Source: a virus
Lineage: Duplodnaviria > Caudoviricetes
Strand: one strand, 5' to 3'
Length of the DNA stretch: 64,000 bases
IMG/VR virus record: IMGVR_UViG_3300033068_001747
Shown here: piece by piece, positions 1 through 64,000 of the stretch
Numbering within the stretch: position 1 is the stretch's first letter
How the letters are laid out: every line of letters starts with the position of its first letter
Program-made: the position numbers and the translations under genes
The notes under the pieces: generated by a model
Told to the model about the DNA's origin: nothing
The model's input: the letters and a program-made list of their open reading frames with translations, nothing else
Databases searched by the model: none

Positions 1-2
1 CA

Positions 3-551
3 ACAATAATTAGTTATTGTCAAGTTGTTAGAGATAGTGTATTAGTTAAAACTGACATTTTTGAGGTAAGTTACTCAGAAAAATTTGAACAACCATTGAG
101 AGTTAAGTATCGTGTACTTTGCCAAGACGGTAAAGCATCAAGACAAGGTATGGACTTCTATACAGAAAAAGATTATATAACTTCAGATGAAAAAGATTAT
201 GAAAATAATATTTATGACAAAGGACATTGTGCACCTGCAGCTGATTTCAATTGTGATAAAATAATGTTATTAAAAACATTTACTTACTTAAATTGTGCAC
301 TACAAGATCAATTTTTAAACAGAGGAACTTGGAGATTACTAGAAGTACACGAAAGAGAGTTAGCAAAAAAATTCATAGTAGATGTTGAAATAAAACTTAT
401 ATTCTCGGATAAATCAATTAAGTTACCAACTGGTGCAACCGTACCAGATGCGTTTATTAAAACCATAAAGTATGATGGTAAGGTTGAAAAGTATTACTTT
501 ATCAACGAAAAACCAAAATCTAATAACTATACCCTTTACTTAGTAAAATAA
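3..551 (+). CDS. DNA/RNA non-specific endonuclease (NucA/endonuclease NS family), 5'-truncated by window
   Basis: YDKGHCAPAADF and LNRGTWRLLE motifs; frame is open back to the window edge. Confidence 0.85.
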   Translation, partial: TIISYCQVVRDSVLVKTDIFEVSYSEKFEQPLRVKYRVLCQDGKASRQGMDFYTEKDYITSDEKDYENNIYDKGHCAPAADFNCDKIMLLKTFTYLNCALQDQFLNRGTWRLLEVHERELAKKFIVDVEIKLIFSDKSIKLPTGATVPDAFIKTIKYDGKVEKYYFINEKPKSNNYTLYLVK

Positions 552-578
552 AAAGAGACTCAATTGAGTCTCTTTTTT
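551..578. terminator. Bidirectional intrinsic terminator
   Basis: aaaagagactc-aatt-gagtctcttttt hairpin between convergent genes. Confidence 0.8.
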
Positions 579-1811
579 TTATTCAAATTCAGATTGTAAT
601 ATCTTAACTACTTCTCTTATTGTTTCTTCTTCTAAATCAGTTTGTTTAACAATTAAATTAAAGTCTGCTTTTAAAACACTTTTTGCAGTATCATAACCAA
701 CTTTTTTAAATTCATCAATAATCCAACCATCAATTTCATCGGAGAAATCTTCTAGTAAAACATCTTCATTGTGTTCAACATCAGAAAAGACATTTATTTT
801 ATAACCAGTTAGTTTGCTTGCCAATTTAATGTTTAAACCACCTTTACCAATAGCCAAAGAAATTCCTTCAGAAGGAACTACAACATTTGCAGTTTTTTTC
901 TCTTCGTTTATCTCTGCATTTGGTTTACTTTGTCCTAATGCTCTCATTATATACAATGATTTATTAGTAGTATAAGTGATAACATCAATATTCTCATTAT
1001 TAAGTTCTCTTACAATAGAGTGAATTCTACTTCCCTTAACACCTACACAAGTACCAACAGGATCAATTCTATCATCATAAGACTCAACAGCAACTTTTGC
1101 TTTATATCCAGGTTCTCTAACAACTGCTTTAACAGTAATTAAACCATCGAATACCTCAGGTATTTCAAGTTCAAATAATTTCTCTAAAAATTTATTTGAT
1201 GTTCTTGATAAAGTCATATAAAGTTTACCATTTTCAATAGAAACATTTTGTAAGATTGCTCTAATTGAATCTCCTTTTCTAAAGAAGTCACCAGGTATCT
1301 GTTCTGTTTTAGGTAAAACAAATTCATTACCTTCATCATCTGTTACGATAACTTCTTTTCTTAAAATTTGGTAAACTTCACAAGTGAAAATCTCACCTTC
1401 TCTATCTTTATATTTTTTGTATAAGTTTTCTTTACCTAAATCCAAAATTTTAGATTTAAGTACTTGACGAATTGATGAAATTGAACGTCTACCAAAATCA
1501 CCAATTTTAATTTCATCAGCAAATTCTTCACCAACTTCAAAACCAGATTCAATTTTATTTACATCAGTAAATCTAATATGAATATTCTCATCAAATTCAT
1601 CATAACTGTCTTCAACTACAAGTCTATTTCTCCAAATTTCTAAATCTCCTTTATTAGGGTTCACAATAATATCAAAGTTTTCAGATGAACCATATTTTTT
1701 AACAATAATAGTTTTAAAAACTTCTTGCATTACTTTAATCATTGACTCTTTGTCAATACTTTTTACGTCTTTTAACTCAGAAAAAGACTCTATTAGATTT
1801 ATATTATCCAT
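579..1811 (-). CDS. nusA: Transcription termination/antitermination factor NusA
   Basis: S1/KH domains, REPGYKAKVAV, IDPVGTCVGVKGSRI, LAIGKGGLNIKLAS; Bacteroidota-type C-terminus. Confidence 0.96.
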   Translation of the reverse strand: MDNINLIESFSELKDVKSIDKESMIKVMQEVFKTIIVKKYGSSENFDIIVNPNKGDLEIWRNRLVVEDSYDEFDENIHIRFTDVNKIESGFEVGEEFADEIKIGDFGRRSISSIRQVLKSKILDLGKENLYKKYKDREGEIFTCEVYQILRKEVIVTDDEGNEFVLPKTEQIPGDFFRKGDSIRAILQNVSIENGKLYMTLSRTSNKFLEKLFELEIPEVFDGLITVKAVVREPGYKAKVAVESYDDRIDPVGTCVGVKGSRIHSIVRELNNENIDVITYTTNKSLYIMRALGQSKPNAEINEEKKTANVVVPSEGISLAIGKGGLNIKLASKLTGYKINVFSDVEHNEDVLLEDFSDEIDGWIIDEFKKVGYDTAKSVLKADFNLIVKQTDLEEETIREVVKILQSEFE

Positions 1812-1878
1812 AGTATTTATATTATATTTTTATTTGTATTCAAATAATACAATTATGTTTAAAATAAAAAAAGATGTA

Positions 1879-2700
1879 CTAAACATCTTTTTCTTCTTTT
1901 TTTCTCTTCCACAACAACCAAAGCCACTGAAAAAGAGGGATAAAAATCACACCCATAAACCACTCCCAGTTGCCGAGCATAAAGTCTTTGACACTGGAAC
2001 CCAGGTTAGACTTGACTTTTATCTTTCGTTCAAAGACGGTAATATCTTTAAAATAATCATTACCATCTTCTTTTATTCTAATTTTTACATTAAGTTTTAA
2101 ATTATTTTCACCTCCTTGTAAAGGACTTACACTCCAAGCCCATTCCGTATATCCTTCATCATCTATATTTTGAATATCCGTTGATAATGGAGTTATTTCA
2201 AAATCTTTTTTACTTGATAATAAACTAGCCGACATTATTGGCGAAACCGTTATTGACTCTACTTTAACAGAATCTAAATTATCAGATATAGGAATCTCTC
2301 TATCACCTACTAATAAAACTGTTTTATCATTTTGTTTTGTTATTCTAACTTTTACAGAGTATTCTTGACCAACTTCCATTTCACTTGGAACTGAATAAGC
2401 AATTAAACCCTTTGGTCTGACTTCTTTAACCGGTTCAGATTTAGTAATTTGTTTAGTTTGTTTCTTTTTATCTGAAACTTTCCTAGTTTCATTTTTTTGT
2501 GGTATAAAATCAGGTTGAACTAATTTAGCTTCACTGACAATAATTTCATCTTTAGAAACCACATAATTAAGACTATCTTCGACAGTACTTTCATCAACAA
2601 CTTTTACTACAGGTGGTTCAGATTTTGGGTTTTCACTAGTTACATTTGTAGATTTACAAGAAAATAGTATAAATAAAAAAAGAAAGAATATATATCTCAT
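1879..2700 (-). CDS. Lipoprotein with C-terminal membrane helix
   Basis: Signal peptide with LFSC lipobox; hydrophobic C-terminal segment. Confidence 0.6.
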   Translation of the reverse strand: MRYIFFLFLFILFSCKSTNVTSENPKSEPPVVKVVDESTVEDSLNYVVSKDEIIVSEAKLVQPDFIPQKNETRKVSDKKKQTKQITKSEPVKEVRPKGLIAYSVPSEMEVGQEYSVKVRITKQNDKTVLLVGDREIPISDNLDSVKVESITVSPIMSASLLSSKKDFEITPLSTDIQNIDDEGYTEWAWSVSPLQGGENNLKLNVKIRIKEDGNDYFKDITVFERKIKVKSNLGSSVKDFMLGNWEWFMGVIFIPLFQWLWLLWKRKKEEKDV

Positions 2701-2726
2701 AATCTATATATTCTTTCTTATATCTT

Positions 2727-3149
2727 CTATTTTAGAACTTCACTAATTTTATAATCTCTAAAACTCTGAACATCAATGTCTGTAGGTTTTACTTCGTAAA
2801 ATGTTAAAGAAATCATTTTCATATACTTTTCAGTTTCTTCTTCATTTGCATCTGGATGTAGAATGTTTTCAGTATCACCCCAACCACTTTTTTTAATAGG
2901 TCCATACTTTTCAACTAAAGACTCATTAAACTTCTCATACTCTTCAATATCAACATTTAATATGTCTTCTAAATCATATGAATAATAACTAAGTGAACTT
3001 GTTTTAAACTCCTGTTTATTCAACTCCTTTACCTTTGCTTCTGCATCTTCTTTTGAGAAACAAATCAATTCTGGATTTCCTCCTTCTGATTCTGAATAGA
3101 TATTATCATCATATTCATACCCTTTTTTTACAATTACGTGTGCTTTCAT
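2727..3149 (-). CDS. Hypothetical protein with C-terminal R-D-x-K-I tag
   Basis: ORF ending FRDYKISEVLK. Confidence 0.6.
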   Translation of the reverse strand: MKAHVIVKKGYEYDDNIYSESEGGNPELICFSKEDAEAKVKELNKQEFKTSSLSYYSYDLEDILNVDIEEYEKFNESLVEKYGPIKKSGWGDTENILHPDANEEETEKYMKMISLTFYEVKPTDIDVQSFRDYKISEVLK

Positions 3150-3152
3150 ATT

Positions 3153-3653
3153 TTATTTTAATAAATCGTTAATTTTTTTATCTCTAATGTATTGTGTTTT
3201 TAAATCTGCTAATGACATATCCCAGTCATTTTTAATGTCATTTATTCTTGATAAATTTAAGAATTGTTCTTGATAGTTTTTCAAATCCAAACTCTGAGTG
3301 TCCTCTTTATATAATCGATAAACATAATCAAAATCTTTCTCATTATAGTAATTACCATCAATAATAAATATAATTGGTAAGTCTGTTACTTCACGAATTG
3401 AACTTAATAAATATTTTATATGACCATCAGGAACTACTGTTAGTAATAAATCAACTCTAAATAAAAAGTTTGGCAATATTTCAGATATATCTGTTGATGT
3501 GATGGCAATTTTTGAGCATTTAACATGAATATTACTATTTACACCATCTAGAAATAAACAATTATGACCCATAAGATCATAATAATCTATTAGTTTACTA
3601 ACTACATAATTATTTTCATTTAGAAATAAATTTACTTTACCAATGTCTAACAT
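3153..3653 (-). CDS. Hypothetical protein with C-terminal R-D-x-K-I tag
   Basis: ORF ending YIRDKKINDLLK. Confidence 0.6.
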   Translation of the reverse strand: MLDIGKVNLFLNENNYVVSKLIDYYDLMGHNCLFLDGVNSNIHVKCSKIAITSTDISEILPNFLFRVDLLLTVVPDGHIKYLLSSIREVTDLPIIFIIDGNYYNEKDFDYVYRLYKEDTQSLDLKNYQEQFLNLSRINDIKNDWDMSLADLKTQYIRDKKINDLLK

Positions 3654-3654
3654 T

Positions 3655-4257
3655 TTAATACTTTTGAACTATTTCCTTATATGACATAAAAATGAATAAG
3701 GCAGAAAATAATGCCATAATTATACTAGATGTCATAAGTGATACTATTAAAAGTAATGAACTTGCAACAATAGAAATATATCCATTGATTTTTCTACCTA
3801 AAGAAGGTTTAGTCAACCATTGACAAATTGCCTTACAAATTCGACCACCATCCATTGGGTAAATAGGTAAGATGTTAAAGATAAATAAAAACATATTTAT
3901 TTGTGCAAATACATCTAACCCTAAATAATGCCCTATAAGATAAAGTGCTAAGTTCGATAAAGGACCTGCAGCAACAATTAAAATTGTCTGATTATAAGGA
4001 GAATAAGTAGTATCAATTGCAGCGGCACCATTTAGTAAGTCTAAATAAACATGCTCTACATAATGATTAAATTTCTTAGCAACTGCGGTATGTGCTAATT
4101 CGTGTACCAAAACTGCGGCAAAAATAGATAAAAAGTAATCTAATGCAGTAGTAAGATTACCAAATTGTAGTAAGAATAAAGGAAGTAAAATAAAGAACCA
4201 ATACTTTAAGTAAACAGGGGTTCCCATAAAATCAAATAATTTGAACGAGTTTTTCAT
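3655..4257 (-). CDS. Site-2 protease (peptidase M50)
   Basis: HELAH, AAGPLSN and FNILPIYPMDGG motifs; likely start MKNSF at 4257. Confidence 0.9.
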   Translation of the reverse strand: MKNSFKLFDFMGTPVYLKYWFFILLPLFLLQFGNLTTALDYFLSIFAAVLVHELAHTAVAKKFNHYVEHVYLDLLNGAAAIDTTYSPYNQTILIVAAGPLSNLALYLIGHYLGLDVFAQINMFLFIFNILPIYPMDGGRICKAICQWLTKPSLGRKINGYISIVASSLLLIVSLMTSSIIMALFSALFIFMSYKEIVQKY

Positions 4258-4374
4258 ATATATTTTTAGTTTAAAAAGCAAAGATATGGAAAAGTAAATG
4301 ATATTAAAAAATTATTTTAAATAAACTTTTATACACTTTATTTATATCAACTTAATAACTTTTAAATTAAAATT

Positions 4375-5112
4375 ATGGATTTTGGAAAAGATTTTAGAAA
4401 ATATGCTTTAAGTGAGGGTATTTCTTCTATGAATTTACATTACTTTGAAAAAGGATTAGTAGAGAATAGTATGACACCATACATTCTTGAAGAAAGAGAA
4501 ATGAGGGTAACGCAGATGGATATTTTTAGTAGACTTATGCGAGATCGTATCCTATGGGTTGCTGGTGTTGTAAACACACAAATGTCAACTGTAGTTCAAG
4601 CTCAATTGATGTATTTAGATTCAGTTGAAAATAAAGACATCACAATGCACGTTGATTCACCAGGTGGTTCAGTATTAGCTGGATTAGGTATGGTTGATGT
4701 TATGAGATATATCAACTCCGATGTTGCAACAATCAATACTGGTATGGCCGCATCAATGGGTTCTATTCTTTTATCATCAGGAACTAAAGGGAAACGTTCT
4801 TCTTTGAACTTCTCTAAAGTAATGATTCACCAAGTTTCTTCAGGTGCATCAGGACACGTTGAAGATAATCGTATTTCTCAAATGGAATCAGAAAAATACA
4901 ACTACGTTCTTTTCAAAATGTTAGCTGAAAATAGTGGTAGACCTTTTGATGAAGTTTTAGAAAGTGCTAGAAGAGATAAATGGTTAAACTCACAAGAAGC
5001 TTTAGACTTTGGATTTATTGACGAAATTATCATCACTGATAAAGCAACACCAATTTCAACTTATCTTGAAGGCTTTGATGATTACTACACAAAAGAAATC
5101 TTAAAGAAATAA
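4375..5112 (+). CDS. clpP: ATP-dependent Clp protease proteolytic subunit
   Basis: MDIFSRLMRDRI, DSPGGSV, GMAASMG, MIHQ motifs. Confidence 0.96.
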   Translation: MDFGKDFRKYALSEGISSMNLHYFEKGLVENSMTPYILEEREMRVTQMDIFSRLMRDRILWVAGVVNTQMSTVVQAQLMYLDSVENKDITMHVDSPGGSVLAGLGMVDVMRYINSDVATINTGMAASMGSILLSSGTKGKRSSLNFSKVMIHQVSSGASGHVEDNRISQMESEKYNYVLFKMLAENSGRPFDEVLESARRDKWLNSQEALDFGFIDEIIITDKATPISTYLEGFDDYYTKEILKK

Positions 5113-5142
5113 ATTAAAACCCACTGAAAAGTGGGTTTTTTA

Positions 5143-6534
5143 TTATGAACATTCTGGACAATCAACTTGACCACCATCACATACATCACAAAAGACTGAA
5201 CCACCACCGTGACATACAGGACAAGGCTCACTACTAGCATCCCCACCAGAACCATCACAATTAGGACAATCAATTTCCGAAGCCCCATTACATTCTGGAC
5301 AATCAACTTGACCTTCACCTGAACACACAGGACAAGGTTCATCATCATCATAAGGACCACCATCAGTATCAGTTAGTTCAATATAACCACTAAAAGTACG
5401 ATTAGATATAACACCAGTTTTTGGATTATAATACTTCATAGTATCCATATAAGGATAAGGACTATATTCACCTTTCTTTAAAGTAATAACTACCTCTGAT
5501 TCTCCATGATCTAATTCTACACCGTCTTGAACCAATGGGGTTGTTGAACTGTAATTCTGAGATTCTTTATGATAATATCCTTTAGAATCACAATACTCTA
5601 TAAATAAAAGTATATCTGGTGTTCTAATTATATAAATTCTATCCATAATACGTCTACCTTCATCATCTAACCAAAGAATTGCTCTACCAGCAATCTTTGA
5701 AGAATCTTCTTCACTCAATAAAATTACCATTGATACTCTTTCTGGATTATTGACATAAATATCAAAGAAATCTTGACATCTATCATAACGCATACAAGAT
5801 CCGCCTAAAGATCCAGACTCTGCCTCATAATTATCTACCAAATAACAATGTTTTATATCCTCTCCTTTAATTTCTTTAAATCTTGAGAAGACATCAGTTT
5901 CCATTTGTAAAACCTTCTTATATTGATCAACAAATTTTTCAATTTCTACATCAGTAAACTTTTCACCTAATTTTGTTAGAAATGCTCTAATAAATCTTCC
6001 AACATTCACATCAGTATTTCTTATTGATGCGAAATCTTTAACCAAATTACTCTTAGGTGTAATACAATCAAAAGTATTTGAACCTGAACCAAATTGGAAA
6101 ACAACCATTGTTTCCCCATTATTATACATATACTCCCAAACACCACTAGGAGATATTTCAGATAGTTCTTCTAAAGTAAAAATTTTTGTAATCTTACCTC
6201 TTTCCCCATTTCTAGGTTCTCCAAAATTGTGTATAAATCCTCTTGCTGCCTTGGATAAGTTATCATAAATAGCACCCTTACTCAAAACCTTATATTCTAC
6301 TTTATCAATCTTATCTTGTGGTTTAAAAAACACACTGTCAATTTTATCTTTATTTACATCAATATAGTTTCTATCAATGTCTTTATCTTCACCTCTAAGT
6401 GAAATAAGTTTATTTGCAATAGGAGAATCTATTTTATTTAAGACTTCCATAAAATTAGTAGTAAATACAATTTTAGCTTCTAAAATCAATTCTAATTTAC
6501 TTTCTGTTATATAATCATAGTAGTTTGTAATCAT
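5143..6534 (-). CDS. Phage protein with SCM/GRAxLW/MDRxY core and C-terminal CxxCxGxG zinc repeats (paralog 1)
   Basis: GSCMRY, GRAILW, MDRIY, YPYMDTMKYY; CxxCxGxG repeats; N-terminal ...YITE leader. Confidence 0.75.
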   Translation of the reverse strand: MITNYYDYITESKLELILEAKIVFTTNFMEVLNKIDSPIANKLISLRGEDKDIDRNYIDVNKDKIDSVFFKPQDKIDKVEYKVLSKGAIYDNLSKAARGFIHNFGEPRNGERGKITKIFTLEELSEISPSGVWEYMYNNGETMVVFQFGSGSNTFDCITPKSNLVKDFASIRNTDVNVGRFIRAFLTKLGEKFTDVEIEKFVDQYKKVLQMETDVFSRFKEIKGEDIKHCYLVDNYEAESGSLGGSCMRYDRCQDFFDIYVNNPERVSMVILLSEEDSSKIAGRAILWLDDEGRRIMDRIYIIRTPDILLFIEYCDSKGYYHKESQNYSSTTPLVQDGVELDHGESEVVITLKKGEYSPYPYMDTMKYYNPKTGVISNRTFSGYIELTDTDGGPYDDDEPCPVCSGEGQVDCPECNGASEIDCPNCDGSGGDASSEPCPVCHGGGSVFCDVCDGGQVDCPECS

Positions 6535-6587
6535 TACTTATATATTAAATTAGTATCATGAAAAAATCCCTCATTTGAGGGATTTTA

Positions 6588-8018
6588 TTATCTAAATTCT
6601 TCACAATCTGGACAAGTGATTTCCTCATCACCATCACATTTTGAACAGGTTTTCTTACCTTCTCCACCACAAGTTGTGCATTCACTACCATCAATCTCTC
6701 CATCTCCATTACATTCGATACAAACTTCTTCACCGTCACCGTTACAAGTAGGACATTCTATAACTTCTCTATCATTACAAGTTCTACAATCTGAATGACT
6801 CCACTCACCATCTGTATCTTCTAAATAATAAAAGAATCCAGTATCTTGTCTATTATTTGTTATAATTCCAGTTGCAGGATAGTAATACTTCATTGTGTCC
6901 ATATAAGGAAAGTTTTCATGACCTTTTCTCAATTGTATTTGACAATATAATCTTTCTTCTTTACCATCAGGTCCAACACCATTATAAGCAGAACCACTAT
7001 TATTATTTCCTTTATACCACCAACCATTATCTGAAGCATATTGTCTAAATAACTCAACATCAGAATCATTATTAGTATAAACTCTATCCATTACTTTTTT
7101 ACCGTCTAAACACTCCCAAAGAATAGCACGACCAACAATCATATCCTCATCTTCTACTGCTTTAAAAATAACTAATGAAACAGTATCATTATCTGTATAA
7201 GGTTCTAACCAACTTGAGTCGGCTTCAGCCATACAAGAGTTAGATAAAGTACCACTAGGATCATAATAATTATCATATTGATATTTATCATATATTTCTC
7301 TACCAGTAACCTCAGCAAATAAAGAGAATTTATCATTAAATTTATCTACTTGTGCTTTATATAAGTTTACAAAGATTTCAATATCTCTAGCAGTAAATTT
7401 TGCAGTATCATCATCTTTAGCAGCTAACGCTAAAAGCGCATTCATTGATCTACCAACTCTAACATCTTGACGATTTTTTGACCAAACTAATTTGTGTCTA
7501 TCATCTACTGGTCTTAATTTTTCTAAATTGAAAACACCTTGACCACCACTAGGGAATTTTAACCAAACCCAAGTTTTACCAGATTTTTCAGAAACTATTT
7601 TTTCAACAACCTCACCAACTTCTGTTGATGCTGGTCTGTAAACATCTCCTTCTGGAACATATCCTAATCTTGCAAATATTTTAGTATTAGCCTCACCGTG
7701 TGTTAGCCAACCACCATTATTACCAACAAAACGATATAGTTCTTTTGGATCATTTAAAATTTCTTGTGCTTTTCTATCTGGTGTAAAGAAAACATAATCA
7801 TTTCTCTTTGGATCTATATCAAAGTAGTTAGCAACTACAGGTAAATCTTTTTTCTCTAAATCTAAAATCTTCTTAGCAACTGGATTATCTATCTTACCTA
7901 ATACTTTTTTAAAGTTATCCGAAAACATAACATCAGATTCCAAAAGCATTTCAATCAACTGAGACTCTGTTATCAAATCATGTGATTCTGTTATAAAATC
8001 AATATATTTTTTTAACAT
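6588..8018 (-). CDS. Phage protein with SCM core and CxxCxGxG repeats (paralog 2)
   Basis: NSCMA, GRAILW, MDRVY, FPYMDTMKYY; MLKKYIDFITE leader. Confidence 0.75.
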   Translation of the reverse strand: MLKKYIDFITESHDLITESQLIEMLLESDVMFSDNFKKVLGKIDNPVAKKILDLEKKDLPVVANYFDIDPKRNDYVFFTPDRKAQEILNDPKELYRFVGNNGGWLTHGEANTKIFARLGYVPEGDVYRPASTEVGEVVEKIVSEKSGKTWVWLKFPSGGQGVFNLEKLRPVDDRHKLVWSKNRQDVRVGRSMNALLALAAKDDDTAKFTARDIEIFVNLYKAQVDKFNDKFSLFAEVTGREIYDKYQYDNYYDPSGTLSNSCMAEADSSWLEPYTDNDTVSLVIFKAVEDEDMIVGRAILWECLDGKKVMDRVYTNNDSDVELFRQYASDNGWWYKGNNNSGSAYNGVGPDGKEERLYCQIQLRKGHENFPYMDTMKYYYPATGIITNNRQDTGFFYYLEDTDGEWSHSDCRTCNDREVIECPTCNGDGEEVCIECNGDGEIDGSECTTCGGEGKKTCSKCDGDEEITCPDCEEFR

Positions 8019-8092
8019 TATTATAATATAATTTTTTAGTATATATTATTATTTCATTCTCAAAAATCTACTTTTAACGAAAAACCCATCTA

Positions 8093-8335
8093 TTAAGATG
8101 GGTTTGTAAATATTGCTCTTATTTTTCTCTTTCTAATAACTTGCCTAGAAAGTTTATAGTAATTTTTCTGAATACCAGAATATAAAGAAGTAAAGTCCAA
8201 ATTGATAGGTTCAACACCGGATGAATAACCACCAGATACTAAACTTCCAGTAAGACGAGGTTTCTGAGTGGTAACTACTCTGTTACGACGAGCTTCTAAT
8301 AAATCCTGATATATCTTTTCTAATTCTTCTTCCAT
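8093..8335 (-). CDS. Hypothetical protein
   Basis: ORF coupled to the upstream gene, followed by a terminator. Confidence 0.5.
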   Translation of the reverse strand: MEEELEKIYQDLLEARRNRVVTTQKPRLTGSLVSGGYSSGVEPINLDFTSLYSGIQKNYYKLSRQVIRKRKIRAIFTNPS

Positions 8336-9045
8336 TACTTCGTAGTTGCTCTTCTAAATAAACTTAACATTAAGTTATATGTTATTTTAAATTCTAAGTT
8401 TAAAGAGTCCCAATCCCACTTACAATCTTTTCTTTGATAAGCAGGTAATGCTTGATATGTTAGTTTACTCCAAATAAAATTAGCCGCAGTAAAGTCAGTT
8501 ATTCTACCATATCTTGCGATTTGTGCAGCAAACATAGGTATTCTGATTGAATGATAAAATGATTTAATCGCAGTACGATATTCATCTTCAATCAATAATT
8601 TTTTCTTACATTTTACCCAAGAGTTAGAACTAACGTGTGAGGTTGCATGTCTTAACTTAGCTAAATTTATTTTGAAATCAAACTTTTTATCTTCTTTTAA
8701 CTTAGCCCAATCTGGTGCAAAAATACACTCAAGATTATTCATACGATGCCATTCTAAATCTTTCTTAAATCTATCTGGAGTATAAATGTGAATATTATAT
8801 CGAATAGTACGAGTCTGTAAATTATATGAAAACTCGTCTTGTACGGTCTTCTTTAATTCAATTGCTTCAACCGAATTATTAGCAACCATTATAATATCCC
8901 AATCAGATGCAGCGTCATAAGTACCATATACTTGTGAACCAAAGATATAAACATTGAATACACGACTTGGATGTATCTCAGCAATTTTTATAATATCTTC
9001 TACTTTAGGAACCCATCTAAAGGTTGCGGGTAATAACTTTACCAT
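8335..9045 (-). CDS. Nucleotidyltransferase (Pol beta superfamily)
   Basis: IFGSQVYGTYDAASDWDI = GS-x10-DxD signature. Confidence 0.8.
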   Translation of the reverse strand: MVKLLPATFRWVPKVEDIIKIAEIHPSRVFNVYIFGSQVYGTYDAASDWDIIMVANNSVEAIELKKTVQDEFSYNLQTRTIRYNIHIYTPDRFKKDLEWHRMNNLECIFAPDWAKLKEDKKFDFKINLAKLRHATSHVSSNSWVKCKKKLLIEDEYRTAIKSFYHSIRIPMFAAQIARYGRITDFTAANFIWSKLTYQALPAYQRKDCKWDWDSLNLEFKITYNLMLSLFRRATTK

Positions 9046-9050
9046 ATTTT

Positions 9051-9584
9051 TTATTTTAATAATTTATTTAATTTTTCTTCTCTTATTTGTGATACTGTCA
9101 TAAAGTAATCTTTAACATCTAACCAAAATACTTGTATAATAACAGTCCCGAAGTCTTCAATATCATTTAACTTTAATTTAATTATCCAATCATCATTTAA
9201 CTCTTCTATACCAATTACATCAAACTCAGATCCTTTATCAATATTTTGAACAAATTTTTGATGTATGTAATTTTTACTATTTACAACTTTATTAAAATCA
9301 TACTTGAAATCTTTCTGTGCTATAATAATTTCACCTATAATTGGTAGTGTATATAAGCTTTTATCAAATTTCCATTGACCACCCAAAATTTTTGTCTTTA
9401 CAAAAACTACCCACATAAAAATTAAAAATATTCCACCAATACCAAAAAATATCGTTGAGGTAAATTGTATCATAACGGCAGATAGTCCTACTAGTAAAAG
9501 AACTAATAGAACTCTATTATCTTTAGATAACCACCTATCAAATAAATATATTTTGTTTTTTAACATGCTAGATATAAAGTACAT
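9051..9584 (-). CDS. Membrane protein with C-terminal tag
   Basis: Two hydrophobic helices; ends QIREEKLNKLLK. Confidence 0.55.
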   Translation of the reverse strand: MYFISSMLKNKIYLFDRWLSKDNRVLLVLLLVGLSAVMIQFTSTIFFGIGGIFLIFMWVVFVKTKILGGQWKFDKSLYTLPIIGEIIIAQKDFKYDFNKVVNSKNYIHQKFVQNIDKGSEFDVIGIEELNDDWIIKLKLNDIEDFGTVIIQVFWLDVKDYFMTVSQIREEKLNKLLK

Positions 9585-9937
9585 TCGTTACTATTTAAAA
9601 CCTTATTTATTTGTTCTTCTCTCCTATAAGCTCTCATTTTATCAATAATCATTTGATAATATGAAAGTAATTCACTTCTTAAATCTTCACTTCTAAATCT
9701 ACTACGTTTAATATAACCTAATTCATCAATTATATCTTGATAGGTCATAATAGGTTTAGTAGGATTATCAGTAAGTAAAACTATACTACGACTGTTTGGG
9801 TCTGAATATATTGTAGTTAAATCTTCACATAATATATCATTCACCACTTTCGACTGTCGTAAACGTGGTCTATCATAAGGGGGTACTATCTCTTCTAATA
9901 ACTTAAAGGCGGAGCCATGTCGATGTATAATTTCCAT
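9560..9937 (-). CDS. Hypothetical protein with C-terminal tag
   Basis: RREEQINKVLN near the C-terminus; TATCTTTG promoter upstream on the minus strand. Confidence 0.55.
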   Translation of the reverse strand: MEIIHRHGSAFKLLEEIVPPYDRPRLRQSKVVNDILCEDLTTIYSDPNSRSIVLLTDNPTKPIMTYQDIIDELGYIKRSRFRSEDLRSELLSYYQMIIDKMRAYRREEQINKVLNSNECTLYLAC

Positions 9938-10041
9938 TTAACAAAGATAGTGTATTTTTTTTTATTTATTTAATTTTTTGTTTCAATTATTTTTTGTACT
10001 TTTGTAAAACAAATAAGAAATCTACTATATATAGTAGTAAC

Positions 10042-10117
10042 GGTCTCATAGCTCAGGGGTCAGAGCGTCGGTCTCATAAACCGGGGGTCGTAGGTTCAAA
10101 TCCTACTGGGACCACCA
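10042..10117 (+). tRNA. tRNA with CAT anticodon (Met or Ile2), encoded CCA
   Basis: ggtctca/tgggacc acceptor, CTCATAA loop, GTTCAAATC T-loop, ACCA end. Confidence 0.9.
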
Positions 10118-10138
10118 ATAAAAAATAAAAATGTTACA

Positions 10139-10477
10139 ATGGAATTAAATGATATTAAAAAAGATTTGTATAAATCTAAAGCAATGGCAAAATTTTCGCA
10201 CTATGTTAGTGGTAACCTTTACTATACAGTAGAGTTATCTGACGGTGTTTACCAATTTCCTATTGCAACAGTTGAAACTTCATTAGAGTATATACACCCT
10301 GAAAATCAAGGTGTATATGACGATGAACCAACAATCGAAACATTACAGTTATCTTCTGACTTAGGTACAACTACTTTTGAAGTTGAAATGAAAGGTTCTG
10401 ATTTAAACAGGTGGATCGCCAAAGCTGTAAGTAATGGTGAATTTACTAAAATTCGTGAAGTTGTGGTTACTGAGTAA
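10139..10477 (+). CDS. Hypothetical phage protein; its 3' end may act as an Arg-sensing leader
   Basis: Well-formed ORF; Arg codon CGT six codons before the last residue overlaps a hairpin. Confidence 0.65.
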   Translation: MELNDIKKDLYKSKAMAKFSHYVSGNLYYTVELSDGVYQFPIATVETSLEYIHPENQGVYDDEPTIETLQLSSDLGTTTFEVEMKGSDLNRWIAKAVSNGEFTKIREVVVTE

Positions 10478-10500
10478 TACAACTTTACTTATTGTATATG

Positions 10501-10529
10501 ACCCTTACTTGAAAAAGTAAGGGTTTTTT
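10501..10529 (+). terminator. Intrinsic terminator or attenuator upstream of the ArgRS-like gene
   Basis: acccttactt-gaaa-aagtaagggt followed by a T run. Confidence 0.8.
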
Positions 10530-10555
10530 AATAACAAAAAATTAAATCAGAAAAA

Positions 10556-11734
10556 ATGAAAATAGATATAAATAAAATAAAAACAACACCATCAGAATTA
10601 GGATTCAACTTCTGTGTATTCGGAAAACCATCTGATGAAATTATAAATTGGTGCAATCACTGGAATTTAAAAATGGAAGATTCTGGTAAATACACAAATA
10701 TTATCTTAAATGATGATACTAAAATCTCTGAAATATTTAATCAACCTAATAAATATGATTATATAGATGGTTTTAGTCCAAACTTAAATAAGCATTTACA
10801 CGTTGGACATTTCTCTAACCTTGTACTAGCTAATGCTTTTCAAAAATTAGGACTAGGAAGTAAGTTTATTGCAATTTTTGGAGATACATTAGAAGGTTCA
10901 GTTCAAAAAGATGATGCTTTAAAATCATATTTTGAATATTGTAAAAACTTTAACTATAATGTAGATGAAATATTCTTTGCATCAGAAATGAAATTAAAAG
11001 ATGAAAGTTTATTAAAAGAAGGTGAAGGTACATACGAAGGTTCTAAAATATTCGATTTAGCAGACGAAAAATTAGTTGGTATAAAAAGTACTGGTTCTAC
11101 ATCTTACTTTTATCAAGATGTTGCTTTAGCAAGTAAATTAAACTCTTCTACATTGTATTTGACCGGTGCAGAACAAGATAATCATTTTAAATCGTTGAAG
11201 AAATTATTCCCAAAAACAAATCACATTGGTTTAGGTTTAGTTCAATTAGACGGTAAAAAAATGTCAAGTAGTGAAGGTAATGTTATTTACATGACCGAAT
11301 TTATAAATAGTTTACTACCATTATTCAATAATGATATAAAGTTAGTTTATAATATTATTGCTGGTCAAATACTTAAATCCAACACAACTTCAAGTAAGTC
11401 AATAGATACAAAGTTGATTGGTAATCCAAAATTATCTTTAGGTTTATATTTAAGTTATACTATGGCACATATTAAAAGCTGTGGTGTTGAAGTACAAGAA
11501 AAACAAGATTTTTATTCTAAACAACTAGAGTTTGCAGAGTTAAAAGCTAAATCTAATTTATCACCAAATATATTATTTGATGCTCTAATAAATCACTGTA
11601 AAAATATAAACAAGTTGTACGAAGTTTTGTACATAAAAGATAATGAAACAAATAAAAAGTTATTCTCTGACTTATTGACAGATTTACATATAGGTATGAA
11701 GAAAATTGGATTATTTCCAGTTGATAAAGTATAA
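10556..11734 (+). CDS. argS: Minimal arginyl-tRNA synthetase-like protein containing no Arg
   Basis: FSPNLNKHLHVGH (HIGH), KSTGSTSYFYQDVA, GAEQDNHF, KKMSSSEG (KMSKS), YLSYTMAH. Confidence 0.8.
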   Translation: MKIDINKIKTTPSELGFNFCVFGKPSDEIINWCNHWNLKMEDSGKYTNIILNDDTKISEIFNQPNKYDYIDGFSPNLNKHLHVGHFSNLVLANAFQKLGLGSKFIAIFGDTLEGSVQKDDALKSYFEYCKNFNYNVDEIFFASEMKLKDESLLKEGEGTYEGSKIFDLADEKLVGIKSTGSTSYFYQDVALASKLNSSTLYLTGAEQDNHFKSLKKLFPKTNHIGLGLVQLDGKKMSSSEGNVIYMTEFINSLLPLFNNDIKLVYNIIAGQILKSNTTSSKSIDTKLIGNPKLSLGLYLSYTMAHIKSCGVEVQEKQDFYSKQLEFAELKAKSNLSPNILFDALINHCKNINKLYEVLYIKDNETNKKLFSDLLTDLHIGMKKIGLFPVDKV

Positions 11735-11759
11735 AAAAAGTCCTTGAAAAAGGACTTTT

Positions 11760-12266
11760 TTATTTTATTTTTATATTTTCAAGGTCTTTGATAATATCAT
11801 CAATATACTTATTGTATTTTGTTGCATTTACATTTCTTTTTATAGAACTCTCAAAGAAATCTATTATACCTTCAACTTGTGAAGATATTTCTTCTGTTTT
11901 TTCTGATATATAAGGCATTCTAATATCTTCTCTTTCATAACTATCAAAAAATTCAGGGAATCTTTCAATAACTTTTTTTGCTGTTTCTTCTTCTTTACCT
12001 GGTTCACACTTAACTAAAAATCCTCTATCATAAGGTTCACCTATCAATTTAAGACCTAATCTTCTTAGTAATTTTTCAGCAAAGTCATAATCAACATCAC
12101 GACCTTCAGACCAGATAATTATTTCACCTTTTTGATATATTGGTGATCTTAATGACATAGTTTCTAAATTAGTAACGTCAATTGTTTCATCAGTATTTCG
12201 GGTTCTATAATCTGAACCACTTTGGTGAGCCGGAACGATACCTTCAAATAATTTTATGTATTTCAT
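11760..12266 (-). CDS. Hypothetical protein with N-terminal MKYIKLFE leader
   Basis: Leader motif and upstream AATATATA. Confidence 0.6.
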   Translation of the reverse strand: MKYIKLFEGIVPAHQSGSDYRTRNTDETIDVTNLETMSLRSPIYQKGEIIIWSEGRDVDYDFAEKLLRRLGLKLIGEPYDRGFLVKCEPGKEEETAKKVIERFPEFFDSYEREDIRMPYISEKTEEISSQVEGIIDFFESSIKRNVNATKYNKYIDDIIKDLENIKIK

Positions 12267-12352
12267 AACTTATATATTAAATTAAATTTCTCAAAATATA
12301 TATTATTAGTTGTTATATATCATGATGTTGCATGAAAATCAATATATAAGTA

Positions 12353-12595
12353 ATGTGGTATGTTTATATAGTAGAATGTAATGACTCAACTCTTTATACG
12401 GGTATTTCCAACAACGTGGAAAAAAGAATTGAAACTCATAATAAAAAGAAAGGTGCTAAGTACACAAAAACAAGAACACCTGTAAAATTAGTTTATCAAC
12501 AATCTTTTGAAACAAAATCTTTAGCATCAAAAGAAGAATGGAGAATCAAACAACTAACAAGAAATCAAAAAATTCTTTTAATAAACCAAAAATAG
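12353..12595 (+). CDS. GIY-YIG nuclease (UPF0213/YhbQ-like)
   Basis: YVYIVEC..LYTGI...R...HN..KGAKYT. Confidence 0.9.
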   Translation: MWYVYIVECNDSTLYTGISNNVEKRIETHNKKKGAKYTKTRTPVKLVYQQSFETKSLASKEEWRIKQLTRNQKILLINQK

Positions 12596-12612
12596 TTTGT
12601 ATATTTGCCATT

Positions 12613-13473
12613 ATGAAAACAATATTTCTGGACATAGATGGTGTATTAAACGTAGATTATGCAGATAGAGACCAATTTGGTCATATCTTCAGAGACGAGT
12701 ATGTCCAAAATTTAAAAGAAATTATTGAAAAAACTGGAGCCAAACTTGTTATATCTTCTACTTGGAAAGATAAAGGAATAGAACGAATGTTAGATTTATG
12801 GAAAGAACGTAATTTACCTGGTGAAATTATTGATATAACACCAGATTGTGTAGAAGTATGTGAGAACACTAACATAGTTTATTACGACCAAGTAAAACGA
12901 GGACATGAAATAAAACTTTGGTTAGATAGACACCCAGAAGTAACTCAGTATGTTATACTAGATGATATACAAGACTTTTTAGATGAACAACAAGTACATT
13001 TTGTAAATTGTTCAACAGGAGAACCTGTAAAACCTTGGAAATTAGGAATACCAGGATTAAAAGAAGAATGTAAAATTAAAGCAATAAATATATTAAACAT
13101 GAAAGATAAAATCGAATTCGCAGAATTTTTAGATATCCAATCAAAATTGGAAATCAAAGTAGGTGTTATTAAAACAGTAACAGATGTACCTAAATCAGAT
13201 AAACTTATCAAATTAGAAGTTGATTTTGGGGAAGATGAATTAAGAACTGTTGTAACAAACATTAAACCTTCATTAGGTGAATACTACGTAGAACAACTAA
13301 CTGGTGCAAGTTTACCATTCGTAACTAACTTAAAACCTGCTAAAATGATGGGTATTGAGTCAACTGCTATGATTATGCCAGGATTTTACGAAAATACAAG
13401 TAAGGTACTTGACTGGACAGGTAAATTATCTTTATCTACTATTGATTCTAAACCAGGAACTTCAATTCTATAA
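12613..13473 (+). CDS. HAD phosphatase (RNA-repair type) fused to a Trbp111/MetRS C-terminal OB-fold tRNA-binding domain
   Basis: IFLDIDGVLN, LVISSTW, YVILDD; then EIKVGVI...SDKLIKLEVDFG...NLKPAKMMGIESTAMI; start follows a TATATTTG promoter. Confidence 0.8.
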   Translation: MKTIFLDIDGVLNVDYADRDQFGHIFRDEYVQNLKEIIEKTGAKLVISSTWKDKGIERMLDLWKERNLPGEIIDITPDCVEVCENTNIVYYDQVKRGHEIKLWLDRHPEVTQYVILDDIQDFLDEQQVHFVNCSTGEPVKPWKLGIPGLKEECKIKAINILNMKDKIEFAEFLDIQSKLEIKVGVIKTVTDVPKSDKLIKLEVDFGEDELRTVVTNIKPSLGEYYVEQLTGASLPFVTNLKPAKMMGIESTAMIMPGFYENTSKVLDWTGKLSLSTIDSKPGTSIL

Positions 13474-13838
13474 TGAAATTAGTTAAAGTAGGAGATTTAA
13501 TTCATAATCACCTCGGTAGAAAGCCTACCGAGGTTTCCTATGTTATGGTAGATACAGAAAATAAATACTATAAAAAAATACTAAATAATAAAGAATTTGT
13601 AGATAAATATTCTATACAGAAATGTAAAGGTATTGTAAATCAAGAACCAGCTACTGTAGATTTATTAGAAATAGATCAAATAGTTACAAGCAACCAAAAT
13701 GCAGGATTTATATCTTTACAAAAGACATCAAAAATTATTGAGATTATTGATAATCTAATTATTACAGACACAAACCTTTTTATAGTTGATGATATAAGTT
13801 TCTATAGAGATAAAATTTTAACTAAATTAGGAATATGA
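13473..13838 (+). CDS. Hypothetical protein with C-terminal tag
   Basis: Ends FYRDKILTKLGI. Confidence 0.55.
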   Translation: MKLVKVGDLIHNHLGRKPTEVSYVMVDTENKYYKKILNNKEFVDKYSIQKCKGIVNQEPATVDLLEIDQIVTSNQNAGFISLQKTSKIIEIIDNLIITDTNLFIVDDISFYRDKILTKLGI

Positions 13839-14224
13839 TAAAAACACAAACAGGGTATATAAGTTATGACCAGGTATCATTTATTGTACCGGCATATAGT
13901 AAACTCTTAAATATACTATATGCAAATTCACAATATACAATTTTATATGAATATGACCCAGAACAAACTGAAACTAAAACATTTGTAATACAACCTTGGG
14001 TAGATCATGATGGTACAAGTATGTACTATCCACCATATGGATTTAATTATTGGGGAACTATAACATATACAGAACCAATACTATCTTCACACACACAAGG
14101 TATGGGTTCAAATACAAATATGACATTAAATTTGATCAATAATACAAATTTTTTTCATATCTTTGTACAAGAAATTTTATCTACTGCAGAAATGAGAGAT
14201 AAAAAAATTGAAGAAATAATTTAA
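13835..14224 (+). CDS. Hypothetical protein with C-terminal tag
   Basis: Ends EMRDKKIEEII. Confidence 0.55.
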   Translation: MIKTQTGYISYDQVSFIVPAYSKLLNILYANSQYTILYEYDPEQTETKTFVIQPWVDHDGTSMYYPPYGFNYWGTITYTEPILSSHTQGMGSNTNMTLNLINNTNFFHIFVQEILSTAEMRDKKIEEII

Positions 14225-14255
14225 AGGTAGATATGTTACTTTTATATATAGTAGT

Positions 14256-15032
14256 ATGAAAGAAAATATCAAAATTGATATAAACAATAAATACTTTTGT
14301 TATATATTAGGATTACTATGGGGAGATGGATACCTCTACAAAGGAAGAGTTGGTATATCAATGATTTCAGAAGATTTAGACCCTCTAGTAAGCATTTTTA
14401 GTCATATAGGAGATTGGAAAATATGTAAGTCTTCAAGAAAAGACTATAAAGAACAAACAACTCTTAGAGTCTCAGATAAGAAACTGTATACTTTTTTAAC
14501 TAGTATGGATTTTGATATAAAGTCAAAAACATCACCAAATAAAATTTTAAATATAATAGAAGAACATAACTTTAAATATTTTTTAAGGGGATTTTTTGAT
14601 GCAGATGGTTGTTTCTATATAAACAAGAATACTAGACAATGTATAATTACATCAAACTATTCACAAAACTGGGACTTTTTATCTAATTTTTACTCTAGTA
14701 AAGGATGGAAACACTCAATAGGTAAACAAATTAGTAAAACAGGAAGCAGATCATTTATTAGAATAACAAATAAAGATATATTAAAATTTGGAAACTTTAT
14801 ATATAATGGTGACCCCTTTGGAATAGAAAGAAAATATAACAAGTTTATAGATATAGAAAAATCATATATTAAAAAAAATAGAGTAGGACATAATAAAAAA
14901 TCTATTTATATAGAGGATATTCAATATGATAGTATATCAGAGGCAGTCTTACTAACAGGTATAAATAGAGAAGTTATAAGATATAGATTAAAATCAAAAA
15001 AATTTAATTATAGATACAATGAAGAAATTTAG
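14256..15032 (+). mobile_element. Free-standing LAGLIDADG homing endonuclease
   Basis: ILGLLWGDG and FLRGFFDADG motifs; C-terminal NUMOD1-like YDSISEA. Confidence 0.85.
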
Positions 15033-15483
15033 TTTAATAAATGAATCAAAATCAAAATTTAGCATAGGTATTGACATACACGGTGTTATCGATGCACTTC
15101 CAGAATTCTTTGCCTTTTTAGCAGACTCTGTTATAAAAAATGGTGGCGATGTACACATCATAACTGGAGGCGAGTGGAACGATAAACTTGAAAAACAATT
15201 AGGTAATATAAACTATACACATAAATTTTCAGTTTATGATCACTTATTAAAAACAGCAGAAACTTTAGGTGAAATCGAATTTCCTGATGGAACAATTCAA
15301 AAGAAATTTGATGATGTTCTATGGGATTCTACAAAAGCCGAATACTGTAAAGAAAATAATATCAATCTTCATATTGATGATACATTATGTTATAATGACT
15401 ACTTTACTACACCATTCGCTAGATTTTGGTCACATAATGGTAAACAAAAAGCATCACACAAAGATATTAGACATTTAGACTAA
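15019..15483 (+). CDS. HAD-like phosphatase
   Basis: IGIDIHGVID, IITG, K..YC....LHIDD. Confidence 0.65.
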   Translation: MKKFSLINESKSKFSIGIDIHGVIDALPEFFAFLADSVIKNGGDVHIITGGEWNDKLEKQLGNINYTHKFSVYDHLLKTAETLGEIEFPDGTIQKKFDDVLWDSTKAEYCKENNINLHIDDTLCYNDYFTTPFARFWSHNGKQKASHKDIRHLD

Positions 15484-15512
15484 ACATTTTTTAATTCTTC
15501 TATATAATTCAC

Positions 15513-16481
15513 ATGGAAGAATTAAAAATTATAAGTCTATTCTCTGGATATGGTACCCAAGAATTAGCATTAAAGTATAGTGGTATTAAATACCGTAATG
15601 TTGCAAACTGTGACATTCTTAAATCAGCAAACGAAGCTTATGACTCTTTACACACTACCGAAGAAGGTAATTTAGGAGACATTTCAAAAGTTGATGAAAA
15701 AACATTTCCTCATTGTGATTTTTTAACATACTCTTTCCCTTGTCAAGATATATCTATATCTGGTGTACAACGTGGTATTGAAAGAGGAACTCGAAGTGGT
15801 TTGTTATACGAAGTTGAAAGAATCGTAGAACATAATAAGCCAAAATTCCTTTTAATGGAAAATGTTAAAAATCTAGTTTCAAAAAATCATATCAAAAAAT
15901 TTAATGATTATATTGACAAACTTAACTCTTTAGGTTATGGTTCTGCTTGGATGGTACTTAACGGTGCTGACTTTGGATGTCCTCAAAACCGTGAGAGAGT
16001 TTTTATGTTTTCAGTATTAGGTGAAACCTCTTTAGAAGTTTCTAATAAAATGATGGGAGTTCACAATCATAAAAAATCTAGAGTTTCAATGAGACCATAT
16101 GTTGAAGAAACGGTAGATAATAGTTTATTTATCACACCACCTTATGAGATAAATACTCCTAAAGTAAGTTCTGTTTGTAAAATGGTGGCTAGAAGAAGTG
16201 ACTTAAAATACGACCAAGCTAGAAGAATTTACTCTATTGACGGTTGTTCACCTTGTTTAACTACATCAGGCTCACCACAAATTATGTTAGATGATAAAAG
16301 AATTAGAACTCTAACAGCTAGAGAAGGTTATCGTTTTATGGGAGTTAAAGATAATGATATAGATAAACTACTAACTACAAGTTTAACAACTAAACAACAT
16401 GTAGCTTTAGCAGGAAACTCAATATGTGTTCCAGTAATGCAAGCAATTTTTGAACAATTTTTCACAGATTATATGAATTAA
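15513..16481 (+). CDS. dcm: DNA (cytosine-5) methyltransferase
   Basis: LFSGYG, FPCQ, MENV, QNRER, AGNS motifs. Confidence 0.93.
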   Translation: MEELKIISLFSGYGTQELALKYSGIKYRNVANCDILKSANEAYDSLHTTEEGNLGDISKVDEKTFPHCDFLTYSFPCQDISISGVQRGIERGTRSGLLYEVERIVEHNKPKFLLMENVKNLVSKNHIKKFNDYIDKLNSLGYGSAWMVLNGADFGCPQNRERVFMFSVLGETSLEVSNKMMGVHNHKKSRVSMRPYVEETVDNSLFITPPYEINTPKVSSVCKMVARRSDLKYDQARRIYSIDGCSPCLTTSGSPQIMLDDKRIRTLTAREGYRFMGVKDNDIDKLLTTSLTTKQHVALAGNSICVPVMQAIFEQFFTDYMN

Positions 16482-16506
16482 AAAAACCCACTTTCGAGTG
16501 GGTTCT

Positions 16507-16716
16507 TCATTTTCCGATATTTAATACTAGTTTCCATTCACCAGCAGTTGTTTGACCTATAACTTTATAACTTCTAATAGATTCCATTCTGACAAATCTA
16601 AGTATTTTACTCAATTTATCATGAAACATTTCTTGTGACTCTCCATTTTCGAACCACTCAAGTTTGTATTCTATAAATACATCTTTATTTTCATTAAATT
16701 TTTTCAAGTACCTCAT
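16507..16716 (-). CDS. Small protein with MRYLKKFNE leader
   Basis: Leader motif; TATATA upstream. Confidence 0.55.
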   Translation of the reverse strand: MRYLKKFNENKDVFIEYKLEWFENGESQEMFHDKLSKILRFVRMESIRSYKVIGQTTAGEWKLVLNIGK

Positions 16717-16767
16717 ATTATTTTAGTTATCCTATATATAAATAAAATATATGAAAAATATTACTTT

Positions 16768-16914
16768 TTAAGATTCTACATCATTTTTCTTTAAAAAATC
16801 AACAATTATTCTTTCAAATAACTTATTTTTATCGTAACCAACTAGATCAAGATGTTCTTTATAACGCTCTATTATTTCGTTATCTAATGTTAGATATAAA
16901 TTTGCTCTTTCCAT
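16768..16914 (-). CDS. Small ribbon-helix-helix-like protein (48 aa, not in the ORF track)
   Basis: MERANLYLTLDNEIIERYKEHLDLVGYDKNKLFERIIVDFLKK has an RHH-like pattern. Confidence 0.45.
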   Translation of the reverse strand: MERANLYLTLDNEIIERYKEHLDLVGYDKNKLFERIIVDFLKKNDVES

Positions 16915-16948
16915 ATATTTATATATATAATAAAATTAGATAAAAGTT

Positions 16949-17242
16949 ATGATGTTTAAAATAGTTAATCAATCATTATATTTATGTGATAATATAGGTA
17001 ATCTTGGAAGAAGAATAGCAGAGAATGTTGCCTTTGGTACTTATGACGATTCACAAAAGATTTTTTTAATAACTAACATAGATGGTAAATTAGAAACCAA
17101 AGATATAATGGGTAATAACATTAGAGTTTTATCTCAAGGAGTATTAGAAGCAAGATTCTCAGGAACAGACATTTTAGTTCGTAAAAGAGACGGTAAAAAC
17201 GTTCTAATAGATAAAATGGGTAATATCAAAAGATATTTTTAA
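16949..17242 (+). CDS. Hypothetical beta-rich repeat protein
   Basis: Repeated D-x-x-G-N motifs. Confidence 0.55.
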   Translation: MMFKIVNQSLYLCDNIGNLGRRIAENVAFGTYDDSQKIFLITNIDGKLETKDIMGNNIRVLSQGVLEARFSGTDILVRKRDGKNVLIDKMGNIKRYF

Positions 17243-18852
17243 ATTATTCTTAAATACCTTGGTGTAGAATCAAAAAGATCCGTTTGAATAGAAAGTGCAT
17301 ATCTCATAATACCAGTAATCGCAATATTTGCATCAGTTGGCTCTTCTGACTGAAGAATTGCAAGTGCAACCAATAATTGAATTGATTGTAATTTAGATAT
17401 TAATCTATTCTTAATATTATTTACCTCACTACCTTCTTCTAAGTTACTATACATTTTACTAGCAGCACCACTTTTATTTTTTGTAGATAATTGATCTATA
17501 AGATTGGGTACTAGATCTAATAAATCATTATGTGCTGATAAAATCATATCTCTCAACTCATCTTCAGACTTTGTAACTAATCTAGAATATAGATCAATAT
17601 TTAAGCCATATCTAGTAATAAATCCATTTCTTTCAAAAGATGAAATAATAGAATTAAGTGTTATTTTACCGTGTCTTGAAGATCTTCCTAAAATATCACC
17701 ATCAATATTTCTAGCTTTTCCAGTATCAGAAGAATCAAAAACTATATCTCTGGATGAACTTTCTACTTCTCCTACATCATTAGTTCCTTCAGACATCCAA
17801 ACAGATTTAACTCTTAATTTAGATGCAATACCTTTTAACGGATCATCAGTTATAATAAACCTATCAATTGTAAAATCAGGTAGTTTTTTATTTAACTCTT
17901 TATTAACAATAATCCTATCACCTTCTTTAAATTTTTTAAGTGATACAGGAATAAGTTGATTACTATCAAAATAATGGTCTAATAACTTAACTAAACCACC
18001 TATAGAAGTTTGAGATTTTATTTGTCTATTGATTTCGGATAACGATCTTTCAACAACGATATAAACATCTGCTGGACAAAATTTAGAGAAATTAACTTTA
18101 GAGTTAGATAATTTTTTTAATTCATTATACTTTTTAACAATGTTAACAACAGGTGAAATAGGGTCATTATTAGATTCAAGAAAAACTAAATACTTTCTAT
18201 TATTATTTACTCTTGGAAATATTCCTTTAAAATCAATTAAAATATCAGGGACTCTAATAAAAGTATTTAACCAATCTCTATTAGTTGATAAACTATCTAT
18301 CATCTCACGTGTTAAAGTAAACTTTGGATCTAAATAAATACCAATTCTTTTAAATACTTCATCATTTTTATTAACGTAATTTTCCCAAAAATCAATAACT
18401 CTTTCCTTATCCATTATCTCACCAGGATATCTTAATCTAAATGCAATAAATAAACATTGTATCGCCTCATACTTTCTTGTCAAAACACCAGGTCCTACTG
18501 CACCAAACTCAGAAGTTTTTGTTACTTGATTTAGTTTAAATCCTTTACTACCAGAAAATAAAACATCATCATATTTCGTATGACCAGGTGGCTTAGTAAA
18601 TACTTTCCTTGCCTTATCAGAAGAATAATGATTATTTGTACTAATTGCATCAGCTGCTTTGGCAGGTGTAATCTTTTTACCATCCACCTTCACAGTAGTT
18701 ATGTTTTTTTCACCTTCACCTTTAATTGAAAGTTTTGCTGGCTTTTCTTTTAGTTTTTTAACTAATATATCTCCACGTTTTTCACCACCTCGATCTTTAT
18801 CTAACTCGGTTAAATTAAGCTCAACTTCTTCAAATAATTTTAAGTATTTCAT
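17239..18852 (-). CDS. Putative PD-(D/E)xK nuclease-like protein with MKYLKLFEE leader
   Basis: YEAIQC...FCPADVYIV...IPVSLKK; start reassigned to 18852. Confidence 0.5.
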   Translation of the reverse strand: MKYLKLFEEVELNLTELDKDRGGEKRGDILVKKLKEKPAKLSIKGEGEKNITTVKVDGKKITPAKAADAISTNNHYSSDKARKVFTKPPGHTKYDDVLFSGSKGFKLNQVTKTSEFGAVGPGVLTRKYEAIQCLFIAFRLRYPGEIMDKERVIDFWENYVNKNDEVFKRIGIYLDPKFTLTREMIDSLSTNRDWLNTFIRVPDILIDFKGIFPRVNNNRKYLVFLESNNDPISPVVNIVKKYNELKKLSNSKVNFSKFCPADVYIVVERSLSEINRQIKSQTSIGGLVKLLDHYFDSNQLIPVSLKKFKEGDRIIVNKELNKKLPDFTIDRFIITDDPLKGIASKLRVKSVWMSEGTNDVGEVESSSRDIVFDSSDTGKARNIDGDILGRSSRHGKITLNSIISSFERNGFITRYGLNIDLYSRLVTKSEDELRDMILSAHNDLLDLVPNLIDQLSTKNKSGAASKMYSNLEEGSEVNNIKNRLISKLQSIQLLVALAILQSEEPTDANIAITGIMRYALSIQTDLFDSTPRYLRII

Positions 18853-18900
18853 ATTTGTATATATTAAGTTTTTCACACTAAAAAAATAATATATACAAAT

Positions 18901-20298
18901 ATGAACAATAAATTATCAAAATACGAACAATATCTTTTAGAACAAGATATACAAATGTTATCAGAAGCAAAAATTGTATTCGACGACAAATTTAATGCAC
19001 TCCTTAAAAGAATAAAAACACCAATTTCTAAAAATTTAAGAATGTTAAATGGAACTGAAGTTGATACAAATTATAATTATATCACATTTGATGTAGATAA
19101 AGAAGATAAAGTTTTCTTTATTCCAGATGATAAAGCCAAAAAAGTAGATGATCCATACACATTAAAAAAATCAGATATGAATATTGGTAGATTTGTAAGA
19201 GCAATTCTAACTAAAGCAGGACACGAAGTTAATAATAAAGAACTAGAAGAATTTGTAAGTAAATATAAAGCATCTATTCTAGTAGAAAAAGAATCTTTTA
19301 AAAGATTTGAAATAGTTAAAGGTGATGATATAAAATACTGGTATAATCTTAATCAGTATTATAGAGGAGATGGTACATTAGGTTCTTCTTGTATGAGATA
19401 TGCAAAATGTAGAGACTTTTTAGACATATACTCAAGAAATCCTGAAAGATGTTCTTTGATAATCTTAAAATCAAAAGGAGACGATTATAAAATAACCGGT
19501 AGAGCTTTACTTTGGTTAGATGATAAAGACAGAAAATTTATGGATAGAGTATATATTGAAGATTCTTCAGATACTCAACTATTTATTGATTATGCAATTG
19601 ATAACGGATTCTATTATAAGAAAAATCAAACTTATCAAATAGGTGATCCTATCATGTTTAATGGACAAGAACTAACTAAAGAAGATAGTTGGATTTACAT
19701 TACTTTAGAAAACGGTGGAGAATTTAGCAAATATCCTTATATGGATACTGTCAAATATTATACTCCTTATAGAAATCTACTAACAAATAACTGGACAGAT
19801 TCATACGAATATGAACTAACCGATACCGAAGGTGGTAATGGTTCTTGTTCTAACTGCGGTGGTTCGGGAGAAGTAGAATGTGAAGATTGTTGTGGTTCAG
19901 GAGAATACAGATGTTGGAGATGTGAAGGTGAAGGTGAAGTAGAATGTAGAGAATGTGATGGTTATGGAGAAGTAGATTGCCATGTTTGTGATGGTCATGG
20001 AGAAGTCGAATGTCCAGTTTGTGATGGTTATGCAGAAGTAACTTGTCCTCAATGTGATGGATCTGGTGAGTTTGAAGAAGGTCCTTGTGACAATTGTGAC
20101 TCATCAGGTAAAATACCTTGTTATAATTGTGAAACTGGTCAACTTACTTGCCCAGAATGTGAAGGAAGTTGTAAAGAAGAATGTGAAGATTGTGAAGGTA
20201 AAGGACTAGAAGAATGTACCTCTTGTGACGGAGATGGAACAACAGAGTGTCAAGAGTGTGGTGGAGATGGAAGAATAATATGTTATGAATGTAGTTAA
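18901..20298 (+). CDS. Phage protein with SCM core and long CxxCxGxG repeat array (paralog 3)
   Basis: GSSCMRY, GRALLW, MDRVY, YPYMDTVKYY; more than 10 CxxC repeats. Confidence 0.75.
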   Translation: MNNKLSKYEQYLLEQDIQMLSEAKIVFDDKFNALLKRIKTPISKNLRMLNGTEVDTNYNYITFDVDKEDKVFFIPDDKAKKVDDPYTLKKSDMNIGRFVRAILTKAGHEVNNKELEEFVSKYKASILVEKESFKRFEIVKGDDIKYWYNLNQYYRGDGTLGSSCMRYAKCRDFLDIYSRNPERCSLIILKSKGDDYKITGRALLWLDDKDRKFMDRVYIEDSSDTQLFIDYAIDNGFYYKKNQTYQIGDPIMFNGQELTKEDSWIYITLENGGEFSKYPYMDTVKYYTPYRNLLTNNWTDSYEYELTDTEGGNGSCSNCGGSGEVECEDCCGSGEYRCWRCEGEGEVECRECDGYGEVDCHVCDGHGEVECPVCDGYAEVTCPQCDGSGEFEEGPCDNCDSSGKIPCYNCETGQLTCPECEGSCKEECEDCEGKGLEECTSCDGDGTTECQECGGDGRIICYECS

Positions 20299-20303
20299 AT
20301 TAT

Positions 20304-20822
20304 ATGATATACTTAAAAAAATTTAATGAGTCTAAAAAGCTCACAGAAGATGATATTACTTATTCAGTATTAGAAATATTGGATGAGGGGTTTACTTTTA
20401 ATGGAAATGCTTCTACATTTAACTTTAATTCTCAAATGAACATGATTTCATTTGTTAGAAGATGTGATACTAATAAAAATGAAATATTACCAGGTGAACG
20501 TAAATATGCAGATCCTCGTGATAAAGGAAGATGGATTTTAGCAGTAACAGGAATTCAAAGAAATGGTGACTATTCGGGATTTCAATATGGTAATGTTTGG
20601 AGAAAAAGAAACTATGAAATTCCTAAAGAACAAGAATACCTACGTAATATAGGATTTGAATCTGCAATTAAATTATTAAGACTAACTGATTATAAATACG
20701 TAACCTTATCAATACATTCAATACCAGGTGGATCTTGGAAAGAACCATTTTTTACAACAACAGAGTGTATTAAGTTTCAATTCAGTAATAATTTTGATGT
20801 TTCACCAATATCAGAAGATTAA
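20304..20822 (+). CDS. Hypothetical protein with MIYLKKFNE leader
   Basis: Leader motif. Confidence 0.6.
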   Translation: MIYLKKFNESKKLTEDDITYSVLEILDEGFTFNGNASTFNFNSQMNMISFVRRCDTNKNEILPGERKYADPRDKGRWILAVTGIQRNGDYSGFQYGNVWRKRNYEIPKEQEYLRNIGFESAIKLLRLTDYKYVTLSIHSIPGGSWKEPFFTTTECIKFQFSNNFDVSPISED

Positions 20823-20851
20823 ACTTTTTAACTTTTTTTCATAAAATCTTT

Positions 20852-21358
20852 ATGATAACAATAATAGCTGCAGCAGGAGAAAATAACTCTCTAGGTAAAG
20901 ACAACGACTTAGTTTGGCACTTACCAGACGACTTTAAAAGATTTAAACAACTTACATCAGGTAATTATATACTTATGGGTAGAAAAACATTTGAAAGTTT
21001 TCCTAAACCATTACCTAATAGAAAACATTTAATTATAACAAGACAGGAAAACTATTCTGTACCTGAAAATTGTTTTGTTTTTGATAGTATTTCTAAAGCA
21101 TTAGATTTTATTCCATTTACTGGAACTATTGAAAAACCAACTACAGATGTTTGGATAATTGGTGGTGGAGAAATCTATAAACAATCAATGGAAATAGCAG
21201 ATAGAATTGAACTAACAAGAGTACATTCCGAATTTGAAGCAGATACTTTCTTTCCAGAAATTGGTAAAGAATGGGAATTAGTAAATGAAGAACATCATAG
21301 TTCTGATGAAAAACACAAATACAATTTTACATATTTAACTTATGACAAAAGAATATAA
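20852..21358 (+). CDS. folA: Dihydrofolate reductase
   Basis: LVWHLPDD, MGRKTFES, PLPNR, IGGGEIY, ADTFFP. Confidence 0.96.
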   Translation: MITIIAAAGENNSLGKDNDLVWHLPDDFKRFKQLTSGNYILMGRKTFESFPKPLPNRKHLIITRQENYSVPENCFVFDSISKALDFIPFTGTIEKPTTDVWIIGGGEIYKQSMEIADRIELTRVHSEFEADTFFPEIGKEWELVNEEHHSSDEKHKYNFTYLTYDKRI

Positions 21359-21602
21359 AAAACAAATTGTAAAGGATTATCTTATCAAGCTAGAAAAGAA
21401 TCAAGCTAGAATTATAATAAATGGAATTGATGATTTTAGTGATCATCCTTTTAGACCTTGGGTTAAAATATTTTATAGTGTTATAAAAAGAAAAAATAAA
21501 TTATACACTAAAGTAAATAAAGTATGGTCTGAATATGGGACTTTTGATAGTTTATTTATCTCTGAAATTAGAGACCAACGATTAAATGATTTAGGTGTTT
21601 AA
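21342..21602 (+). CDS. Hypothetical protein with C-terminal tag
   Basis: Ends EIRDQRLNDLGV. Confidence 0.55.
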   Translation: MTKEYKKQIVKDYLIKLEKNQARIIINGIDDFSDHPFRPWVKIFYSVIKRKNKLYTKVNKVWSEYGTFDSLFISEIRDQRLNDLGV

Positions 21603-22291
21603 CGACGACCGTAATTTTTCACTTGTTGTTGAGTTCTATTATCTTTATCAGATGCTGCAAAATATTTAATTACATTTGGATCTTTAAAATTATCCATCAG
21701 TTTACTATTTCTTAGACTATGATCTCTAAGATCTAATCTTTTCATATGATGATAATCTCCAACGATTCTTTTAATATTCAATTCTGGATTTTCTTTATAT
21801 AACCAATAAGGAACTTTAACATAGAAAAACCCTTCTTTTTCAGGAACTTCTCCTAAAATAGCAATTTGTGAAGTTGGCAAAGTACCTTTATGAAAAGTAA
21901 CAGAGTAAGGTCTAGCATTATCTATAAAAGTTGCAGTATCTGCAGCAAATTCTTTAATATTTAAAATTTCAATTGACTTTTCATTTTGTTTAGTAATAAA
22001 GTAAGCTGCAATTATTGCTCTTTCATCTGCCAAATAAGTAGCTTTATTAAAATCAAACTCTATATCGTCTCTATAGATATGTTTATCCAATGGTTTATAC
22101 TCTGCATAAAACTCGGTAGGTTTTGTATACCACTTATGTTCTGGCTTATCAATTCTATAATAGGAAATATAACCTGGCTTATCAGGATTTAATATAAATA
22201 TTTTCTGACCTTTATCATTGATCCATTTTGTACCAAATTCTGGTAACTCCTGTGTTGATTCAAATATCTTAAACTTTTTTAGAAACTGCAT
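21599..22291 (-). CDS. Hypothetical protein with MQFLKKFKIFE leader
   Basis: Start reassigned to the ATG following AATATATA. Confidence 0.6.
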   Translation of the reverse strand: MQFLKKFKIFESTQELPEFGTKWINDKGQKIFILNPDKPGYISYYRIDKPEHKWYTKPTEFYAEYKPLDKHIYRDDIEFDFNKATYLADERAIIAAYFITKQNEKSIEILNIKEFAADTATFIDNARPYSVTFHKGTLPTSQIAILGEVPEKEGFFYVKVPYWLYKENPELNIKRIVGDYHHMKRLDLRDHSLRNSKLMDNFKDPNVIKYFAASDKDNRTQQQVKNYGRR

Positions 22292-22342
22292 TATAAAAAT
22301 TACTTTTTTGTATATATTAAAAATTAAATGTAACTTTGTAAA

Positions 22343-22624
22343 ATGAGAAATAAATTTGACCTTAATAAACCTGTTTATCATAAATCTTATGGTAAAATGA
22401 CTATCGAACGATACTTAGAAGCCAATTTAGATGAACCAGATACAGAAAATCAATATGATTGTGAGTATGGTTATGAAAATATCTGGGTAGGTGATAGACC
22501 AAAATTTAAAAGAAATACATCACTTTTTAAAGAATCAGATTTAATGTCAGAAGAAGATTACAACGCTTGGTTACTATCAAATAAAAGAGAAGAAACATTG
22601 AAAAATATATTAAAAGATACCTAA
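22343..22624 (+). CDS. Hypothetical protein with C-terminal tag
   Basis: NKREETLKNILK. Confidence 0.55.
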   Translation: MRNKFDLNKPVYHKSYGKMTIERYLEANLDEPDTENQYDCEYGYENIWVGDRPKFKRNTSLFKESDLMSEEDYNAWLLSNKREETLKNILKDT

Positions 22625-22656
22625 TTTTAATATATAATGAAAAATAAATTCCTACG

Positions 22657-23040
22657 ATGAAAAAAACACTAATCAATTGCAAGATTACTTATCAACAAGA
22701 ATCACTTAAAAACACTTTAACTGCAATTTTTTATGAACATTCGAGGAATAAATTTATTAAACTTCATGGTAAAATCTCAACAGAACTAACTCAAGATTTA
22801 CATCACAGAAGTTCACACATTTCACAACTAGATTTTACCAACTTCAAAGAAGATGTAGAACCAACAGAAGAAGAATTAGTAAAAATTTATCAAGAACTAC
22901 TTTCAAAGAAAAATTCTGGTAACTCTTTAAGATATAAAGTATCTAAACTTGAAGACTTTGAAATAAAAGCATTTGAACTTTTATCAGAAAAATTAACTTC
23001 ATATTTTAGAAATGAAAAATTAAATTCTATTGGAGTTTAA
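22657..23040 (+). CDS. Hypothetical protein with C-terminal tag
   Basis: YFRNEKLNSIGV. Confidence 0.55.
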   Translation: MKKTLINCKITYQQESLKNTLTAIFYEHSRNKFIKLHGKISTELTQDLHHRSSHISQLDFTNFKEDVEPTEEELVKIYQELLSKKNSGNSLRYKVSKLEDFEIKAFELLSEKLTSYFRNEKLNSIGV

Positions 23041-23066
23041 ATTTTTTATTTCGTATATTTGTTATT

Positions 23067-23444
23067 ATGGAAGAAATAATAGGAAATATGGAACATACAG
23101 AAGTGAGTAGAACACTTATTGACCGAATACTTGGTCGAAAAAAAGACATTGATAAGATTGTTAAAGTTAGAAAACAAATCATTACAATTAAAAAAAGTTT
23201 TAATGATGCTAAACTAACTAGACGTGTAGGTACATTTGATAATGTATATTATAAAATGTTTACCTTAATGAACGAAAGTGTAATGGATGAAAAATTAGTT
23301 TATATGAACTTAGGCGGTGAAATACTATTAAAGAAACTAACTGATACAAGAGACGAACTTGTCGAACTTTTGAAGAGTGTCATCGATATATCAGATATAC
23401 AGAAAGAGATTAGAGAAGATAAACTTAAATCAATTGGAATATAA
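23067..23444 (+). CDS. Hypothetical protein with C-terminal tag
   Basis: EIREDKLKSIGI. Confidence 0.55.
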   Translation: MEEIIGNMEHTEVSRTLIDRILGRKKDIDKIVKVRKQIITIKKSFNDAKLTRRVGTFDNVYYKMFTLMNESVMDEKLVYMNLGGEILLKKLTDTRDELVELLKSVIDISDIQKEIREDKLKSIGI

Positions 23445-23773
23445 TGGATAAAACAAGTGAAATAGTTTTCAACGGAAAGTTTGAAAAAGGTATGATCTTT
23501 CAAGAAATGTTGACATTTTGGCTAGGTATATTAGATATAACCGATGATGGTGTAATAATTACATTACAAGGTAATCGTATTAAGGAAATGAAACTAAAGA
23601 AATATACCAAAGATGAACTTATTACTTTTATGAAGTACGAAACAATTGATAATAAGTGTTGGTTAGATTATAGAAGTACTGAACCTGATAGAGTACGAGA
23701 TTGGTTTATACAAAAAGTAGAACACGATTCAATAGAAAATCGAAGAGATATAAAAATTGATTTATTGACATAA
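23444..23773 (+). CDS. Hypothetical protein with C-terminal tag
   Basis: NRRDIKIDLLT. Confidence 0.55.
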   Translation: MDKTSEIVFNGKFEKGMIFQEMLTFWLGILDITDDGVIITLQGNRIKEMKLKKYTKDELITFMKYETIDNKCWLDYRSTEPDRVRDWFIQKVEHDSIENRRDIKIDLLT

Positions 23774-23875
23774 AAAAATAAAATCCACTAAACAAAAGTG
23801 GATTTTTTTATATATATCAAGAACAAATTAAAAATATGGACTGAATTAGCTTTCGGTTCAAAAAAAAAATTCTTT

Positions 23876-24751
23876 ATGCAAAACACTTTAATGTACAATT
23901 CTCTAGTTCAAAAACTAAGAGAATTTTTTTTGGAAAAAAACTTCGTAGAAGTTCCAACACAACCTAGATTATCAATCTTAGCAGCTTGTGAAAACCCTCA
24001 CTCTGTTGCTACCTATGAATGGAATGGCTTAGTATGGCCTTTACCACAAACAGGACAAATGCACTTAGAAGTAGAACTTCTTAAAAATCCACAATGGGAC
24101 GGTGTATTCTGTATAACAACTTCTTACCGTGCTGAGAAAAATCCAATCCCTGGAAGACACGAAACAATTTTCCCAATGTTTGAATTTGAATCAAAAGGTG
24201 GAATCGAAGAATTGAAAAAACTTGAAGCTGAACTTTTAGTTTACTTAGGATTCGGAGAACCAGTTGAAAGAAAATATGACGATTTATGTGAAGAGTACGG
24301 TGGTGTACAAATCTTAGAAGACGAACATGAATCAAGAATGTGGAAAGAATTAGGACATTGTGTTTCTTTACAACAATTTCCACTAAGAACAAATCCTTTC
24401 TGGAATATGCTACCAGTTGGTGACGGTACATTCAACAAAATTGACATTATCTTATTCGGTCAAGAAACAATAGGATCTGCAGAAAGAAGTTGTGATGTTG
24501 CTAGAATGAGAGAACTTTTCCATACAATTGAAAATGGTGCTTATGCTGCTAAATTATTTGAATTATTTGGTCAAGAAAGAGTAGAGAAGGAATTAGAAGA
24601 CTTCTTTAGTTTAGATTTCATACCAAGATATGGTGCAGGAATCGGTCTAACAAGATTAGCAAGAGCAATGGAACTTCTAATCGAAGATAATCAAAAAGTA
24701 GCAGAAGAGTTAAATCTTCTAAATAAAAAAGTTACAGAAGTATATTCATAA
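23876..24751 (+). CDS. Class IIb aaRS catalytic domain only (AsnRS/AspRS paralog, possibly an asparagine synthetase); no OB-fold anticodon-binding domain
   Basis: Motif 1 REFF..NFVEVPT, motif 2 SYRAE...GRH...FPMFEFE, motif 3 GAGIGLTRL. Confidence 0.8.
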   Translation: MQNTLMYNSLVQKLREFFLEKNFVEVPTQPRLSILAACENPHSVATYEWNGLVWPLPQTGQMHLEVELLKNPQWDGVFCITTSYRAEKNPIPGRHETIFPMFEFESKGGIEELKKLEAELLVYLGFGEPVERKYDDLCEEYGGVQILEDEHESRMWKELGHCVSLQQFPLRTNPFWNMLPVGDGTFNKIDIILFGQETIGSAERSCDVARMRELFHTIENGAYAAKLFELFGQERVEKELEDFFSLDFIPRYGAGIGLTRLARAMELLIEDNQKVAEELNLLNKKVTEVYS

Positions 24752-24826
24752 AAAAAAAGAGAGACGAAAGTCTCTCTTTTTCATTTTTTAATAATAATAT
24801 ATAAGTTATAAAAAAAAAATGAAAAA

Positions 24827-25312
24827 ATGATTTATTTAAAAACTTTTGAAAAATATTCGGTTACTGAAGCAAATTTTAAAGATAAGCTTTACAATGCAAG
24901 TACCATTATAACTGGAAAGCCAATGACTTGGGAAATAAACAAAGAAAAAAATGAAAGACTTACTAGAGAAGTTGCACAAATTCTTATAGATAGAGGATAT
25001 AATCTAAATGAAGAAGGTGGAACTATGACAGATGGTTCAGAAATTTGGTCACTTCAAGATCAAGGAATGCAACCAATTGTCTTTAAAGCCAAACCTGATT
25101 ACTATGATAAAAGCATATTACAAATTGTAGTTAGTTTTTATTTCCCAAACAGAGAACATAGTGGTGAAAGTGAAATAATTGATATAGATGAAAATGACTT
25201 AGAAAGAACTGCAGATAAAGTATCAGAAGTTCTTGAAAGACTTAGAGCATTAGGTCATAGAGGTAATACATTTAGTAAACAAGGTAGTATTAAACTTCGA
25301 CTTGAAGACTAA
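24827..25312 (+). CDS. Hypothetical protein with MIYLKTFE leader
   Basis: Leader motif; flanked on both sides by aagagagac-gaaa-gtctct hairpins. Confidence 0.6.
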   Translation: MIYLKTFEKYSVTEANFKDKLYNASTIITGKPMTWEINKEKNERLTREVAQILIDRGYNLNEEGGTMTDGSEIWSLQDQGMQPIVFKAKPDYYDKSILQIVVSFYFPNREHSGESEIIDIDENDLERTADKVSEVLERLRALGHRGNTFSKQGSIKLRLED

Positions 25313-25339
25313 TAAAAAGAGAGACGAAAGTCTCTTTTT

Positions 25340-25762
25340 TTATTTTTTATAACTAATCATTAAACCTAATCCCCATAGACTAGTATTCTCAACATTATCT
25401 TTAATAACTTGTTCTAATTTATAAAATTTGAAACCATTATGACTATCATCAGTATTAAAAAAAACTTCACCAACTTGACCATTTCCCGAAAAATTATCCA
25501 ACTCATATCTTCTTTCTAACATCTGTAAAAATGGAATATAATAATTCTTTACATCATTCCAATAAAATAGATCATATTCTTCTTGCCTTGGTAAATTAAG
25601 ATTTATCTTAAAAACTCTGATGTCTTTTCTCCAAGTATCTTCATAAACATCAATCTCATATCCCTCATCCAAAAGATAAGCTAAAGAGCTATTACAGAAA
25701 TCTTTTAACTCTTCTACTTCATCAGGTTGTAAATCTTCATTAAATCTTTTTAAAAATCTCAT
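25340..25762 (-). CDS. LAYLLD-family paralog with MRFLKRFNE leader
   Basis: FC...LAYLLD and W..VK.YYIPFL shared with 29803 and 40138. Confidence 0.6.
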   Translation of the reverse strand: MRFLKRFNEDLQPDEVEELKDFCNSSLAYLLDEGYEIDVYEDTWRKDIRVFKINLNLPRQEEYDLFYWNDVKNYYIPFLQMLERRYELDNFSGNGQVGEVFFNTDDSHNGFKFYKLEQVIKDNVENTSLWGLGLMISYKK

Positions 25763-25780
25763 ATACTATATATTAAGATT

Positions 25781-25963
25781 TTATTTTAATAACTTATCAA
25801 TCTTTTGATCCCTAATATAAGCTAAACTATTTCTATAAATTTTTTCAATTGTATTTTGTGGATCATAACCATACTTCTGTAAATCCATAATTTGTTCTCT
25901 TGTTAAAGGTAAAGTAATACCATTACAAACTACCATATGGTTATCATCAAACTCTATTTTCAC
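25781..25963 (-). CDS. Small protein with C-terminal tag
   Basis: YIRDQKIDKLLK. Confidence 0.55.
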   Translation of the reverse strand: MKIEFDDNHMVVCNGITLPLTREQIMDLQKYGYDPQNTIEKIYRNSLAYIRDQKIDKLLK

Positions 25964-26763
25964 TATTTCTCTTTATTTTTATATATGGAATATGGATCCC
26001 ATTTCTCATCATACCAAAAAGTTCTACCTGTATTATCTTTACAAGATAAACCTTTCTGATAAAAAACCCACTTCTTAAATTCTTCATAATCAGAATCAAA
26101 TGGATTAGTCCAATCTGACAACTGACCACCATTTAAGGTATAAGCTTTAATCGGAATATCTCTACAAAAGTCTAATATATCTGGATTCTCCATAATAATA
26201 GTTCTAGCACATTCAAATGGGTTTACATTTATGTAATAAAGAATTGTAGAACGTAAATAATTACCAATTCCATTGAAATACTTTTGATCTAAAAGAGCTT
26301 CACAAATTGGTTTATCAAATGCTTTTAGTTTTAAGTTTACTAAAACATTTCTTTTAAATTCATCAAATTGTTTAGTAGGATCTGGTCCACGTTTTACACC
26401 AGTAAAAGCACCTAATCGGTATTTTGGTCCCATATATGAACCATAAAGTAATAAAGAATTACCATCATCTGTATCTAACCTCATTCTAACAAACTTGGTA
26501 TCATTCCAATTTTCAGTGGGAACAAATTTCCAATTTCCAGACATACCCATAAATACAGAGAAGTCTAATGTTTTTGTATCATTTTTAGTTTTTAACTGTA
26601 GTTCTTTACCAAAAGAATTGGCGACTACTTCAAAATTTTCAATCAACTCTGAGTCGATTGGGTTATTACCTTTTTCAACGTGATATAATTTTGTAAACTT
26701 TCTTTCTTTTGAATGATGATTTATATAATCACTCATAATTCGTAACTCAGGTCCTTCAGGCAT
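25963..26763 (-). CDS. nei: Fpg/Nei DNA glycosylase, NEIL1-like
   Basis: N-terminal PEGPEL, GKEL, GMSG, H2TH LLDQKYFNGIGNYL, zincless-finger D..GRTFW. Confidence 0.92.
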   Translation of the reverse strand: MPEGPELRIMSDYINHHSKERKFTKLYHVEKGNNPIDSELIENFEVVANSFGKELQLKTKNDTKTLDFSVFMGMSGNWKFVPTENWNDTKFVRMRLDTDDGNSLLLYGSYMGPKYRLGAFTGVKRGPDPTKQFDEFKRNVLVNLKLKAFDKPICEALLDQKYFNGIGNYLRSTILYYINVNPFECARTIIMENPDILDFCRDIPIKAYTLNGGQLSDWTNPFDSDYEEFKKWVFYQKGLSCKDNTGRTFWYDEKWDPYSIYKNKEK

Positions 26764-26926
26764 ATTCTTTTTATTTTTTCTCTTCGTTTATTTTTTCTCA
26801 TATTTTTCTTAGCTAACTTCTTTAATCTATAAGCCATAACATGATAAGACGATAATGTTTCATCATCTAAATATGTTTTATCACCTATCAGATCAAGATG
26901 ATCAATTATTACTGGTTTATATTCTT

Positions 26927-27373
26927 TCATTTGAATAAATCTTTTATTATAAAATCTCTTTTAATACTTAATGGTAATAAGTTTATAATTTGTTTTTTAC
27001 TAACTATCTTAGCGGCTGTACCAAAACTACCATTAAAGTTATATAATTCGGTTAAATCATTTCTCAATGAGAATCCATATGCAGTTTTCTTAGTTTTATT
27101 AAAATTATCTTGTAAATAAACCTTATCAACTACATTATTTCTAACCATAATCCAAATTATATATTGTTCATTAAATACCAATTTCCAATGTGAATCTTGT
27201 TTTGGATGTATTTTTTTTTCTTTTACCTGAACATACCTACCTGTTTTATTATCAATTACATGCTTAGTAGTATGATCATCCAGTATCATAGCTTCTCCAT
27301 CATTATATGGATTTGGCTTATGAAAAGGTATTTTAGTAAATCCTAACTCTCGTAACTTTTTAGTTGCATTCAT
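26927..27373 (-). CDS. Hypothetical protein with C-terminal tag
   Basis: IKRDFIIKDLFK. Confidence 0.5.
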   Translation of the reverse strand: MNATKKLRELGFTKIPFHKPNPYNDGEAMILDDHTTKHVIDNKTGRYVQVKEKKIHPKQDSHWKLVFNEQYIIWIMVRNNVVDKVYLQDNFNKTKKTAYGFSLRNDLTELYNFNGSFGTAAKIVSKKQIINLLPLSIKRDFIIKDLFK

Positions 27374-27392
27374 AAAACAAATATAGTAATAA

Positions 27393-28040
27393 TTATATAA
27401 AAATTAAATTATTTCGCTTAATATCTCTATTAATTTTACTACAAAGTGGACGTAAGTTTGTATAATGATTTAATTTAATTATATCTTCCTCTGTTTTAGC
27501 AGAGGATATGGGTATAATGTGATCTATATCCCAACCATAATTAAACTCTCCATTATATAAACCTCTATTTTCCCAAGTCATCCAACACTCAAATTTACCT
27601 TCTATATAAATCATAAATTCTGTAACACTACAACCTAATATAAATTCAGTCTTTGAATTTTTTCTAATACCTTTTCTCTTAAAAGAATTACTTACTAAAT
27701 TTCTAGCTAACTTATTAAATCTAAAAAAATCATCTTTAATTTTCTCTCTGTATTCAATTCTTCTTTTCTCTTTATTCTCTTCCTTTTCTCTATATTTTTT
27801 AAGATAAAGTATTTTCTCCTCTCTATTAATGATACTATACTCCTTTACTTTACTTAATTTATATTCTCTATTATTTCTATACTTCTCCTTCTCCTTCTCA
27901 CTATCATAGTACTTTTCTTTATTATATAGATTATGACAGGTTTTACAATTTGGTCTAATACCATCTTTATACTTTTTACCAATCGGAAATAAATCAAAAC
28001 TCTTTTCAATATTACATGTCTTACATACCTTTGTTAACAT
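27393..28040 (-). mobile_element. HNH-type homing endonuclease with N-terminal CxxC pairs
   Basis: CKTC..CKTC; WDIDHIIPIS...LNHYTNLRPL. Confidence 0.75.
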
Positions 28041-28170
28041 TTTCTAATTTTATTTTTTCTCTTCTAATATATTTTTTCTCACAAGATTTACAATTTCTAT
28101 TACAGAATTTTTTATTTGGTCTACCTATAATATTATTATAACAGTTTCTATACTCACACTTTCTATCCAT
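28021..28170 (-). CDS. Small Cys-rich protein (49 aa) upstream of the HNH gene
   Basis: MDRKCEYRNC...KKFCNRNCKSC; not in the ORF track. Confidence 0.4.
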   Translation of the reverse strand: MDRKCEYRNCYNNIIGRPNKKFCNRNCKSCEKKYIRREKIKLENVNKGM

Positions 28171-28226
28171 ATACTATATATAAATAAACTTGTCCTACCT
28201 TTTTAATATAAATTAAAAAAAGATGT

Positions 28227-29156
28227 ATGGAAAAAGTTAAATGTATTATTATAGGATCAGGACCTGCAGGGTATACCGCCGCAATTTATGCAGCAAGAGC
28301 AAATATGAAACCTGTTTTATATCAAGGGATGCAACCTGGTGGACAACTAACAACAACTAATGAAGTTGAAAATTATCCTGGATTTCCAAATGGAATAACA
28401 GGACCAGAAATGATGCAACAATTTGAGGAACAAGCTAAACGATTTGGAACAGATATAAGAGATGGTTTTGTAACTAAAGTAGATTTTAGTGGAGACATTA
28501 AAAAAGTCTTTGTAAACGAAAAAGAAATACATTGTGATACTGTTATCATATCTACAGGAGCCACTGCTAAGTACTTAGGATTAGAATCAGAACAAAAATA
28601 CCTTACTTTAGGTGGAGGTGTTAGTGCTTGTGCTATTTGTGATGGATTCTTTTACAAAGGTTTAGATGTAGTTGTAGTTGGAGCAGGGGATTCTGCTTGT
28701 GAAGAAGCTCACTACTTATCAAAAATCTGTAATAAAGTAACTATGTTAGTAAGAAGTGATTTTAGAGCTTCTAAGATTATGGTTGATAGAGTTAGAAATA
28801 CTGAGAATATAGAAATACTTTTAAATACTGAAACTATAGAAGTTTGTGGTGACGGTCAAGTAGTAAATAAAATCATTGTTAAGAATAGTAAAACTGAAGA
28901 AGTATCTGAAATACCTGCAGCTGGATTCTTTTTAGCGATTGGTCATAAACCAAACACAGATATATTTAAAGATTATTTAAAATTAGATTCTGTTGGATAT
29001 ATTGTTACTGAACCAGGAAGTACAAAAACAAATGTAGCAGGAGTATTTGCGGCAGGTGATGTTGCGGATCATGTTTATAGACAAGCTATTACTGCTGCAG
29101 GAACAGGTTGTATGGCCGCTTTAGATGCAGAAAGATACTTAGCAAGTTTGGAATAG
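28227..29156 (+). CDS. trxB: Thioredoxin reductase
   Basis: IIGSGPAGYTAAIY, CAIC, FAAGDVAD..YRQAITAAG. Confidence 0.97.
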   Translation: MEKVKCIIIGSGPAGYTAAIYAARANMKPVLYQGMQPGGQLTTTNEVENYPGFPNGITGPEMMQQFEEQAKRFGTDIRDGFVTKVDFSGDIKKVFVNEKEIHCDTVIISTGATAKYLGLESEQKYLTLGGGVSACAICDGFFYKGLDVVVVGAGDSACEEAHYLSKICNKVTMLVRSDFRASKIMVDRVRNTENIEILLNTETIEVCGDGQVVNKIIVKNSKTEEVSEIPAAGFFLAIGHKPNTDIFKDYLKLDSVGYIVTEPGSTKTNVAGVFAAGDVADHVYRQAITAAGTGCMAALDAERYLASLE

Positions 29157-29160
29157 TAAA

Positions 29161-29610
29161 ATATATTTTGTAATTTTACATAAAGGCTCGTTCGCACCCA
29201 TGCACATAGGCCACTTAAATATAATTGAAAAAGCTGAAAGAATTTTCGGTAAAGGAAATGTTATAGTTGCAATTGGAGTAAATCCCGATAAAAACTATTT
29301 AGAAAGACAAGATCCAAAAGAACTTGAAAAGACTATAAATCGTCCTGTTATTACTTATGCTAAGTTTCTACACGAACTTGTAGAAGATTATGAGAAAGAA
29401 GGTTTAAAAGTAGTTATAATCAGAGGATTAAGAAATGGTACTGATTTAGATTATGAAGTAAATCAATTTAGATTTATAAACGACTTTAAGAAAGATATAA
29501 ACGTAGTTTATATTACTTGTGACCAAGAATTTGAACATATTTCTTCTTCTGCAATTAGAAAGATTGAACAATTTGGTGGACCAGATATGGTAAAAAAATA
29601 TCTTTTATAA
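29161..29610 (+). CDS. coaD: Phosphopantetheine adenylyltransferase-like nucleotidyltransferase; start codon uncertain
   Basis: GSFAPMHIGH, IIRGLR...DLDYE, HISSSAIR; GSF lies upstream of the first ATG (29200). Confidence 0.75.
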   Translation: MYFVILHKGSFAPMHIGHLNIIEKAERIFGKGNVIVAIGVNPDKNYLERQDPKELEKTINRPVITYAKFLHELVEDYEKEGLKVVIIRGLRNGTDLDYEVNQFRFINDFKKDINVVYITCDQEFEHISSSAIRKIEQFGGPDMVKKYLL

Positions 29611-29813
29611 TGGTAGATTATATCGGTTGGTGTGAAGAATGTGCGGAGTTTAAAACTATAGTGATAGATACTGAAAAAAATTATAAAACTTCATATCACG
29701 AAGCAACATTTATGTGTAGTGAATGTACACAAAAACAAATAATAGAGAAAAGAGATAAAAAATTAAACCAGTTACTAAAACGTAGCTGGTTTGATAAATT
29801 ATTTAGAAATTAG
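29610..29813 (+). CDS. Zinc-ribbon protein with C-terminal tag
   Basis: CEEC..CSEC; EKRDKKLNQLLK. Confidence 0.55.
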   Translation: MVDYIGWCEECAEFKTIVIDTEKNYKTSYHEATFMCSECTQKQIIEKRDKKLNQLLKRSWFDKLFRN

Positions 29814-30252
29814 CAAATCTTTTAATTCTTTTTAGAAGGGTATCAGGTGTTTTATCTGTAACAGTTATATCAATAACCCTAATCATACCTGGTTTTATTT
29901 TATCCTTAACTATAGAATTAAGTGAGTGACCAATCCAGGCTTGTTGTGTAGAATATGAACCATATTTGACTCCTTTCGAGTATTCATAGAAATAAATTCT
30001 TGAAACATCATAGTCTTTATCAAGCCTTTTAAGAAAAGGAATAATATAATCCTTTACATTATCCCAATTAAATAGTTTATCGTTAGTATGTAAAGGTAGA
30101 TTTCTTTCATTAGGATTATTAGAAATAATAACTGAAAACGTATTCTTTTTATCTTCACCTGTCATAACTACCTCAACTTGAAAGTCTTCTTGATCTAATA
30201 AATAAGCTAGATTTGTCTCACAATAATCTATAAGTTCATCCCATTTTCTCAC
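29803..30252 (-). CDS. LAYLLD-family paralog
   Basis: YCETNLAYLLD, WDNVKDYIIPFL. Confidence 0.55.
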   Translation of the reverse strand: MRKWDELIDYCETNLAYLLDQEDFQVEVVMTGEDKKNTFSVIISNNPNERNLPLHTNDKLFNWDNVKDYIIPFLKRLDKDYDVSRIYFYEYSKGVKYGSYSTQQAWIGHSLNSIVKDKIKPGMIRVIDITVTDKTPDTLLKRIKRFANF

Positions 30253-30254
30253 AA

Positions 30255-31313
30255 TTAAACATTTCTTTTATTTGAAAGATAATCAGTATAATTTGCTACA
30301 ATTGAATTTACTTTTTTGAAGTCACGTGGAGTTTTACCAGTAAAATCAACATCTAAGTAAAATAAAAATTCAAAGAAATCTAAATTATATTTATTTATAT
30401 CTCTTACAAGATTTTTATTATTTAAAACCTGAATTATTTTTTCTTGTGTGATTTTATCATTCATATCTTTTAGATAACCGTTCTTGATCATCCATTTTTT
30501 TAGACCGTGAAATCTAACATAAACCTCCGCAGGTGAAGTTAAATACTTAGTATCTTTTTTATCATCAAACATTCCAGAAAACTGATTTTTGAAATCATCT
30601 TCTGCCTCTTTAAATACCTTTTTACCTTCTTCATCATGAACATCCTCATATTTAACATCCACTGCTAATTCAACTAATTTTCTAGAGTAAAAGTCAATTT
30701 TTTCTTGTAATCTTTTCTTACCTTCAGGAGTTCCTAATACAATGTCCTTATCTAAAATATCAACTATATTTGTAAGTTCACTATAATCTTGACTATCAAA
30801 TTCATCACCTCCTAAAATATCATCAACTAAATGTCTAAGTTCATGAATAATGATATGAGGTGCAGCAAATGAACTAAGTTTCTTCTCATCAATTATAATT
30901 GCAGTAACTAATTGCATTTTCTCATTAAAGTGTCTAAAGTAACAAGCCATAGTACCTTCATTCTCACCAATTATCTCCATTGTCTTACTATCAACACAAA
31001 CAAACTTTATATCTTTAACAATAGATATGACTTTTTGTTTTTTGATAGAGTCAATATTATTAGTTGTTTCAATATCTTTGATTAGTTCTGCTCTAATCTT
31101 TTCAATAAAAGCACTCTCACTTTTTGAAGGTTGATTATTTATATCGTTTATTGTAGCATCTATTTCCTTACCTGTCATATGAGGTAAAGTTTTCTTACCA
31201 AAATAATGATTTATCCCAATTGCAATAGCTAATCCAACAATAAGTTGTTTCCAGGTTACTTCAACCTCGTTTTTTTCATTGAGTAACTCCTCACTAGATT
31301 TAATATGCTTCAT
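30255..31313 (-). CDS. Putative zinc metalloprotease (HExxH) with N-terminal leader and TM helix
   Basis: IIHELRH, YLTSPAE; start reassigned to MKHIKSSEELLNE. Confidence 0.6.
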   Translation of the reverse strand: MKHIKSSEELLNEKNEVEVTWKQLIVGLAIAIGINHYFGKKTLPHMTGKEIDATINDINNQPSKSESAFIEKIRAELIKDIETTNNIDSIKKQKVISIVKDIKFVCVDSKTMEIIGENEGTMACYFRHFNEKMQLVTAIIIDEKKLSSFAAPHIIIHELRHLVDDILGGDEFDSQDYSELTNIVDILDKDIVLGTPEGKKRLQEKIDFYSRKLVELAVDVKYEDVHDEEGKKVFKEAEDDFKNQFSGMFDDKKDTKYLTSPAEVYVRFHGLKKWMIKNGYLKDMNDKITQEKIIQVLNNKNLVRDINKYNLDFFEFLFYLDVDFTGKTPRDFKKVNSIVANYTDYLSNKRNV

Positions 31314-31376
31314 AGTGTATATATTAAAATTTATTATTATATTTGCAACTAAACTTGAATTAAAAATATAAATAAA

Positions 31377-32633
31377 ATGAATGATAATTATAAATACGTA
31401 ACTGTTATGTTTCCCTACCCTTCTGGTAGTGGATTGCATTGTGGACACTGGTACAATTATGCAATTATAGATAGTTACTGTAGATACTTGAGATATAAAG
31501 GTGAACAAGTTTTTCAACCATTTGGTTATGACTCATTTGGTTTACCTGCAGAAAACTACGCGAAAAAAGTGGGTAGAGACCCACGAGAAGTTACTTACGA
31601 AAATATAGAAAACTTTAGAGGACAGATGAAAAACATGGACACTCAATATGAGGAAATGTTGATTACTTCTGATCCTAACTACATTGAATACACACAATGG
31701 TTGTTTAAACAATTGTATGATAAAGGATTGGCTTATAAAAAAGATGGTGAAGTTGACTTTTGTAATAGTTGTGAAACCGTATTGGCTAGAGAACAAGTAA
31801 AAGATGGTAAATGTGATAGATGTTCAAATGAAGTTGAAAAGAAAACATTGAACCAATGGTATTTTAAAATCACTGATTATAAAGAAAGATTGATTGCAGG
31901 TTTGGACCATATAGATTTCCCTGAATCTACCAAGAAAGCTCAAAGAAATTGGTTGGAAAACCAACATGATTGGTGTGTATCAAGACAAAGAAGTTGGGGT
32001 TGTCCAATTCCAATTGAAGGAGAAACTGATACAATGGACACTTTTGTAGATAGTTCTATTTATACTATAATCTATTGTATTATGAAAGGTATTAAACCTA
32101 AACCAGTTGACTTGTATGTTGGTGGTTCTGAACATGCTTGTATGCACTTGATCTATATTAGATTTATTACTATGTTCTTGCATGACATTGGGTTTATTGA
32201 CTTTGAAGAACCAATTACTAAATTGGTACATCAAGGTATGATTTTGAACCAAGGTGAGAAAATGTCTAAATCTAAAGATAATGTAGTTAGTTTGGATGGT
32301 TATGATTCTGATGAAATTAGATTTTATTTGATGTTTATTGGACATTACTTCGATGGTGGTTCTTGGTCAGATGAAAATATAATTGGTATTAGAAGATTTA
32401 TAAATAGAATGAAAACTTGGTTGGATAAAACAGGTGAGGAAACTATTGATATAGAAGCTTTCAAAAAAACTATATTTGATTTTACAGATGCGTTTAAGTT
32501 TAACAAAGTAGTGAGTTCATTTATGATTTTGTTGAACCAAAATAAAAATAAAGCATTGACTCCAGAATGTAAAGAAGAATTGATTAAATTGATTGAGATC
32601 TATATGCCTGGTATTAGAGGAAAATTAAACTAA
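31377..32633 (+). CDS. leuS: Minimal leucyl-tRNA synthetase lacking the CP1 editing and C-terminal domains
   Basis: MFPYPSG.GLHCGH, GYDSFGLPAEN, DWCVSRQRSWG.PIP, DTMDTF, GGSEHA, KMSKS; 418 aa. Confidence 0.9.
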   Translation: MNDNYKYVTVMFPYPSGSGLHCGHWYNYAIIDSYCRYLRYKGEQVFQPFGYDSFGLPAENYAKKVGRDPREVTYENIENFRGQMKNMDTQYEEMLITSDPNYIEYTQWLFKQLYDKGLAYKKDGEVDFCNSCETVLAREQVKDGKCDRCSNEVEKKTLNQWYFKITDYKERLIAGLDHIDFPESTKKAQRNWLENQHDWCVSRQRSWGCPIPIEGETDTMDTFVDSSIYTIIYCIMKGIKPKPVDLYVGGSEHACMHLIYIRFITMFLHDIGFIDFEEPITKLVHQGMILNQGEKMSKSKDNVVSLDGYDSDEIRFYLMFIGHYFDGGSWSDENIIGIRRFINRMKTWLDKTGEETIDIEAFKKTIFDFTDAFKFNKVVSSFMILLNQNKNKALTPECKEELIKLIEIYMPGIRGKLN

Positions 32634-32673
32634 TCTACTATTTTTCAATATAAGATATGAGAGGGAGGATGAA

Positions 32674-33012
32674 ATGGATAAACATAAAACAAATTTTACT
32701 AAAGATAAAGTAGTAAATAAGAGAATAAACGACTTTTTAGATAAATTTTATATGAGAGACAAAGGTAGATTTTTTTGGAAAGAAAGATGGTTTTCAATAT
32801 GTAGTACACACCAAGAATATACAAAAGAATGCAAAACTTGTAATGTTGGATGTTGGGAGAACGTATGGAGAACCAATATAGAGAAAGTAATATTTATAAT
32901 CTCACCAAAATTATACAAATGGATCTTGAAATTTAAAAAAGTGCAGTTGATAAATATAATTGAAGAAAATGAACCCAAGAAATATTACAGAAGAAATCAA
33001 AGAAAAAATTAA
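32674..33012 (+). CDS. Hypothetical protein
   Basis: ORF with C-x2-H and CxxC. Confidence 0.45.
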   Translation: MDKHKTNFTKDKVVNKRINDFLDKFYMRDKGRFFWKERWFSICSTHQEYTKECKTCNVGCWENVWRTNIEKVIFIISPKLYKWILKFKKVQLINIIEENEPKKYYRRNQRKN

Positions 33013-33178
33013 AAACGCACATTACTATAAATTTGGTGCAGTATCACCAGATGGTTTTGTTTTGATCCCAAAAGAAACTTTTGAAAGATTAAAAGACTTT
33101 GATGTTTGGAAAGAATGGAAGAATAACCCAGAATCCTTAGAACAATTAGCAATTGAGGATTTAAGAAAACAAGAATAG
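32960..33178 (+). CDS. Hypothetical protein
   Basis: ORF ending in TAG immediately before the next ATG. Confidence 0.5.
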   Translation: MKKMNPRNITEEIKEKIKNAHYYKFGAVSPDGFVLIPKETFERLKDFDVWKEWKNNPESLEQLAIEDLRKQE

Positions 33179-33742
33179 ATGAAAAAATTATTACTACTAT
33201 TATTAATTGGACTAATGTCATTTACAACAACTAATAAAAGAATACTATTTGTCGGAGACAGTTTAAGTTGTTTTAATGGTGGTTGGCAAACACAAGTTGC
33301 ACAAGGACTAGGTAAGGATTATAAAAATGTTGCAAAGTTTGGTAAAACAACAGATTGGATGTTAAATAATCTAAAAGCTCACCTAGTAAATAATAATAGT
33401 AAATATGATACCATCTTTATTTATGGTGGTATCAATGATGCTTACTCAGGAAATAGTATAAATACTATTGAAAATCTACAGAAGATGGTTGACTTATGTA
33501 ATAAATACAATATAAAACCAATTATAATTGTGGGTTATAACCCATTAAAAGTTGCAAAAGGTAGAACAAAACAACGAGATAAATATATAAGTTTACAAAG
33601 AAAAATGTTAGATCTTAAAGGTTGTAAGATTATACCAATTGATAATTCTATAGATAGACGAGATACAGAAGATGGTATACATTTAAAAAGATCAGGACAT
33701 AAAAAATTTAGTAAATTTGTATTACAAAATTTGGAGATATAA
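33179..33742 (+). CDS. Secreted SGNH/GDSL hydrolase
   Basis: Signal peptide, FVGDSLS, GGIND, DGIHL. Confidence 0.85.
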   Translation: MKKLLLLLLIGLMSFTTTNKRILFVGDSLSCFNGGWQTQVAQGLGKDYKNVAKFGKTTDWMLNNLKAHLVNNNSKYDTIFIYGGINDAYSGNSINTIENLQKMVDLCNKYNIKPIIIVGYNPLKVAKGRTKQRDKYISLQRKMLDLKGCKIIPIDNSIDRRDTEDGIHLKRSGHKKFSKFVLQNLEI

Positions 33743-33760
33743 AAATTAGTTGTATCTTTG
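33730..33760 (+). promoter_or_regulatory. Bacteroidota primary-sigma promoter for the CUA tRNA
   Basis: TTTG-N19-TATCTTTG. Confidence 0.75.
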
Positions 33761-33778
33761 TACAACAATAAAAGAAAA

Positions 33779-33857
33779 GGTCCTTCAACGTAATTGCCTT
33801 GGTGGCAAGCTGGCTTCTAAACCCAGCGTTAAACGGGTTCGAATCCTGGTGGGATCA
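33779..33857 (+). tRNA. Atypical tRNA with CUA anticodon (putative amber suppressor)
   Basis: ggtccttc/gtgggatc acceptor, ttgcc/ggcaa D hairpin, gctgg-c-TTCTAAA-c-ccagc, cggg-TTCGAAT-cctg. Confidence 0.7.
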
Positions 33858-33869
33858 CAAAAAAGTATT

Positions 33870-34073
33870 ATGCAGTTAAATAAAAAAGATAAAGTAATTC
33901 TGAATTGTGACGAATCTGATTTTGAGAATCAAGAAAATAGAAGAAATTGTATAAATAGAATTGTTACAGTACGTGATATATTTTATAGAGGAAATAAAAT
34001 TGATACATTTTTTGTAGAAGAAAATGATTATGAATGGGTTCCAGAAAATATAGTAGTTAAAGTAAAATGTTAA
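33870..34073 (+). CDS. Hypothetical protein
   Basis: Start reassigned to MQLNKKD, downstream of the tRNA. Confidence 0.5.
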   Translation: MQLNKKDKVILNCDESDFENQENRRNCINRIVTVRDIFYRGNKIDTFFVEENDYEWVPENIVVKVKC

Positions 34074-34255
34074 ATTGGATTAAAAAATTATTTACAAAAC
34101 CTTCTAAAAAAAGACTTATTGACGATTATGAATTTAACTCAATTAGAAAAGAAAAAGAAGATGAATTAAATAGAATTTTAGATAAAATATCTGAAAAGGG
34201 TATTAAGAGTTTAACAAAAAAAGAAAAAGATTTTTTAAACAGTAACAAAAAATAA
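34067..34255 (+). CDS. DUF6576-like small protein
   Basis: ELNRILDKISEKGIKSLTKKEKDFL. Confidence 0.6.
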   Translation: MLNWIKKLFTKPSKKRLIDDYEFNSIRKEKEDELNRILDKISEKGIKSLTKKEKDFLNSNKK

Positions 34256-34278
34256 TATATAAATAAAAACAAGTAATT

Positions 34279-35199
34279 ATGAAAGCAACTTAGATTAACA
34301 AAGAAGAATCAAAATTAGTAGTTATCACAAGAAGTGATTTAACTCCTGGCTACCAAGCCCAACAATCTACACACTCTGTAGCAGACTTTTCACACGAGTT
34401 TCCTCAACAATTTAAAGAATGGAAAACTACATCTAATTCTATCATCTGTTTACAAGTAAACAATGAAAAAGAATTAAACGACTTATACATAAAGTTATCC
34501 AAACTTACCTCAGTCACAAAATTTTACGAACCAGATTTAAACGATGAACTTACATCTATTTGTTTATATGCAAATAAAGATGTCAGAAAGAAAGTTTCAT
34601 ATCTTCCACTTTTAGGTAAAAAACCAAAACTTACTTATCAACAAGTTATCATTGATATGATAGCAACACCACAAACTGATACACAAAATGTATTAGAACA
34701 CGGTATATCTGTTGCAAAACACTTTGATAAACTAATTAAAGGAGAAACCGATAACTGGAAATTACCAACTTGGCTTACAGAAAATAAAGATTTTATCTTT
34801 AGTAACCTTCACAAACTAGAAGATATTAAAGAATATCAAGTAATGCACGATTGTGGTAAACCATACTGCATGACCATTGATGAACAAGGTAAAAGACACT
34901 TTCCAAATCACGCACAAGTTTCATTTGACACATTCTCTAAGATTTCTGACAACAAAGTAGTTGCAGATTTAATCTTAAAAGATATGGTATTCCATACAAT
35001 CAAAGCAAATGAAGTAGAAGATTTTGTTAAAAGTAATTCAATCGAAACCGTTTTAACATTATTAGTAACAGCACTTTGCGAATTACACTCTAATACTTCT
35101 ATGTTTGGTGGTATTGAAAGTACTTCTTTTAAAATCAAATTTAAACAATTAGATAAAAGAGGTAACCAAGTATTAAAACTATTAAAAAATAAACAGTAA
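34279..35199 (+). CDS. Pth2-like peptidyl-tRNA hydrolase fused to an HD domain; in-frame TAG at codon 5
   Basis: ATG AAA GCA ACT TAG, then open frame KLVVITRSDLTPGYQAQQSTHS...FYEPDL..ELTSICL...LPLL continuing into the 34657 ORF (EHG, HDCGKP, HFPNHA). Confidence 0.75.
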
Positions 35200-35201
35200 T
35201 T

Positions 35202-35564
35202 ATGACAACAAAAGAATTTATAAAAATGTTACAAGATGCAGATCCTACTGGAGAATCACACGTAAGAATGTATGGTGGTGTACCAATAGGTGCCGCAAGA
35301 ATACCTGGGTATTATGATGGAAATTATGCTTATATTGATGAAAATGATAATTATGTATCTACTATGAAAGGAGATAAAGTAGATATTTATTGTAGAGATT
35401 CATTTGATATTATATCAGATAATTATGATGATGATAAAACAAAAGAAGAAAATTGGGAAATTATAAAAAGTAAATTTATATTTGATTTAGGAGAAGGTGT
35501 AACCCATAAAGAAAAAATATTTATGGATAGAGTTTATAAAGAATTTGAAGAATATATAAAATAA
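35202..35564 (+). CDS. Hypothetical protein
   Basis: ORF with PGYYDG motif. Confidence 0.55.
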   Translation: MTTKEFIKMLQDADPTGESHVRMYGGVPIGAARIPGYYDGNYAYIDENDNYVSTMKGDKVDIYCRDSFDIISDNYDDDKTKEENWEIIKSKFIFDLGEGVTHKEKIFMDRVYKEFEEYIK

Positions 35565-35606
35565 AATTTGTATATTTGCAATATAATATATAAAAAGAAA
35601 AGAGTT

Positions 35607-36197
35607 ATGGCGAACGCACCTATTACACCGAAAGAAAAATTAGCTTGGGAATTTGCCCAAAGAGCACATAAAGATCAAGTAAGAAAATTTACTGGTCTAC
35701 CATATTTTGATAATCACGTACAAAAAGTAAATGGTACATTAAAACTTTACACTACTGATGAAGCAACTTTAATTGCTGCTTTATTACACGATGTTATCGA
35801 AGATTGTTATGAAAATAAATGGGAAGCTTACAATGATATTAAAGAACTTTTTGGTCAAGAGGTTGCAGACTTAGTTATGGAGCTAACTTCTGATAATGAA
35901 GAAATGAAACATAAATGGGGTGGTAATAAAACAAACTACTTAATCAACAAAATGTTGAAAATGTCTGACAAAGCGTTTACTATTAAACTATCTGATAGAT
36001 TCAATAACATTGCAGATGCATTCACTGCATCCGAAAGATTTAGAAATAACTATTACAGAGAAACTTGTGCAATAGTCGATGCAATGGAAGAAGGTAGAAC
36101 TTTTACAAGAGTTCAAAGACAATTACTTGATGATATTCAAGCAAAACTTGATAACATCAAAAGAATATTTAAAGTGAAAAAATTAAACGAAATGTAA
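35607..36197 (+). CDS. RelA/SpoT-type HD hydrolase (small alarmone hydrolase-like)
   Basis: FAQRAHKDQVRK.TGLPY..H, AALLHDVIED, IKLSDRFNN. Confidence 0.85.
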   Translation: MANAPITPKEKLAWEFAQRAHKDQVRKFTGLPYFDNHVQKVNGTLKLYTTDEATLIAALLHDVIEDCYENKWEAYNDIKELFGQEVADLVMELTSDNEEMKHKWGGNKTNYLINKMLKMSDKAFTIKLSDRFNNIADAFTASERFRNNYYRETCAIVDAMEEGRTFTRVQRQLLDDIQAKLDNIKRIFKVKKLNEM

Positions 36198-36296
36198 TAT
36201 GAAATAGATTGTAATTAGAGGTCCTACTTAATATTTTTTAACCTTAGTAAAAGAACACAAAAATAAATTAAAAACTAAAAAATAAAAATATTAAAA

Positions 36297-36713
36297 ATGG
36301 AAACACAAGTAACAAGAACAACAGTAAAAGAATTAAACCAAGACTTAAAGAGTTTATTTCAAAAAATAACATCAGTATCAGCTGATAAAAAATATGTAAT
36401 CAAAGTTGATAATGAAGAACAATCACATTTAGAGTTTGTTGAATTTCAATTAGATAATTTAACTCAAAGTGGTAGAAAGAAATTAGCAAGAAGAATTAGA
36501 CATGCTAACAAAAAACAAGGATATAGAGCTTTCAGTTCTTTCTTGTCAATGTTAAAGTCAAGAAACATTGTTAAATACAATATCAAAATTGAACAAAGTC
36601 TTAAAGAAAAAACTATTCAACAATATAGAAAAGAATATGTTAAAGCAAGAACAGATGCAGAAACATTAAGACTTAAATACATGAATGAAAAAGGAGACTT
36701 TTACAAATCATAA
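36297..36713 (+). CDS. Hypothetical basic protein
   Basis: ORF followed by a terminator. Confidence 0.55.
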   Translation: METQVTRTTVKELNQDLKSLFQKITSVSADKKYVIKVDNEEQSHLEFVEFQLDNLTQSGRKKLARRIRHANKKQGYRAFSSFLSMLKSRNIVKYNIKIEQSLKEKTIQQYRKEYVKARTDAETLRLKYMNEKGDFYKS

Positions 36714-36746
36714 AAAAGAAAACCACTCATTTGAGTGGTTTTTTTA

Positions 36747-38795
36747 TTACTTTTTAAATTTAAAAAATTCATTTAATGGTTTAAGGTATCTAAATCCTTT
36801 TTTCTCAGTAACCGGTACTGCCTTACCATTTATTAAAATACTATTACTAGACTTATCATAATCCATTTTAACAGTTCCTTCTAACTCACCACCTAAGATT
36901 TCATCTGAAAGAGGATCTTCTAAGTAATGTTGAATTGCTCTTTTTAATGGACGAGCACCCATTTTTTCATCATATCCTTTATCAATCAATAAATCTTTGA
37001 AAGCAGTAGTTATCTCTAATGATAATTTTAAATCTTTTAACTTATTCTCAACTTTCTTAATCTCTATGTCAATTATCTTATAAACATTTTCTTTAGATAA
37101 AGAAGCAAATATAACAATCTCATCAATTCTATTGATAAACTCAGGTTTTAACCTTTTACTTAATTCTGCTTTAATTATTGATTTAGCATTTTCTTCTTTA
37201 ACTGCTGGTTTATCTGAACCAAATCCAACTGGTGTTGCCATTTGATTTACTGCACTCGCACCAATATTAGAAGTCATAACAATAATAGTATTTCTAAAAT
37301 CTACCTTTCTTCCTTCACCATCAGTTAAATGACCATCATCAAATATTTGTAACATGATATCCATTACACTAGGGTGTGCTTTCTCTAACTCATCAAATAA
37401 TATGATACAATAAGGTTTTCTTCTTACCTTTTCAGTTAGTTGTCCACCTTCTCCGTATCCAACATAACCTGGAGGTGACCCAATCATTCTAGCAACATTA
37501 TGTTTCTCAGCATATTCAGACATATCAACTCTAATCATTGCATCTTCTGAACCAAATATGTTTTTAGCTAATGTTTTTACTGTGTGAGTTTTACCAGTAC
37601 CAGTACTTCCTAAGAAAAGGAATACACCAGCAGGTCTATTAGGATCTTTTAATCCTGCTCTATTTCTTCTAATAGATTTTGCAATTTTTGTAACTGCTTC
37701 ATCTTGTCCGATAATTTGCATCTTTAATTCATTCTCTAAACCTAAAAGACGTTTACCTTCATCACCAGTTACTTGTGTAGGAATACCAGTTTTTAAAGAA
37801 AGAATTCTTTCAACATCTTCTTTAGTAATAACGATTCTCGGCATTTCGGGAGTATCTTTCTTTAATTGAATTATTCTATCAACCATTTCCTTCTCACGTG
37901 GTCTTAAATCACCTGCACCTTGATAATCTTGAGCCTTTAAAAGTTCATCTTTTCTATTTCTTAATGCCAATAATTGTGTTTCTAATTCAGCAATTTCAGG
38001 TGGTGTATTTTTCTTAGCAGAGATTCTCATTTTAGCACCAACCTCATCCATTAAGTCAATTGCCTTATCAGGGAAGTATCTATCTGAAATGAATTTACCA
38101 GATAAATTAACACAAGCTTCAATGGCATCATCATTAAAAGTAACTTTGTGGAAATCTTCATAGTTCTTTTTAATTCTCATTAAAATTTCAATAGTTTCCG
38201 TCACTGATGGCTCTTCAACATTTACTTTTTGGAAACGTCTTTCTAATGCACCATCTTTCTCTAAAGAGTTTCTAAACTCATTATTAGTTGTAGCACCAAT
38301 TAAACGCATTTTACCTCTTGCTAATGCTGGTTTAATTTGATTTGCCATATCAATTGGCACAGTTTTATTTACCATTAAGTGAATCTCATCAATAAATAAT
38401 ATAATATCTGGATTTGCCTCAAGTTCATCCATTATAGCCTTAACTTTAGCTTCTAATCCACCTTGACCAGCCATAATAGTACCCATATCAAGTGCGATAA
38501 TTCTTTTACCTTCTAATGATTCTGGACAATCTTCACTAACCATCATTCTAGCAATACCTTCGATAATTGCTGTTTTACCTACACCAGGTTCACCAATAAT
38601 AACAGGGTTATTTTTATTTTTTCTGGCTAAAATCCAGATTACTTGTTCAATCTCTTTTTGTCTACCGATTACAGGATCAAGTTTATCTTCTTCGGCTAAC
38701 TTAGTCATATCAACACCATACTTATCTAAAAATGGAGTTGGCGCACTTTGTTTCTCACCTTCTGTAAACTCTTCGTAAACTTTCAATTTTTTCAT
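36747..38795 (-). CDS. clpC: ClpC/ClpB-type double AAA+ ATPase lacking the N-terminal domain
   Basis: GEPGVGKT, LFIDEIH, GSTGTGKT, LFDELEKAH, GARPL; VGF ClpP-docking loop. Confidence 0.9.
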   Translation of the reverse strand: MKKLKVYEEFTEGEKQSAPTPFLDKYGVDMTKLAEEDKLDPVIGRQKEIEQVIWILARKNKNNPVIIGEPGVGKTAIIEGIARMMVSEDCPESLEGKRIIALDMGTIMAGQGGLEAKVKAIMDELEANPDIILFIDEIHLMVNKTVPIDMANQIKPALARGKMRLIGATTNNEFRNSLEKDGALERRFQKVNVEEPSVTETIEILMRIKKNYEDFHKVTFNDDAIEACVNLSGKFISDRYFPDKAIDLMDEVGAKMRISAKKNTPPEIAELETQLLALRNRKDELLKAQDYQGAGDLRPREKEMVDRIIQLKKDTPEMPRIVITKEDVERILSLKTGIPTQVTGDEGKRLLGLENELKMQIIGQDEAVTKIAKSIRRNRAGLKDPNRPAGVFLFLGSTGTGKTHTVKTLAKNIFGSEDAMIRVDMSEYAEKHNVARMIGSPPGYVGYGEGGQLTEKVRRKPYCIILFDELEKAHPSVMDIMLQIFDDGHLTDGEGRKVDFRNTIIVMTSNIGASAVNQMATPVGFGSDKPAVKEENAKSIIKAELSKRLKPEFINRIDEIVIFASLSKENVYKIIDIEIKKVENKLKDLKLSLEITTAFKDLLIDKGYDEKMGARPLKRAIQHYLEDPLSDEILGGELEGTVKMDYDKSSNSILINGKAVPVTEKKGFRYLKPLNEFFKFKK

Positions 38796-38877
38796 AAAAA
38801 TGAATTATTTTTCTAGTATATATTATTTTTTAAAAATTAAAATCTTAACTTTATAAATTATTTTAAATATAAATTAT

Positions 38878-39189
38878 ATGACAGATGAAGATAAACAATT
38901 TTTCGAATCACTATTTGGTGGTTTAGAAAACATGGAAAAAGGTTTTGGTTATGATTATAATATGTTTTGTTGTGAACAAGGTATTTTAATTGCAGAACTA
39001 GGAACAAAAGAAGCTATTATTGATTTTAGTAAACAAGATTGGAGTAAACAAAAAGAAATGGTACACGGATTATCTGACGATCATAGTGGAAATACATTTC
39101 AAATGTCTTGCAGACTAGCAATATCATATCTACCACAGGCTAAGTCAATTAAAAGAGACGAAAAAATTAACAAAATTTTAGATAAATAA
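38878..39189 (+). CDS. Hypothetical protein with C-terminal tag
   Basis: HSGNTF motif; IKRDEKINKILDK. Confidence 0.55.
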   Translation: MTDEDKQFFESLFGGLENMEKGFGYDYNMFCCEQGILIAELGTKEAIIDFSKQDWSKQKEMVHGLSDDHSGNTFQMSCRLAISYLPQAKSIKRDEKINKILDK

Positions 39190-39262
39190 GTTTGGTGATT
39201 TAGTCAAAATAGTATATTTTTGTAAAAGAAATTAAATATATAAACAAAAGATAAATTATACT

Positions 39263-40105
39263 ATGGTAACAAGAGTAGCACCCTCTCCAACTGGTTTTTT
39301 CCACTTAGGAACTTTAAGAACTGCACTACTTGCTTGGCTTCAAGCAAGAGCTAATAACGGTACATTCATTTTAAGAATTGATGATACCGATCAAGAAAGA
39401 AATAAACCAGAGTGGATTGATTATATCTACGAGCAAATGTCTGAGTTTGGTTTAGATCACGACATTACTTTCAGACAATCTGAGAGATTAGACCGTTACA
39501 GAGAAGTAGCTGAGAAAATCGGTACTAAAACTGAGAATGGTTACGAGTTAGATATGGGAGAGTACTCAATGGTTATTCTTAGAAATAACGGGTTCCCTAC
39601 ATATAACTTCTGTTCAATTTTAGATGATTATGACTATGATGTAACTAATATCATTAGAGGTGTTGACCACATTGCAAATGAGGCAAAACAACGTATTATC
39701 TGGGATAAGATTTGTGAAGTAGAAGGAGATAAAACATTTCCAGTAATTACACATGCTGGATTACTTTTCGACGGTAATGCTAAATTATCTAAGAGAAAAG
39801 GTAATGGTACAACAGAAGATTACAAAGATTACAGTAGAGCTGCTATCTTAAACTGGTTGGTTAAATTTGGTTGGTCACACCCAGATCCATTGTTTGATAA
39901 GAAACACCCTACTTTAAGTATAGACGAAATGATTGCTCTTTTCAACGAAGGAAACATTTCAGATAGAAACTGTAAAATCGATAAAGCTAAATTAGAGTTC
40001 CTAAATAAAAAATGGAAAGCAATTGAGAAAAGAGGTGGTGCAGGTTCAACAAAAGAAATCGTAGTTGAGTCAAAACTTTTAAAGTTTGACGAGTTTCAAA
40101 AATAA
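39263..40105 (+). CDS. gltX: Minimal glutamyl-tRNA synthetase-like protein without anticodon-binding domain
   Basis: TRVAPSPTGFFHLG, LRIDDTD, GFPTYNF, IIRGVDH, KLSKR; 280 aa. Confidence 0.85.
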   Translation: MVTRVAPSPTGFFHLGTLRTALLAWLQARANNGTFILRIDDTDQERNKPEWIDYIYEQMSEFGLDHDITFRQSERLDRYREVAEKIGTKTENGYELDMGEYSMVILRNNGFPTYNFCSILDDYDYDVTNIIRGVDHIANEAKQRIIWDKICEVEGDKTFPVITHAGLLFDGNAKLSKRKGNGTTEDYKDYSRAAILNWLVKFGWSHPDPLFDKKHPTLSIDEMIALFNEGNISDRNCKIDKAKLEFLNKKWKAIEKRGGAGSTKEIVVESKLLKFDEFQK

Positions 40106-40137
40106 TAAAAAAAGTCTTACATTTTTGTAAGACTTTT

Positions 40138-40605
40138 TTATTTTTTATATCTTTCTAAATCAAATTTTCCATAAACACGTTTTTCATCTAAATAAATCTT
40201 TATATCATAAATTAGTATTTTATTCATACTATATTCATATGGAAGATTTCTACCCAACCAGTCTTTAAACTTGTCATCATTCATATCATAATACTTAGAT
40301 TCAACGTCACCATCATTATCAAGTGATCTTAAATCCAATAAACTATTCTTTAAATAATATGTCTGTTCTAAATAATGATAGAAAGGAATAATATAATCTT
40401 TTATATTATTCCAATGTAATGGTTTTTTAAATGAGACTTTAACGTAAGTACCATAAACATGACTATTGTTGGTACAAACTAATGAAACATTATCATCATC
40501 AAGTAAATAAGCTAAATGTTGTTCACAAAAATCTTGAAACTCTTCCTTAAATTGTTGTTTCATTTCTTGTTGACTCTTAGCTTCAAACAATTTAATATAC
40601 TTCAT
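40138..40605 (-). CDS. LAYLLD-family paralog with MKYIKLFE leader
   Basis: FCEQHLAYLLD, WNNIKDYIIPF. Confidence 0.6.
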   Translation of the reverse strand: MKYIKLFEAKSQQEMKQQFKEEFQDFCEQHLAYLLDDDNVSLVCTNNSHVYGTYVKVSFKKPLHWNNIKDYIIPFYHYLEQTYYLKNSLLDLRSLDNDGDVESKYYDMNDDKFKDWLGRNLPYEYSMNKILIYDIKIYLDEKRVYGKFDLERYKK

Positions 40606-40653
40606 AGTGTATATATTATTTATTTTATATATATTTGTAAAAATTTAGAAATC

Positions 40654-41298
40654 ATGAGTAAGTATAACAGAACATATCATTTACCTTGGTCACCTGGAAC
40701 TACCAGTGATGATAGAATATCTAATAGTGTCGAATCACTATTGGGTACAGAGATTGTTATTACTGAAAAGTTGGATGGTGAAAATTGCGGAATGACAGAT
40801 GAAGGAGTTTATGCCAGAAGTCATGCTACCTTTACAACGTCTCCTTGGTCAAGAGAAGTAAGACAACTTCATAAAGTTAAAGTAGAGAATATGTTAGGAG
40901 AAGGAGTTCTCTTATTTGGAGAAAATATGGAAGGTATTCACTCAATTGAATATAGTAATCTTGAGTCATACTTTTATATTTTCGGTGTTAGAGATAATGA
41001 AATTTGGATCCCGTGGGAACAAGTTGAAGAGTATTCTTACTTATTAGATATACCTACTGTACCAGTTTTATTTAAAGGTGTTGTAAACACAGTTAAAGAA
41101 TTACAAGAAATTGTCGAAGATTTAGTAAGTAAACCTTCTGAATTAGGTGGACAAAGAGAAGGTATCGTAGTAAGAAATGCAGGAATGTTTCACAATGACG
41201 ACTTTGCAGATAACGTAATGAAATGGGTAAGAAAGGGACACGTTCAAACAGATGAACATTGGACTAGAAATTGGAAGAAAGCCGAAATAAAAAGATAA
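40654..41298 (+). CDS. RNA ligase family protein
   Basis: KY.RTYHLPWSPG...DD, EKLDGEN, FGEN, EGIVVR, KWVR. Confidence 0.85.
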   Translation: MSKYNRTYHLPWSPGTTSDDRISNSVESLLGTEIVITEKLDGENCGMTDEGVYARSHATFTTSPWSREVRQLHKVKVENMLGEGVLLFGENMEGIHSIEYSNLESYFYIFGVRDNEIWIPWEQVEEYSYLLDIPTVPVLFKGVVNTVKELQEIVEDLVSKPSELGGQREGIVVRNAGMFHNDDFADNVMKWVRKGHVQTDEHWTRNWKKAEIKR

Positions 41299-41341
41299 AC
41301 TTTGTTTATCTTTTTTTGTATAAATAAAAAAAAATAAAATT

Positions 41342-41551
41342 ATGGCACTTAGAAATCAAGGTATGATCCGTCAAGGAGAATATGAAGGTAAAACTATTGA
41401 CGAAGCTACTCAATATGCACAAGATGGTGGATATACAGTAAGAATAACAGAGGAAGATGGTCAAGCAAAAATGCTAACCATGGACGTTAATCAAAATAGA
41501 ATTAATTTCAGAGTTAAAAATGGTTATGTAATTGACGCATACGGTGGGTAA
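41342..41551 (+). CDS. Potato-inhibitor-I/I78-like protease inhibitor
   Basis: G.T..EA ... LTMD...NRINF.V.NG.V pattern. Confidence 0.55.
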   Translation: MALRNQGMIRQGEYEGKTIDEATQYAQDGGYTVRITEEDGQAKMLTMDVNQNRINFRVKNGYVIDAYGG

Positions 41552-41616
41552 AATTTTCCAAAAAAAATTAGGTTGATAAACAATTTTGTTATACATTTGA
41601 TAAAAATAATAATATT

Positions 41617-41838
41617 ATGTTTAAATCAGTCTTAGAAACACTTAGTGATACAGAAATTAATGCTATCACACACCAATTGGCAAATCCTAATGTGCCTAAT
41701 AGTTCAATTATTAAGCAATTAAAAGGTAAAGCAAACTATAATATGTCTGAAATCAGAATGGCGTCTGAACAAGATATTCTAGTTCAATTACTTATCGAGG
41801 TAAGTTTAGAACTATCTGAACGAGTTTTAAAACAATAA
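41617..41838 (+). CDS. Hypothetical protein
   Basis: ORF after a TACATTTG promoter. Confidence 0.5.
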   Translation: MFKSVLETLSDTEINAITHQLANPNVPNSSIIKQLKGKANYNMSEIRMASEQDILVQLLIEVSLELSERVLKQ

Positions 41839-41869
41839 AAAAAATCCACTCAATTGAGTGGATTTTTAT

Positions 41870-42286
41870 TTAAAATTTAACACTAGGAAATTTCTTCTTT
41901 TTATTTAAAACTAACCTTCTATATAACTCTAATATTGTAATTACTATTAAAGATATCCAGGCAATAGTGGCAGCAGGTGGGAAAATAACTGCTAATAAAG
42001 CACCAACAAACCCAGCAGTTGTAGAAGTTAACATGTCTAAATTACTAGCTTTTACTTCTGACTCAGTTTTATTGGCACCAAAGAATGCACCTTGTACCCA
42101 TTCAACTAAAAACGCAACTGCTGCTGATGAAAATGTACAAATAAATACATGAAAGAATGTACCAGTATCTCTTAAATTTAAAAAATCATAAGTAACCATT
42201 AGCCATACCCATAATATACAAGTAGGTAATGTTAAAGAGTGTAAATGCCATTTGTTTTTAACAAATAAATCTAAATATTTTTTCAT
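41870..42286 (-). CDS. Membrane protein
   Basis: Several hydrophobic helices. Confidence 0.55.
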   Translation of the reverse strand: MKKYLDLFVKNKWHLHSLTLPTCILWVWLMVTYDFLNLRDTGTFFHVFICTFSSAAVAFLVEWVQGAFFGANKTESEVKASNLDMLTSTTAGFVGALLAVIFPPAATIAWISLIVITILELYRRLVLNKKKKFPSVKF

Positions 42287-42348
42287 AATATCAATTTTAT
42301 TTTTATATATTAAATAAAAAATTAGTACATTTGTAAAAATTATAAATC

Positions 42349-43254
42349 ATGAAGACAAATCTAAAAATTAAAATACTTATCGGAGTACCTGCTTCCGGCA
42401 AATCTACGTGGGCCAAAGATTTTGTAAAAGCAAATGATAATTGGACCAGAGTTAGTAGAGACGACTTTAGAGAAATGTTAAAAAACTCTGGAGTTGTGGA
42501 AAATAAAGTTGAAAATATAATCAATGAATTGGTTGATGCAACAATAGAACAATCATTACTTAAAAAAATGAATGTTATTGTCGATAACACAAATTTAAAA
42601 GATAAATATATTCAAAACATTATTGAGAAGTTTAAGTATAGTGCCGATATAGACTATCAAGTCTTTGATATATCAAAGGACAAAGCGATAGAAAGAGACA
42701 GACAAAGAGATAAGTCTGTAGGTCCAGTTGTTATCAATAAAATGTATAAAGAATATAAAATTCTTATGGATTCATTTGACTTTCAACCTGTCAAAAAAAT
42801 GACAAGACCTCACTTGACCCCAAATTTCAACTCACCTAAACAAGGTGCTGTTATATTTGACATCGATGGTACACTTGCACTTATGGGTCGTAGAGGTCCA
42901 TTTGATTGGATGCAAGTTTATAAAGACGATTTGAACGAAATTGTATCGGAACAGTTACAATTTCATAAAGATAAAGGTAGAAAAGTAATTATTGTAACTG
43001 GTCGTGACGAAGTTTGTCGAGAAGTTACCGAAGAATGGTTAGACTTTCACGGTATTCAGTTTGACGAAATGTATATGAGACCAAAAGATGATTATAGAAA
43101 AGATACCTTAATTAAAAAAGAAATATACGAAAATCATATTAAGCCAAATTATAACTTACTTTGTGTTTATGATGATAGATTAAGTGTAGTTAGAACTTGG
43201 AATGAATTAGGAGTATTTGTATTTAATGTAAATCAAGGAACACATCAATTTTAA
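42349..43254 (+). CDS. pseT: Polynucleotide 5'-kinase/3'-phosphatase (T4 PseT-like)
   Basis: GVPASGKST, SRDDFR, DNTN; IFDIDGTLA, TGR, YDDR. Confidence 0.93.
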   Translation: MKTNLKIKILIGVPASGKSTWAKDFVKANDNWTRVSRDDFREMLKNSGVVENKVENIINELVDATIEQSLLKKMNVIVDNTNLKDKYIQNIIEKFKYSADIDYQVFDISKDKAIERDRQRDKSVGPVVINKMYKEYKILMDSFDFQPVKKMTRPHLTPNFNSPKQGAVIFDIDGTLALMGRRGPFDWMQVYKDDLNEIVSEQLQFHKDKGRKVIIVTGRDEVCREVTEEWLDFHGIQFDEMYMRPKDDYRKDTLIKKEIYENHIKPNYNLLCVYDDRLSVVRTWNELGVFVFNVNQGTHQF

Positions 43255-43321
43255 AGTAAGCAGAGAACCTATCGCTGGAAACAGAGGAAGTTCGCGACTA
43301 CAAAACCTCATTACATATATA
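43253..43321 (+). ncRNA. rnpB: RNase P RNA, 5' fragment (5' strands of P1, P2, P4, P5, P6 plus a mini P3)
   Basis: GAGGAAGTTCGCGACTAC resembles the conserved GAGGAAAGUCCGGGCUCC; complementary to 47103-47250. Confidence 0.75.
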
Positions 43322-43369
43322 TTAAAACTTTTAAACATAAAATAAATATATATTTTAAATAATAAAACT

Positions 43370-43777
43370 ATGTTATTAACTAAAAGCGTTGAATATGCTA
43401 TTAAATCACTCATACTAATCAATTATGATAGTAAAATAAATATCGAATATATTAGTTCTAAACTAGATATACCTAGAAGTTTCACATCAAAAATATTACA
43501 AGTACTTGTAAAAAAGGACTACATCTCTTCTAAAAGAGGCCCAGGTGGTGGTTTTGTAGTAAATGATTATTCAAAAACATTAAAAGATTTAATATGTGAT
43601 ATTGATCATAAATTTGATTATGATAAATGTGTTATGGGATTAAGTGGCTGCTCTGATGAGAATGCTTGTCCTTTACATGAAAATTTCAAAGAAATTAAAA
43701 ATAAAATTTTAAACGAATTAATGATATTAAAAATATCAGATATTTGTAAAAATCCAAATAAAGTTTTAAAACTATAA
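43370..43777 (+). CDS. Rrf2 family transcriptional regulator
   Basis: KSVEYAIKSL, SKRGPGGGF, C-x5-C-x5-C. Confidence 0.9.
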   Translation: MLLTKSVEYAIKSLILINYDSKINIEYISSKLDIPRSFTSKILQVLVKKDYISSKRGPGGGFVVNDYSKTLKDLICDIDHKFDYDKCVMGLSGCSDENACPLHENFKEIKNKILNELMILKISDICKNPNKVLKL

Positions 43778-43800
43778 GAATATTTTTTATATATATAATA

Positions 43801-43832
43801 ATTGTAGATATGAATGTCTTTTTATCTACAAT
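43801..43832. promoter_or_regulatory. Inverted repeat, candidate Rrf2 operator upstream of nrdD
   Basis: attgtagata-N12-tatctacaat perfect 10-bp arms. Confidence 0.45.
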
Positions 43833-43852
43833 TAAAAAAATTATATAAAACT

Positions 43853-45631
43853 ATGTTTACAAAATTAGATGAATTACAAAAAAAGGTTAAAAAGGATTTT
43901 ATAAAGAATTATATAAACTCCAAGAATGCAGCAAGTGGATCATTATTTGATCCAAATTCAAATGTTACTTCTAAAAATATTGCAACTTTAGAAGCAGAAT
44001 TAAACAAAGATATTAACATACAAGTTAATAGGTCTCTTATCTATTCTAAAATAGAAGAAAATTTTGGAACAGAAATGGCAGACTCATATATTAAAGACAT
44101 TGAAGACCACTTAATATATGTTCATGATGAGACATCATTGAAGCCATATTGTGTGAGTATCTCAATGTATCCGTTGTTATTAAATGGTTTAAGTGGCTTA
44201 GGTGGTGAGTCGAAAGCACCTAAACACTTAGCAAGCTTTTGTGGTTCATTTATTAACCTTTTATTCTCAGTGTCATCACAGTTCGCTGGTGCAGTAGCTA
44301 CTGTGGAATTCTTACTTTACTTTGACCACTTTGCAAGATTAGATTATGGAGATGACTACTTAACAACACATAAAAAAATAATAGAGAATGAGTTACAACA
44401 TGTAGTTTATGCTATTAACCAACCTGCCGCGGCAAGAGGTTATCAATCAGTATTTTGGAATATATCTTTATATGATATTGAATATTTTAATTCAATGTTT
44501 GGTGACTTTGTTTTTCCTGATATGGATAAACCAAACTATAGTAGCTTAGATAAACTACAGAAGTTTTTCATGAAATGGTTTAATAAAGAAAGGGAAAATG
44601 CGGTATTAACATTCCCTGTAATCACAGCAGCTATGTTGACTAAAGATAAAAAAGTATATGATGTTAACTTTGGTAACTTTTGTGCAGAAGAGTTAAGTGA
44701 AGGTAATTCATTCTTTATATATCAATCAGAAAGTGCAGATTCATTAGCATCTTGTTGCAGACTAAGAAATGAAATATCTGATAATACTTTTAGCTACTCT
44801 CTTGGTGCTGGTGGTGTATCCACTGGTTCTATAAATGTGATAACTATTAATATGAATAGACTTATTCAAAAAGATATTAGTCTAGATGATTTATTAGATA
44901 GAATATATAAATATCAAATGTCATACCGATATTTAATACAGGATTACTTAGATGCTAAGATGTTACCTGTTTATGATTCTGGTTTTATATCAATTGATAA
45001 ACAATTTCTAACAATAGGTATAAATGGTATGGTTGAATCCGCAGAATATCTTGGAATTGAAATATCAGATAATGATAAATATAAAGACTATATCAATAGT
45101 AGATTGAAAACAATATATGATAAAAATAAATTAGCAAAGATTGAATATGGTTGCATGTTTAATACTGAATTCGTCCCTGCTGAAAATTTAGGAGTAAAAA
45201 ATGCTAAGTGGGACAAAGAAGATGGTCTATTCGTAACAAGAGACTGTTATAACTCATACTTTTATATAGTTGAGGACGAGTCACAGAATGTAGTAGATAA
45301 ATTCTTTTTACATGGAAATGATTATATAAAATATCTAGATGGTGGTAGTGCATATCATTGTAATTTAGAAGATTATCCTACAAAAGAAGGATTCTTTAAG
45401 CTATTAAATGTATCAGCTTATACTGGTTGTAATTATTTTTGCTTTAATATAAAAGTAACAATATGTAATGATTGTGAACATATAAATAAAAAGACTGAAT
45501 ACCATTGTGTGAAATGTGACAGTAGAAATGTAGATCACGCTACAAGAATAATAGGATATCTTAAAAGAATAACTAGCTTCAGTAAAGATAGACAAAAAGA
45601 AGCAGCAAAAAGATATTACAATCAAAAATGA
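43853..45631 (+). CDS. nrdD: Anaerobic (class III) ribonucleotide reductase
   Basis: PYCVS, SCCRL, PAENL, CNDC..CVKC, RIIGYL glycyl-radical motif. Confidence 0.95.
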   Translation: MFTKLDELQKKVKKDFIKNYINSKNAASGSLFDPNSNVTSKNIATLEAELNKDINIQVNRSLIYSKIEENFGTEMADSYIKDIEDHLIYVHDETSLKPYCVSISMYPLLLNGLSGLGGESKAPKHLASFCGSFINLLFSVSSQFAGAVATVEFLLYFDHFARLDYGDDYLTTHKKIIENELQHVVYAINQPAAARGYQSVFWNISLYDIEYFNSMFGDFVFPDMDKPNYSSLDKLQKFFMKWFNKERENAVLTFPVITAAMLTKDKKVYDVNFGNFCAEELSEGNSFFIYQSESADSLASCCRLRNEISDNTFSYSLGAGGVSTGSINVITINMNRLIQKDISLDDLLDRIYKYQMSYRYLIQDYLDAKMLPVYDSGFISIDKQFLTIGINGMVESAEYLGIEISDNDKYKDYINSRLKTIYDKNKLAKIEYGCMFNTEFVPAENLGVKNAKWDKEDGLFVTRDCYNSYFYIVEDESQNVVDKFFLHGNDYIKYLDGGSAYHCNLEDYPTKEGFFKLLNVSAYTGCNYFCFNIKVTICNDCEHINKKTEYHCVKCDSRNVDHATRIIGYLKRITSFSKDRQKEAAKRYYNQK

Positions 45632-46080
45632 GATTTAAAGAATATAATATAGTATTCCAAGAGATACCTAATGAGGTATCTCTTTGTTTCTCTATAACAG
45701 GTTGTAACCTAAGGTGTGATGGTTGTCACTCACCATTTTTATGGAAAATTAATAGCGGTGATTTATTAACAATAGATGTATTAAATACACTTTTAAAAAA
45801 ATATGATAAGATTATATCTTGTGTTCTTTTTATGGGTGGAGAATGGCACACTAAAGAGTTTATTAAAACATTATCTTATATTAGAAGCATGGGTATAAAA
45901 ACCGCTTTATATACAGGGTTAGAACTTGATGATGTTAGTGTGGATATTAGAAATAATTTAGACTATTTAAAGTTTGGACCTTGGATAAAAGAATTAGGTG
46001 GACTTCAATCAAAGACAACAAATCAAAAATTATTAAATATAAATAATGATGAGTGTTTAAATCACTATTTTATTAAATAA
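45628..46080 (+). CDS. nrdG: Class III RNR activase (radical SAM)
   Basis: GCNLRCDGCHS. Confidence 0.93.
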   Translation: MRFKEYNIVFQEIPNEVSLCFSITGCNLRCDGCHSPFLWKINSGDLLTIDVLNTLLKKYDKIISCVLFMGGEWHTKEFIKTLSYIRSMGIKTALYTGLELDDVSVDIRNNLDYLKFGPWIKELGGLQSKTTNQKLLNINNDECLNHYFIK

Positions 46081-46331
46081 ACTTTTTCAATATTAGATTA
46101 TTTAAAGATTAAAATATAAATTAAATTATGACTTTTATAAATATCAGAAATTATTAACCACACTTATAATATGATTCAAAGGATTTTGAACGATTAATGA
46201 TGTTAGGAATAATCCAAATGGATTAGGTGGACAAGCTATGACAAGAACATAAACAATATTTTAAACATGAATATTCTTTTATTCTAAAAGAAAAAATAAC
46301 AATAGAGAGAACAACAAATGAATAAGATTTT

Positions 46332-46553
46332 ATGAAAGTAGTTTGTATAAAAAAATACCTATCTACCAATTTAAGATATGAACTTACTTATGGTAAAATA
46401 TATGAAACTCTACCTAAGTTTCCTAATGATTTAGAAGATGATTATAGAATAGAGTGTGATAGAGGTTTTATAGAATTTTATAGTAAAGATACATTTATAA
46501 CTTTAGAAGATTGGAGAGAACAACAAATAAATAAAATTGTAAATGAATATTAG
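46332..46553 (+). CDS. Small protein with C-terminal tag (paralog of 48878)
   Basis: KVVCI...LT.GK.Y...FITLEDWREQQINKI. Confidence 0.55.
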   Translation: MKVVCIKKYLSTNLRYELTYGKIYETLPKFPNDLEDDYRIECDRGFIEFYSKDTFITLEDWREQQINKIVNEY

Positions 46554-46824
46554 ATGTATATTTGGACATAAATGGGAACTTTCTAAAATAGAAAGAGAGA
46601 TTGAATATAACTTACCTAAGCTTGGTAAAAAAGGTGCTTGGAATGGTTCAGGTAGAAAGGTTATTATGACTACTTCTGATGATATTAGAATATGTAAAAG
46701 ATGTTATAAGAAACAAAAGGCAATGTATAGTCCATTTAGTCATGTTAGAATTGCAGATTGGAGGAATGATGAACTCAGTAAAGATGAACTTAGAGATAAA
46801 AAATTAAAAGAATTAGGTATATGA
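46543..46824 (+). CDS. Zinc-finger-like protein with C-terminal tag
   Basis: CIFGHKW...CKRC; ELRDKKLKELGI. Confidence 0.6.
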   Translation: MNIRCIFGHKWELSKIEREIEYNLPKLGKKGAWNGSGRKVIMTTSDDIRICKRCYKKQKAMYSPFSHVRIADWRNDELSKDELRDKKLKELGI

Positions 46825-47087
46825 GTCTTAAATTAATAGCCAAAAAAACACATATTGTACGTAAAAACATTCAAGGTAATGGTAAAACTAGCCATATTAT
46901 TGAAAAAGGTCAAATATTTACCATCTTTGTCAAACATATTACAAAGTATGACAAAGATGGTGAATTGGTGACTGTTTGTATATACCATATAAAAGATGGT
47001 TGGATTATAAATTTTAAAAACTTTACAACAAAGGAGAAATATACTGCAATCAAAAGACAACATATATTAGATCAAATATTAGGTTAA
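46821..47087 (+). CDS. Hypothetical protein with C-terminal tag
   Basis: IKRQHILDQILG. Confidence 0.5.
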   Translation: MSLKLIAKKTHIVRKNIQGNGKTSHIIEKGQIFTIFVKHITKYDKDGELVTVCIYHIKDGWIINFKNFTTKEKYTAIKRQHILDQILG

Positions 47088-47102
47088 TAAATAAATAAAA
47101 AT

Positions 47103-47250
47103 TATATTTGTAACTTAGGAGACTAACGTCGTTTGTACTAAGGAAGTAGCAAGTCAAACAGTTCGAGGGTGTCGGTTTCCCTATGAGAATGGGTTGATGC
47201 AAAGATAAATGATAGGATAGAACAAAATCGCGGCTAAGCTCACTTACTTT
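47103..47250 (+). ncRNA. rnpB: RNase P RNA, 3' fragment (P5 3' strand, P15-P17, 3' strands of P2, P4, P1)
   Basis: GTAGCAAGTCAAACAG, GGGTTGATGC, AGATAAATGATAGG and ACAAAATCGCGGCT match conserved RNase P segments. Confidence 0.78.
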
Positions 47251-47304
47251 TTAAATTAAAATAAACTTTCATATTTTAAAAACTATACTTAAAAAAAACA
47301 ACTT

Positions 47305-48369
47305 ATGTTAACAACTTTGCTAATTTTAGCTTTACTTGCAGTTTGTATCTTTGAATTTGTAAATGGATTTCACGATACTGCTAATGCCGTTGCGACGGTA
47401 ATTTACACAAAATCTTTAAAACCTAAACAAGCAGTTGTTTGGTCAGGAATTATGAACTTTCTTGGACTTATGACTGGTGGTGTAGGTGTCGCACTTAGTA
47501 TTGTAACACTAATACCCAAAGAACTAATCACTGATACTAACATATACCACTCTATGGGAATGGTTATGTCAATTCTTATTACTGCAATTTTTTGGAATTT
47601 AGCAACTTGGTACAAAGGAATTCCTGCTTCTTCTTCACATACTTTAATCGGCTCAATAATTGGAGTTTCTGTAGGTTACTCTATTTTAACTGGTGTAGAT
47701 TACACTAATTGGGGTAAAATTATTGATATAGGAAAAGCGTTAGCTTTCTCACCTTTATTAGGTTTCACTATGGTTATACTTTTAATGTGGTTTCTAAACA
47801 AAGTTATCAAAAGAAAAGATGTATTTGAAGAGCCAAATGGTGATACTCCACCACCAACTTGGATTAGAGCGACTTTAATTTCAACTTGTACATTAGTTTC
47901 ATTTTTTCACGGAAGAAATGACGGTCAAAAAGGAATTGGTTTAGCAATGATTATACTTATGGCTTTCTTACCTACTTACTTTACATTAGAAACTGTTGAA
48001 AATCCACCAATGTGGGTTATGTGGATGATTGCTACGTCATTAGGATTAGGAACAATGATTGGTTGGAAAAGAATTGTAGTTACAATTGGAGAGAAAATTG
48101 GTAAACAACACTTAACTTATGCACAAGGTGCTTCTTCTGAATTAGTTGCTGCAATCACAATTGGATTATCAACTGCATTTAAACTACCAGTATCAACAAC
48201 ACACATTCTAAGTTCTGGTATTGCAGGGTCAATGGTGGCATCAAAAGGAATAAATAATTTAAAAACTAAAACAATTAAAACAATATTATCCGCTTGGATT
48301 CTTACGTTACCAGTAACAATTGTGGTATCATGTGGATTATTTCTATTATTTAGATATATTTCAGGATAA
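47305..48369 (+). CDS. pit: Inorganic phosphate transporter (PiT family)
   Basis: NGFHDTANAVAT, P.SSSH, HGRND, PVSTTH. Confidence 0.93.
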   Translation: MLTTLLILALLAVCIFEFVNGFHDTANAVATVIYTKSLKPKQAVVWSGIMNFLGLMTGGVGVALSIVTLIPKELITDTNIYHSMGMVMSILITAIFWNLATWYKGIPASSSHTLIGSIIGVSVGYSILTGVDYTNWGKIIDIGKALAFSPLLGFTMVILLMWFLNKVIKRKDVFEEPNGDTPPPTWIRATLISTCTLVSFFHGRNDGQKGIGLAMIILMAFLPTYFTLETVENPPMWVMWMIATSLGLGTMIGWKRIVVTIGEKIGKQHLTYAQGASSELVAAITIGLSTAFKLPVSTTHILSSGIAGSMVASKGINNLKTKTIKTILSAWILTLPVTIVVSCGLFLLFRYISG

Positions 48370-48391
48370 TATATAAAGAAAAACTAAAATT

Positions 48392-48862
48392 ATGAAAAAA
48401 ATATTTACAATATTATTATTACTTTTATCTCTTACAAGTGGAGCACAAGAGGTTAAAAGTAGAACTGAAATTATAACTGCTCCTGTACTTATCTGTTCTA
48501 CACCTGAAAGAGATAAATGGTTTGCGATTGTTCCAAGTTTTGAGAAATTAGAAGGGTTTATTGTAAAAACCTATTTAACTACATTAAAGTTGAATATAGG
48601 TACTTGTAGTAAAGATGATGCTCTTGTATTTATATTCACAGATGGTAGAAAAATTAAAATAAATGCCAATAATGAAAAAAGATGTGATGGTATAGTTGAA
48701 GTAAAATTTACATTAAACGCAATTGACGTAGCTTTTCTAGAAACAAAAACACTACAATCCATAAGATACATAAATGGTAATGATTCTGTATCATTTTTAT
48801 ATTCCTCAACTAAAGAAGATTGTAACTATTTCGTAAATACATTTGGTACATATAAAAGATAG
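48392..48862 (+). CDS. Secreted hypothetical protein
   Basis: Signal peptide ...SGA-Q. Confidence 0.55.
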   Translation: MKKIFTILLLLLSLTSGAQEVKSRTEIITAPVLICSTPERDKWFAIVPSFEKLEGFIVKTYLTTLKLNIGTCSKDDALVFIFTDGRKIKINANNEKRCDGIVEVKFTLNAIDVAFLETKTLQSIRYINGNDSVSFLYSSTKEDCNYFVNTFGTYKR

Positions 48863-48877
48863 TATTATCTTTGCCTT

Positions 48878-49132
48878 ATGAAATTAGAAAAAGGTACAAA
48901 AGTAAAATGTATTAGAAATACATTCAATGGTTCTTATCGTCATGGTGAGATTGCTTTCCCTTATTTAACAGTTGGTAAAACTTATACTGTTGTGATGGAT
49001 TTTGGACCTACACTTGCTATGATAGCTGATAATGGACACGGTTTATCTCTTGGAAAAGATTTATTTATAACATTAGAAGATTATAGAGAAAAACAAATTG
49101 AAAAAATTTTTAAAAAAGATTTGGTAGATTAA
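48878..49132 (+). CDS. Small protein with C-terminal tag
   Basis: LTVGKTY...FITLEDYREKQIEKI. Confidence 0.55.
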   Translation: MKLEKGTKVKCIRNTFNGSYRHGEIAFPYLTVGKTYTVVMDFGPTLAMIADNGHGLSLGKDLFITLEDYREKQIEKIFKKDLVD

Positions 49133-49170
49133 AAAAGTCACCGTATCTTTGTCAAAGAAATAAAATAAGG

Positions 49171-49253
49171 GCTTACAAGAGTAGTAGCTATTGGAAAAGT
49201 AAATCCTCTTATCATTGATAATGAAACTTTATGTTGGCGGTGGTATTGTAAGC
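49171..49253 (+). ncRNA. Candidate small RNA closed by an 8-bp terminal stem
   Basis: gcttacaa/ttgtaagc stem directly behind a promoter cassette. Confidence 0.45.
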
Positions 49254-49341
49254 AATTAAATTTTCATAGAAATTTTGAAAAATAATTGAAAAAAGATTTG
49301 GTAGATTAAAAAAGTCACCGTATCTTTGTCAAACAAAATAA

Positions 49342-49428
49342 GGGAAGATATACAAGTCTGGTCAAAGTAGGCTACCGGTGAGGTAGTCGGTTTTATATCT
49401 TCGAGCGGTTCGAATCCCTCTCTTCCCA
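49342..49428 (+). tRNA. Atypical tRNA-like RNA (loop CGGTGAG, nominal GTG anticodon, long variable region)
   Basis: gggaaga/tcttccc acceptor, GGTTCGAATCC T-arm with a bulge; G33 instead of U33. Confidence 0.55.
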
Positions 49429-49700
49429 CAAAAAAAATTTTAAAAAAGATTTGGTAGATTAAAGAATACTCCTTATCTTTGTCAAACAAAATACGAGTTA
49501 TGAGTTGTGGCTCGAAGATTAAACCAAAACTCAAAAAAAATTAAAAAAAGTTAAAAAAGATTTGGTAGATTAAAAAAGTCTTCTTATCTTTGTCAAACAA
49601 AATAAAAATGTGTGTTACCGGAGTTATGAGTTAGAATACAACTTGTAAGTATAGACGGGCTGCTGATGAAGTTGGTCCGCTCCCTAACCACAAAAAATCT

Positions 49701-49811
49701 GGTCTGTTCGTCTAGCGGATGTCACTTCGGTGATAGGACGACACTTCTACGCTTAAATGTGCCCTGGTATATGGAGAGGTGTAAACAAAGGTTCGAATCC
49801 TTTACAGACTA
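49701..49811 (+). tRNA. tRNA-Glu-scaffold repeat A (extended arm, no canonical anticodon loop)
   Basis: ggtctgt/acagact, D-loop UUCG hairpin insert, 8-bp stem with 26-nt loop, T-arm. Confidence 0.7.
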
Positions 49812-49931
49812 CAAAAAAAAATGAAAAAAGATTTGGTAGATTAAAAAAGTCTTCGTATCTTTGTCAAACAAAATAAGAGTAGGTGTCTTGTGAAATTCTT
49901 GACTTCTTGGTGTACGATAGCACAACTCTTC

Positions 49932-50018
49932 GGTCTGTTCGTCTAGCGGTGTCACTTCGGTGACTAGGACAACTTCCCTTTCAGGAAGGAAACGCGGGTT
50001 CGAATCCCGTACAGACTA
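49932..50018 (+). tRNA. tRNA-Glu-scaffold repeat B (6-nt loop CTTTCA)
   Basis: cttcc-CTTTCA-ggaag retains TTC. Confidence 0.75.
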
Positions 50019-50080
50019 CTGCTTTAATGGAATTTTAAGCTTGAGTTTTGTGATGGAACTCTTTAAAGAACTATCACATC

Positions 50081-50169
50081 GGTCTGTTCGTCTAGCGGTT
50101 CACTTCGGTGATAGGACAACTTTTCAGTGAGTGATGAAGTAAACGCGGGTTCGAATCCCGTACAGACTA
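50081..50169 (+). tRNA. tRNA-Glu-scaffold repeat C (non-canonical arm)
   Basis: Same acceptor, D and T sequences; arm acttttca-gtgag-tgatgaagt. Confidence 0.7.
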
Positions 50170-50234
50170 CAAATAAAATATAGGTGGTTACACGCCAGTA
50201 ATGGTGTGTGTATCAAAGAGGTAAGCCACTTATC

Positions 50235-50322
50235 GGTCTGTTCGTCTAGCGGATGTCACTTCGGTGACTAGGACATCTTCTCTTCGGAGTTGGGAACGCA
50301 GGTTCGAATCCTGTACAGACTA
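50235..50322 (+). tRNA. tRNA-Glu-scaffold repeat D (UUCG tetraloop in place of the anticodon)
   Basis: ctc-TTCG-gag caps the anticodon arm. Confidence 0.7.
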
Positions 50323-50339
50323 CAACAAATAAAACATAT

Positions 50340-50412
50340 CGCGGGATAGAGCAGTAGGCAGCTCGCAAGGCTCATAACCTTGAGGTCACAGGTTCGAGTC
50401 CTGTTCCCGCTA
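50340..50412 (+). tRNA. Initiator tRNA-fMet (CAT)
   Basis: C1:T72 mismatch, CGCGGGA acceptor, CTCATAA loop. Confidence 0.9.
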
Positions 50413-50494
50413 CTAAGTGTAAATGTCATTCTGTAATGTTGACAAGTTGGTACTTTTAGTATCCATCTTTAGTGTAATTAAAACACGACACTTC

Positions 50495-50607
50495 GGTCTG
50501 TTCGTCTAGTGGACGTTTACTGAACACAAAGCTTCGGCATTAAAGTAAAGTAAACAGGACTTCTCCCTTAGAAGGAGACAACGCGGGTTCGAATCCCGTA
50601 CAGACTA
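50495..50607 (+). tRNA. tRNA-Glu-scaffold repeat E with TAG anticodon and long D-loop insert
   Basis: tctcc-CTTAGAA-ggaga canonical 7-nt loop; D insert closed by gtttact/agtaaac. Confidence 0.7.
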
Positions 50608-50627
50608 CAATGCTTGGTCGCCAGGTA

Positions 50628-50704
50628 GTTACATAGTTTAACTAAAACACGAAGTATCGCCTTGTTTGCGGTGAAGGATGTGAGTGTAAAATCTCGCTGT
50701 AACA
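50628..50704 (+). ncRNA. Degenerate tRNA-like element
   Basis: gttaca/tgtaac ends, gttt/aaac D-like stem, gtgag/ctcgc T-like stem. Confidence 0.35.
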
Positions 50705-50780
50705 CAAAAAAGTAAAAATAATTTTGGTAGTTTAAACAACTTTTATTATCTTTGCTCTATAATAAAGACAAAAAGATTAC

Positions 50781-51630
50781 GTTCTTTGAAAATATTGTAT
50801 TATCCAACTAGTCACTTCGGTGGTTAGTAAAATGATAATCGGCGGTGTATCGTCGTTAAATAAACTACGAAAGTAGGATAAAGTGGAATCAACGTTAAAT
50901 GGTTCTGCGGCTCGTAAGAGCTCGAGTACACAAGTGGGATATCCAACGTCCTGATTAACCGAGGGCTTACGCTGTAGGTGAAATGGAATTTGGACTTGGC
51001 AATGTGGATTGTCGAGTTGATGTGGGAACACCAATAAGAATAACCCATAGGAACTCTGTAAGAAAGGTAGCTCCAACTATCTGATTGCGGGTTCCAATAT
51101 AAAAGGCAACTTAAAACCGAAAGGTAAGGTAGAGAACAGGTGGTGCTGCTACTATCCCTACTAAATGTCTACCAAGACGTTAGTTTGAAGTTTTCTTGAA
51201 GTATGGAGGCTGGGAGGCTTCACGAAGGAGTTTAGTATTTCGTTGTTCAAAAGATAACGAAGCTTACGACAGACCACTTCTTCGACACATCCACGAACAC
51301 AAAAGCAATTTACATTTGAAGTAAAATTTAAACATAAAAAGCGAAAGTGTCTGTCAGGTTTCAACGAAAGTTGACTACATACTTAGGAGCTGTTCCTAGG
51401 ACGTCAAGACCGCAAGTTAAGACGTATTCTTGCCAAAAACCTCTAAGGGGTCGAACCCTTAATCAGACCGCAAGTTTGAAGAGAGTTGAGTAATAAGAGA
51501 GTAGTTGAAACCTCAAGAAGTGATTAGTCTAACTAATCGTCAATGAGAATTACAATCCAAAAGATTGTGGATACGAAGAGAAACAATAATTCTTCAAAAG
51601 ATTCTTACAAGATGGCATAATCTCAGCCTA
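50781..51630 (+). ncRNA. Large structured ncRNA (~850 nt), GOLLD-like
   Basis: GC-richer than its flanks, no credible ORF, many GNRA/UUCG hairpins; own promoter at 50723-50754, boxA-like gttctttgaaaat, terminator at ~51665; next to a tRNA cluster. Confidence 0.6.
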
Positions 51631-51660
51631 TTATTTCTAAACAACAAAACACGTGAAACA

Positions 51661-51698
51661 AAAACCCTTTACTATTGACAGTAAGGGGCTTTTTTATT
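51661..51698 (+). terminator. Intrinsic terminator after the large ncRNA
   Basis: ccctttact/agtaagggg hairpin plus T run. Confidence 0.7.
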
Positions 51699-51765
51699 TA
51701 TAAAAATTATTTTAAACTTTTTCTACTCTGAGACTATAAGTCATGAACTAAAAATAATTTAAAAT

Positions 51766-52630
51766 ATGAAAAAACTTCTAACTTTGGTTGCCTTACTAAT
51801 GACAACAATCTTGTTTAGTCAAAACATCACACAATGGAACTTTGACAATATAAACCCAGCAAATGCAATGTTACCTACTACAGGTACAGGAACTTTTACC
51901 ACAATTGGCGGTGTTGTAGACAACCTTACTACAAATTTAATGCCAGCCGGAAATCCTTCAAGTGGTAAAGCGTATAGTATTAAAACTTTCCCAACAACAG
52001 GAACATTATCAGGAACTGCAGGATTCCAATTTAATGTTAGTACATTAGGATATAATGACCTAATAAATGTCACTTTTGATCCAAGAGGATCAGACACATC
52101 ATCAAGATTTCAACAATATGAATATAGTATTGATGGAGGTACAACCTGGACTATACTAAGTAATAATGGTGGTACATTAACGAACTCATTTACTACAACT
52201 CCAATGGTAACTTTAACTATGCCCACTAATGCAAGTAATCAGTCAGGATTTGCATTTAGAATTGTATCAATTTTTAATCCAATTGGGACTGATTATCTAG
52301 CAGGTAGGACCAACATCTACATATAGTACAGGTGGTGCTTGGAGAATCGACAACTTCACCGTTTCAAATGGCTCTTTAGTACTATCTACTAATCAAAATA
52401 CTAAAATGGGTTTAATCGTTTACCCTAACCCAGTAAACAATGGCTTACTAAACATTCAAACAACTGATAACTCAGTTAAGAATGTTGTAGTTTATGATCT
52501 ATTAGGAAAACAAGTACTTAGTACTTCAACTTCTAATACTGTTAACGTTTCTTCTTTAAAACCTGGTGTTTACACTATGAAAATAACAGAAGAAGATAAT
52601 ACAGGTGTAATGAAAATAGTTATTAACTAA
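51766..52630 (+). pseudogene. T9SS type A sorting-domain protein, frameshifted at ~52303 (real or assembly error)
   Basis: Signal peptide; removing one G (GCA-g-GTA GGA CCA) joins the frame to VYPNPV...VYDLLGKQV...LKPGVY...KIVIN. Confidence 0.75.
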
Positions 52631-52655
52631 CAAAAAACAAAAAAAACAAAAAACA

Positions 52656-55178
52656 ATGAGGAAATTATTATTAATTCTAATCGGACTTTTTAGTATGACG
52701 GTATCAGCTCAAACTAAAGAGAAAGTAGAGGACCAAACTACTAAAAAAGACTCGGTCGAAAATGTTAAAGAACTACAAGAAGTTGTAGTTGTAGGTAGAG
52801 GAGTTATTGACCTAGCAAAAGAAAGAAAAACTCCTATTGCGGTTTCAACAGTAAAAGCGGTTGAAATACAAGCAAAAGTTGGTACAGCAGACGTTACACA
52901 AGCTTTGGTAAACACACCATCTGTTTATGTTGCAGGACAAGCTGGAGGTTTTGGTGACTCAAGAATCTCAGTTCGTGGGTTCCAACAAGACAATACTGCT
53001 TTCCTATTAAATGGTCAACCAATCAATGGTATGGAAGATGGTAAGATGTACTGGTCTAACTGGTCGGGTATGTCAGATATTGCAAATGCAATACAAATTC
53101 AAAGAGGTTTAGGTTCTTCTAAACTAGCAATCTCATCAGTCGGTGGTACAGTAAACTTTATTACAAGAGCAACTGATATGAGACAAGGTGGATTTTCATC
53201 AGCAGGTGTTGCTAATGATGATTATTTAAAAACAACAGTTGGATATAATACAGGTATTATGGAAAACGGTTTCGGTGCAAGTGTTATGTTATCACATTGG
53301 CAAGGTGATGGTTATTTTGATGGAACAAAAGGTCAAGGTCAAAACTACTTTATCTCATTCGGTTATAAACCAAATGCAAAACATAACTTTAACTTCTTAA
53401 TTACTGGTGCACCACAGCAACACGATCAAAACTTCACAAAAAAGATTTCTGATTACTTAGGTTTCGGCAGAAGATATAATAACAATTACGGTTATTTGAA
53501 TGGTCAATATATATCAGAAAGAGTGAATTTTTATCATAAACCAGTTGCAAACTTTAACTGGGATTATAAAATAAACGATAAGCTAGACTTATCAACAGTT
53601 CTTTATGCATCTTGGGGTAGAGGTGGAGGAACTGGTAACTACGGTAGTGGGAAGAAAAGTGTTTCTCAATTAAATCCTTATACAGGTCAAATGCAAAACA
53701 CTTATATTGATTTTAATCAGATTTATGCTAATAACTCAGCAGATGCTGATGGTATTGGATCTAGTTCAAATTATGCAATTAGATCATCTATGAATAATCA
53801 TGAGTGGTATGGTATTGTGTCAAACTTAAAAAATAAGTTGAATGATAATTTAACATTAAACTTAGGAGTTGATTTAAGAACATATAATGGTGATCACTAT
53901 AGACAAATTACTAATTTTATGGGGTTAAATGGATGGACTGAAAGTAGATTTTTAAGAGATAATAATCATGTTATTCCTAACCCAAATACATTACCAAGTG
54001 CAACCATTACAGTTAATCAATCATTTAGTACTAACCCGTGGTCTGCATTCTTTAATAAAGCAGATGATAGTCAAAAAATTGACTATGACTACAGTGAAAC
54101 AATTTCTTACGGTGGAGTCTTTGGACAATTAGAGTATTCTAAAGATAACTTCTCAACTTTCTTTCAAGGAGCAGTTTCTAATCAAACACACCAAAGATTT
54201 GACTACTATGACTATCAAAAAGAATTTCAAAATTCTGAAAAAGTTTCTAATGTAGGATATAATGTAAAAGGTGGTGCCGCATATAACTTCAATGAAAAAC
54301 ACGTTGTTTATGGAAATGCTGGATATTACTCAAGACAACCATATCATGATAACATTTACTTAAACTTTACTAACCAAGTAAACCCATTAACACAAAACGA
54401 GAAAGTTTTAGGACTAGAAGCTGGTTATACATTCAAATCAAAAGTTTTTACTACTAGCATAAACGCTTATAGAACAACTTGGGAAGATAGAGTCGTAACT
54501 ACATCAAATGTTCAATCTACAAATGGAGTTATTGGAACTACACCAGTTTCTGTAGGTGATGTCATCTTCACATCCAATCAAGGTGTTAGACAAATTCATT
54601 CTGGTGTTGAGTTAGACTTTATATTAAAACCTGTTGCTAAATTAGATATTAAAGGATTTGCATCAGTTGGAAACTGGGAATATAGTGGAAGTGCTACTAG
54701 TAGAAAATTTGATGAAAACTTAAATTTACTAACTGAAGCTGAAACAAATTTAGATGGTGGAAAAGTAGGTGATGCTGCTCAAACAACTTGGGGATTAGGT
54801 GCTAAATATGAATTGTTAACAAGATTCTCTATTGATGCTGATTGGAGAAACTATGATAATTTATATGCAAATGTAGTTGCTAAAGATAACTTACAGTTAC
54901 CTTCTTATGACTTAGTAGATATGGGTATATCATATAAAATGTTAGTAGGTAAAGACAAACAAAATTCTGTAAACTTTAGATTAAATGTAAATAACTTATT
55001 TGATGAAGTTTATTTATCTGAGTTAACTTCTAATATTAAAACTGATGCATTTATCAGTGGAAACTCAGGACCTACATATCAATCTGCAGGTAGAGTTTAC
55101 AAAGGAATCGCTGATGGAAACCAAGGTTTCTTTGGATTTGGAAGAACTTGGAACTTAACATTAAGATATAATTTCTAA
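52656..55178 (+). CDS. TonB-dependent outer membrane receptor
   Basis: LQEVVVVG TonB box, plug motifs (ISVRGF, IQIQRG), C-terminal GRTWNLTLRYNF. Confidence 0.93.
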   Translation: MRKLLLILIGLFSMTVSAQTKEKVEDQTTKKDSVENVKELQEVVVVGRGVIDLAKERKTPIAVSTVKAVEIQAKVGTADVTQALVNTPSVYVAGQAGGFGDSRISVRGFQQDNTAFLLNGQPINGMEDGKMYWSNWSGMSDIANAIQIQRGLGSSKLAISSVGGTVNFITRATDMRQGGFSSAGVANDDYLKTTVGYNTGIMENGFGASVMLSHWQGDGYFDGTKGQGQNYFISFGYKPNAKHNFNFLITGAPQQHDQNFTKKISDYLGFGRRYNNNYGYLNGQYISERVNFYHKPVANFNWDYKINDKLDLSTVLYASWGRGGGTGNYGSGKKSVSQLNPYTGQMQNTYIDFNQIYANNSADADGIGSSSNYAIRSSMNNHEWYGIVSNLKNKLNDNLTLNLGVDLRTYNGDHYRQITNFMGLNGWTESRFLRDNNHVIPNPNTLPSATITVNQSFSTNPWSAFFNKADDSQKIDYDYSETISYGGVFGQLEYSKDNFSTFFQGAVSNQTHQRFDYYDYQKEFQNSEKVSNVGYNVKGGAAYNFNEKHVVYGNAGYYSRQPYHDNIYLNFTNQVNPLTQNEKVLGLEAGYTFKSKVFTTSINAYRTTWEDRVVTTSNVQSTNGVIGTTPVSVGDVIFTSNQGVRQIHSGVELDFILKPVAKLDIKGFASVGNWEYSGSATSRKFDENLNLLTEAETNLDGGKVGDAAQTTWGLGAKYELLTRFSIDADWRNYDNLYANVVAKDNLQLPSYDLVDMGISYKMLVGKDKQNSVNFRLNVNNLFDEVYLSELTSNIKTDAFISGNSGPTYQSAGRVYKGIADGNQGFFGFGRTWNLTLRYNF

Positions 55179-55239
55179 TTATTATCCAAAAAATTTTAAA
55201 AAAGTCGAAACTTAGTTTCGACTTTTTTATATTATACAT

Positions 55240-55485
55240 ATGAGAGAAGAACTTTTACTACAATACGTAAATGAAATTAAGGAAATTTACGATGATAGAT
55301 TAGTTTACATAGACTTTTATACAGAAATCGGACCTATCTTAAACATAAAATTTATTAGTTGTGATTATGAACTAGAATTAAATAGTTTACACTATACAGA
55401 TTGTGATGGTGATCCTATAATAGAAAAATGTAAACAAATATTTATCAAATATAAAAGACATGAAACCTTAAAAAAATTACTTTAA
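55240..55485 (+). CDS. Hypothetical protein with C-terminal tag
   Basis: YKRHETLKKLL. Confidence 0.5.
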   Translation: MREELLLQYVNEIKEIYDDRLVYIDFYTEIGPILNIKFISCDYELELNSLHYTDCDGDPIIEKCKQIFIKYKRHETLKKLL

Positions 55486-55503
55486 AAATTAAAAAAACTT
55501 ATT

Positions 55504-55887
55504 ATGAAAAAACTTTTATTTACATTACTATTATTATTCTCATTTGCATTAGTATCAGCACAAACTGAGTTTACCAGAATCTATACAAAGATCTGTACAA
55601 TTGAAAAAGGTAAGGAACCAAAATGGAATGACGCAGAAAACAAATTTATCTTTAATTATCAAAATGATGCAACTATCAAAATGATATTAAATAACGGCAC
55701 TGTCAAATTCTTTGATCAAGTTACTGATTTAGTTGAAAATAAAACTGAAGGTGGTATTTCTTATCAAGGTGCAGAATTTAAAGAACAAGGAACCTCTTTT
55801 AAGGTCTACCTACAAATATTTGATGACGCAGACTATGGTACAAGAATCATTTTCACTAACGGTACAATGGTTCAATTTACAAACTAA
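55504..55887 (+). CDS. Secreted hypothetical protein
   Basis: Signal peptide ...VSA-Q. Confidence 0.55.
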   Translation: MKKLLFTLLLLFSFALVSAQTEFTRIYTKICTIEKGKEPKWNDAENKFIFNYQNDATIKMILNNGTVKFFDQVTDLVENKTEGGISYQGAEFKEQGTSFKVYLQIFDDADYGTRIIFTNGTMVQFTN

Positions 55888-55927
55888 TCTACAAAAATCT
55901 TGAATATATTAAAAATAAAGTACAAAA

Positions 55928-56173
55928 ATGGAACAAAAAGAACTTAACTACGGAATTATGCCAGGAGAAACTTGGCGACACTACAAAGGTGGTAACTACA
56001 AAATTATCACTCTAGCAAATCATACTGAAACTAAAGAACCTTTAGTTATTTATCAATCTATATCATTTGGATCAATCTATGCAAGACCTTTATCAATCTG
56101 GTGTGATACCGTTGAAAATAGAAGAGGTGGTTTGGAACCAAGATTTGTAAAAGTTGAAAGTGAAAATGAGTAA
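55928..56173 (+). CDS. DUF1653 family protein
   Basis: WRHYKGGNY...HTET.E.LVIYQ...YARPL. Confidence 0.85.
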   Translation: MEQKELNYGIMPGETWRHYKGGNYKIITLANHTETKEPLVIYQSISFGSIYARPLSIWCDTVENRRGGLEPRFVKVESENE

Positions 56174-57446
56174 GATAGATTTATTACTAGGTCTTCAATG
56201 GGGAGACGAAGGAAAAGGAAAAATTGTAGATGTTATTACATCAAAATATGACATAGTTGCAAGATTTCAAGGTGGTCCAAATGCTGGACATACAATCTAC
56301 TTTGATGGTAGAAAACATGTTTTAAGAACTATACCATCAGGTGTATTCAATAAAAATACAATAAATATAATTGGTAATGGTGTTGTACTTGATCCAGTTG
56401 TATTTAAACAAGAAGTTGAAGAACTACTTAAATTTGATAAAACTATTAAAGATAGATTACTTATCTCAAGAAAAGCTCATCTTATTTTTCCAACACACAA
56501 ACTTTTAGATGCTACATCAGAAGCAGCCAAAGGTAAAGATAAAATTGGCTCTACTCTTAAAGGTATTGGACCTACTTATATGGACAAAACTGGTAGAAAT
56601 GGTATCAGAGTTGGCGATTTAGAATTACCAGACTTCCATAAAAGATTTGCTAAGTTAGAAAAGAAACATGATGAACTAATTGATTGGGGTGTTATTGAAC
56701 AATTTAACACTAACTATGATGATATGCAAGATGAATTTTTAGATGCAATTACTTATCTAAAACAATTTACATTTATCGATAGTGAAGAATATCTATTTCA
56801 AGCTCAACAACAAGGAAAATCAATTCTTTGTGAAGGAGCTCAAGGTTCTTTATTAGATGTTGACTTTGGTACTTATCCATTTGTTACTTCTTCTAATACA
56901 ACTGCCGCAGGAGCTTGTACTGGTTTAGGAATTGCCCCTAATAAAATACAAGATGTGTTTGGTATATTTAAAGCATACACAACAAGAGTTGGTAGTGGTC
57001 CATTTCCAACTGAATTGTTTGATGAAACAGGTGAGAAAATGGCTAAAATTGGTAATGAATTTGGATCTGTTACTGGTAGAGCAAGAAGATGTGGTTGGTT
57101 AGATTTAGTTGCGTTAAAATACACTTGTCAAATTAATGGTGTAACTGAACTAATGATGATGAAAGCAGACGTACTATCAGGATTTGACAATATAAAGGTT
57201 TGTATAGGTTATAAATATAAAGGTGAAGTAATTACTCACTTTCCTTATAACATTGAACCAGAGAACTTAGAACCTATCTATTTAGGGTTTAGTGGTTGGT
57301 CAGAAGACTTAACTGGAATTACAGATTATAAGGATTTACCAGATGAACTAAAAGAATATATAGAGTTTATTGAAAAAGAAACAGGAATAAATATAACACT
57401 TGTTTCTGTGGGTCCAGATAGAAAACAAACAATAAGAAAAAATTAG
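56166..57446 (+). CDS. purA: Adenylosuccinate synthetase
   Basis: QWGDEGKGK, GGPNAGHT, GTYPFVTSS, GRARRCGW. Confidence 0.97.
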   Translation: MSKIDLLLGLQWGDEGKGKIVDVITSKYDIVARFQGGPNAGHTIYFDGRKHVLRTIPSGVFNKNTINIIGNGVVLDPVVFKQEVEELLKFDKTIKDRLLISRKAHLIFPTHKLLDATSEAAKGKDKIGSTLKGIGPTYMDKTGRNGIRVGDLELPDFHKRFAKLEKKHDELIDWGVIEQFNTNYDDMQDEFLDAITYLKQFTFIDSEEYLFQAQQQGKSILCEGAQGSLLDVDFGTYPFVTSSNTTAAGACTGLGIAPNKIQDVFGIFKAYTTRVGSGPFPTELFDETGEKMAKIGNEFGSVTGRARRCGWLDLVALKYTCQINGVTELMMMKADVLSGFDNIKVCIGYKYKGEVITHFPYNIEPENLEPIYLGFSGWSEDLTGITDYKDLPDELKEYIEFIEKETGINITLVSVGPDRKQTIRKN

Positions 57447-57478
57447 GAATATAAAAAAATAAGTTATACATTTGCATT

Positions 57479-57523
57479 ATGAAAAATAGATTTAATTTTA
57501 ATGTCCATTGTAGCCATAGATAA
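57479..57523 (+). promoter_or_regulatory. Candidate His leader peptide MKNRFNFNVHCSHR* with overlapping hairpin
   Basis: uORF right after a TACATTTG promoter; two CAT codons; hairpin tgtagcc...ggctata (57509-57536). Confidence 0.55.
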
Positions 57524-57541
57524 TATCTGGGCTATAAAACT

Positions 57542-58204
57542 ATGTACAAAAAATTAAAACTAAAAACAATGGAAATTAAATTAAAAAATACCTATAAAGG
57601 AACAAGAATAATATTTGCTGAAACTGCAAAAAGAAAAAGAACTATTTTGAACCAAATGATTGAAATACTTGAATCATATGGTTACCAAGAAATGATGATT
57701 CCTGTCATTCAATTATCTGATACATTTGCTAAAAAAGTTGGTGAAGAAAACAATAACATGATGTACACTTTTACTGATAGAGGTAATAGAGACATCTGTT
57801 TAGCACCAGAATATACTGCTGTTGTGCAACAACTTGCAAATGAAACATTCAAAATGACTAAAGATGTAAAACTCTTTTACATTGGAGAATGTTTTAGAGG
57901 CGAAAGACCTCAGGCATCAAGATGGAGACAATTTACACAATTTGGTGTTGAAGTAATCAATCCAAGAAAAGATTACACAGATGAATTGTTAGAAATAGCA
58001 AAGAAACTTATTGAAATAGTCACAGATAACTATGAAGTTAATTTAGATGCAACTAGAGGACTTGACTACTATACTGGTGGTAAAGGATTTGAGATTTCTT
58101 GTCCACAATTAGGTGCAGCCAAACAAATTTGCGGAGGTGGCTCTTATCAAGGAGGAGTGGGACTGGCTATAGGTGTGGATAGATTACTGAATTGTAACCA
58201 ATAA
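57542..58204 (+). CDS. hisS: Minimal histidyl-tRNA synthetase-like catalytic domain containing no His
   Basis: KGTR, LAPEYTA, FRGERPQASRWRQFTQFGVE, RGLDYYTG, GGGSY, G.AIGVDRL. Confidence 0.85.
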   Translation: MYKKLKLKTMEIKLKNTYKGTRIIFAETAKRKRTILNQMIEILESYGYQEMMIPVIQLSDTFAKKVGEENNNMMYTFTDRGNRDICLAPEYTAVVQQLANETFKMTKDVKLFYIGECFRGERPQASRWRQFTQFGVEVINPRKDYTDELLEIAKKLIEIVTDNYEVNLDATRGLDYYTGGKGFEISCPQLGAAKQICGGGSYQGGVGLAIGVDRLLNCNQ

Positions 58205-59028
58205 GTATTTTTAACCCTTTTTTGTAAACCTCTACAACATAAAGATATTTTATATGGATCTAGATTGGTGAGTTTAGCTGCTTCATAGTAACTATTAAAC
58301 TCACCAATTTTAGTACCATCCAAATAGAAACCTACTACCTTTGACTTCATTGAGTCATGTGATTTTATATTTCTTGTATTAATCTCTTCTTTACTTAGAT
58401 AGTCTCCATGATTCTTAAATATATGAGATTTCACTATATTAAACTCTCCACTTATACAAAGTCTAATTGATTTTGCTTTAGTATTAGTTTCTCTTTCCGC
58501 TTCTCTTATAGACTTGAAGGTTTTTAAGAATTTACCATTCTTGTCATAAAAATCTACCTTTATACATCTTTTACTATTTTTAAGTTTAAGTATTGTCTCT
58601 TCTGACAGTTTATTTCCTAAATTTATAGTTCTTAGTTTTTTCCTTGTCTCTTCACTTACTTTTTTACCAGTATTACTAAGTCTAATCTTTTCTATTGTTT
58701 CTCTTGAACATCTAATTTTACCATAAGGACTTGTTGGTTCTATATTAAATCCAAAATTTTTATCATGTGTATTTAAAATATTACACCACCAGTTTTCCAT
58801 ACTAGGTAAAGATTCAATTAAGTAATCATCTATTATATCAAATGAAAAATTACCATTATATTTGTTCCAAGAATTTTGCATATGTATATTAGGATGCCTA
58901 CACTCTCTTAGCTGTGATTTATGTTTAGAAAGCCTTTCTTTACAATTTACACTCCTGCCTATATAGTGCTTATTACTTGATAAACAAGTTATTATATAGA
59001 TACCAGAAATTTTATTTTTATATGCCAA
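58147..59028 (-). mobile_element. GIY-YIG homing endonuclease with NUMOD3/NUMOD1 repeats
   Basis: SGIYII...HYIGRS; SEETRKKL; FKSIREA. Confidence 0.85.
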
Positions 59029-59096
59029 TTTATAAACATTTTATTTGTTATATATATAAATAATTACTATATTTGTAAGTAAATAAAAATAAAATT

Positions 59097-59266
59097 ATGT
59101 TAGAAAATGCAATTATAAAAGACTATGAGTTAACATTAAAAGTAGATTTTGAATGTCCCATTGTGGTCACTTACAAACATTAGAAATGAATGTATCAGCA
59201 TATAGTTCAGTTGCAGAAGATCCAACTGATGATATGTGTGAAAAATACGAAGAGTTTTACTATTAA
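59097..59266 (+). pseudogene. Frameshifted small zinc-ribbon ORF
   Basis: ...FECP, then HCGH continues in another frame near 59158. Confidence 0.4.
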
Positions 59267-59280
59267 ACAAATAATAATAT

Positions 59281-59574
59281 ATGGATAATCAACCAACTTA
59301 TAAAATAAATGGATTAGAAAGACGTAAGGTAAAGAAACATTTAGTAGAATTAAAATCTTTCGTTAAAAACTTTTGGTACTATCATAATTTAGATAAAGAT
59401 ATGTATGCTTTCTACTCACCAAATGATAAATCTCAAATGTCTGATACAAATGCACAACTATTATATGATAAAAAGATTTTAGAAATTGAAGAAATTAGTT
59501 TAAAATTAGATGAACCTTATAAATCAATTTCTGATATAAGAAATGAAAAAATAGAAAGTATAGTTAATGAGTAA
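59281..59574 (+). CDS. Hypothetical protein with C-terminal tag
   Basis: DIRNEKIESIVNE. Confidence 0.55.
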   Translation: MDNQPTYKINGLERRKVKKHLVELKSFVKNFWYYHNLDKDMYAFYSPNDKSQMSDTNAQLLYDKKILEIEEISLKLDEPYKSISDIRNEKIESIVNE

Positions 59575-59636
59575 TAAAAATACAAAATTGGAGTACTTAC
59601 AACAAAATAATTTTTTATTATATAAAAAATAATAAT

Positions 59637-59706
59637 GGCGGAATGGCTGAGTGTTAGGCGAGGGACCGCAAGTTCCTACACAGAGGTTCGATTCCTTTTT
59701 CCGCCT
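59637..59706 (+). tRNA. tRNA-Cys (GCA) with C33
   Basis: ggcggaa/ttccgcc acceptor, U73, loop CCGCAAG. Confidence 0.8.
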
Positions 59707-59811
59707 CAGTTTGGTAAACTACCTTAAAAATCCTAAAGAGATTCGTTTCTTTGGGATTTTTTTATTATCTTTGTAAATGAATTAGTTTTCCCAGAAAACT
59801 CAAAAATACAT

Positions 59812-60072
59812 ATGGAAGAAAGAACATTAGAACAAAAATTAAAAGACTTACTTATTTCAACTTATGAAAAGGTAGGAGATAAAATACAAAGTCCAGGTAG
59901 ACAACTTTTAACTCCTCAACAAATAGTTGAAGAACTTAAAAATGACACAGAAATAGGTATACAATACTACAAAGGTATTATTGGACTAACTGTTGAACTT
60001 TTAATGAGAGATAAAATTCACTTGGATGAACGAAGAAATGAAAAGATAAATGAACTACTTAATAAACGATAA
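59812..60072 (+). CDS. Hypothetical protein with C-terminal tag
   Basis: ERRNEKINELLNK. Confidence 0.55.
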   Translation: MEERTLEQKLKDLLISTYEKVGDKIQSPGRQLLTPQQIVEELKNDTEIGIQYYKGIIGLTVELLMRDKIHLDERRNEKINELLNKR

Positions 60073-60253
60073 CGGTGAAGTTGTTTGTATGTCTGCAAAT
60101 AGAACCCCTAAAGTAAAGTGGGACACACTAACTTTAGCCCAAGTAAATGCAGAATACTTAAATAAAACATATCCAAAAAAAGATACTAAACTAGTTGCAT
60201 ATCAATGTGACCAGTGTGGTTATTATCATTTAACAACAAAATATGAAATATGA
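60050..60253 (+). CDS. Small zinc-finger protein
   Basis: AYQCDQCGYYHLT. Confidence 0.6.
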   Translation: MNYLINDNGEVVCMSANRTPKVKWDTLTLAQVNAEYLNKTYPKKDTKLVAYQCDQCGYYHLTTKYEI

Positions 60254-60399
60254 GATATATAATTTTACTAATATTAGTAACCGTAACCGCTTGTTCATCA
60301 TCAAAACCAATAAAGGAAAAAGAATTAAAGAAAAAATATAACCCTACCCAAAAATACTTCAAACGAAAAATTGAAAATAAAAAAACACAACTTGCATAA
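60250..60399 (+). CDS. Small lipoprotein (49 aa)
   Basis: MRYIILLILVTVTAC lipobox; not in the ORF track. Confidence 0.45.
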   Translation: MRYIILLILVTVTACSSSKPIKEKELKKKYNPTQKYFKRKIENKKTQLA

Positions 60400-60401
60400 A
60401 A

Positions 60402-60764
60402 ATGGAAAATAAAACAGACTTTGGAACTAATCCAATAAAACACAAGAAACATAAACTACATAAAAAAATATACAAAGAGTATAAGAATGCAACCCCTAAA
60501 GAGATATGGGATGGTTTAAGAGATAATTTTATCTTTGGGTTCTTAGGAGCTACCTTAGTAGTTTTCATTGCAACCAGAACAGATATTGCAGTTTTAATTG
60601 GTTATTTAGTTTACTACTTCTTCATGGGAAGAATTGTAAATAGACCAAAATATGTAACTGACCTAGGAAAACTAATTGTATTTCCAATTCCATCGGCACT
60701 TGGTGCCTTTACTGGATATAAATTATCCTTAATCTTAATAGAATTAGTTAAACAATATTTATAA
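60402..60764 (+). CDS. Membrane protein
   Basis: Three hydrophobic segments. Confidence 0.55.
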   Translation: MENKTDFGTNPIKHKKHKLHKKIYKEYKNATPKEIWDGLRDNFIFGFLGATLVVFIATRTDIAVLIGYLVYYFFMGRIVNRPKYVTDLGKLIVFPIPSALGAFTGYKLSLILIELVKQYL

Positions 60765-60789
60765 AAAAACCACTCAATCGAGTGGTTTT

Positions 60790-61254
60790 TTAGTTTATTA
60801 AGATTAGAGTGTAATACTTTTTACCAGAGGGAGAAATTGTAATCGCAACTCCAATCCTACTTCTATTTGGTTCATCTAAAATCTTTTTACAAGAAGCATC
60901 TGCAATAAATGATGCCATAACACTTTGATTTGTACTATAGTTATAACCAATCAATTCCGAAACATTTATAGTGTTCATTGTTAGTCTTAGATTATGTATT
61001 CTTTCTTCAAAGTTTTGGTGTCCAATAACTCCGGTTTGAATCATATTTTGATTATGTTCAGAACATAAATAACCAATATGTTCAATAGATTGTAAAGGTA
61101 AAAGTCCATTTGCTACTCTATAATTATTTACTTGCTCTATTAAATTTACTTCACTAGTCGAATAGTTATAAGGCATAATAGGTGGAATAACTTCTGAGTC
61201 AGAAGAACATCCTAATAATAAAATGAACGATAATAAAGTAATTATAAATTTCAT
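60790..61254 (-). CDS. CAP/SCP-domain lipoprotein
   Basis: LLGC lipobox; VNNYR..NGL, H...M.....IGH. Confidence 0.75.
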   Translation of the reverse strand: MKFIITLLSFILLLGCSSDSEVIPPIMPYNYSTSEVNLIEQVNNYRVANGLLPLQSIEHIGYLCSEHNQNMIQTGVIGHQNFEERIHNLRLTMNTINVSELIGYNYSTNQSVMASFIADASCKKILDEPNRSRIGVAITISPSGKKYYTLILIN

Positions 61255-61304
61255 AGTAATGATTATATAAAAAAAACCCAGAAAGTTATTTCTGGGTTTT
61301 ATTT

Positions 61305-61919
61305 TTATTTAAAATCGAACTTTACAGTTGGTGCTTTTTCTGCACCTGGGTCTGATTTAAAATAAAGTAATTCTTTAAAGTTAAATCCAAATGCACTATT
61401 AATCCAACTATTTGGAAAAGATAAAATATGTAAGTTGTAAGGATTTACACTATCATTATATCTATCTCTTGCAATCTTAATTCTATTTTCAGTTCCTTCT
61501 AATTCTGTTTGTAATCTTAAAAAGTTTTCATTTGCTTTTAAGTCTGGATATTTCTCAACTGATACCATCAATCTTGAAAGAGCAGAACTAACTCCTGTTT
61601 GAGATTTTTGGAAAGCTTCTAATTGAGCAGGTGTAACTTTTGATGGATCAATTGTTACCGCAGTTGCTTTAGCTCTTGCTTCAATCACTGCAGTCAATGT
61701 AGACTTCTCAAAATTTGCAGCACCTTGAACGGTATTTACTAAATTACCGATTAAATCATTTCTACGTTGATAAGACGACTCTACGTTACCCCAAGCTGTT
61801 TTAGAGTCTTGTTGTAACCTAATAGCGGTGTTATTGAACCCAACCACTTTACTATAAAGTGAGAATAAAATTACTACTAAGATACCACCACCAATTAACC
61901 ATTTTACTGTACTATTCAT
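61305..61919 (-). CDS. lemA: LemA family protein
   Basis: YQRRNDLI.NLV, EKYPDLKANENF, GTENRI. Confidence 0.93.
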   Translation of the reverse strand: MNSTVKWLIGGGILVVILFSLYSKVVGFNNTAIRLQQDSKTAWGNVESSYQRRNDLIGNLVNTVQGAANFEKSTLTAVIEARAKATAVTIDPSKVTPAQLEAFQKSQTGVSSALSRLMVSVEKYPDLKANENFLRLQTELEGTENRIKIARDRYNDSVNPYNLHILSFPNSWINSAFGFNFKELLYFKSDPGAEKAPTVKFDFK

Positions 61920-61955
61920 ATTTATTTGTATTTATTTAGTTATTTATTATTTTTA

Positions 61956-63629
61956 TTACCAACCTGAGCTTGCTCCACCACCAGAACTTCCACCACCACC
62001 AAATCCACCAAAGGACGAACCACTATCTGAACTTGAACTCCAACTTGATGAAGAACTTGAACTACTTGAGTAGTAACTATCTCTTCTTCTTCTATCTTCA
62101 TCAGCTTTTCTTTGTCTTTCACGTCTTTCTTCTTCCTCTTCATCAGATTTTCTTCTACGTAAAGTAGAAACTAAAGAAGCAATACTCGCTAACAACGTTG
62201 CAAAGATAAGGGCTAATGCTAAATAATCGGAAGAACTAGATACTTTTTTTCTAAAACTTTCATATTCTCTTTCAACTTTCTCAAGTTCACCAGTTCTCAA
62301 GTAACCTTTGTATCTTGGAATGTCTGACATCGCAGATTGAATTGTCGTATCTGCTGCACTTAATTTAGACTTTGCATTCTCAATCTCAATCAAATAGTTT
62401 GAAACTTCTCTACTATCTCTAATAGAGTATGATAAGTTATCTTTGAAATCTTTTGATTGTTCAATCGCTTTATCAACATCGACATCTAAAAGTGCTTTTA
62501 TTGCAACAACATCATCTGATAAACTATCAAGATAATTAGAAATGTCTGTATAAGATTTAGAATAACCATAAGATTTAATTTTCTCTAAATCTGATAACGC
62601 TCTTTTATTTGTAAATTTAGCATCACTTACTAAACCATCTAATCTTGAAATTGAAGAAACATTATCTTTATACTCAGAGTTTAATCTATTAAAAGAACGA
62701 ACTTCATCAGTAATAGAACTTCTCAATGATTTAAGTGAACTTAAATAAACATCATTATCATCGTTTTTTAATGTATCAATTGATTTAACTGACTTATCTA
62801 ACTCATTTTTAACTGACTCATATCTAATTTTCAAAACTTTACTATTTGAAAAAGCAACACTGTCAATAGTAATAGATTTTATTGCATCAATATTATCTAA
62901 AATATCTTTTTTAACTCTAGTCTTTCTTACTTCTTCTAGTCTAGCTCTTTCTTTTTCTTCTGCGATTTTTCTTCTTCTTTGTCTATCAATAAAGTAAATC
63001 AAAACAAAGATACCAACAATTGCTGCACCAATCAAAAAGTTTGTTAAACCATCCATAAATGCGGCTCTAGCTGCAGCGTCTTCTTTATCCTGCTTAGCTT
63101 TTCTTTGTCTTTCCCACTCTTTCTTTTGCTCTAACAACTTAACCTTAGTTGCAAAAGTAGAACTTCCTAATATTTTTGTTATAAAATTGATACAGTTAGT
63201 AGTACCTTCAGCATAATTACCTGCTCTAAATGAAGGTTTTACAACTTCTAATGCGTCGTAAGCTTCGGCATCTGTGAAGAATGGTTCCATACCATTACCA
63301 GTTTCGATTCTACTTGCTCTGTCTTCCATAGAGAAAACAATAAGTAAACCGTTATCTGCACCTTTTTTACCAATACCAATTCTATTAAATTGTTGATCGG
63401 CATATTCCTCGATTGAAGTATCACCGAGTGAAGTAGTAGTAATTACACCAATTTCGATTGATGTTTTCTTTTCGTAATCCGAAATAAGTTTGTTTAATTC
63501 TGCCTCCTGAGCTGGAGTGTAGAAGTTACCGTTATCAGTTACCCAATTTTGTGGTGTAAAAGATTTAGTATCTTGTGCACTAACAGTGAAAGATACGATT
63601 GCCAATAGTGATAGTAGTATTTTTTTCAT
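61956..63629 (-). CDS. TPM-domain membrane protein
   Basis: WVTD, IGKKGADNGLL, RIETG.GME; FGGFGGGGSSGGGASSGW tail. Confidence 0.88.
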   Translation of the reverse strand: MKKILLSLLAIVSFTVSAQDTKSFTPQNWVTDNGNFYTPAQEAELNKLISDYEKKTSIEIGVITTTSLGDTSIEEYADQQFNRIGIGKKGADNGLLIVFSMEDRASRIETGNGMEPFFTDAEAYDALEVVKPSFRAGNYAEGTTNCINFITKILGSSTFATKVKLLEQKKEWERQRKAKQDKEDAAARAAFMDGLTNFLIGAAIVGIFVLIYFIDRQRRRKIAEEKERARLEEVRKTRVKKDILDNIDAIKSITIDSVAFSNSKVLKIRYESVKNELDKSVKSIDTLKNDDNDVYLSSLKSLRSSITDEVRSFNRLNSEYKDNVSSISRLDGLVSDAKFTNKRALSDLEKIKSYGYSKSYTDISNYLDSLSDDVVAIKALLDVDVDKAIEQSKDFKDNLSYSIRDSREVSNYLIEIENAKSKLSAADTTIQSAMSDIPRYKGYLRTGELEKVEREYESFRKKVSSSSDYLALALIFATLLASIASLVSTLRRRKSDEEEEERRERQRKADEDRRRRDSYYSSSSSSSSSWSSSSDSGSSFGGFGGGGSSGGGASSGW

Positions 63630-63686
63630 ACGACAAAGATACATGAAAAATTATTACCTACAATATTTTTTGTATATTTTTTTAGA

Positions 63687-64000
63687 TTAGTTTTCTATTG
63701 AATTGATTATACCATCTAAAAACTTTTTGGCTTCTTCCGGTGTTAAATCATTAAGATCTTTACCACTATCAACCGAGAAAGCATAATCACCAAGTTTGAT
63801 TAGTTTTTCACCTGCTTTATCATTATCATAAATAACAACTTTAGTTTGTGGTAAAGTTTTAAGCCAGTAATTTAATTGTGGATTTGGATCATTACAAAGT
63901 ACCGCAATTCCTGGATAACCCACTTCATGAGCTCTAGCTATATCAAAAATTCCTTCTGTAATAAATAAGTATTTGTCGGTCATTTTTAGTGATTCTAATC
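63687..64000 (-). CDS. TOPRIM-domain (primase-like) protein, probably truncated by the window
   Basis: ITEGIFD, YDNDKAG, KDLND; frame is open to the window edge. Confidence 0.75.
   Translation of the reverse strand, partial: LESLKMTDKYLFITEGIFDIARAHEVGYPGIAVLCNDPNPQLNYWLKTLPQTKVVIYDNDKAGEKLIKLGDYAFSVDSGKDLNDLTPEEAKKFLDGIINSIEN

What the first reader, a model, noticed from the sequence alone, without database searches (positions are those of the whole stretch)
34279..35199. Amber-gated peptidyl-tRNA hydrolase: hidden Pth2-HD fusion with TAG at codon 5
Seen: ATG AAA GCA ACT TAG is followed by 121 stop-free codons with no ATG. These encode an intact Pth2-like domain in frame with the HD ORF at 34657. 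The ATG has an AATATATA motif and A-rich context upstream, and a CUA-anticodon tRNA lies ~420 bp upstream. Other genes here end in TAG, so this is not genome-wide recoding. Known: prfB autoregulates through an internal stop. Inference: expression needs read-through, either by the phage suppressor tRNA or when RF1 is limiting, which is when a peptidyl-tRNA hydrolase would be needed.
Basis: partly seen in the sequence, partly recalled or inferred. Interest (0 to 1): 0.85.

Follow-up and report, generated by a model that had tools for sequence, protein, structure and literature searches.

The report
Stop-codon-locked phage tRNA-end enzyme gene
A phage that otherwise uses the normal genetic code keeps a UAG stop as the fifth codon of a gene for a two-part enzyme that probably works on tRNA ends, and carries an oddly shaped UAG-reading tRNA 420 bases upstream; over a hundred distant phages keep the same lock and key, so the enzyme is probably made only when that tRNA overrides the stop.

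Summary
ATG AAA GCA ACT TAG (34279-34293) is followed by 121 codons with no stop and no ATG, GTG or TTG. These run in frame into the ORF at 34657-35199.

The product folds as a Pth2-type domain plus an HD domain (pLDDT 95). The stop is not an error:
- 48 of 49 IMG/VR relatives and 80 of 80 metagenome relatives begin ATG, then 1-8 codons, then TAG, then a purine.
- TAG is almost never the gene's true stop (2 of 101).
- dN/dS over the start-less part is 0.21-0.27.

The tRNA-like gene at 33779-33857 is missed by ARAGORN and by Rfam's tRNA model. It belongs to a covarying family of non-canonical tRNAs, all with a CUA anticodon, an 8-bp acceptor stem and a 4-bp T stem (8/4).

A tRNA(CUA) lies within 2.5 kb in 52 of 96 loci. 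It is also present in all five cultured-phage genomes I checked. The one relative with TAA carries a tRNA(UUA).

The contig is not recoded: coding density is 92% under the standard code.

Best reading (0.75): translation is gated by the phage's own suppressor tRNA. The purpose of the gate is inferred only. I found no paper on it. This scan has found the same cassette before on other DNA.

The parts
33753..33760 (+). TATCTTTG, which matches the Bacteroidota -7 promoter consensus TAnnTTTG, 18 nt before the tRNA. It lies in a block (33727-33778) kept at 82-88% identity in all close relatives.
   Evidence: The promoter role is inferred from a consensus I recall; it was not tested.
33779..33857 (+). 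Non-canonical tRNA with anticodon CUA. It has an 8-bp acceptor stem with one U.U, a 7-nt linker, a 5-bp D stem, and a 5-bp anticodon stem plus a C.C closing the loop TTCTAAA. It also has a 6-nt variable loop, a 4-bp T stem with loop TTCGAAT, and discriminator A.
   Evidence: Covariance model R1, built without this sequence, scores it 62.1 bits at E 9e-16. Family covariation is shown.
33870..34073 (+). Small ORF (67 aa) between the tRNA and the gated gene. It has no relatives in the fetched loci.
34067..34255 (+). Small ORF (62 aa), conserved in the close relatives. Function unknown.
34254..34261 (+). AATATATA motif 18 nt before the ATG, enriched in the window. Similar ATATATA strings precede the ATG in many relatives.
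34279..34293 (+). Start of the gene: ATG AAA GCA ACT TAG. The in-frame amber codon is at 34291-34293 and is followed by ATT.
34294..34656 (+). Coding region of the Pth2-like domain: 121 codons with no ATG, GTG or TTG.
   Evidence: dN/dS is 0.21-0.27.
34657..35199 (+). Coding region of the HD domain, ending in TAA. ATG 34657 matches the conserved internal Met of stand-alone HD genes, so an HD-only product is possible as well.

Best explanation
One gene spans 34279-35199. It encodes a fusion of a Pth2-like domain and an HD phosphohydrolase domain. Its real start is ATG 34279 and its fifth codon is a deliberate UAG.

Ribosomes that start at the ATG either terminate after four residues or insert an amino acid at UAG. 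The insertion uses the phage's own tRNA(CUA), encoded 422 nt upstream. The full-length protein is therefore made only while that tRNA is present, charged, and able to outcompete release factor 1.

Shown here:
- The stop is conserved.
- The ORF behind it is under purifying selection.
- The folds are Pth2 and HD.
- The tRNA belongs to a covarying family.
- Gene and tRNA co-occur.

Inferred:
- That this tRNA is expressed and charged.
- Which residue it inserts.
- Why the gate exists. My guess is that it ties production of enzymes that act on tRNA 3' ends to the presence and working state of phage tRNA. That would be a timing or dosage lock.
For: 1. The early stop is a family trait.
- 48 of 49 IMG/VR loci (37-93% identity) have TAG as the first in-frame stop before the conserved KLxxITRxD motif, and one has TAA. 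An in-frame ATG lies 2-9 codons upstream of the stop in 48 of 49. Most have no canonical start after the stop.
- All 80 metagenome loci (54 distinct) show the same pattern.
- TAG is only 13% of stops in this contig.

2. The base after the stop is a purine in every case. At true TAG stops in this contig, T is the commonest next base, 13 of 23.

3. The gene's true stop is TAA 63, TGA 36, TAG 2.

4. dN/dS is 0.21-0.27 over the start-less 121 codons.

5. Link to tRNA(CUA).
- ARAGORN finds tRNA(CUA) next to the gene in many loci.
- A covariance model finds an 8/4 tRNA(CUA) in 35 distinct loci, often 40-130 nt before the ATG.
- 52 of 96 distinct loci have a tRNA(CUA) within 2.5 kb.
- The single TAA locus has a tRNA(UUA) homologous to its relatives' CUA tRNAs.
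- L058, which has no in-frame ATG-TAG start, sits in a 13-tRNA array with no CUA.

6. Cultured phages.
- pT24 has only three tRNAs: one CUA and two UAU-like. All lie within 2.6 kb upstream of its ATG AAA TAG ATA gene, which is the only such ORF in its genome.
- ME3 has tRNA(CTA) followed by a Pth2-like gene that starts ATG ACT TAG ATT.
- XacN1, RsoM2USA and Yersinia phage fHe-Yen9-03 carry tRNA(CUA) and have TAG in their HD homologs.
- In XacN1 and RsoM2USA a Shine-Dalgarno sequence sits 8 nt before the ATG that precedes the TAG.

7. Stand-alone HD genes in the relatives start the same way, ATG, then 1-9 codons, then TAG ATT.

8. The window's tRNA scores 62.1 bits against a model built without it. 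Across the family 97% of cells are paired, 19 of 22 pairs show changes on both sides, and the covariation score is 0.925 against 0.25 for shuffles and at most 0.14 for slid controls.
Against: - Nothing here is experimental. Expression, processing, charging and decoding by this tRNA are all unshown.
- Standard tools reject the tRNA. It has a U.U in the acceptor stem and a C.C next to the anticodon loop.
- 23 ordinary ORFs of the contig end in TAG with no clear avoidance, so strong suppression would be costly.
- My pattern searches found no tRNA(CUA) in the two complete huge-phage records LR745206 and LR756502, which have the same amber start.
- The next codon is ATT or ATA in about 80% of loci, which a re-initiation model would also predict.
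- The covariation alignment was fitted to the model's structure.
- The closest relatives (L011-L013, L017, L029) carry a different, shorter tRNA-like gene at this site, and whether it works is unclear.
Confidence: 0.75

Rival explanations
1. Termination followed by re-initiation. The four-codon mini-ORF is translated and ends at UAG. The same ribosome then restarts at the adjacent AUU, so the protein begins with the Ile codon and no suppressor is needed.
For: The codon after the stop is ATT or ATA in 38 of 49 IMG/VR loci, ATT in 45 of 54 distinct metagenome loci, and ATG once. The mini-ORF is always very short.
Against: - The codon after the stop is GTA, GTT, AAC, ACA, ACC or GCT in other members. 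Most of these are not start codons.
- The stop is TAG in 128 of 129 loci, although TAA is about 80% of stops in this contig and would couple equally well.
- This model does not explain the adjacent tRNA(CUA), the TAA/UUA pair, or the avoidance of TAG as the true stop.
- The Yersinia phage HD homolog has its TAG inside the domain.
Confidence: 0.1
2. A read-through sensor that does not depend on the phage tRNA. UAG is read by near-cognate host tRNAs when release factor 1 is scarce or slow on a very short nascent chain. This would be prfB-like autoregulation tied to peptidyl-tRNA drop-off.
For: The stop lies at codons 3-5, where termination and drop-off behave unusually (from memory of work on E. 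coli minigenes such as the lambda bar minigenes). I found no tRNA(CUA) in LR745206 or LR756502.
Against: The product is not a release factor, so the feedback logic is indirect. tRNA(CUA) lies nearby in 52 of 96 loci and is present in all five cultured-phage genomes checked. The switch to TAA coincides with a switch to a UUA tRNA.
Confidence: 0.08
3. The Pth2 part is a dead remnant or an assembly error. Only the HD protein, starting at ATG 34657, is made.
For: ATG 34657 is the only canonical start. It aligns with the conserved Met of stand-alone HD genes.
Against: - dN/dS is 0.21-0.27 across the start-less part.
- The Pth2 domain model is intact and confident.
- The same stop occurs in more than 100 independent assemblies and in cultured phages.
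- Stand-alone Pth2 genes show the same start.
Confidence: 0.02
4. The phage uses genetic code 15 (TAG read as Gln) throughout, or in a late-gene block outside this contig. On this reading the gene is just one of many recoded genes.
For: Recoded phages of Bacteroidota with suppressor tRNAs are known (bioRxiv 10.1101/2021.08.26.457843). The contig may be only a fragment of the genome.
Against: - Coding density is 92% under the standard code, and this is the only gene in 132 kb that is broken by an early stop.
- Treating TAG as sense adds no more ORF length than treating TGA as sense.
- In the complete pT24 genome this is the only ORF of its kind.
- Across 129 loci, amber starts occur only in Pth2 genes, HD genes and inserts that copy their start.
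Confidence: 0.05

Closest known systems
Stop-codon-recoded phages with phage-encoded suppressor tRNAs (TAG read as Gln, code 15; crAss-like, Lak and others; bioRxiv 10.1101/2021.08.26.457843, PMC9523058)
   Same: A phage of a standard-code host carries a tRNA that reads UAG and has a gene that needs it. Those authors also propose read-through as a post-transcriptional timer.
   Different: Here recoding affects one or two specific genes (Pth2-like and HD) in an otherwise standard-code genome. The stop sits at codons 3-5 right after the start. TAG still ends other genes. The recoded genes are not structural or lysis genes.
prfB (release factor 2) autoregulation through an early in-frame UGA
   Same: An early in-frame stop makes the yield of a translation-related protein depend on how well that stop is decoded.
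   Different: prfB uses a +1 frameshift, and its product recognises the stop itself. Here the frame does not change, the product is not a release factor, and a dedicated tRNA is encoded beside the gene.
tRNAs with an 8/4 acceptor branch (allo-tRNAs and 8/4 tRNA-Ser and tRNA-His of bacteria and phages; PMC5389517)
   Same: An 8-bp acceptor stem with a 4-bp T stem, 12 bp in all. Such tRNAs occur in phages, and that paper showed them to be active in translation in E. coli.
   Different: This family has a short 5-6 nt variable loop rather than a long Ser-type arm. It has a 7-8 nt linker between the acceptor and D stems where canonical tRNAs have 2 nt. Its natural anticodon is CUA. That paper reports no natural phage 8/4 tRNA with CUA.
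Archaeal and eukaryotic Pth2 (PF01981; PDB 3erj, 2zv3, 1q7s Bit1)
   Same: Same fold (Z 14-15, rmsd about 2 A over about 105 residues). The N-terminal K-L-V-x-I-T-R-x-D-L motif, the Q-x-x-H motif and an Asp aligned with the D of the DAG motif are shared.
   Different: The G-K and DAGxT motifs are altered to G-Y and P-D-x-x-D/E. A loop is deleted. In this lineage the domain is fused to an HD domain. Its activity has not been tested.
HD domain of class II tRNA nucleotidyltransferases (PDB 3wfr and related entries) and of the GlyRS beta subunit
   Same: These are the best structural matches for residues 112-301: Z 15.2 with 159 residues aligned, then Z 11. H190, D191, H207, H211 and D235 are conserved.
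   Different: Sequence identity is only 16%, and Pfam HD is not matched. There is no nucleotidyltransferase head domain. The substrate is unknown.
CUA suppressor tRNAs of jumbo phage XacN1, for which the authors found no target genes (PMC5852040)
   Same: A standard-code jumbo phage with tRNA(CUA). It has a homolog of the HD domain (ORF364).
   Different: The authors only read through terminal TAG stops. I find ATG AAG TAG ACC in frame just before ORF364's annotated start, with AGAGGA 8 nt before that ATG. This is a candidate target.

Membership tests
Pth2 peptidyl-tRNA hydrolase (PF01981) | Match to the Pfam profile above the gathering score | tested here: met
   24.6 bits against a cut-off of 23, covering residues 12-79 only. 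A profile of the phage family matches PDB 24bt_A over its full length at E 1.6e-7.
Pth2 peptidyl-tRNA hydrolase (PF01981) | The Pth2 alpha/beta fold | tested here: met
   Model residues 5-110 align to 3erj_A at Z 15.3, rmsd 2.1, 106 residues. 1q7s, 1wn2, 2zv3 and 1xty give Z 14-15.
Pth2 peptidyl-tRNA hydrolase (PF01981) | Conserved active-site motifs (G-K after RxDL; DAGxT) | tested here: inconclusive
   K12, R18, D20, Q29, H32, D86 and T92 are at least 90% conserved, and D86 aligns with the D of DAG. However G-K is G-Y here, and the Thr of DAGxT aligns with D/E. I know the catalytic roles of these residues only from memory.
Pth2 peptidyl-tRNA hydrolase (PF01981) | Hydrolysis of peptidyl-tRNA | not testable with these tools
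   This needs an enzyme assay.
HD-domain metal-dependent phosphohydrolases | The H...HD...H...D metal-binding motif | tested here: met
   H190, D191, H207, H211, D235 and H239 are at least 90% conserved in 18 sequences.
HD-domain metal-dependent phosphohydrolases | Match to the Pfam HD profile | tested here: not met
   There is no HD family among the Pfam matches at E up to 1. Membership rests on fold and motif only.
HD-domain metal-dependent phosphohydrolases | The HD fold | tested here: met
   Residues 112-301 align to 3wfr_F at Z 15.2. The GlyRS-beta HD domain, PPX/GppA, PhnZ, PgpH and YfbR give Z 8-11. Helical folds give inflated Z, but the top match stands above the rest.
Canonical tRNA (Rfam RF00005, ARAGORN) | Scores above the threshold of standard tRNA detectors | tested here: not met
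   ARAGORN with default settings and Rfam at gathering score find nothing at 33779-33857. The best Rfam match is tRNA-Sec at 18.2 bits against a gathering score of 47.
Canonical tRNA (Rfam RF00005, ARAGORN) | Seven-base anticodon loop with U33 and a purine at 37; T loop GTTCRANYC; four helices | tested here: met
   The anticodon loop is TTCTAAA and the T arm is CGGG-TTCGAAT-CCTG. All four helices are present.
8/4 tRNAs (PMC5389517) | An 8-bp acceptor stem plus a 4-bp T stem, supported by covariation | tested here: met
   Across 35 sequences, 7 of 8 acceptor pairs and 2 of 4 T-stem pairs show changes on both sides, and 97% of cells are paired. The alignment was fitted to the model.
8/4 tRNAs (PMC5389517) | Long variable arm and Ser identity (allo-tRNA proper) | tested here: not met
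   The variable loop is 5-6 nt.
Genome-wide TAG recoding (code 15) | Many genes interrupted by TAG; low coding density under the standard code | tested here: not met
   Coding density is 92% under the standard code, and only one gene is broken by an early stop.
prfB-type autoregulation | The product itself decodes the gating stop | tested here: not met
   The product is a Pth2-like/HD protein, not a release factor.

The most novel reading that the evidence does not exclude
The tRNA(CUA) has no coding role other than opening this lock. Together with the Pth2-like and HD enzymes it forms a self-contained, horizontally mobile switch. The enzymes act on tRNA 3' ends. Their own synthesis would therefore report on, or feed back on, the acylation state of the suppressor, the balance with release factor 1, or damage to tRNA ends by host defence. 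That would be a natural tRNA-operated translational circuit in standard-code phages.
Probability: 0.2. Interest if true: 0.9.

Novelty: new variant of a known kind. Interest (0 to 1): 0.78.

Why it matters
It gives a specific, conserved target for the puzzling suppressor tRNAs of phages that use the standard code. The XacN1 authors looked for such targets and found none (PMC5852040).

It shows a natural gene switch operated by a tRNA, of the kind synthetic biologists build.

It reveals a family of non-canonical 8/4 amber tRNAs that standard tRNA finders miss.

It explains why gene callers truncate or split these genes. In pT24 the annotated gene starts 42 codons late, and in the Yersinia phage it is called as two genes.

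Cultured phage-host pairs carry the cassette (pT24, ME3, XacN1), so the idea can be tested directly.

Tried and rejected
- Other early-stop ORFs in the contig. The one at genome position 27114 on the minus strand looks like antisense noise. The PPAT-like gene at window 29143 lacks a start, but its relatives begin with a normal ATG (MKTIAIYPGSF), so it is not an amber-start gene.
- Mini-LeuRS as a conserved partner. It lies next to the cassette only in the window's own lineage.
- Pattern searches for tRNA(CUA) in LR745206 and LR756502 gave only tRNA-Arg(TCT) and noise.
- A MAFFT alignment of the odd tRNAs was out of register. I parsed the helices by script and used a covariance model instead.
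A narrower alignment, A5, worked.
- The scan of bacterial and archaeal genomes with A5 found no relatives. More distant bacterial relatives were not sought.
- The sigma-70 promoter and terminator scan of 33500-35700 gave nothing above chance on the + strand.
- A bias for T after true TAG stops is only a trend: 13 of 23 against 51 of 141 after TAA, Fisher p = 0.07.
- Five literature searches found no description of this cassette.

Full report
**What is in the sequence**

At 34279 the + strand reads ATG AAA GCA ACT TAG ATT. After the TAG (34291-34293) the frame stays open for 121 codons with no ATG, GTG or TTG. It runs into the ORF that the ORF listing starts at ATG 34657 and ends at TAA 35199. 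Read through, the product is 306 aa.

The window lies in a single 132,473-bp virus contig with 28.6% GC. Under the standard code 92% of the contig is coding. 141 ORFs end in TAA, 23 in TAG and 12 in TGA. The stretch 34255-34657 is one of only four gaps longer than 350 bp. Treating TAG as sense adds no more ORF length than treating TGA as sense. The contig is therefore not recoded, and this is its only gene broken by an early stop.

**What the protein is**

- Pfam PTH2 matches residues 12-79, just above its cut-off.
- phrog_14850, of unknown function, covers residues 40-305.
- A profile of the phage family matches solved Pth2 proteins over their full length at E 1.6e-7.
- An AlphaFold model built on 49 aligned relatives has mean pLDDT 95.3.
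- Residues 5-110 of the model superpose on archaeal Pth2 and human Bit1 (Z 14-15, rmsd about 2 A).
- Residues 112-301 superpose best on the C-terminal HD-type domain of a class II tRNA nucleotidyltransferase (3wfr, Z 15.2, 159 residues). Next come the HD domain of the GlyRS beta subunit, PPX/GppA, PhnZ and other HD proteins.
- H190, D191, H207, H211 and D235 are conserved.

Both halves thus resemble enzymes that handle the 3' end of tRNA. The Pth2 motifs are only partly kept and the activity is untested. A SpoT-like HD hydrolase gene follows two genes downstream, at 35568-36197.

**The stop is conserved**

- Tenacibaculum phage pT24 and two huge-phage records have the same start: pT24 MK*I, LR745206 MNN*I, LR756502 MKN*I. 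In all three the stop is TAG.
- pT24's annotated gene starts 42 codons after the TAG, 31 codons after the homology begins.
- Of 49 IMG/VR loci at 37-93% identity, 48 have TAG and one has TAA. 48 have an in-frame ATG 2-9 codons before the stop. The next codon is ATT 35, GTA 8, ATA 3, GTT 1, ATG 1, GCT 1.
- Of 80 metagenome loci (54 distinct), all have ATG, then 1-7 further codons, then TAG. The next codon is ATT 45, GTA 5, AAC 3, ACA 1.
- The base after the stop is always a purine.
- The true stop of the gene is TAA 63, TGA 36, TAG 2.
- dN/dS against six close relatives over the start-less part is 0.21-0.27.

In most relatives the Pth2-like and HD proteins are separate neighbouring genes, and the HD gene also begins ATG, then 1-9 codons, then TAG ATT. 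The fusion seen here, in L023, in L027 and in pT24 has one lock for both. Across 129 loci, early-stop starts of this kind occur only in Pth2 genes (126 TAG, 1 TAA), HD genes (50 TAG) and endonuclease-like inserts that copy the start.

**The tRNA**

The element at 33779-33857 is not called by ARAGORN or by Rfam's tRNA model. Its best Rfam match is tRNA-Sec at 18 bits. ARAGORN at a relaxed threshold calls a tRNA(cta) with a poor acceptor stem.

Similar RNAs in other lineages share one architecture:
- an 8-bp acceptor stem;
- a 7-8 nt A-rich linker;
- a 5-bp D stem with a TGG loop;
- a 5-bp anticodon stem, usually with a mismatch closing the loop YTCTAAA;
- a 5-6 nt variable loop;
- a 4-bp T stem with a canonical T loop;
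- discriminator A.

A covariance model built from five of them, without the window's copy, scores the window's copy at 62.1 bits, E 9e-16. It finds 35 distinct members, all with CUA, and many lie 40-130 nt before the amber-start gene. On that alignment 97% of cells are paired and 19 of 22 pairs show changes on both sides. The covariation score is 0.925, against 0.25 for shuffles and at most 0.14 for slid controls. The alignment was fitted to the model, so these figures lean towards the structure.

tRNAs with an 8/4 branch are known in phages and work in E. coli (PMC5389517). A natural CUA form with a short variable loop and a long linker is not described there.

A promoter-like block before the tRNA is kept in all close relatives. 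Some of these relatives carry a shorter tRNA-like gene with CUA and no D arm in its place.

**Link between tRNA and gene**

- 52 of 96 distinct loci have a tRNA(CUA), canonical or 8/4, within the 2.5-kb flanks.
- The one TAA locus has a tRNA(UUA) that is 52 of 75 positions identical to a relative's CUA tRNA.
- L058 has no in-frame ATG-TAG start, and its 13-tRNA array has no CUA.
- pT24's only tRNAs are one CUA and two UAU-like, all just upstream of its gene.
- ME3 has an annotated tRNA with anticodon CTA, then a Pth2-like gene that starts ATG ACT TAG ATT.
- XacN1, RsoM2USA and Yersinia phage fHe-Yen9-03 all carry tRNA(CUA). Their HD homologs have TAG just after an ATG preceded by a Shine-Dalgarno sequence (XacN1, RsoM2USA), or inside the domain, which splits the annotation in two (Yersinia phage).
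- The XacN1 paper reports that no target of its suppressor tRNAs could be found (PMC5852040).

**Mechanism and rivals**

The best-supported reading is that the ribosome starts at ATG 34279 and the phage tRNA(CUA) decodes UAG, so the enzyme is made only when that tRNA is active.

- Re-initiation at the following AUU fits the common ATT. It does not fit AAC, ACA, ACC, GTA or GGC after the stop. It also leaves unexplained the exclusive use of TAG, the neighbouring tRNA, the TAA/UUA pair and the internal TAG of the Yersinia phage gene.
- RF1-limited read-through without the tRNA cannot be excluded. I found no CUA tRNA in two huge-phage records.
- An HD-only product from ATG 34657 may be made as well.

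Why these enzymes are locked is not shown. A timing or dosage link to phage tRNA expression is my guess. Feedback on the suppressor itself is the bolder reading.

**Novelty**

Phage suppressor tRNAs and recoding as a regulator are known (bioRxiv 10.1101/2021.08.26.457843). I found no paper describing a dedicated lock on Pth2-like and HD genes in standard-code phages.

This scan has already found the same cassette on other DNA. A look-up returned 134 notes in at least 77 genomes, and several follow-up reports reached the same reading. I looked these up after my own analysis. This window adds the fused one-lock form, the 8/4 tRNA family with formal covariation, and the candidate target in XacN1.

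Noticed in passing
window 51223-51629 (+): A full-length GOLLD RNA: Rfam RF02032 at 324 bits, E 5e-92. A tRNA-Met lies about 800 nt upstream, at 50340-50413.
   Followed up: no
window 29143-29610 (+): A gene for a PPAT-like nucleotidyltransferase (GSFAPMHIGH motif) has no ATG, GTG or TTG before its essential N-terminal strand. Relatives start with a normal ATG (MKTIAIYPGSF). It may be decaying or may use an ATA start.
   Followed up: partly
window 35568-36197 (+): A SpoT/RelA-type HD hydrolase gene (small-alarmone-hydrolase-like) lies two genes downstream of the Pth2-HD gene. It is conserved there in the close relatives. It may be part of the same set of enzymes that care for tRNA ends.
   Followed up: no
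L011:2191-2267, L012, L013, L017, L029 (relatives of the window): In several of the closest relatives, behind the same conserved promoter-like block as the window's 8/4 tRNA, lies a shorter tRNA-like gene. It has a CUA loop, a good T arm, no D arm and an irregular long anticodon stem. Whether it works is unknown.
   Followed up: partly
L015:1512-2450, L017:1505, L036:1520, L159:1517: An ORF of 311-322 codons that looks like a homing endonuclease sits between the tRNA(CUA) and the Pth2 gene. It begins with its own copy of the amber start (ATG ATG TAG ATT), as if the insert had duplicated its target site.
   Followed up: no
L171:1486-2052 (Yersinia phage fHe-Yen9-03 g411 and g412): The HD homolog is annotated as two genes because of an internal in-frame TAG at 1624. 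The phage has a tRNA(CUA) about 3 kb away. The related records GAP32, CBB, BF and the pEa_SNUABM phages also show two annotated genes under one match.
   Followed up: partly
L169:1549-1572 (Xanthomonas phage XacN1, before ORF364): ATG AAG TAG ACC lies in frame before the annotated start, with AGAGGA 8 nt upstream. This is a candidate target for the CUA suppressor tRNAs, whose targets the XacN1 authors could not find.
   Followed up: partly
L059:408-487 and 775-854 (pT24): Two 80-nt tRNAs are called Ile(tat) but have an odd anticodon loop, TATATTA, without U33. They sit next to the tRNA(CUA), and the codon after the TAG in pT24 is ATA.
   Followed up: no
window 31377-32633 (+): A 418-aa LeuRS-like protein without the editing domain lies about 1.1 kb upstream of the tRNA(CUA). 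It accompanies the cassette only in the window's own lineage.
   Followed up: partly
window, 35 sites: AATATATA occurs 35 times against 15 expected; none of 100 shuffles reaches 35. One copy lies before the Pth2-HD start. It may be a phage promoter or an initiation-context motif.
   Followed up: no

Follow-up and report, generated by a model that had tools for sequence, protein, structure and literature searches.

The window, a stretch of 64,000 nucleotides of a Caudoviricetes genome, contains two islands, 43253-43308 and 47112-47250, which are the 5' and 3' parts of a phage RNase P-like RNA of about 196 nt (Table 1). The upstream gene pnkp encodes a polynucleotide kinase-phosphatase of the tRNA-repair type, and both pnkp and an RNA ligase gene are located upstream of the RNA in this phage. 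The downstream gene pitA, encoding a phosphate transporter of the PHO4 family, also follows the contiguous RNA in relatives. In the nearest of these, with flanks 87-92% identical to those of the window, the order is pnkp, contiguous RNA, pitA. Since the stop codon of pnkp overlaps the first bases of helix P1, the RNA gene is probably co-transcribed with pnkp from the promoter-like site of the latter. The same abutment of gene and RNA was found in the relative G001; in G002, which lacks pnkp, the RNA directly follows the same promoter-like sequence, and in G003 and G004 extra DNA is present on each side of the RNA. No gene for the protein subunit RnpA was found in the 132-kb record, which is a fragment, so that this absence means little.

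Table 1. Genes, RNA elements and sequence signals of the locus, with positions in the window
Feature	Position	Strand	Remarks
Promoter-like site of pnkp, -7-like box TACATTTG	42327-42334		
pnkp, polynucleotide kinase-phosphatase, tRNA-repair type	42349-43254	+	Pfam HAD_PNKP 2.9e-42, AAA_33 1e-16
5' half of the RNA	43253-43308	+	R1 match 17.4 bits, E 0.013; 55/55 identical to contiguous relatives
P1	43253-60/47243-50	+	
P1b	43263-65/47239-41	+	GAG
P2	43268-74/47210-16	+	
P3 hairpin	43275-84	+	
J3/4 and 5' strand of P4	43285-97	+	P4 43289-97/47228-35, U43292 bulged
P5	43298-301/47146-49	+	
P6	43303-07/47174-78	+	3' strand inside the P17 loop
Inserted block, 3.8 kb	43309-47111	+	Same strand as the RNA gene; blastn breakpoints
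Left edge arm TTACATATATA	43311-43321	+	Native rrf2 upstream region; pairs 10/11 with 47103-47113
rrf2-family transcriptional regulator	43370-43777	+	Pfam Rrf2 1.1e-18
nrdD, anaerobic ribonucleoside-triphosphate reductase	43814-45631	+	Pfam NRDD 2.2e-103; blastn to phage nrdD
nrdG-like radical-SAM activase	45628-46080	+	Pfam Fer4_12 1.1e-9, Radical_SAM 1.2e-5
Three small ORFs, 73, 93 and 88 aa	46332-47087	+	
TATATTTG, TAnnTTTG-type -7-like box	47103-47110	+	TTAG 20 nt upstream; arrived with the block
3' half of the RNA	47112-47250	+	R1 match 114.8 bits, E 1e-24
Stub hairpin replacing the S-domain	47114-47142	+	29 nt, two helices, in all relatives
P15	47153-57/47194-98	+	P16 and P17 also in the 3' half
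L15 GGG	47191-93	+	Invariant
AGAUAAAUG and 3' strand of P2 (47210-16)	3' half	+	CR-IV/V-like
pitA/PHO4 phosphate transporter	47305-48369	+	Pfam PHO4 1.9e-78

Both halves of the RNA were recognized by R1, a covariance model for which nine contiguous relatives (alignment A1) were the sole input, and no further copy was found with it in the window or in the 132-kb record, itself a fragment. When the joined halves are aligned with the family, 57 of the 59 family pairs form and 103 of the 104 invariant columns are kept; T47190 replaces a C invariant in A1, the pair remaining as G-U. Thirty-four pairs, belonging to P1, P1b, P2, P4, P5 and P6, connect one half with the other, including 8/8 pairs of P4 between 43289-97 and 47228-35 with U43292 bulged. 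All pairings listed in the original prediction (P1, P2, P3, P4 with its bulged U, P5 and P6) are present at the positions given there, and the break indeed falls where an S-domain would attach, between P6 and the stub hairpin. The prediction of little or no S-domain was correct as to its near-absence, a trait of the whole family not caused by the break, and incorrect as to complete absence, because a stub of two helices is retained. A specificity domain with P7-P14 and CR-II/CR-III is replaced by 29 nt; the P15-L15-P16-P17 module, with P6 pairing into the P17 loop, is present and contains a candidate GGU-type loop for the 3' CCA of tRNA. Instead of a single contiguous gene of ~195-300 nt, 3803 nt separate positions 43308 and 47112.

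The family is represented by 37 other members collected from phage contigs, all contiguous except L086/L089; contiguous relatives of nearly the same sequence are L008 (RNA at 1250-1445) and L010. The fold composed of P1-P6 and P15-P17 is backed by covariation in the nine-relative alignment, where the paired share of cells is 96.4%, as compared with 30-41% for slid controls; double changes occur in 27 of the 59 pairs. The eight pairs of P4 are 100% paired, with double changes in four; P15, P16 and P17 also covary, while the pairs of P6 are invariant and hence uninformative on covariation. Contiguous members match the Rfam models RNaseP_arch and RNaseP_bact_a at E 9.8e-9, 2.6e-8, 5.7e-7 and 6.8e-4, one of them matching RF00010 at E 2.6e-8; the best Rfam matches of the scanned members are RF00373 and RF00010, and in the cmscan alignments of relatives ~100-150 model positions are deleted at the S-domain. 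These matches, together with the pairings, bear out the earlier claim that a gene for an RNase P catalytic-domain RNA lies here in two pieces. The scores of contiguous relatives are 25-41 bits against gathering scores of 84-100, which no member reaches; the 3' half of the window matches RNaseP_arch weakly (14.9 bits, E 0.3; gathering threshold 84), and a search of the phage's own genome with RF00010 gave nothing. Genes of tRNA flank many members, which often lie beside or inside tRNA gene arrays; the window itself has a tRNA-Met at 50340-50413 and tRNA-like units at 49701-50608. Helix P18, present in some relatives, is missing from the RNA of this phage. The P18 slot, which is peripheral, is the site of the only other interruption found: in L086, identical to L089, it contains an insert of ~650 nt encoding a GIY-YIG homing endonuclease. 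Contigs L039, L040, L042, L045 and L049, sharing an 18-nt CR-I motif, and contigs L003, L005-L007, L013 and L016 were rejected as members, the matches being chance ones inside coding DNA. Literature searches yielded no account of an RNase P RNA encoded by a virus, and the minimal phage RNA was not found described in print or in Rfam 15.

The interval between the halves contains what had been predicted for it, genes of Rrf2, NrdD and NrdG and three small ORFs, as identified by Pfam search. The three small ORFs are part of a long small-ORF array in other contigs. Neither nrdD nor the 88-aa ORF was found in the contigs of the relatives, which are fragments, so that their absence means little. The block entered the linker of 3 nt that connects P6 with the stub hairpin, where the catalytic and specificity domains meet. 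By blastn against G001, positions 1442-2434 of contig L052 correspond to 43308-42319 and positions 4-1442 to 48555-47111; each end of the block has an ambiguity of one base, with microhomology CT on the left and TA on the right. The block is 99.1-100% identical to the ENA/Logan contigs L058, L060, L062 and L068-L074, where other genes surround it. The two edges of the block, pairing arms and TAnnTTTG box included, already belong to this donor context, and, together with the identity of 99-100%, this points to acquisition by very recent illegitimate recombination. The event is very young, because the block is nearly identical to the donor copies while the flanks are 8-13% off the nearest contiguous relatives. 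Sequence comparison shows a very recent division of the RNA gene into two parts by a block evidently copied from a co-circulating phage through 2-nt microhomologies. The existence of relatives with only a contiguous gene, as well as a recent insertion of the nrdD block, had been named beforehand, in combination with an untranscribed or inactive copy, as signs against the prediction, and these two were found: the closest relatives are contiguous at the same pnkp-pitA locus, and the block, 99-100% identical elsewhere, interrupts the gene in one clonal lineage.

The split form is represented by one clone. Three further contigs, L059, L061 and L075, come from two other samples and match the window at 100% identity over 2.6-9 kb. 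The exact junction patterns had no match in the IMG/VR records other than the window's own or in JGI metagenome contigs. Run shares of 0.67-0.76 were obtained for many freshwater and wastewater runs; contigs with the block in donor context would alone give about that share, so these values are not readable as spread of the split form.

The pairing of the block edges, to which the original prediction had drawn attention, is present as a 10/11 helix, but it carries less weight than had been supposed: the helix is weak (-4.8 kcal/mol), and its arms pre-exist in the donor context, TTACATATATA preceding rrf2 in contigs L060 and L062-L067 too. By chance, such a helix arises in 0.4% of segment pairs of random sequence and in 2.2% of AT-rich ones. 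The 3' edge is a TAnnTTTG box, TATATTTG, as had been noted. In the donor context an 81-aa ORF begins with its ATG 4 nt after this box; the block placed the box within 4 nt of the stub hairpin, and a putative start site is positioned there. Units of the form TTTG-N20-TAnnTTTG are used by the phage in six repeated cassettes at 49103-50754; TAnnTTTG is not enriched upstream of ORFs generally, and the support for its use comes solely from the extended promoter-like sites and these cassettes. On comparison with the donor contigs, both the edge helix and the promoter box were brought along from the donor context and are not adaptations. In nested co-folding by RNAcofold, P1, P1b and P4 were recovered as inter-strand helices. 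The binding energy of -6.6 kcal/mol, in which pseudoknot helices are uncounted, is no better than that of shuffled 5' halves (-7.1 +/- 3.1), and RNAcofold was therefore rejected as independent support for assembly. The 5' half, of 56 nt, is largely unstructured by itself and lacks a defined 3' end.

The best joint explanation of these data, to which we give an even chance, is a recent split of the gene followed by a ribozyme still working from the halves. The 5' half would be made within the pnkp-rrf2 transcript, and the 3' half by read-through or, alternatively, from the TAnnTTTG box brought by the block. The halves would then join through the inter-half pairs, with the operon looped out of one long RNA or, when two RNAs meet in trans, absent, and the complex with host RnpA would trim the 5' leaders of phage tRNAs. 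Taken by itself, the proposal that the split gene still yields a working ribozyme stands at about even odds. Function is slightly favoured because the site is permissive, the block has the same orientation as the RNA, and the promoter-like box abuts the 3' half; the two halves are, moreover, intact, and the second interrupted case, L086/L089, is also broken at a peripheral slot. C-domains alone, as well as bimolecular ribozymes of C- and S-domains, are described as active in vitro (PMC5839562, PMC6783828). Against function, no evolutionary sign of retention was found, the split form being one clone; intact halves would be expected even in a dead gene, because the insertion is so recent. The lack of a junction match elsewhere, the co-fold energy, the poorly structured 5' half, the donor origin of edge helix and promoter box, and T47190 also count against it. 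A natural two-strand RNase P ribozyme, with a six-gene operon between its pieces, rebuilt by 34 inter-strand pairs in trans or by looping out, is suggested only tentatively, at somewhat under an even chance, and in the same reading this two-strand form would have been caught very shortly after the splitting event.

It is also quite possible, though short of probable, that the insertion destroyed an accessory RNA gene, the halves being intact only from lack of time; the phage would then rely on host RNase P, and the lineage would be a transient or neutral variant. The youth of the event, the identity of the three further contigs to the window and the failure to find the split form elsewhere are consistent with such a loss, as are the contiguity of the other members apart from one lineage interrupted by a homing endonuclease gene, the co-fold energy not exceeding that of shuffles, and the nature of the locus as a hot spot of gene gain and loss, seen in G002 without pnkp and in G003 and G004 with extra DNA. 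However, loops and linkers make up about 13% of the gene positions by a rough count, yet both insertions of the family landed in them, as expected if survivors had been filtered for function, while the larger AT-rich essential stretch 47202-47227 was not hit. The strong conservation of the RNA family across very different huge phages and the retention of the RNA in G002, which lost pnkp, likewise argue against such a loss.

Restoration of the gene before use, by RNA splicing with the block as an intron or by programmed DNA excision, is very improbable. The 10/11 inverted complementarity of the edges is all that speaks for it, whereas no group I or II intron or other ribozyme family was detected in 43150-47350 at E up to 10, the block contains no recombinase or maturase gene, and direct repeats at its ends do not exceed 1-2 nt. 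In the donor, the edge sequences are plain intergenic DNA and the block is no discrete unit; it was rejected as a self-splicing intron, no intron core being present at its ends. The most improbable reading is that the likeness to RNase P is superficial, the islands representing another structured RNA or chance pairings. The weak Rfam match of the window itself and the sub-gathering scores of all members would agree with it; the independent matches with E of about 1e-8 for several contiguous members, to archaeal and bacterial type A models, argue against it, as do the presence in the right order of CR-I- and CR-V-like sequences, P4 with the bulged U, L15 GGG and the P6 pseudoknot, and the association of members with tRNA gene arrays.

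To our knowledge, no natural split RNase P RNA is known, and what is new here is the interruption of the phage RNase P-like RNA gene. Since near-identical contiguous relatives exist, the split and unsplit forms are directly comparable in vitro, and such a comparison could reveal whether two strands can assemble into a minimal catalytic domain and at what loss of activity. An active split form would show how fragmented ribozyme genes begin, with a random insertion surviving at a permissive joint; a dead one would represent ordinary gene disruption and indicate that the phage can do without its own RNase P for a short time. The locus also illustrates how illegitimate recombination within AT-rich regulatory DNA moves nrdDG cassettes from one related phage to another.

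Of the systems already known, RNase P RNA of bacterial type A (rnpB, or M1 RNA; RF00010, Rfam clan CL00002), a ribozyme that has been reconstituted from fragments of M1 RNA, has the same order of P1-P6, with a bulged U in P4 and with P6 pairing into the P17 loop. Similar to it, the phage RNA contains P15-L15 with GGG(U), P16 and P17, CR-I-like GAGGAAGUUCG and CR-IV/V-like AGAUAAAUG...ACAAAAUCGCGGCUAA. It differs in being phage-encoded, about half the size and below the gathering threshold, in the 29-nt stub in place of the S-domain, in the absence of P18 and in the location of the gene pieces 3.8 kb apart. Wherever RNase P is RNA-based, its RNA is described as one molecule, and the archaeal type T of Pyrobaculum and its relatives is described as having also lost almost all of the S-domain (PMC13462272). 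Type T is, however, archaeal, contiguous and associated with several proteins, and identity with it was rejected for the phage RNA, which has P6 and L15 GGG of the bacterial type and RF00373 and RF00010 as best Rfam matches. Engineered RNase P ribozymes are described in which the C-domain by itself cleaves pre-tRNA, or in which an RNA broken at the C/S boundary is rebuilt by pairing (PMC5839562, PMC6783828); the break in the window is topologically in the same place. These ribozymes are laboratory constructs, whereas the phage break is natural, leaves P1 open and the C-domain in two strands, and has six protein genes between the pieces. Fragmented natural RNAs are represented by trans-spliced group II introns, broken in a peripheral domain, by two-piece tmRNA and by scrambled mitochondrial rRNA pieces; in these, rearrangement occurs in peripheral loops and the pieces reassemble by pairing, sometimes with protein genes between them. 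They are old and conserved across lineages, whereas the phage split is found in one very recent clone.

A blastn comparison of the region with phage records showed that the 3' island matches a locus of a 635-kb uncultured phage, in which a contiguous RNA of ~225 nt contains both islands in order. Pattern scans of IMG/VR, followed by searches with R1, a covariance model of this phage RNA family built on nine contiguous members with the window left out, yielded 37 full-length members, contiguous in all except one lineage. RNAalifold unaided predicted P1, P4, P5, the stub hairpin, P15, P16 and P17; the structure tested was drawn by hand, with the P2 and P6 pseudoknots added. In this structure 96.4% of cells are paired, versus 30-41% with slid partners, changes on both sides occur in 27 of the 59 pairs, and none of 500 shuffles attained any measure. 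The layout is that of the bacterial type A catalytic domain, with CR-I-like GAGGAAGUUCG, a bulged U in P4, P6 formed with the P17 loop, GGG in L15, and AGAUAAAUG followed by a CR-V-like strand. P18 is present only in some members, and tRNA genes are often found beside or around the RNA. Significant matches of individual contiguous members to Rfam models, though all below gathering thresholds, were obtained for RNaseP_arch (L015, 40.7 bits, E 9.8e-9; L008, 25.3 bits, E 6.8e-4), RNaseP_bact_a (L048, 37.7 bits, E 2.6e-8) and RNase P in L079 (36.7 bits, E 5.7e-7).

In the window, both islands of the original prediction were read at the proposed positions. At gathering thresholds Rfam detected no RNase P there, only one GOLLD RNA and three tRNAs; at relaxed thresholds the sole RNase P signal was a weak match of the 3' island to RNaseP_arch (14.9 bits, E 0.3), in an alignment that skips the model's S-domain. 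R1 matched the 3' half with 114.8 bits (E 1e-24) and the 5' half with 17.4 bits (E 0.013), and nothing else in the window or the whole 132-kb record. When the two halves are joined and placed on the family alignment, 57 of its 59 pairs form; the two that are absent make up a P3 extension not found in the short-P3 subgroup. Pairs between one half and the other account for 34 of the 59. Among the 104 invariant columns 103 are preserved; the remaining one has T47190 in place of C, where a G-U pair is kept (members L008 and L009 have A-C there). The R1 matches and the pairing thus bear out the proposed catalytic-domain RNA of RNase P type in two pieces, and the little or no S-domain expected of it proved to be a two-helix stub throughout the family.

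The RNA lies between pnkp, encoding a kinase-phosphatase of the tRNA-repair type, and pitA. The suggested comparison of split and contiguous homologs was run, and the relative G001 has a contiguous RNA in the 241-nt gap between genes for proteins 95-97% identical to the products of both. Alignment with G001 by blastn placed the breakpoints at 43308 and 47111/47112, with flank identity of 87-92%. The locus is plastic among other relatives: G002 (L054, 2746-3323) is without pnkp, the RNA directly following the pnkp promoter-like sequence, while in G003 and G004 (L050/L051) additional DNA is present, ~500 nt separating pnkp from the RNA in the former and ~1.5 kb separating the RNA from pitA in the latter. 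Together with pnkp, the tRNA-synt_1c-like and RNA ligase genes form a tRNA repair/processing neighbourhood around the RNase P-like gene.

Features of the split RNA locus and its surroundings in the window
Feature	Position	Strand	Remarks
tRNA-synt_1c-like gene (280 aa) and RNA ligase gene (PF09414)	39263-41298	+	upstream of pnkp; gene calls of L059, a contig with the split form
5' island	43253-43308		overlaps stop codon of upstream gene
Inserted block	43309-47111	+	rrf2, nrdD, nrdG, ORFs of 73, 93 and 88 aa
3' island	47112-47250
49-nt cassette, six copies	49103-49863 and 50706-50754	+	GATTTGG...N20...TATCTTTG
Five tRNA-like units	49701-50608	+	common acceptor stem GGUCUGU/ACAGACU and T-arm
tRNA-Met	50340-50413		only tRNA called by ARAGORN
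GOLLD RNA, full-length	51223-51629	+	324 bits, E 5e-92; 4 kb downstream of 3' half

The GOLLD RNA directly follows the array of tRNA and tRNA-like units. The latter, none of the five called by ARAGORN, carry an extra hairpin of the GUCACUUCGGUGAC type in the D-loop region and vary in the anticodon-arm region; a similar unit of another phage contig, L010, gave a weak Rfam tRNA match with two insertions. The cassettes conform to the TTTG / TAnnTTTG promoter type known from Bacteroidota, a hint at the phylum of the host. In a 642-kb uncultured phage (LR756502.1, 1661-4315 and 6001-6470), 11 tRNA genes form an array, and an rrf2 homolog (68% DNA identity) lies ~1.7 kb downstream of it.

The exact Rrf2 and 88-aa proteins were looked up in public assemblies, and the block was recovered, 99.1-100% identical, in a different setting, where many small ORFs surround it in a long array and those next downstream are 81, 92 and 84 aa in length. 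Homology with the donor stops on the left at CT|CATTACATATATATT, in the rrf2 upstream region, and on the right at TTATATTTGTA|, where 4 nt remain to the start codon (ATG) of the 81-aa ORF; the joints with the RNA gene share CT and TA only, and the transferred piece does not form an element of its own in the donor. The split therefore appears to have arisen by illegitimate recombination. Since both edges are native to the donor context, the pairing "clamp" arms and the TAnnTTTG box are ordinary donor sequence carried along. The original observation holds and its interpretation is supported in part, the gene being a real one of RNase P ribozyme type, split by a cassette insertion at the C/S-domain boundary. 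The insertion is very recent, as the insert has 99% identity or more with the donors and the backbone is ~10% off its nearest contiguous kin. The split form recurs in L059 and L075, from one run, and in L061, from another, three contigs of two samples that match the window with 100% identity over 2.6-9 kb; it represents one clone.

Judged from sequence and predicted structure, the chances that the split gene keeps its function are about even. The break falls in a 3-nt linker at the C/S-domain boundary, the joint where a split is most likely tolerated, and this counts for function: two studies describe C-domain-only and bimolecular RNase P ribozymes, broken at the C/S boundary, as active in vitro (PMC5839562, PMC6783828). 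The only other interrupted member (L089 = L086, 4027-4953, minus strand) is broken at the P18 slot by a GIY-YIG homing-endonuclease ORF, so both insertions seen in the family hit peripheral slots, which by a rough count make up ~13% of the gene; this also speaks for function. In that member the insert of ~650 nt encodes a 206-aa protein, part of the AGAUAAA region is repeated in degenerate form before the ORF, the true 3' strands of P2, P4 and P1 follow it, and a second GIY-YIG/NUMOD3 gene is next (5021-5575). Because block and RNA share a strand, both halves could be contained in a single transcript begun at the pnkp promoter-like site. Also counted for function is the imported TATATTTG box, which has TTAG 20 nt before it and fits the TTTG-N20-TAnnTTTG units of the phage (six repeats at 49103-50754); by donor geometry, with the ATG 4 nt after the box, transcription of the 3' half would start at ~47114, where the stub hairpin begins.

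That the insertion destroyed the gene and left a dead relic is a serious possibility, put a little below even. With a clonal lineage and an insertion this recent, the intact halves are uninformative on function, and exact junction patterns did not find the split elsewhere in IMG/VR and JGI metagenome contigs. Nested co-folding recovers P1, P1b and P4, but with binding energy no better than shuffled controls; the edge helix, a weak one, is only mildly unusual, and the 56-nt 5' half is by itself almost unstructured, both counting against function. Restoration of the gene by splicing or excision of the block is very improbable: a relaxed-threshold Rfam search found no intron family in the interval, no recombinase is encoded among the block genes, and no repeats are present at the block ends.

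The phage RNA is homologous to bacterial type A RNase P RNA and would work like it; no description of a virus-encoded RNase P RNA was found in the literature. It differs from the bacterial RNA in the absent S-domain, in missing the Rfam gathering score and, in the window genome, in a gene that is not contiguous, whereas with archaeal type T RNase P RNA it shares solely the loss of the S-domain. The near-identical contiguous relatives allow direct comparison with the split form.

Follow-up and report, generated by a model that had tools for sequence, protein, structure and literature searches.

Amino-acid biosynthetic operons such as those behind hisL (E. coli and Salmonella), trpL, leuL and thrL are controlled by a short open reading frame rich in codons for the cognate amino acid, in which a stalled ribosome serves to read the level of charged tRNA. 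In the pheST attenuator of E. coli (pheM leader, Rfam Phe_leader RF01859), a leader peptide of this kind precedes an aminoacyl-tRNA synthetase gene, and a shortage of the charged cognate tRNA raises expression of the synthetase. In ermC, cat and cmlA (and also in secM-secA and mifM-yidC2), a ribosome stalled in a short upstream open reading frame (uORF) breaks the pairing that hides a downstream start. For amino-acid operons of a Flavobacterium host, leader-peptide attenuation has been inferred from the transcriptome (PMC9723704). Huge phages are known to carry synthetases and tRNAs (Al-Shayeb et al. 2020, PMC7162821), but phage-borne synthetases have so far merely been catalogued, and a leader-peptide switch on such a gene did not turn up in our limited literature search.

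The locus described here lies in a window of 64,000 nucleotides, which is the whole stretch of DNA that was analysed and makes up the latter half of an IMG/VR virus record of 132 kb. The closest named relatives are the uncultured huge phages LR745206 and LR756502 (634 kb and 642 kb), and near-identical neighbourhoods of purA, a DUF1653 gene and a small gene resembling histidyl-tRNA synthetase (mini-HisRS) are found on phage-like contigs of 587 kb and 640 kb. Based on these comparisons, the window is a piece of a huge phage genome, and the promoter type indicates that the host probably belongs to the Bacteroidota. The following features are discussed below, with positions counted in the window:

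upstream of mini-HisRS, up to 57446 (end of purA): a DUF1653 gene and purA (adenylosuccinate synthetase)
57467-57474, plus strand: Bacteroidota -7 promoter box TACATTTG (TAnnTTTG), predicted transcription start at 57479
57479-57523, plus strand: leader ORF of 14 codons, MKNRFNFNVHCSHR, from ATG 57479 to TAA 57521-57523
57506-57508 and 57515-57517, plus strand: the two CAT codons of the leader (His10 and His13)
57490-57512, plus strand: anti-start segment, leader codons 5-11 including His10, with the core UCCAUUGU at 57504-57511
57511-57534, plus strand: local hairpin P1, TAGCCATAGAT-AAT-ATCTGGGCTA, with one A bulged, a 5' arm that holds the second CAT and a loop that holds the stop codon
57535-57568, plus strand: A-rich spacer with an in-frame ATG at 57542; 31-38 of 36-38 positions are conserved among copies of the window-type leader (type A)
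57565-57586, plus strand: mini-HisRS initiation region, predicted to be sequestered, with the core ACAAUGGA at 57566-57573
57569-58204, plus strand: mini-HisRS, 211 aa, His-free, class II catalytic core only (Pfam tRNA-synt_His, 3e-25)
58147-59028, opposite strand to mini-HisRS and downstream of it: GIY-YIG/NUMOD homing endonuclease
59637, after the homing endonuclease: tRNA-Cys

The family profile of mini-HisRS aligns to residues 6-148 and 249-315 of the 420 residues of S. aureus HisRS (1qe0), so that the insertion and the anticodon-binding domains are missing, and the protein ends just past motif 3. With the bacterial class IIa enzyme (HisS; 1KMM/1KMN, 1QE0, 1ADJ/4RDX) it shares the class II motifs 1-3, RGLDYY and the GGG.Y loop, all of them invariant in the family, and an AF2 model (pTM 0.73) found its best structural matches in the HisRS chains 1kmn and 1qe0. 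The invariant residues are P45, FRGE (R110), R118, R120, Q124, E128, R163-GLDYY, G189-G191, Y193 and R205. It differs from HisS in its length (211 versus ~420 aa), in the two missing domains, in the complete lack of histidine and in motif 2, where FHQ is replaced by FTQ. A reading as HisZ (1z7m, 3od1) was rejected, because the profile matches were weaker (1e-8 versus 2e-32 for HisRS) and the catalytic residues, among them the arginines, are kept; HisG (PF01634) was not found in the 132-kb record, itself a genome fragment. We infer that the enzyme charges tRNA-His, and tRNA-His genes are located 16-22 nt upstream of the gene in four loci (L107, L109, L118 and L155) and near it in L001, L013 and phage Phosso. 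Engineered HisRS urzymes (PMC3060492) are likewise cut down to a catalytic core, and for enzyme design a natural core of 211 aa without an anticodon-binding domain would be their counterpart in nature.

An earlier note on this DNA had let the synthetase begin at ATG 57542, with a product of 220 aa, and had proposed that a hairpin directly before this ATG occludes it until a ribosome stalled on the His codons melts the structure and switches translation on. All 88 distinct homologues begin with M-E/K/D-I at the position that corresponds to window 57569, whereas ATG 57542 lies outside the homologue alignments and reads ATA in L033-L038, which retain the leader. ATG 57542 was rejected on these grounds, and from the alignments the true start is judged to be ATG 57569, with a product of 211 aa. 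The hairpin itself is real. The fold of 57447-57560 reached -17.2 kcal/mol (z -2.2), and in a 123-nt context the z-score was -3.9 with none of 200 shuffles equally good. P1 ends about 6-7 nt before ATG 57542, which is indeed in frame, and the second CAT lies in its 5' arm; it is, however, 35 nt away from the true start. With the homologues all aligning from MEIK at 57569, an upstream ATG that is not conserved and a 3' arm that is weakened in many type A copies (GGGCTA becomes GGGTAA in L026-L038, where one pair turns into G-U and one is lost), melting of P1 next to ATG 57542 is a very improbable mode of control.

The same note had remarked that the ORF 57542-58204 (220 aa) holds no histidine at all, which is correct, and had regarded this as modest evidence. 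At the level of the family the evidence is much stronger. Histidine is absent from 78 of the 88 distinct mini-HisRS proteins (54-100% identity) and also from the distant copy in Sinorhizobium phage Phosso. The His-free subtree amounts to 13.4 substitutions per site, over which ~45 gains of His would be expected from the phage's own His frequency of 1.6%, and none was seen. Avoidance of histidine is thus a family trait, significant even if the expectation were ten-fold too high, and the 78 His-free proteins provide a clean example of how a synthetase avoids its cognate amino acid.

The promoter box, the uORF and its two CAT codons are all present where they had been described before. In F. johnsoniae, the -7 box extends from T-12 to G-5 (PMC6847099). 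With this spacing and the box G at 57474, +1 coincides with A 57479, where the uORF AUG begins. Since +1 falls on the AUG and the gap of 4 nt between box and leader ATG recurs both in the type A copies and in the majority of canonical relatives (see below), the leader ORF is predicted to be leaderless; in Flavobacterium, leaderless mRNAs are a minority of 5.5% (PMC9723704). Across the window TAnnTTTG is not enriched, with 125 matches compared to 113 +/- 10 in shuffles, and the motif is informative through its fixed position and not through its frequency. The leader peptide is identical, or changed by F5I only, in L023-L038, L041, L049 and L157-L164, and the second His codon (57515) is kept in all type A copies, so the uORF His codons are conserved in related phages. 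They make up 2 of the 14 codons and are not adjacent, while the leaders of other relatives have HHH runs.

To place this leader in a wider context, we compared the upstream regions of ~85 distinct loci. In ~35 of them the gene stands in an operon without a leader, and ~23 have a His-rich leader followed by a terminator, which we refer to as canonical. A tRNA gene lies directly upstream in ~10 loci (the four with tRNA-His at 16-22 nt are among them) and a tRNA-like gene in 3. The window-type leader, type A, was found in 5-6 distinct loci and a related terminator-less form, A', in 2.

In the canonical loci, a TAnnTTTG box is followed by a His-rich ORF mostly 4-7 nt further on (4 nt in the majority, 17 nt in L088). 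Examples of the encoded peptides are MKMKTTYKLHHHTEKSGS, MKNITNIITHHH[SP]VHLG, M..NIFNVHHHFDRIDLGVH, MKSINTSFNVHHHPVMG and MKNINISLFNLHHHP, as well as MITINNIFVHTHPVHLGQ, MKTLNINTHFHFHF.., MKTMTTHTHHGTH, MKHLHTYKIMIDWG and MSYVSKHKHFSKFHFW.., with His runs such as ..KLHHH.. and ..NVHHH... Across 17 distinct homologous leaders, histidine accounts for 54 of 352 residues (15%), compared to 1.6% in the long ORFs of the window. The terminator consists of a G+C stem and T5-7 and ends 30-35 nt before the mini-HisRS ATG. Folding yielded a hairpin directly after the His codons (1:2) and the terminator (3:4), and when the 3' arm of the terminator was withheld, region 2 paired with region 3 in many loci. 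This antiterminator duplex (2:3) was better than 95% of shuffles in 15 of 16 tested loci. Region 2 is located between -9 and +11 nt from the leader stop in 12 of the 16 and 27-45 nt before the stop in four longer leaders. The two arms of the duplex vary by lineage and stay complementary nevertheless (ATCTGGG/CCCAGAT, TGGGTTGA/TCAACCCA, GGGTGAG/CTCACCC and AGTTCAGG/CCTGAACT).

Because the relatives show the textbook design of his and trp, we have little doubt that a His-sensing attenuator exists at the level of this family. The proposal of a His-codon leader peptide was thus well founded, as leaders with HHH runs occupy this position in relatives, between the same promoter box and the same gene. 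The related phage loci share with the hisL type the full logic of 1:2, 2:3 and 3:4 pairing and the U-tract terminator. They differ in that the element is phage-borne, uses the Bacteroidota TAnnTTTG promoter and a leader predicted to be leaderless, and controls a synthetase-like gene instead of a biosynthetic operon. Neither Rfam His_leader (RF00514) nor any other leader family matched the window region, L004, L005, L011 or L022 (E<=1-10).

The window copy departs from this design, having neither a terminator nor an antiterminator. The distance from the leader ATG to the main ATG is 90 nt in type A compared to 122-195 nt (most 139-151) in canonical loci, and the type A leader region is ~55 nt shorter. 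A terminator scan detected no intrinsic terminator in 57300-57700, and no segment upstream of the hairpin is complementary to its 5' arm, as would be needed for an antiterminator. FNVH is common to the window leader and to the canonical leaders MKSINTSFNVHHHPVMG (L074) and ..IFNVHHHF.. (L070, L075), and the nucleotide stretch TTTAATGTCCAT, which encodes it, is shared by type A and L074. P1 begins directly past the first His codon, and in this position and in having the stop codon in its loop it matches the 1:2 hairpin of L074 and L088. On account of the common FNVH, the 90-nt distance, the missing terminator and antiterminator and the placement of the hairpin, we regard type A as a canonical element that has lost its spacer, terminator and U tract.

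One could also regard the hairpin 57511-57534 as a terminator, so that classical termination would operate in the window as well. Its 3' arm ATCTGGGCT equals the 3' arm of the terminator in L005, L007 and L047, and it lies at a similar distance of ~30-35 nt from the start. After the stem comes ATAAAACT instead of a U tract, however, and with no terminator in 57300-57700, no segment able to form an antiterminator and a hairpin that sits like 1:2 of L074 and L088, we reject this reading as extremely improbable. Since the window version has no terminator, control at the level of translation is the likeliest mode for it.

Between type A copies whose CDS third positions agree at 66-87%, the 65 nt that run from the promoter box to the hairpin show 94-100% identity. 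Within this module, which includes every leader codon, we counted 0-4 differences where synonymous-site divergence would predict 13-22. The module is preceded by one of three neighbours, namely purA, a Laminin_G_3 gene equipped with a terminator of its own, or a divergent gene, and it is present on the 587-kb and the 640-kb contig. Type A is not monophyletic on the CDS tree, and L049 and L027 share the same sequence ahead of the promoter while their CDSs have diverged. Judging from this pattern, recombination of upstream modules, and not selection, explains part of the non-coding identity.

These observations bear on the possibility that type A is a relic, in which the terminator was deleted and the gene became constitutive, the module being kept for its promoter, start and A-rich region with a uORF that senses nothing. 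The loss of terminator and antiterminator would fit such a history, as would the shrinking of the His run from HHH to two separated codons, the module swaps, which inflate identity, and the ~35 related loci that express the gene in operons without any leader. On the other hand, the 65-nt module is far better conserved than expected even in the pairs window-L031 and window-L038, in which the DNA on both flanks has diverged (13/19 and 13/23 identical just upstream of the promoter). The complementarity between leader and start described next, which greatly exceeds chance and is not shared by most terminator-bearing leaders, and a second terminator-less lineage that masks its AUG by another route argue against a mere relic as well, and we consider it unlikely.

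In the window, the leader is predicted to pair with the start region of mini-HisRS. The core helix joins UCCAUUGU (57504-57511) with ACAAUGGA (57566-57573), which places the CAU of His10 opposite the start AUG, and the complete duplex 57490-57512 : 57565-57586 has an energy of -15.3 kcal/mol (RNAduplex). Shuffles of the leader were at least as good in 2 of 1000 and 0 of 500 cases and shuffles of the start region in 6 of 1000, whereas none of 1413 genomic 45-mers from the window reached this value. The pairing is the MFE structure of 57478-57660 and the centroid of 57478-57600. The MFE of the latter 123-nt fold is a competing leader:spacer structure with -20.2 kcal/mol compared to -18.6 kcal/mol for the start-masking form. 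By folding, the start AUG is unpaired in the free RNA with a probability of 0.01-0.05. The helix is AU-rich and lacks covariation support, because the type A copies compared are identical across it. In SD-less F. johnsoniae, structure flanking the start codon is known to tune initiation (PMC6847099).

As a general trait of the family, leader:start pairing was rejected, since 14 of 16 terminator-bearing leaders paired no better than shuffles (5% level). L088 reached -11.5 kcal/mol with 6 of 500 shuffles equally good, and L075 was borderline (56 of 500); L088 may combine both controls. The second terminator-less form, A' (L054 and L055; uORF MRNQAKVHCFLS), has a different intervening stem and again pairs UCCAU with the main AUGGA. 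The opening energy of the start region is only a partial discriminator and was rejected as a clean one: A and A' require 6.2-7.8 kcal/mol and most others 1-4 kcal/mol, but L074, L088 and L110 are high as well (6-12 kcal/mol).

A ribosome stalled on the leader is predicted to relieve the masking. With an assumed footprint of 29 nt, a ribosome that has His10 or His13 in its A site would lie over the anti-start core, and opening the region from -20 to +13 then costs 1.1-1.2 kcal/mol instead of 6.2 kcal/mol. A ribosome whose A site holds the stop codon still lowers this cost to 2.0 kcal/mol, and opening is predicted for a ribosome anywhere over codons 5-14. The start might consequently be opened by any ribosome that reads the leader, with the His codons being incidental and output simply following translation capacity or the age of the mRNA. 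Only CAU can pair fully with AUG, and because any in-frame anti-AUG reads as a His codon, His10 alone is no proof of His sensing. Coupling is also suggested by L042, where the leader stop is lost and the uORF crosses the main start. We nevertheless consider such general unmasking unlikely: the leader has homologues that carry HHH runs, the second His codon at 57515 is not needed for the anti-AUG helix and is still kept in all type A copies, and a His-free enzyme throughout the family makes sense only if shortage of His-tRNA is the relevant condition.

For the window module, we propose the following scheme with a His-responsive leader. The ancestor would have been a classical transcription attenuator of the his type, as it still stands before the same gene in many related huge phages. 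In the type A lineage, spacer, terminator and U tract would have been lost, and leader codons 5-11 with His10 would now pair with the start region. The host-type promoter TACATTTG would start the mRNA at the AUG of the 14-codon leader ORF, and in the free mRNA the mini-HisRS start codon would be hidden until a ribosome translating the leader disrupts the pairing. If charged tRNA-His is scarce, stalling at His10 or His13 would hold the anti-start segment, so that the synthetase start stays open, and since the enzyme has no His codons, it could still be produced during the shortage. Transcription start, leader translation, stalling and regulatory outcome are predictions of this scheme from sequence and folding. 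That a transcriptional attenuator was converted in this way to a translational one, with the start unmasked by a ribosome stalled at His10 or His13, is in our view about evenly balanced between true and false, and on whether the window copy still senses histidine at the level of translation our judgement is equally divided. The translational attenuator of the earlier note thus survives as the best reading of the mode, while its local hairpin by ATG 57542 has to be replaced by the long-range leader:start helix. A broader view is tentative and somewhat less probable, namely that huge phages of Bacteroidota carry a self-contained rescue module for His starvation, in which a leaderless mini-gene with His codons senses charged tRNA-His and turns on a half-size HisRS cleared of all His codons, and the sensor of which was rewired, within this single gene family, from a terminator switch to start-codon masking.

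Compared with ermC, cat and cmlA, the mechanism proposed for the window follows the same logic, the pairing being predicted here. It differs in that the stall would come from a lack of His-tRNA(His) at ordinary His codons instead of a drug or an arrest peptide, and in that the AUG and its flanks are masked directly, with no Shine-Dalgarno sequence taking part. With pheST it shares a leader-peptide attenuator before an aminoacyl-tRNA synthetase gene, although amino acid and phylum are different, and pheST has a terminator as its output, whereas the output of the window copy appears to lie at translation initiation. What the window newly contributes is the terminator-less variant of the leader with its predicted masking of the start.

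If the scheme is correct, huge phages monitor the charging of one tRNA and respond with an enzyme of their own. For the evolution of regulation, terminator-type and start-masking leaders before orthologous genes represent a testable switch of the output layer and, if true, a natural series that documents the passage from one attenuation mechanism to another. In Bacteroidota, little is understood of translational control because Shine-Dalgarno sequences are lacking there, and the predicted leaderless leader ORF would offer a simple experimental handle on SD-less translation.

Regarding its distribution, mini-HisRS has 1547 homologues at E<=1e-5, and the family is essentially phage-borne. The IMG/VR label "provirus" would suggest a bacterial origin or a provirus flank, which was rejected, as the neighbourhood recurs on the phage-like contigs of 587-640 kb. 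In LR745206 and LR756502, the orthologue (75-77% identity) lies beside tRNA arrays and, unlike the gene in the window, belongs to an operon without a leader. Among 185,579 species-representative genomes searched, the mini form was detected on just three contigs, all of them from MAGs.

In the window, the 14-codon leader ORF (uORF) with its two His codons, an ATG at 57542 and the true start of the His-free HisRS-like protein (mini-HisRS) at 57569 share a single reading frame (57479-57571), and the TAA at 57521 is the only element that separates them. Judged from this arrangement of the frame, read-through of the TAA would yield a mini-HisRS with an N-terminal extension. The same stop codon is lost in L042, a related locus with a variant of the window-type leader that lacks a terminator (type A). 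Because its TAA is changed to TAT and the spacer contains one additional A, the uORF is extended to 33 codons and ends 8 nt beyond the mini-HisRS start codon, a possible termination-reinitiation arrangement.

A second type of control region was analyzed in L088, a locus with the canonical His-rich leader, antiterminator and U-tract terminator. Here, the complete terminator switch is accompanied by a predicted 9-bp pairing of the leader with the start region (CAUAUUCGU with ACGAAUAUG), and the opening energy at the start region is 9.1 kcal/mol. The folding model suggests that this locus is under both transcriptional and translational control.

In the close relatives L039, L040, L043 and L006/L120 (protein identity 87-95%), the position of the His leader has been taken over by a tRNA-like gene, which lies 12 nt 5' of mini-HisRS:

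L039 1910-1985: tRNA-like gene with its own TATCTTTG box in front, also present in L040, L043 and L006/L120

The L039 copy reached a sub-threshold score of 24.7 bits against the Rfam tRNA model, and ARAGORN did not call a tRNA for it. The gene may be a tRNA mimic. Just 5' of it, L039 contains the end of a structured RNA:

L039 1750-1787: GOLLD RNA 3' end (Rfam RF02032 positions 379-416, E 1.5e-6; match cut by the end of the stretch)

tRNA-His genes are found close to mini-HisRS in other loci. In L107, L109, L118 and L155, 16-22 nt separate the tRNA end from the mini-HisRS start, and in L001, L013 and Sinorhizobium phage Phosso the distance is at most 2 kb. Only tRNA-Met (two copies) and tRNA-Cys are encoded in the 132-kb record to which the window belongs.

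mini-HisRS is flanked in the window by the following genes:

52656-57446 (all within): 840-aa TonB-dependent receptor-like ORF with signal peptide; DUF1653 gene; full adenylosuccinate synthetase gene (purA)
58147-59028, minus strand: GIY-YIG/NUMOD homing endonuclease gene, between mini-HisRS and the 97-aa ORF
59281-59574: 97-aa ORF

The DUF1653-purA pair accompanies mini-HisRS in several related contigs. On the other side, the 3' end of the endonuclease gene overlaps the last 58 nt of mini-HisRS in antisense. Such a gene is likewise carried by L023-L025. L026-L038, L157 and L158 lack it, and in these loci mini-HisRS is directly followed by the 97-aa ORF or by a DUF2452 gene. In the more distant relative L022/L153, an intron adjoins a tRNA match about 600 nt 5' of mini-HisRS:

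L022/L153 2135-2393: group I intron (Rfam RF00028, 91.8 bits)
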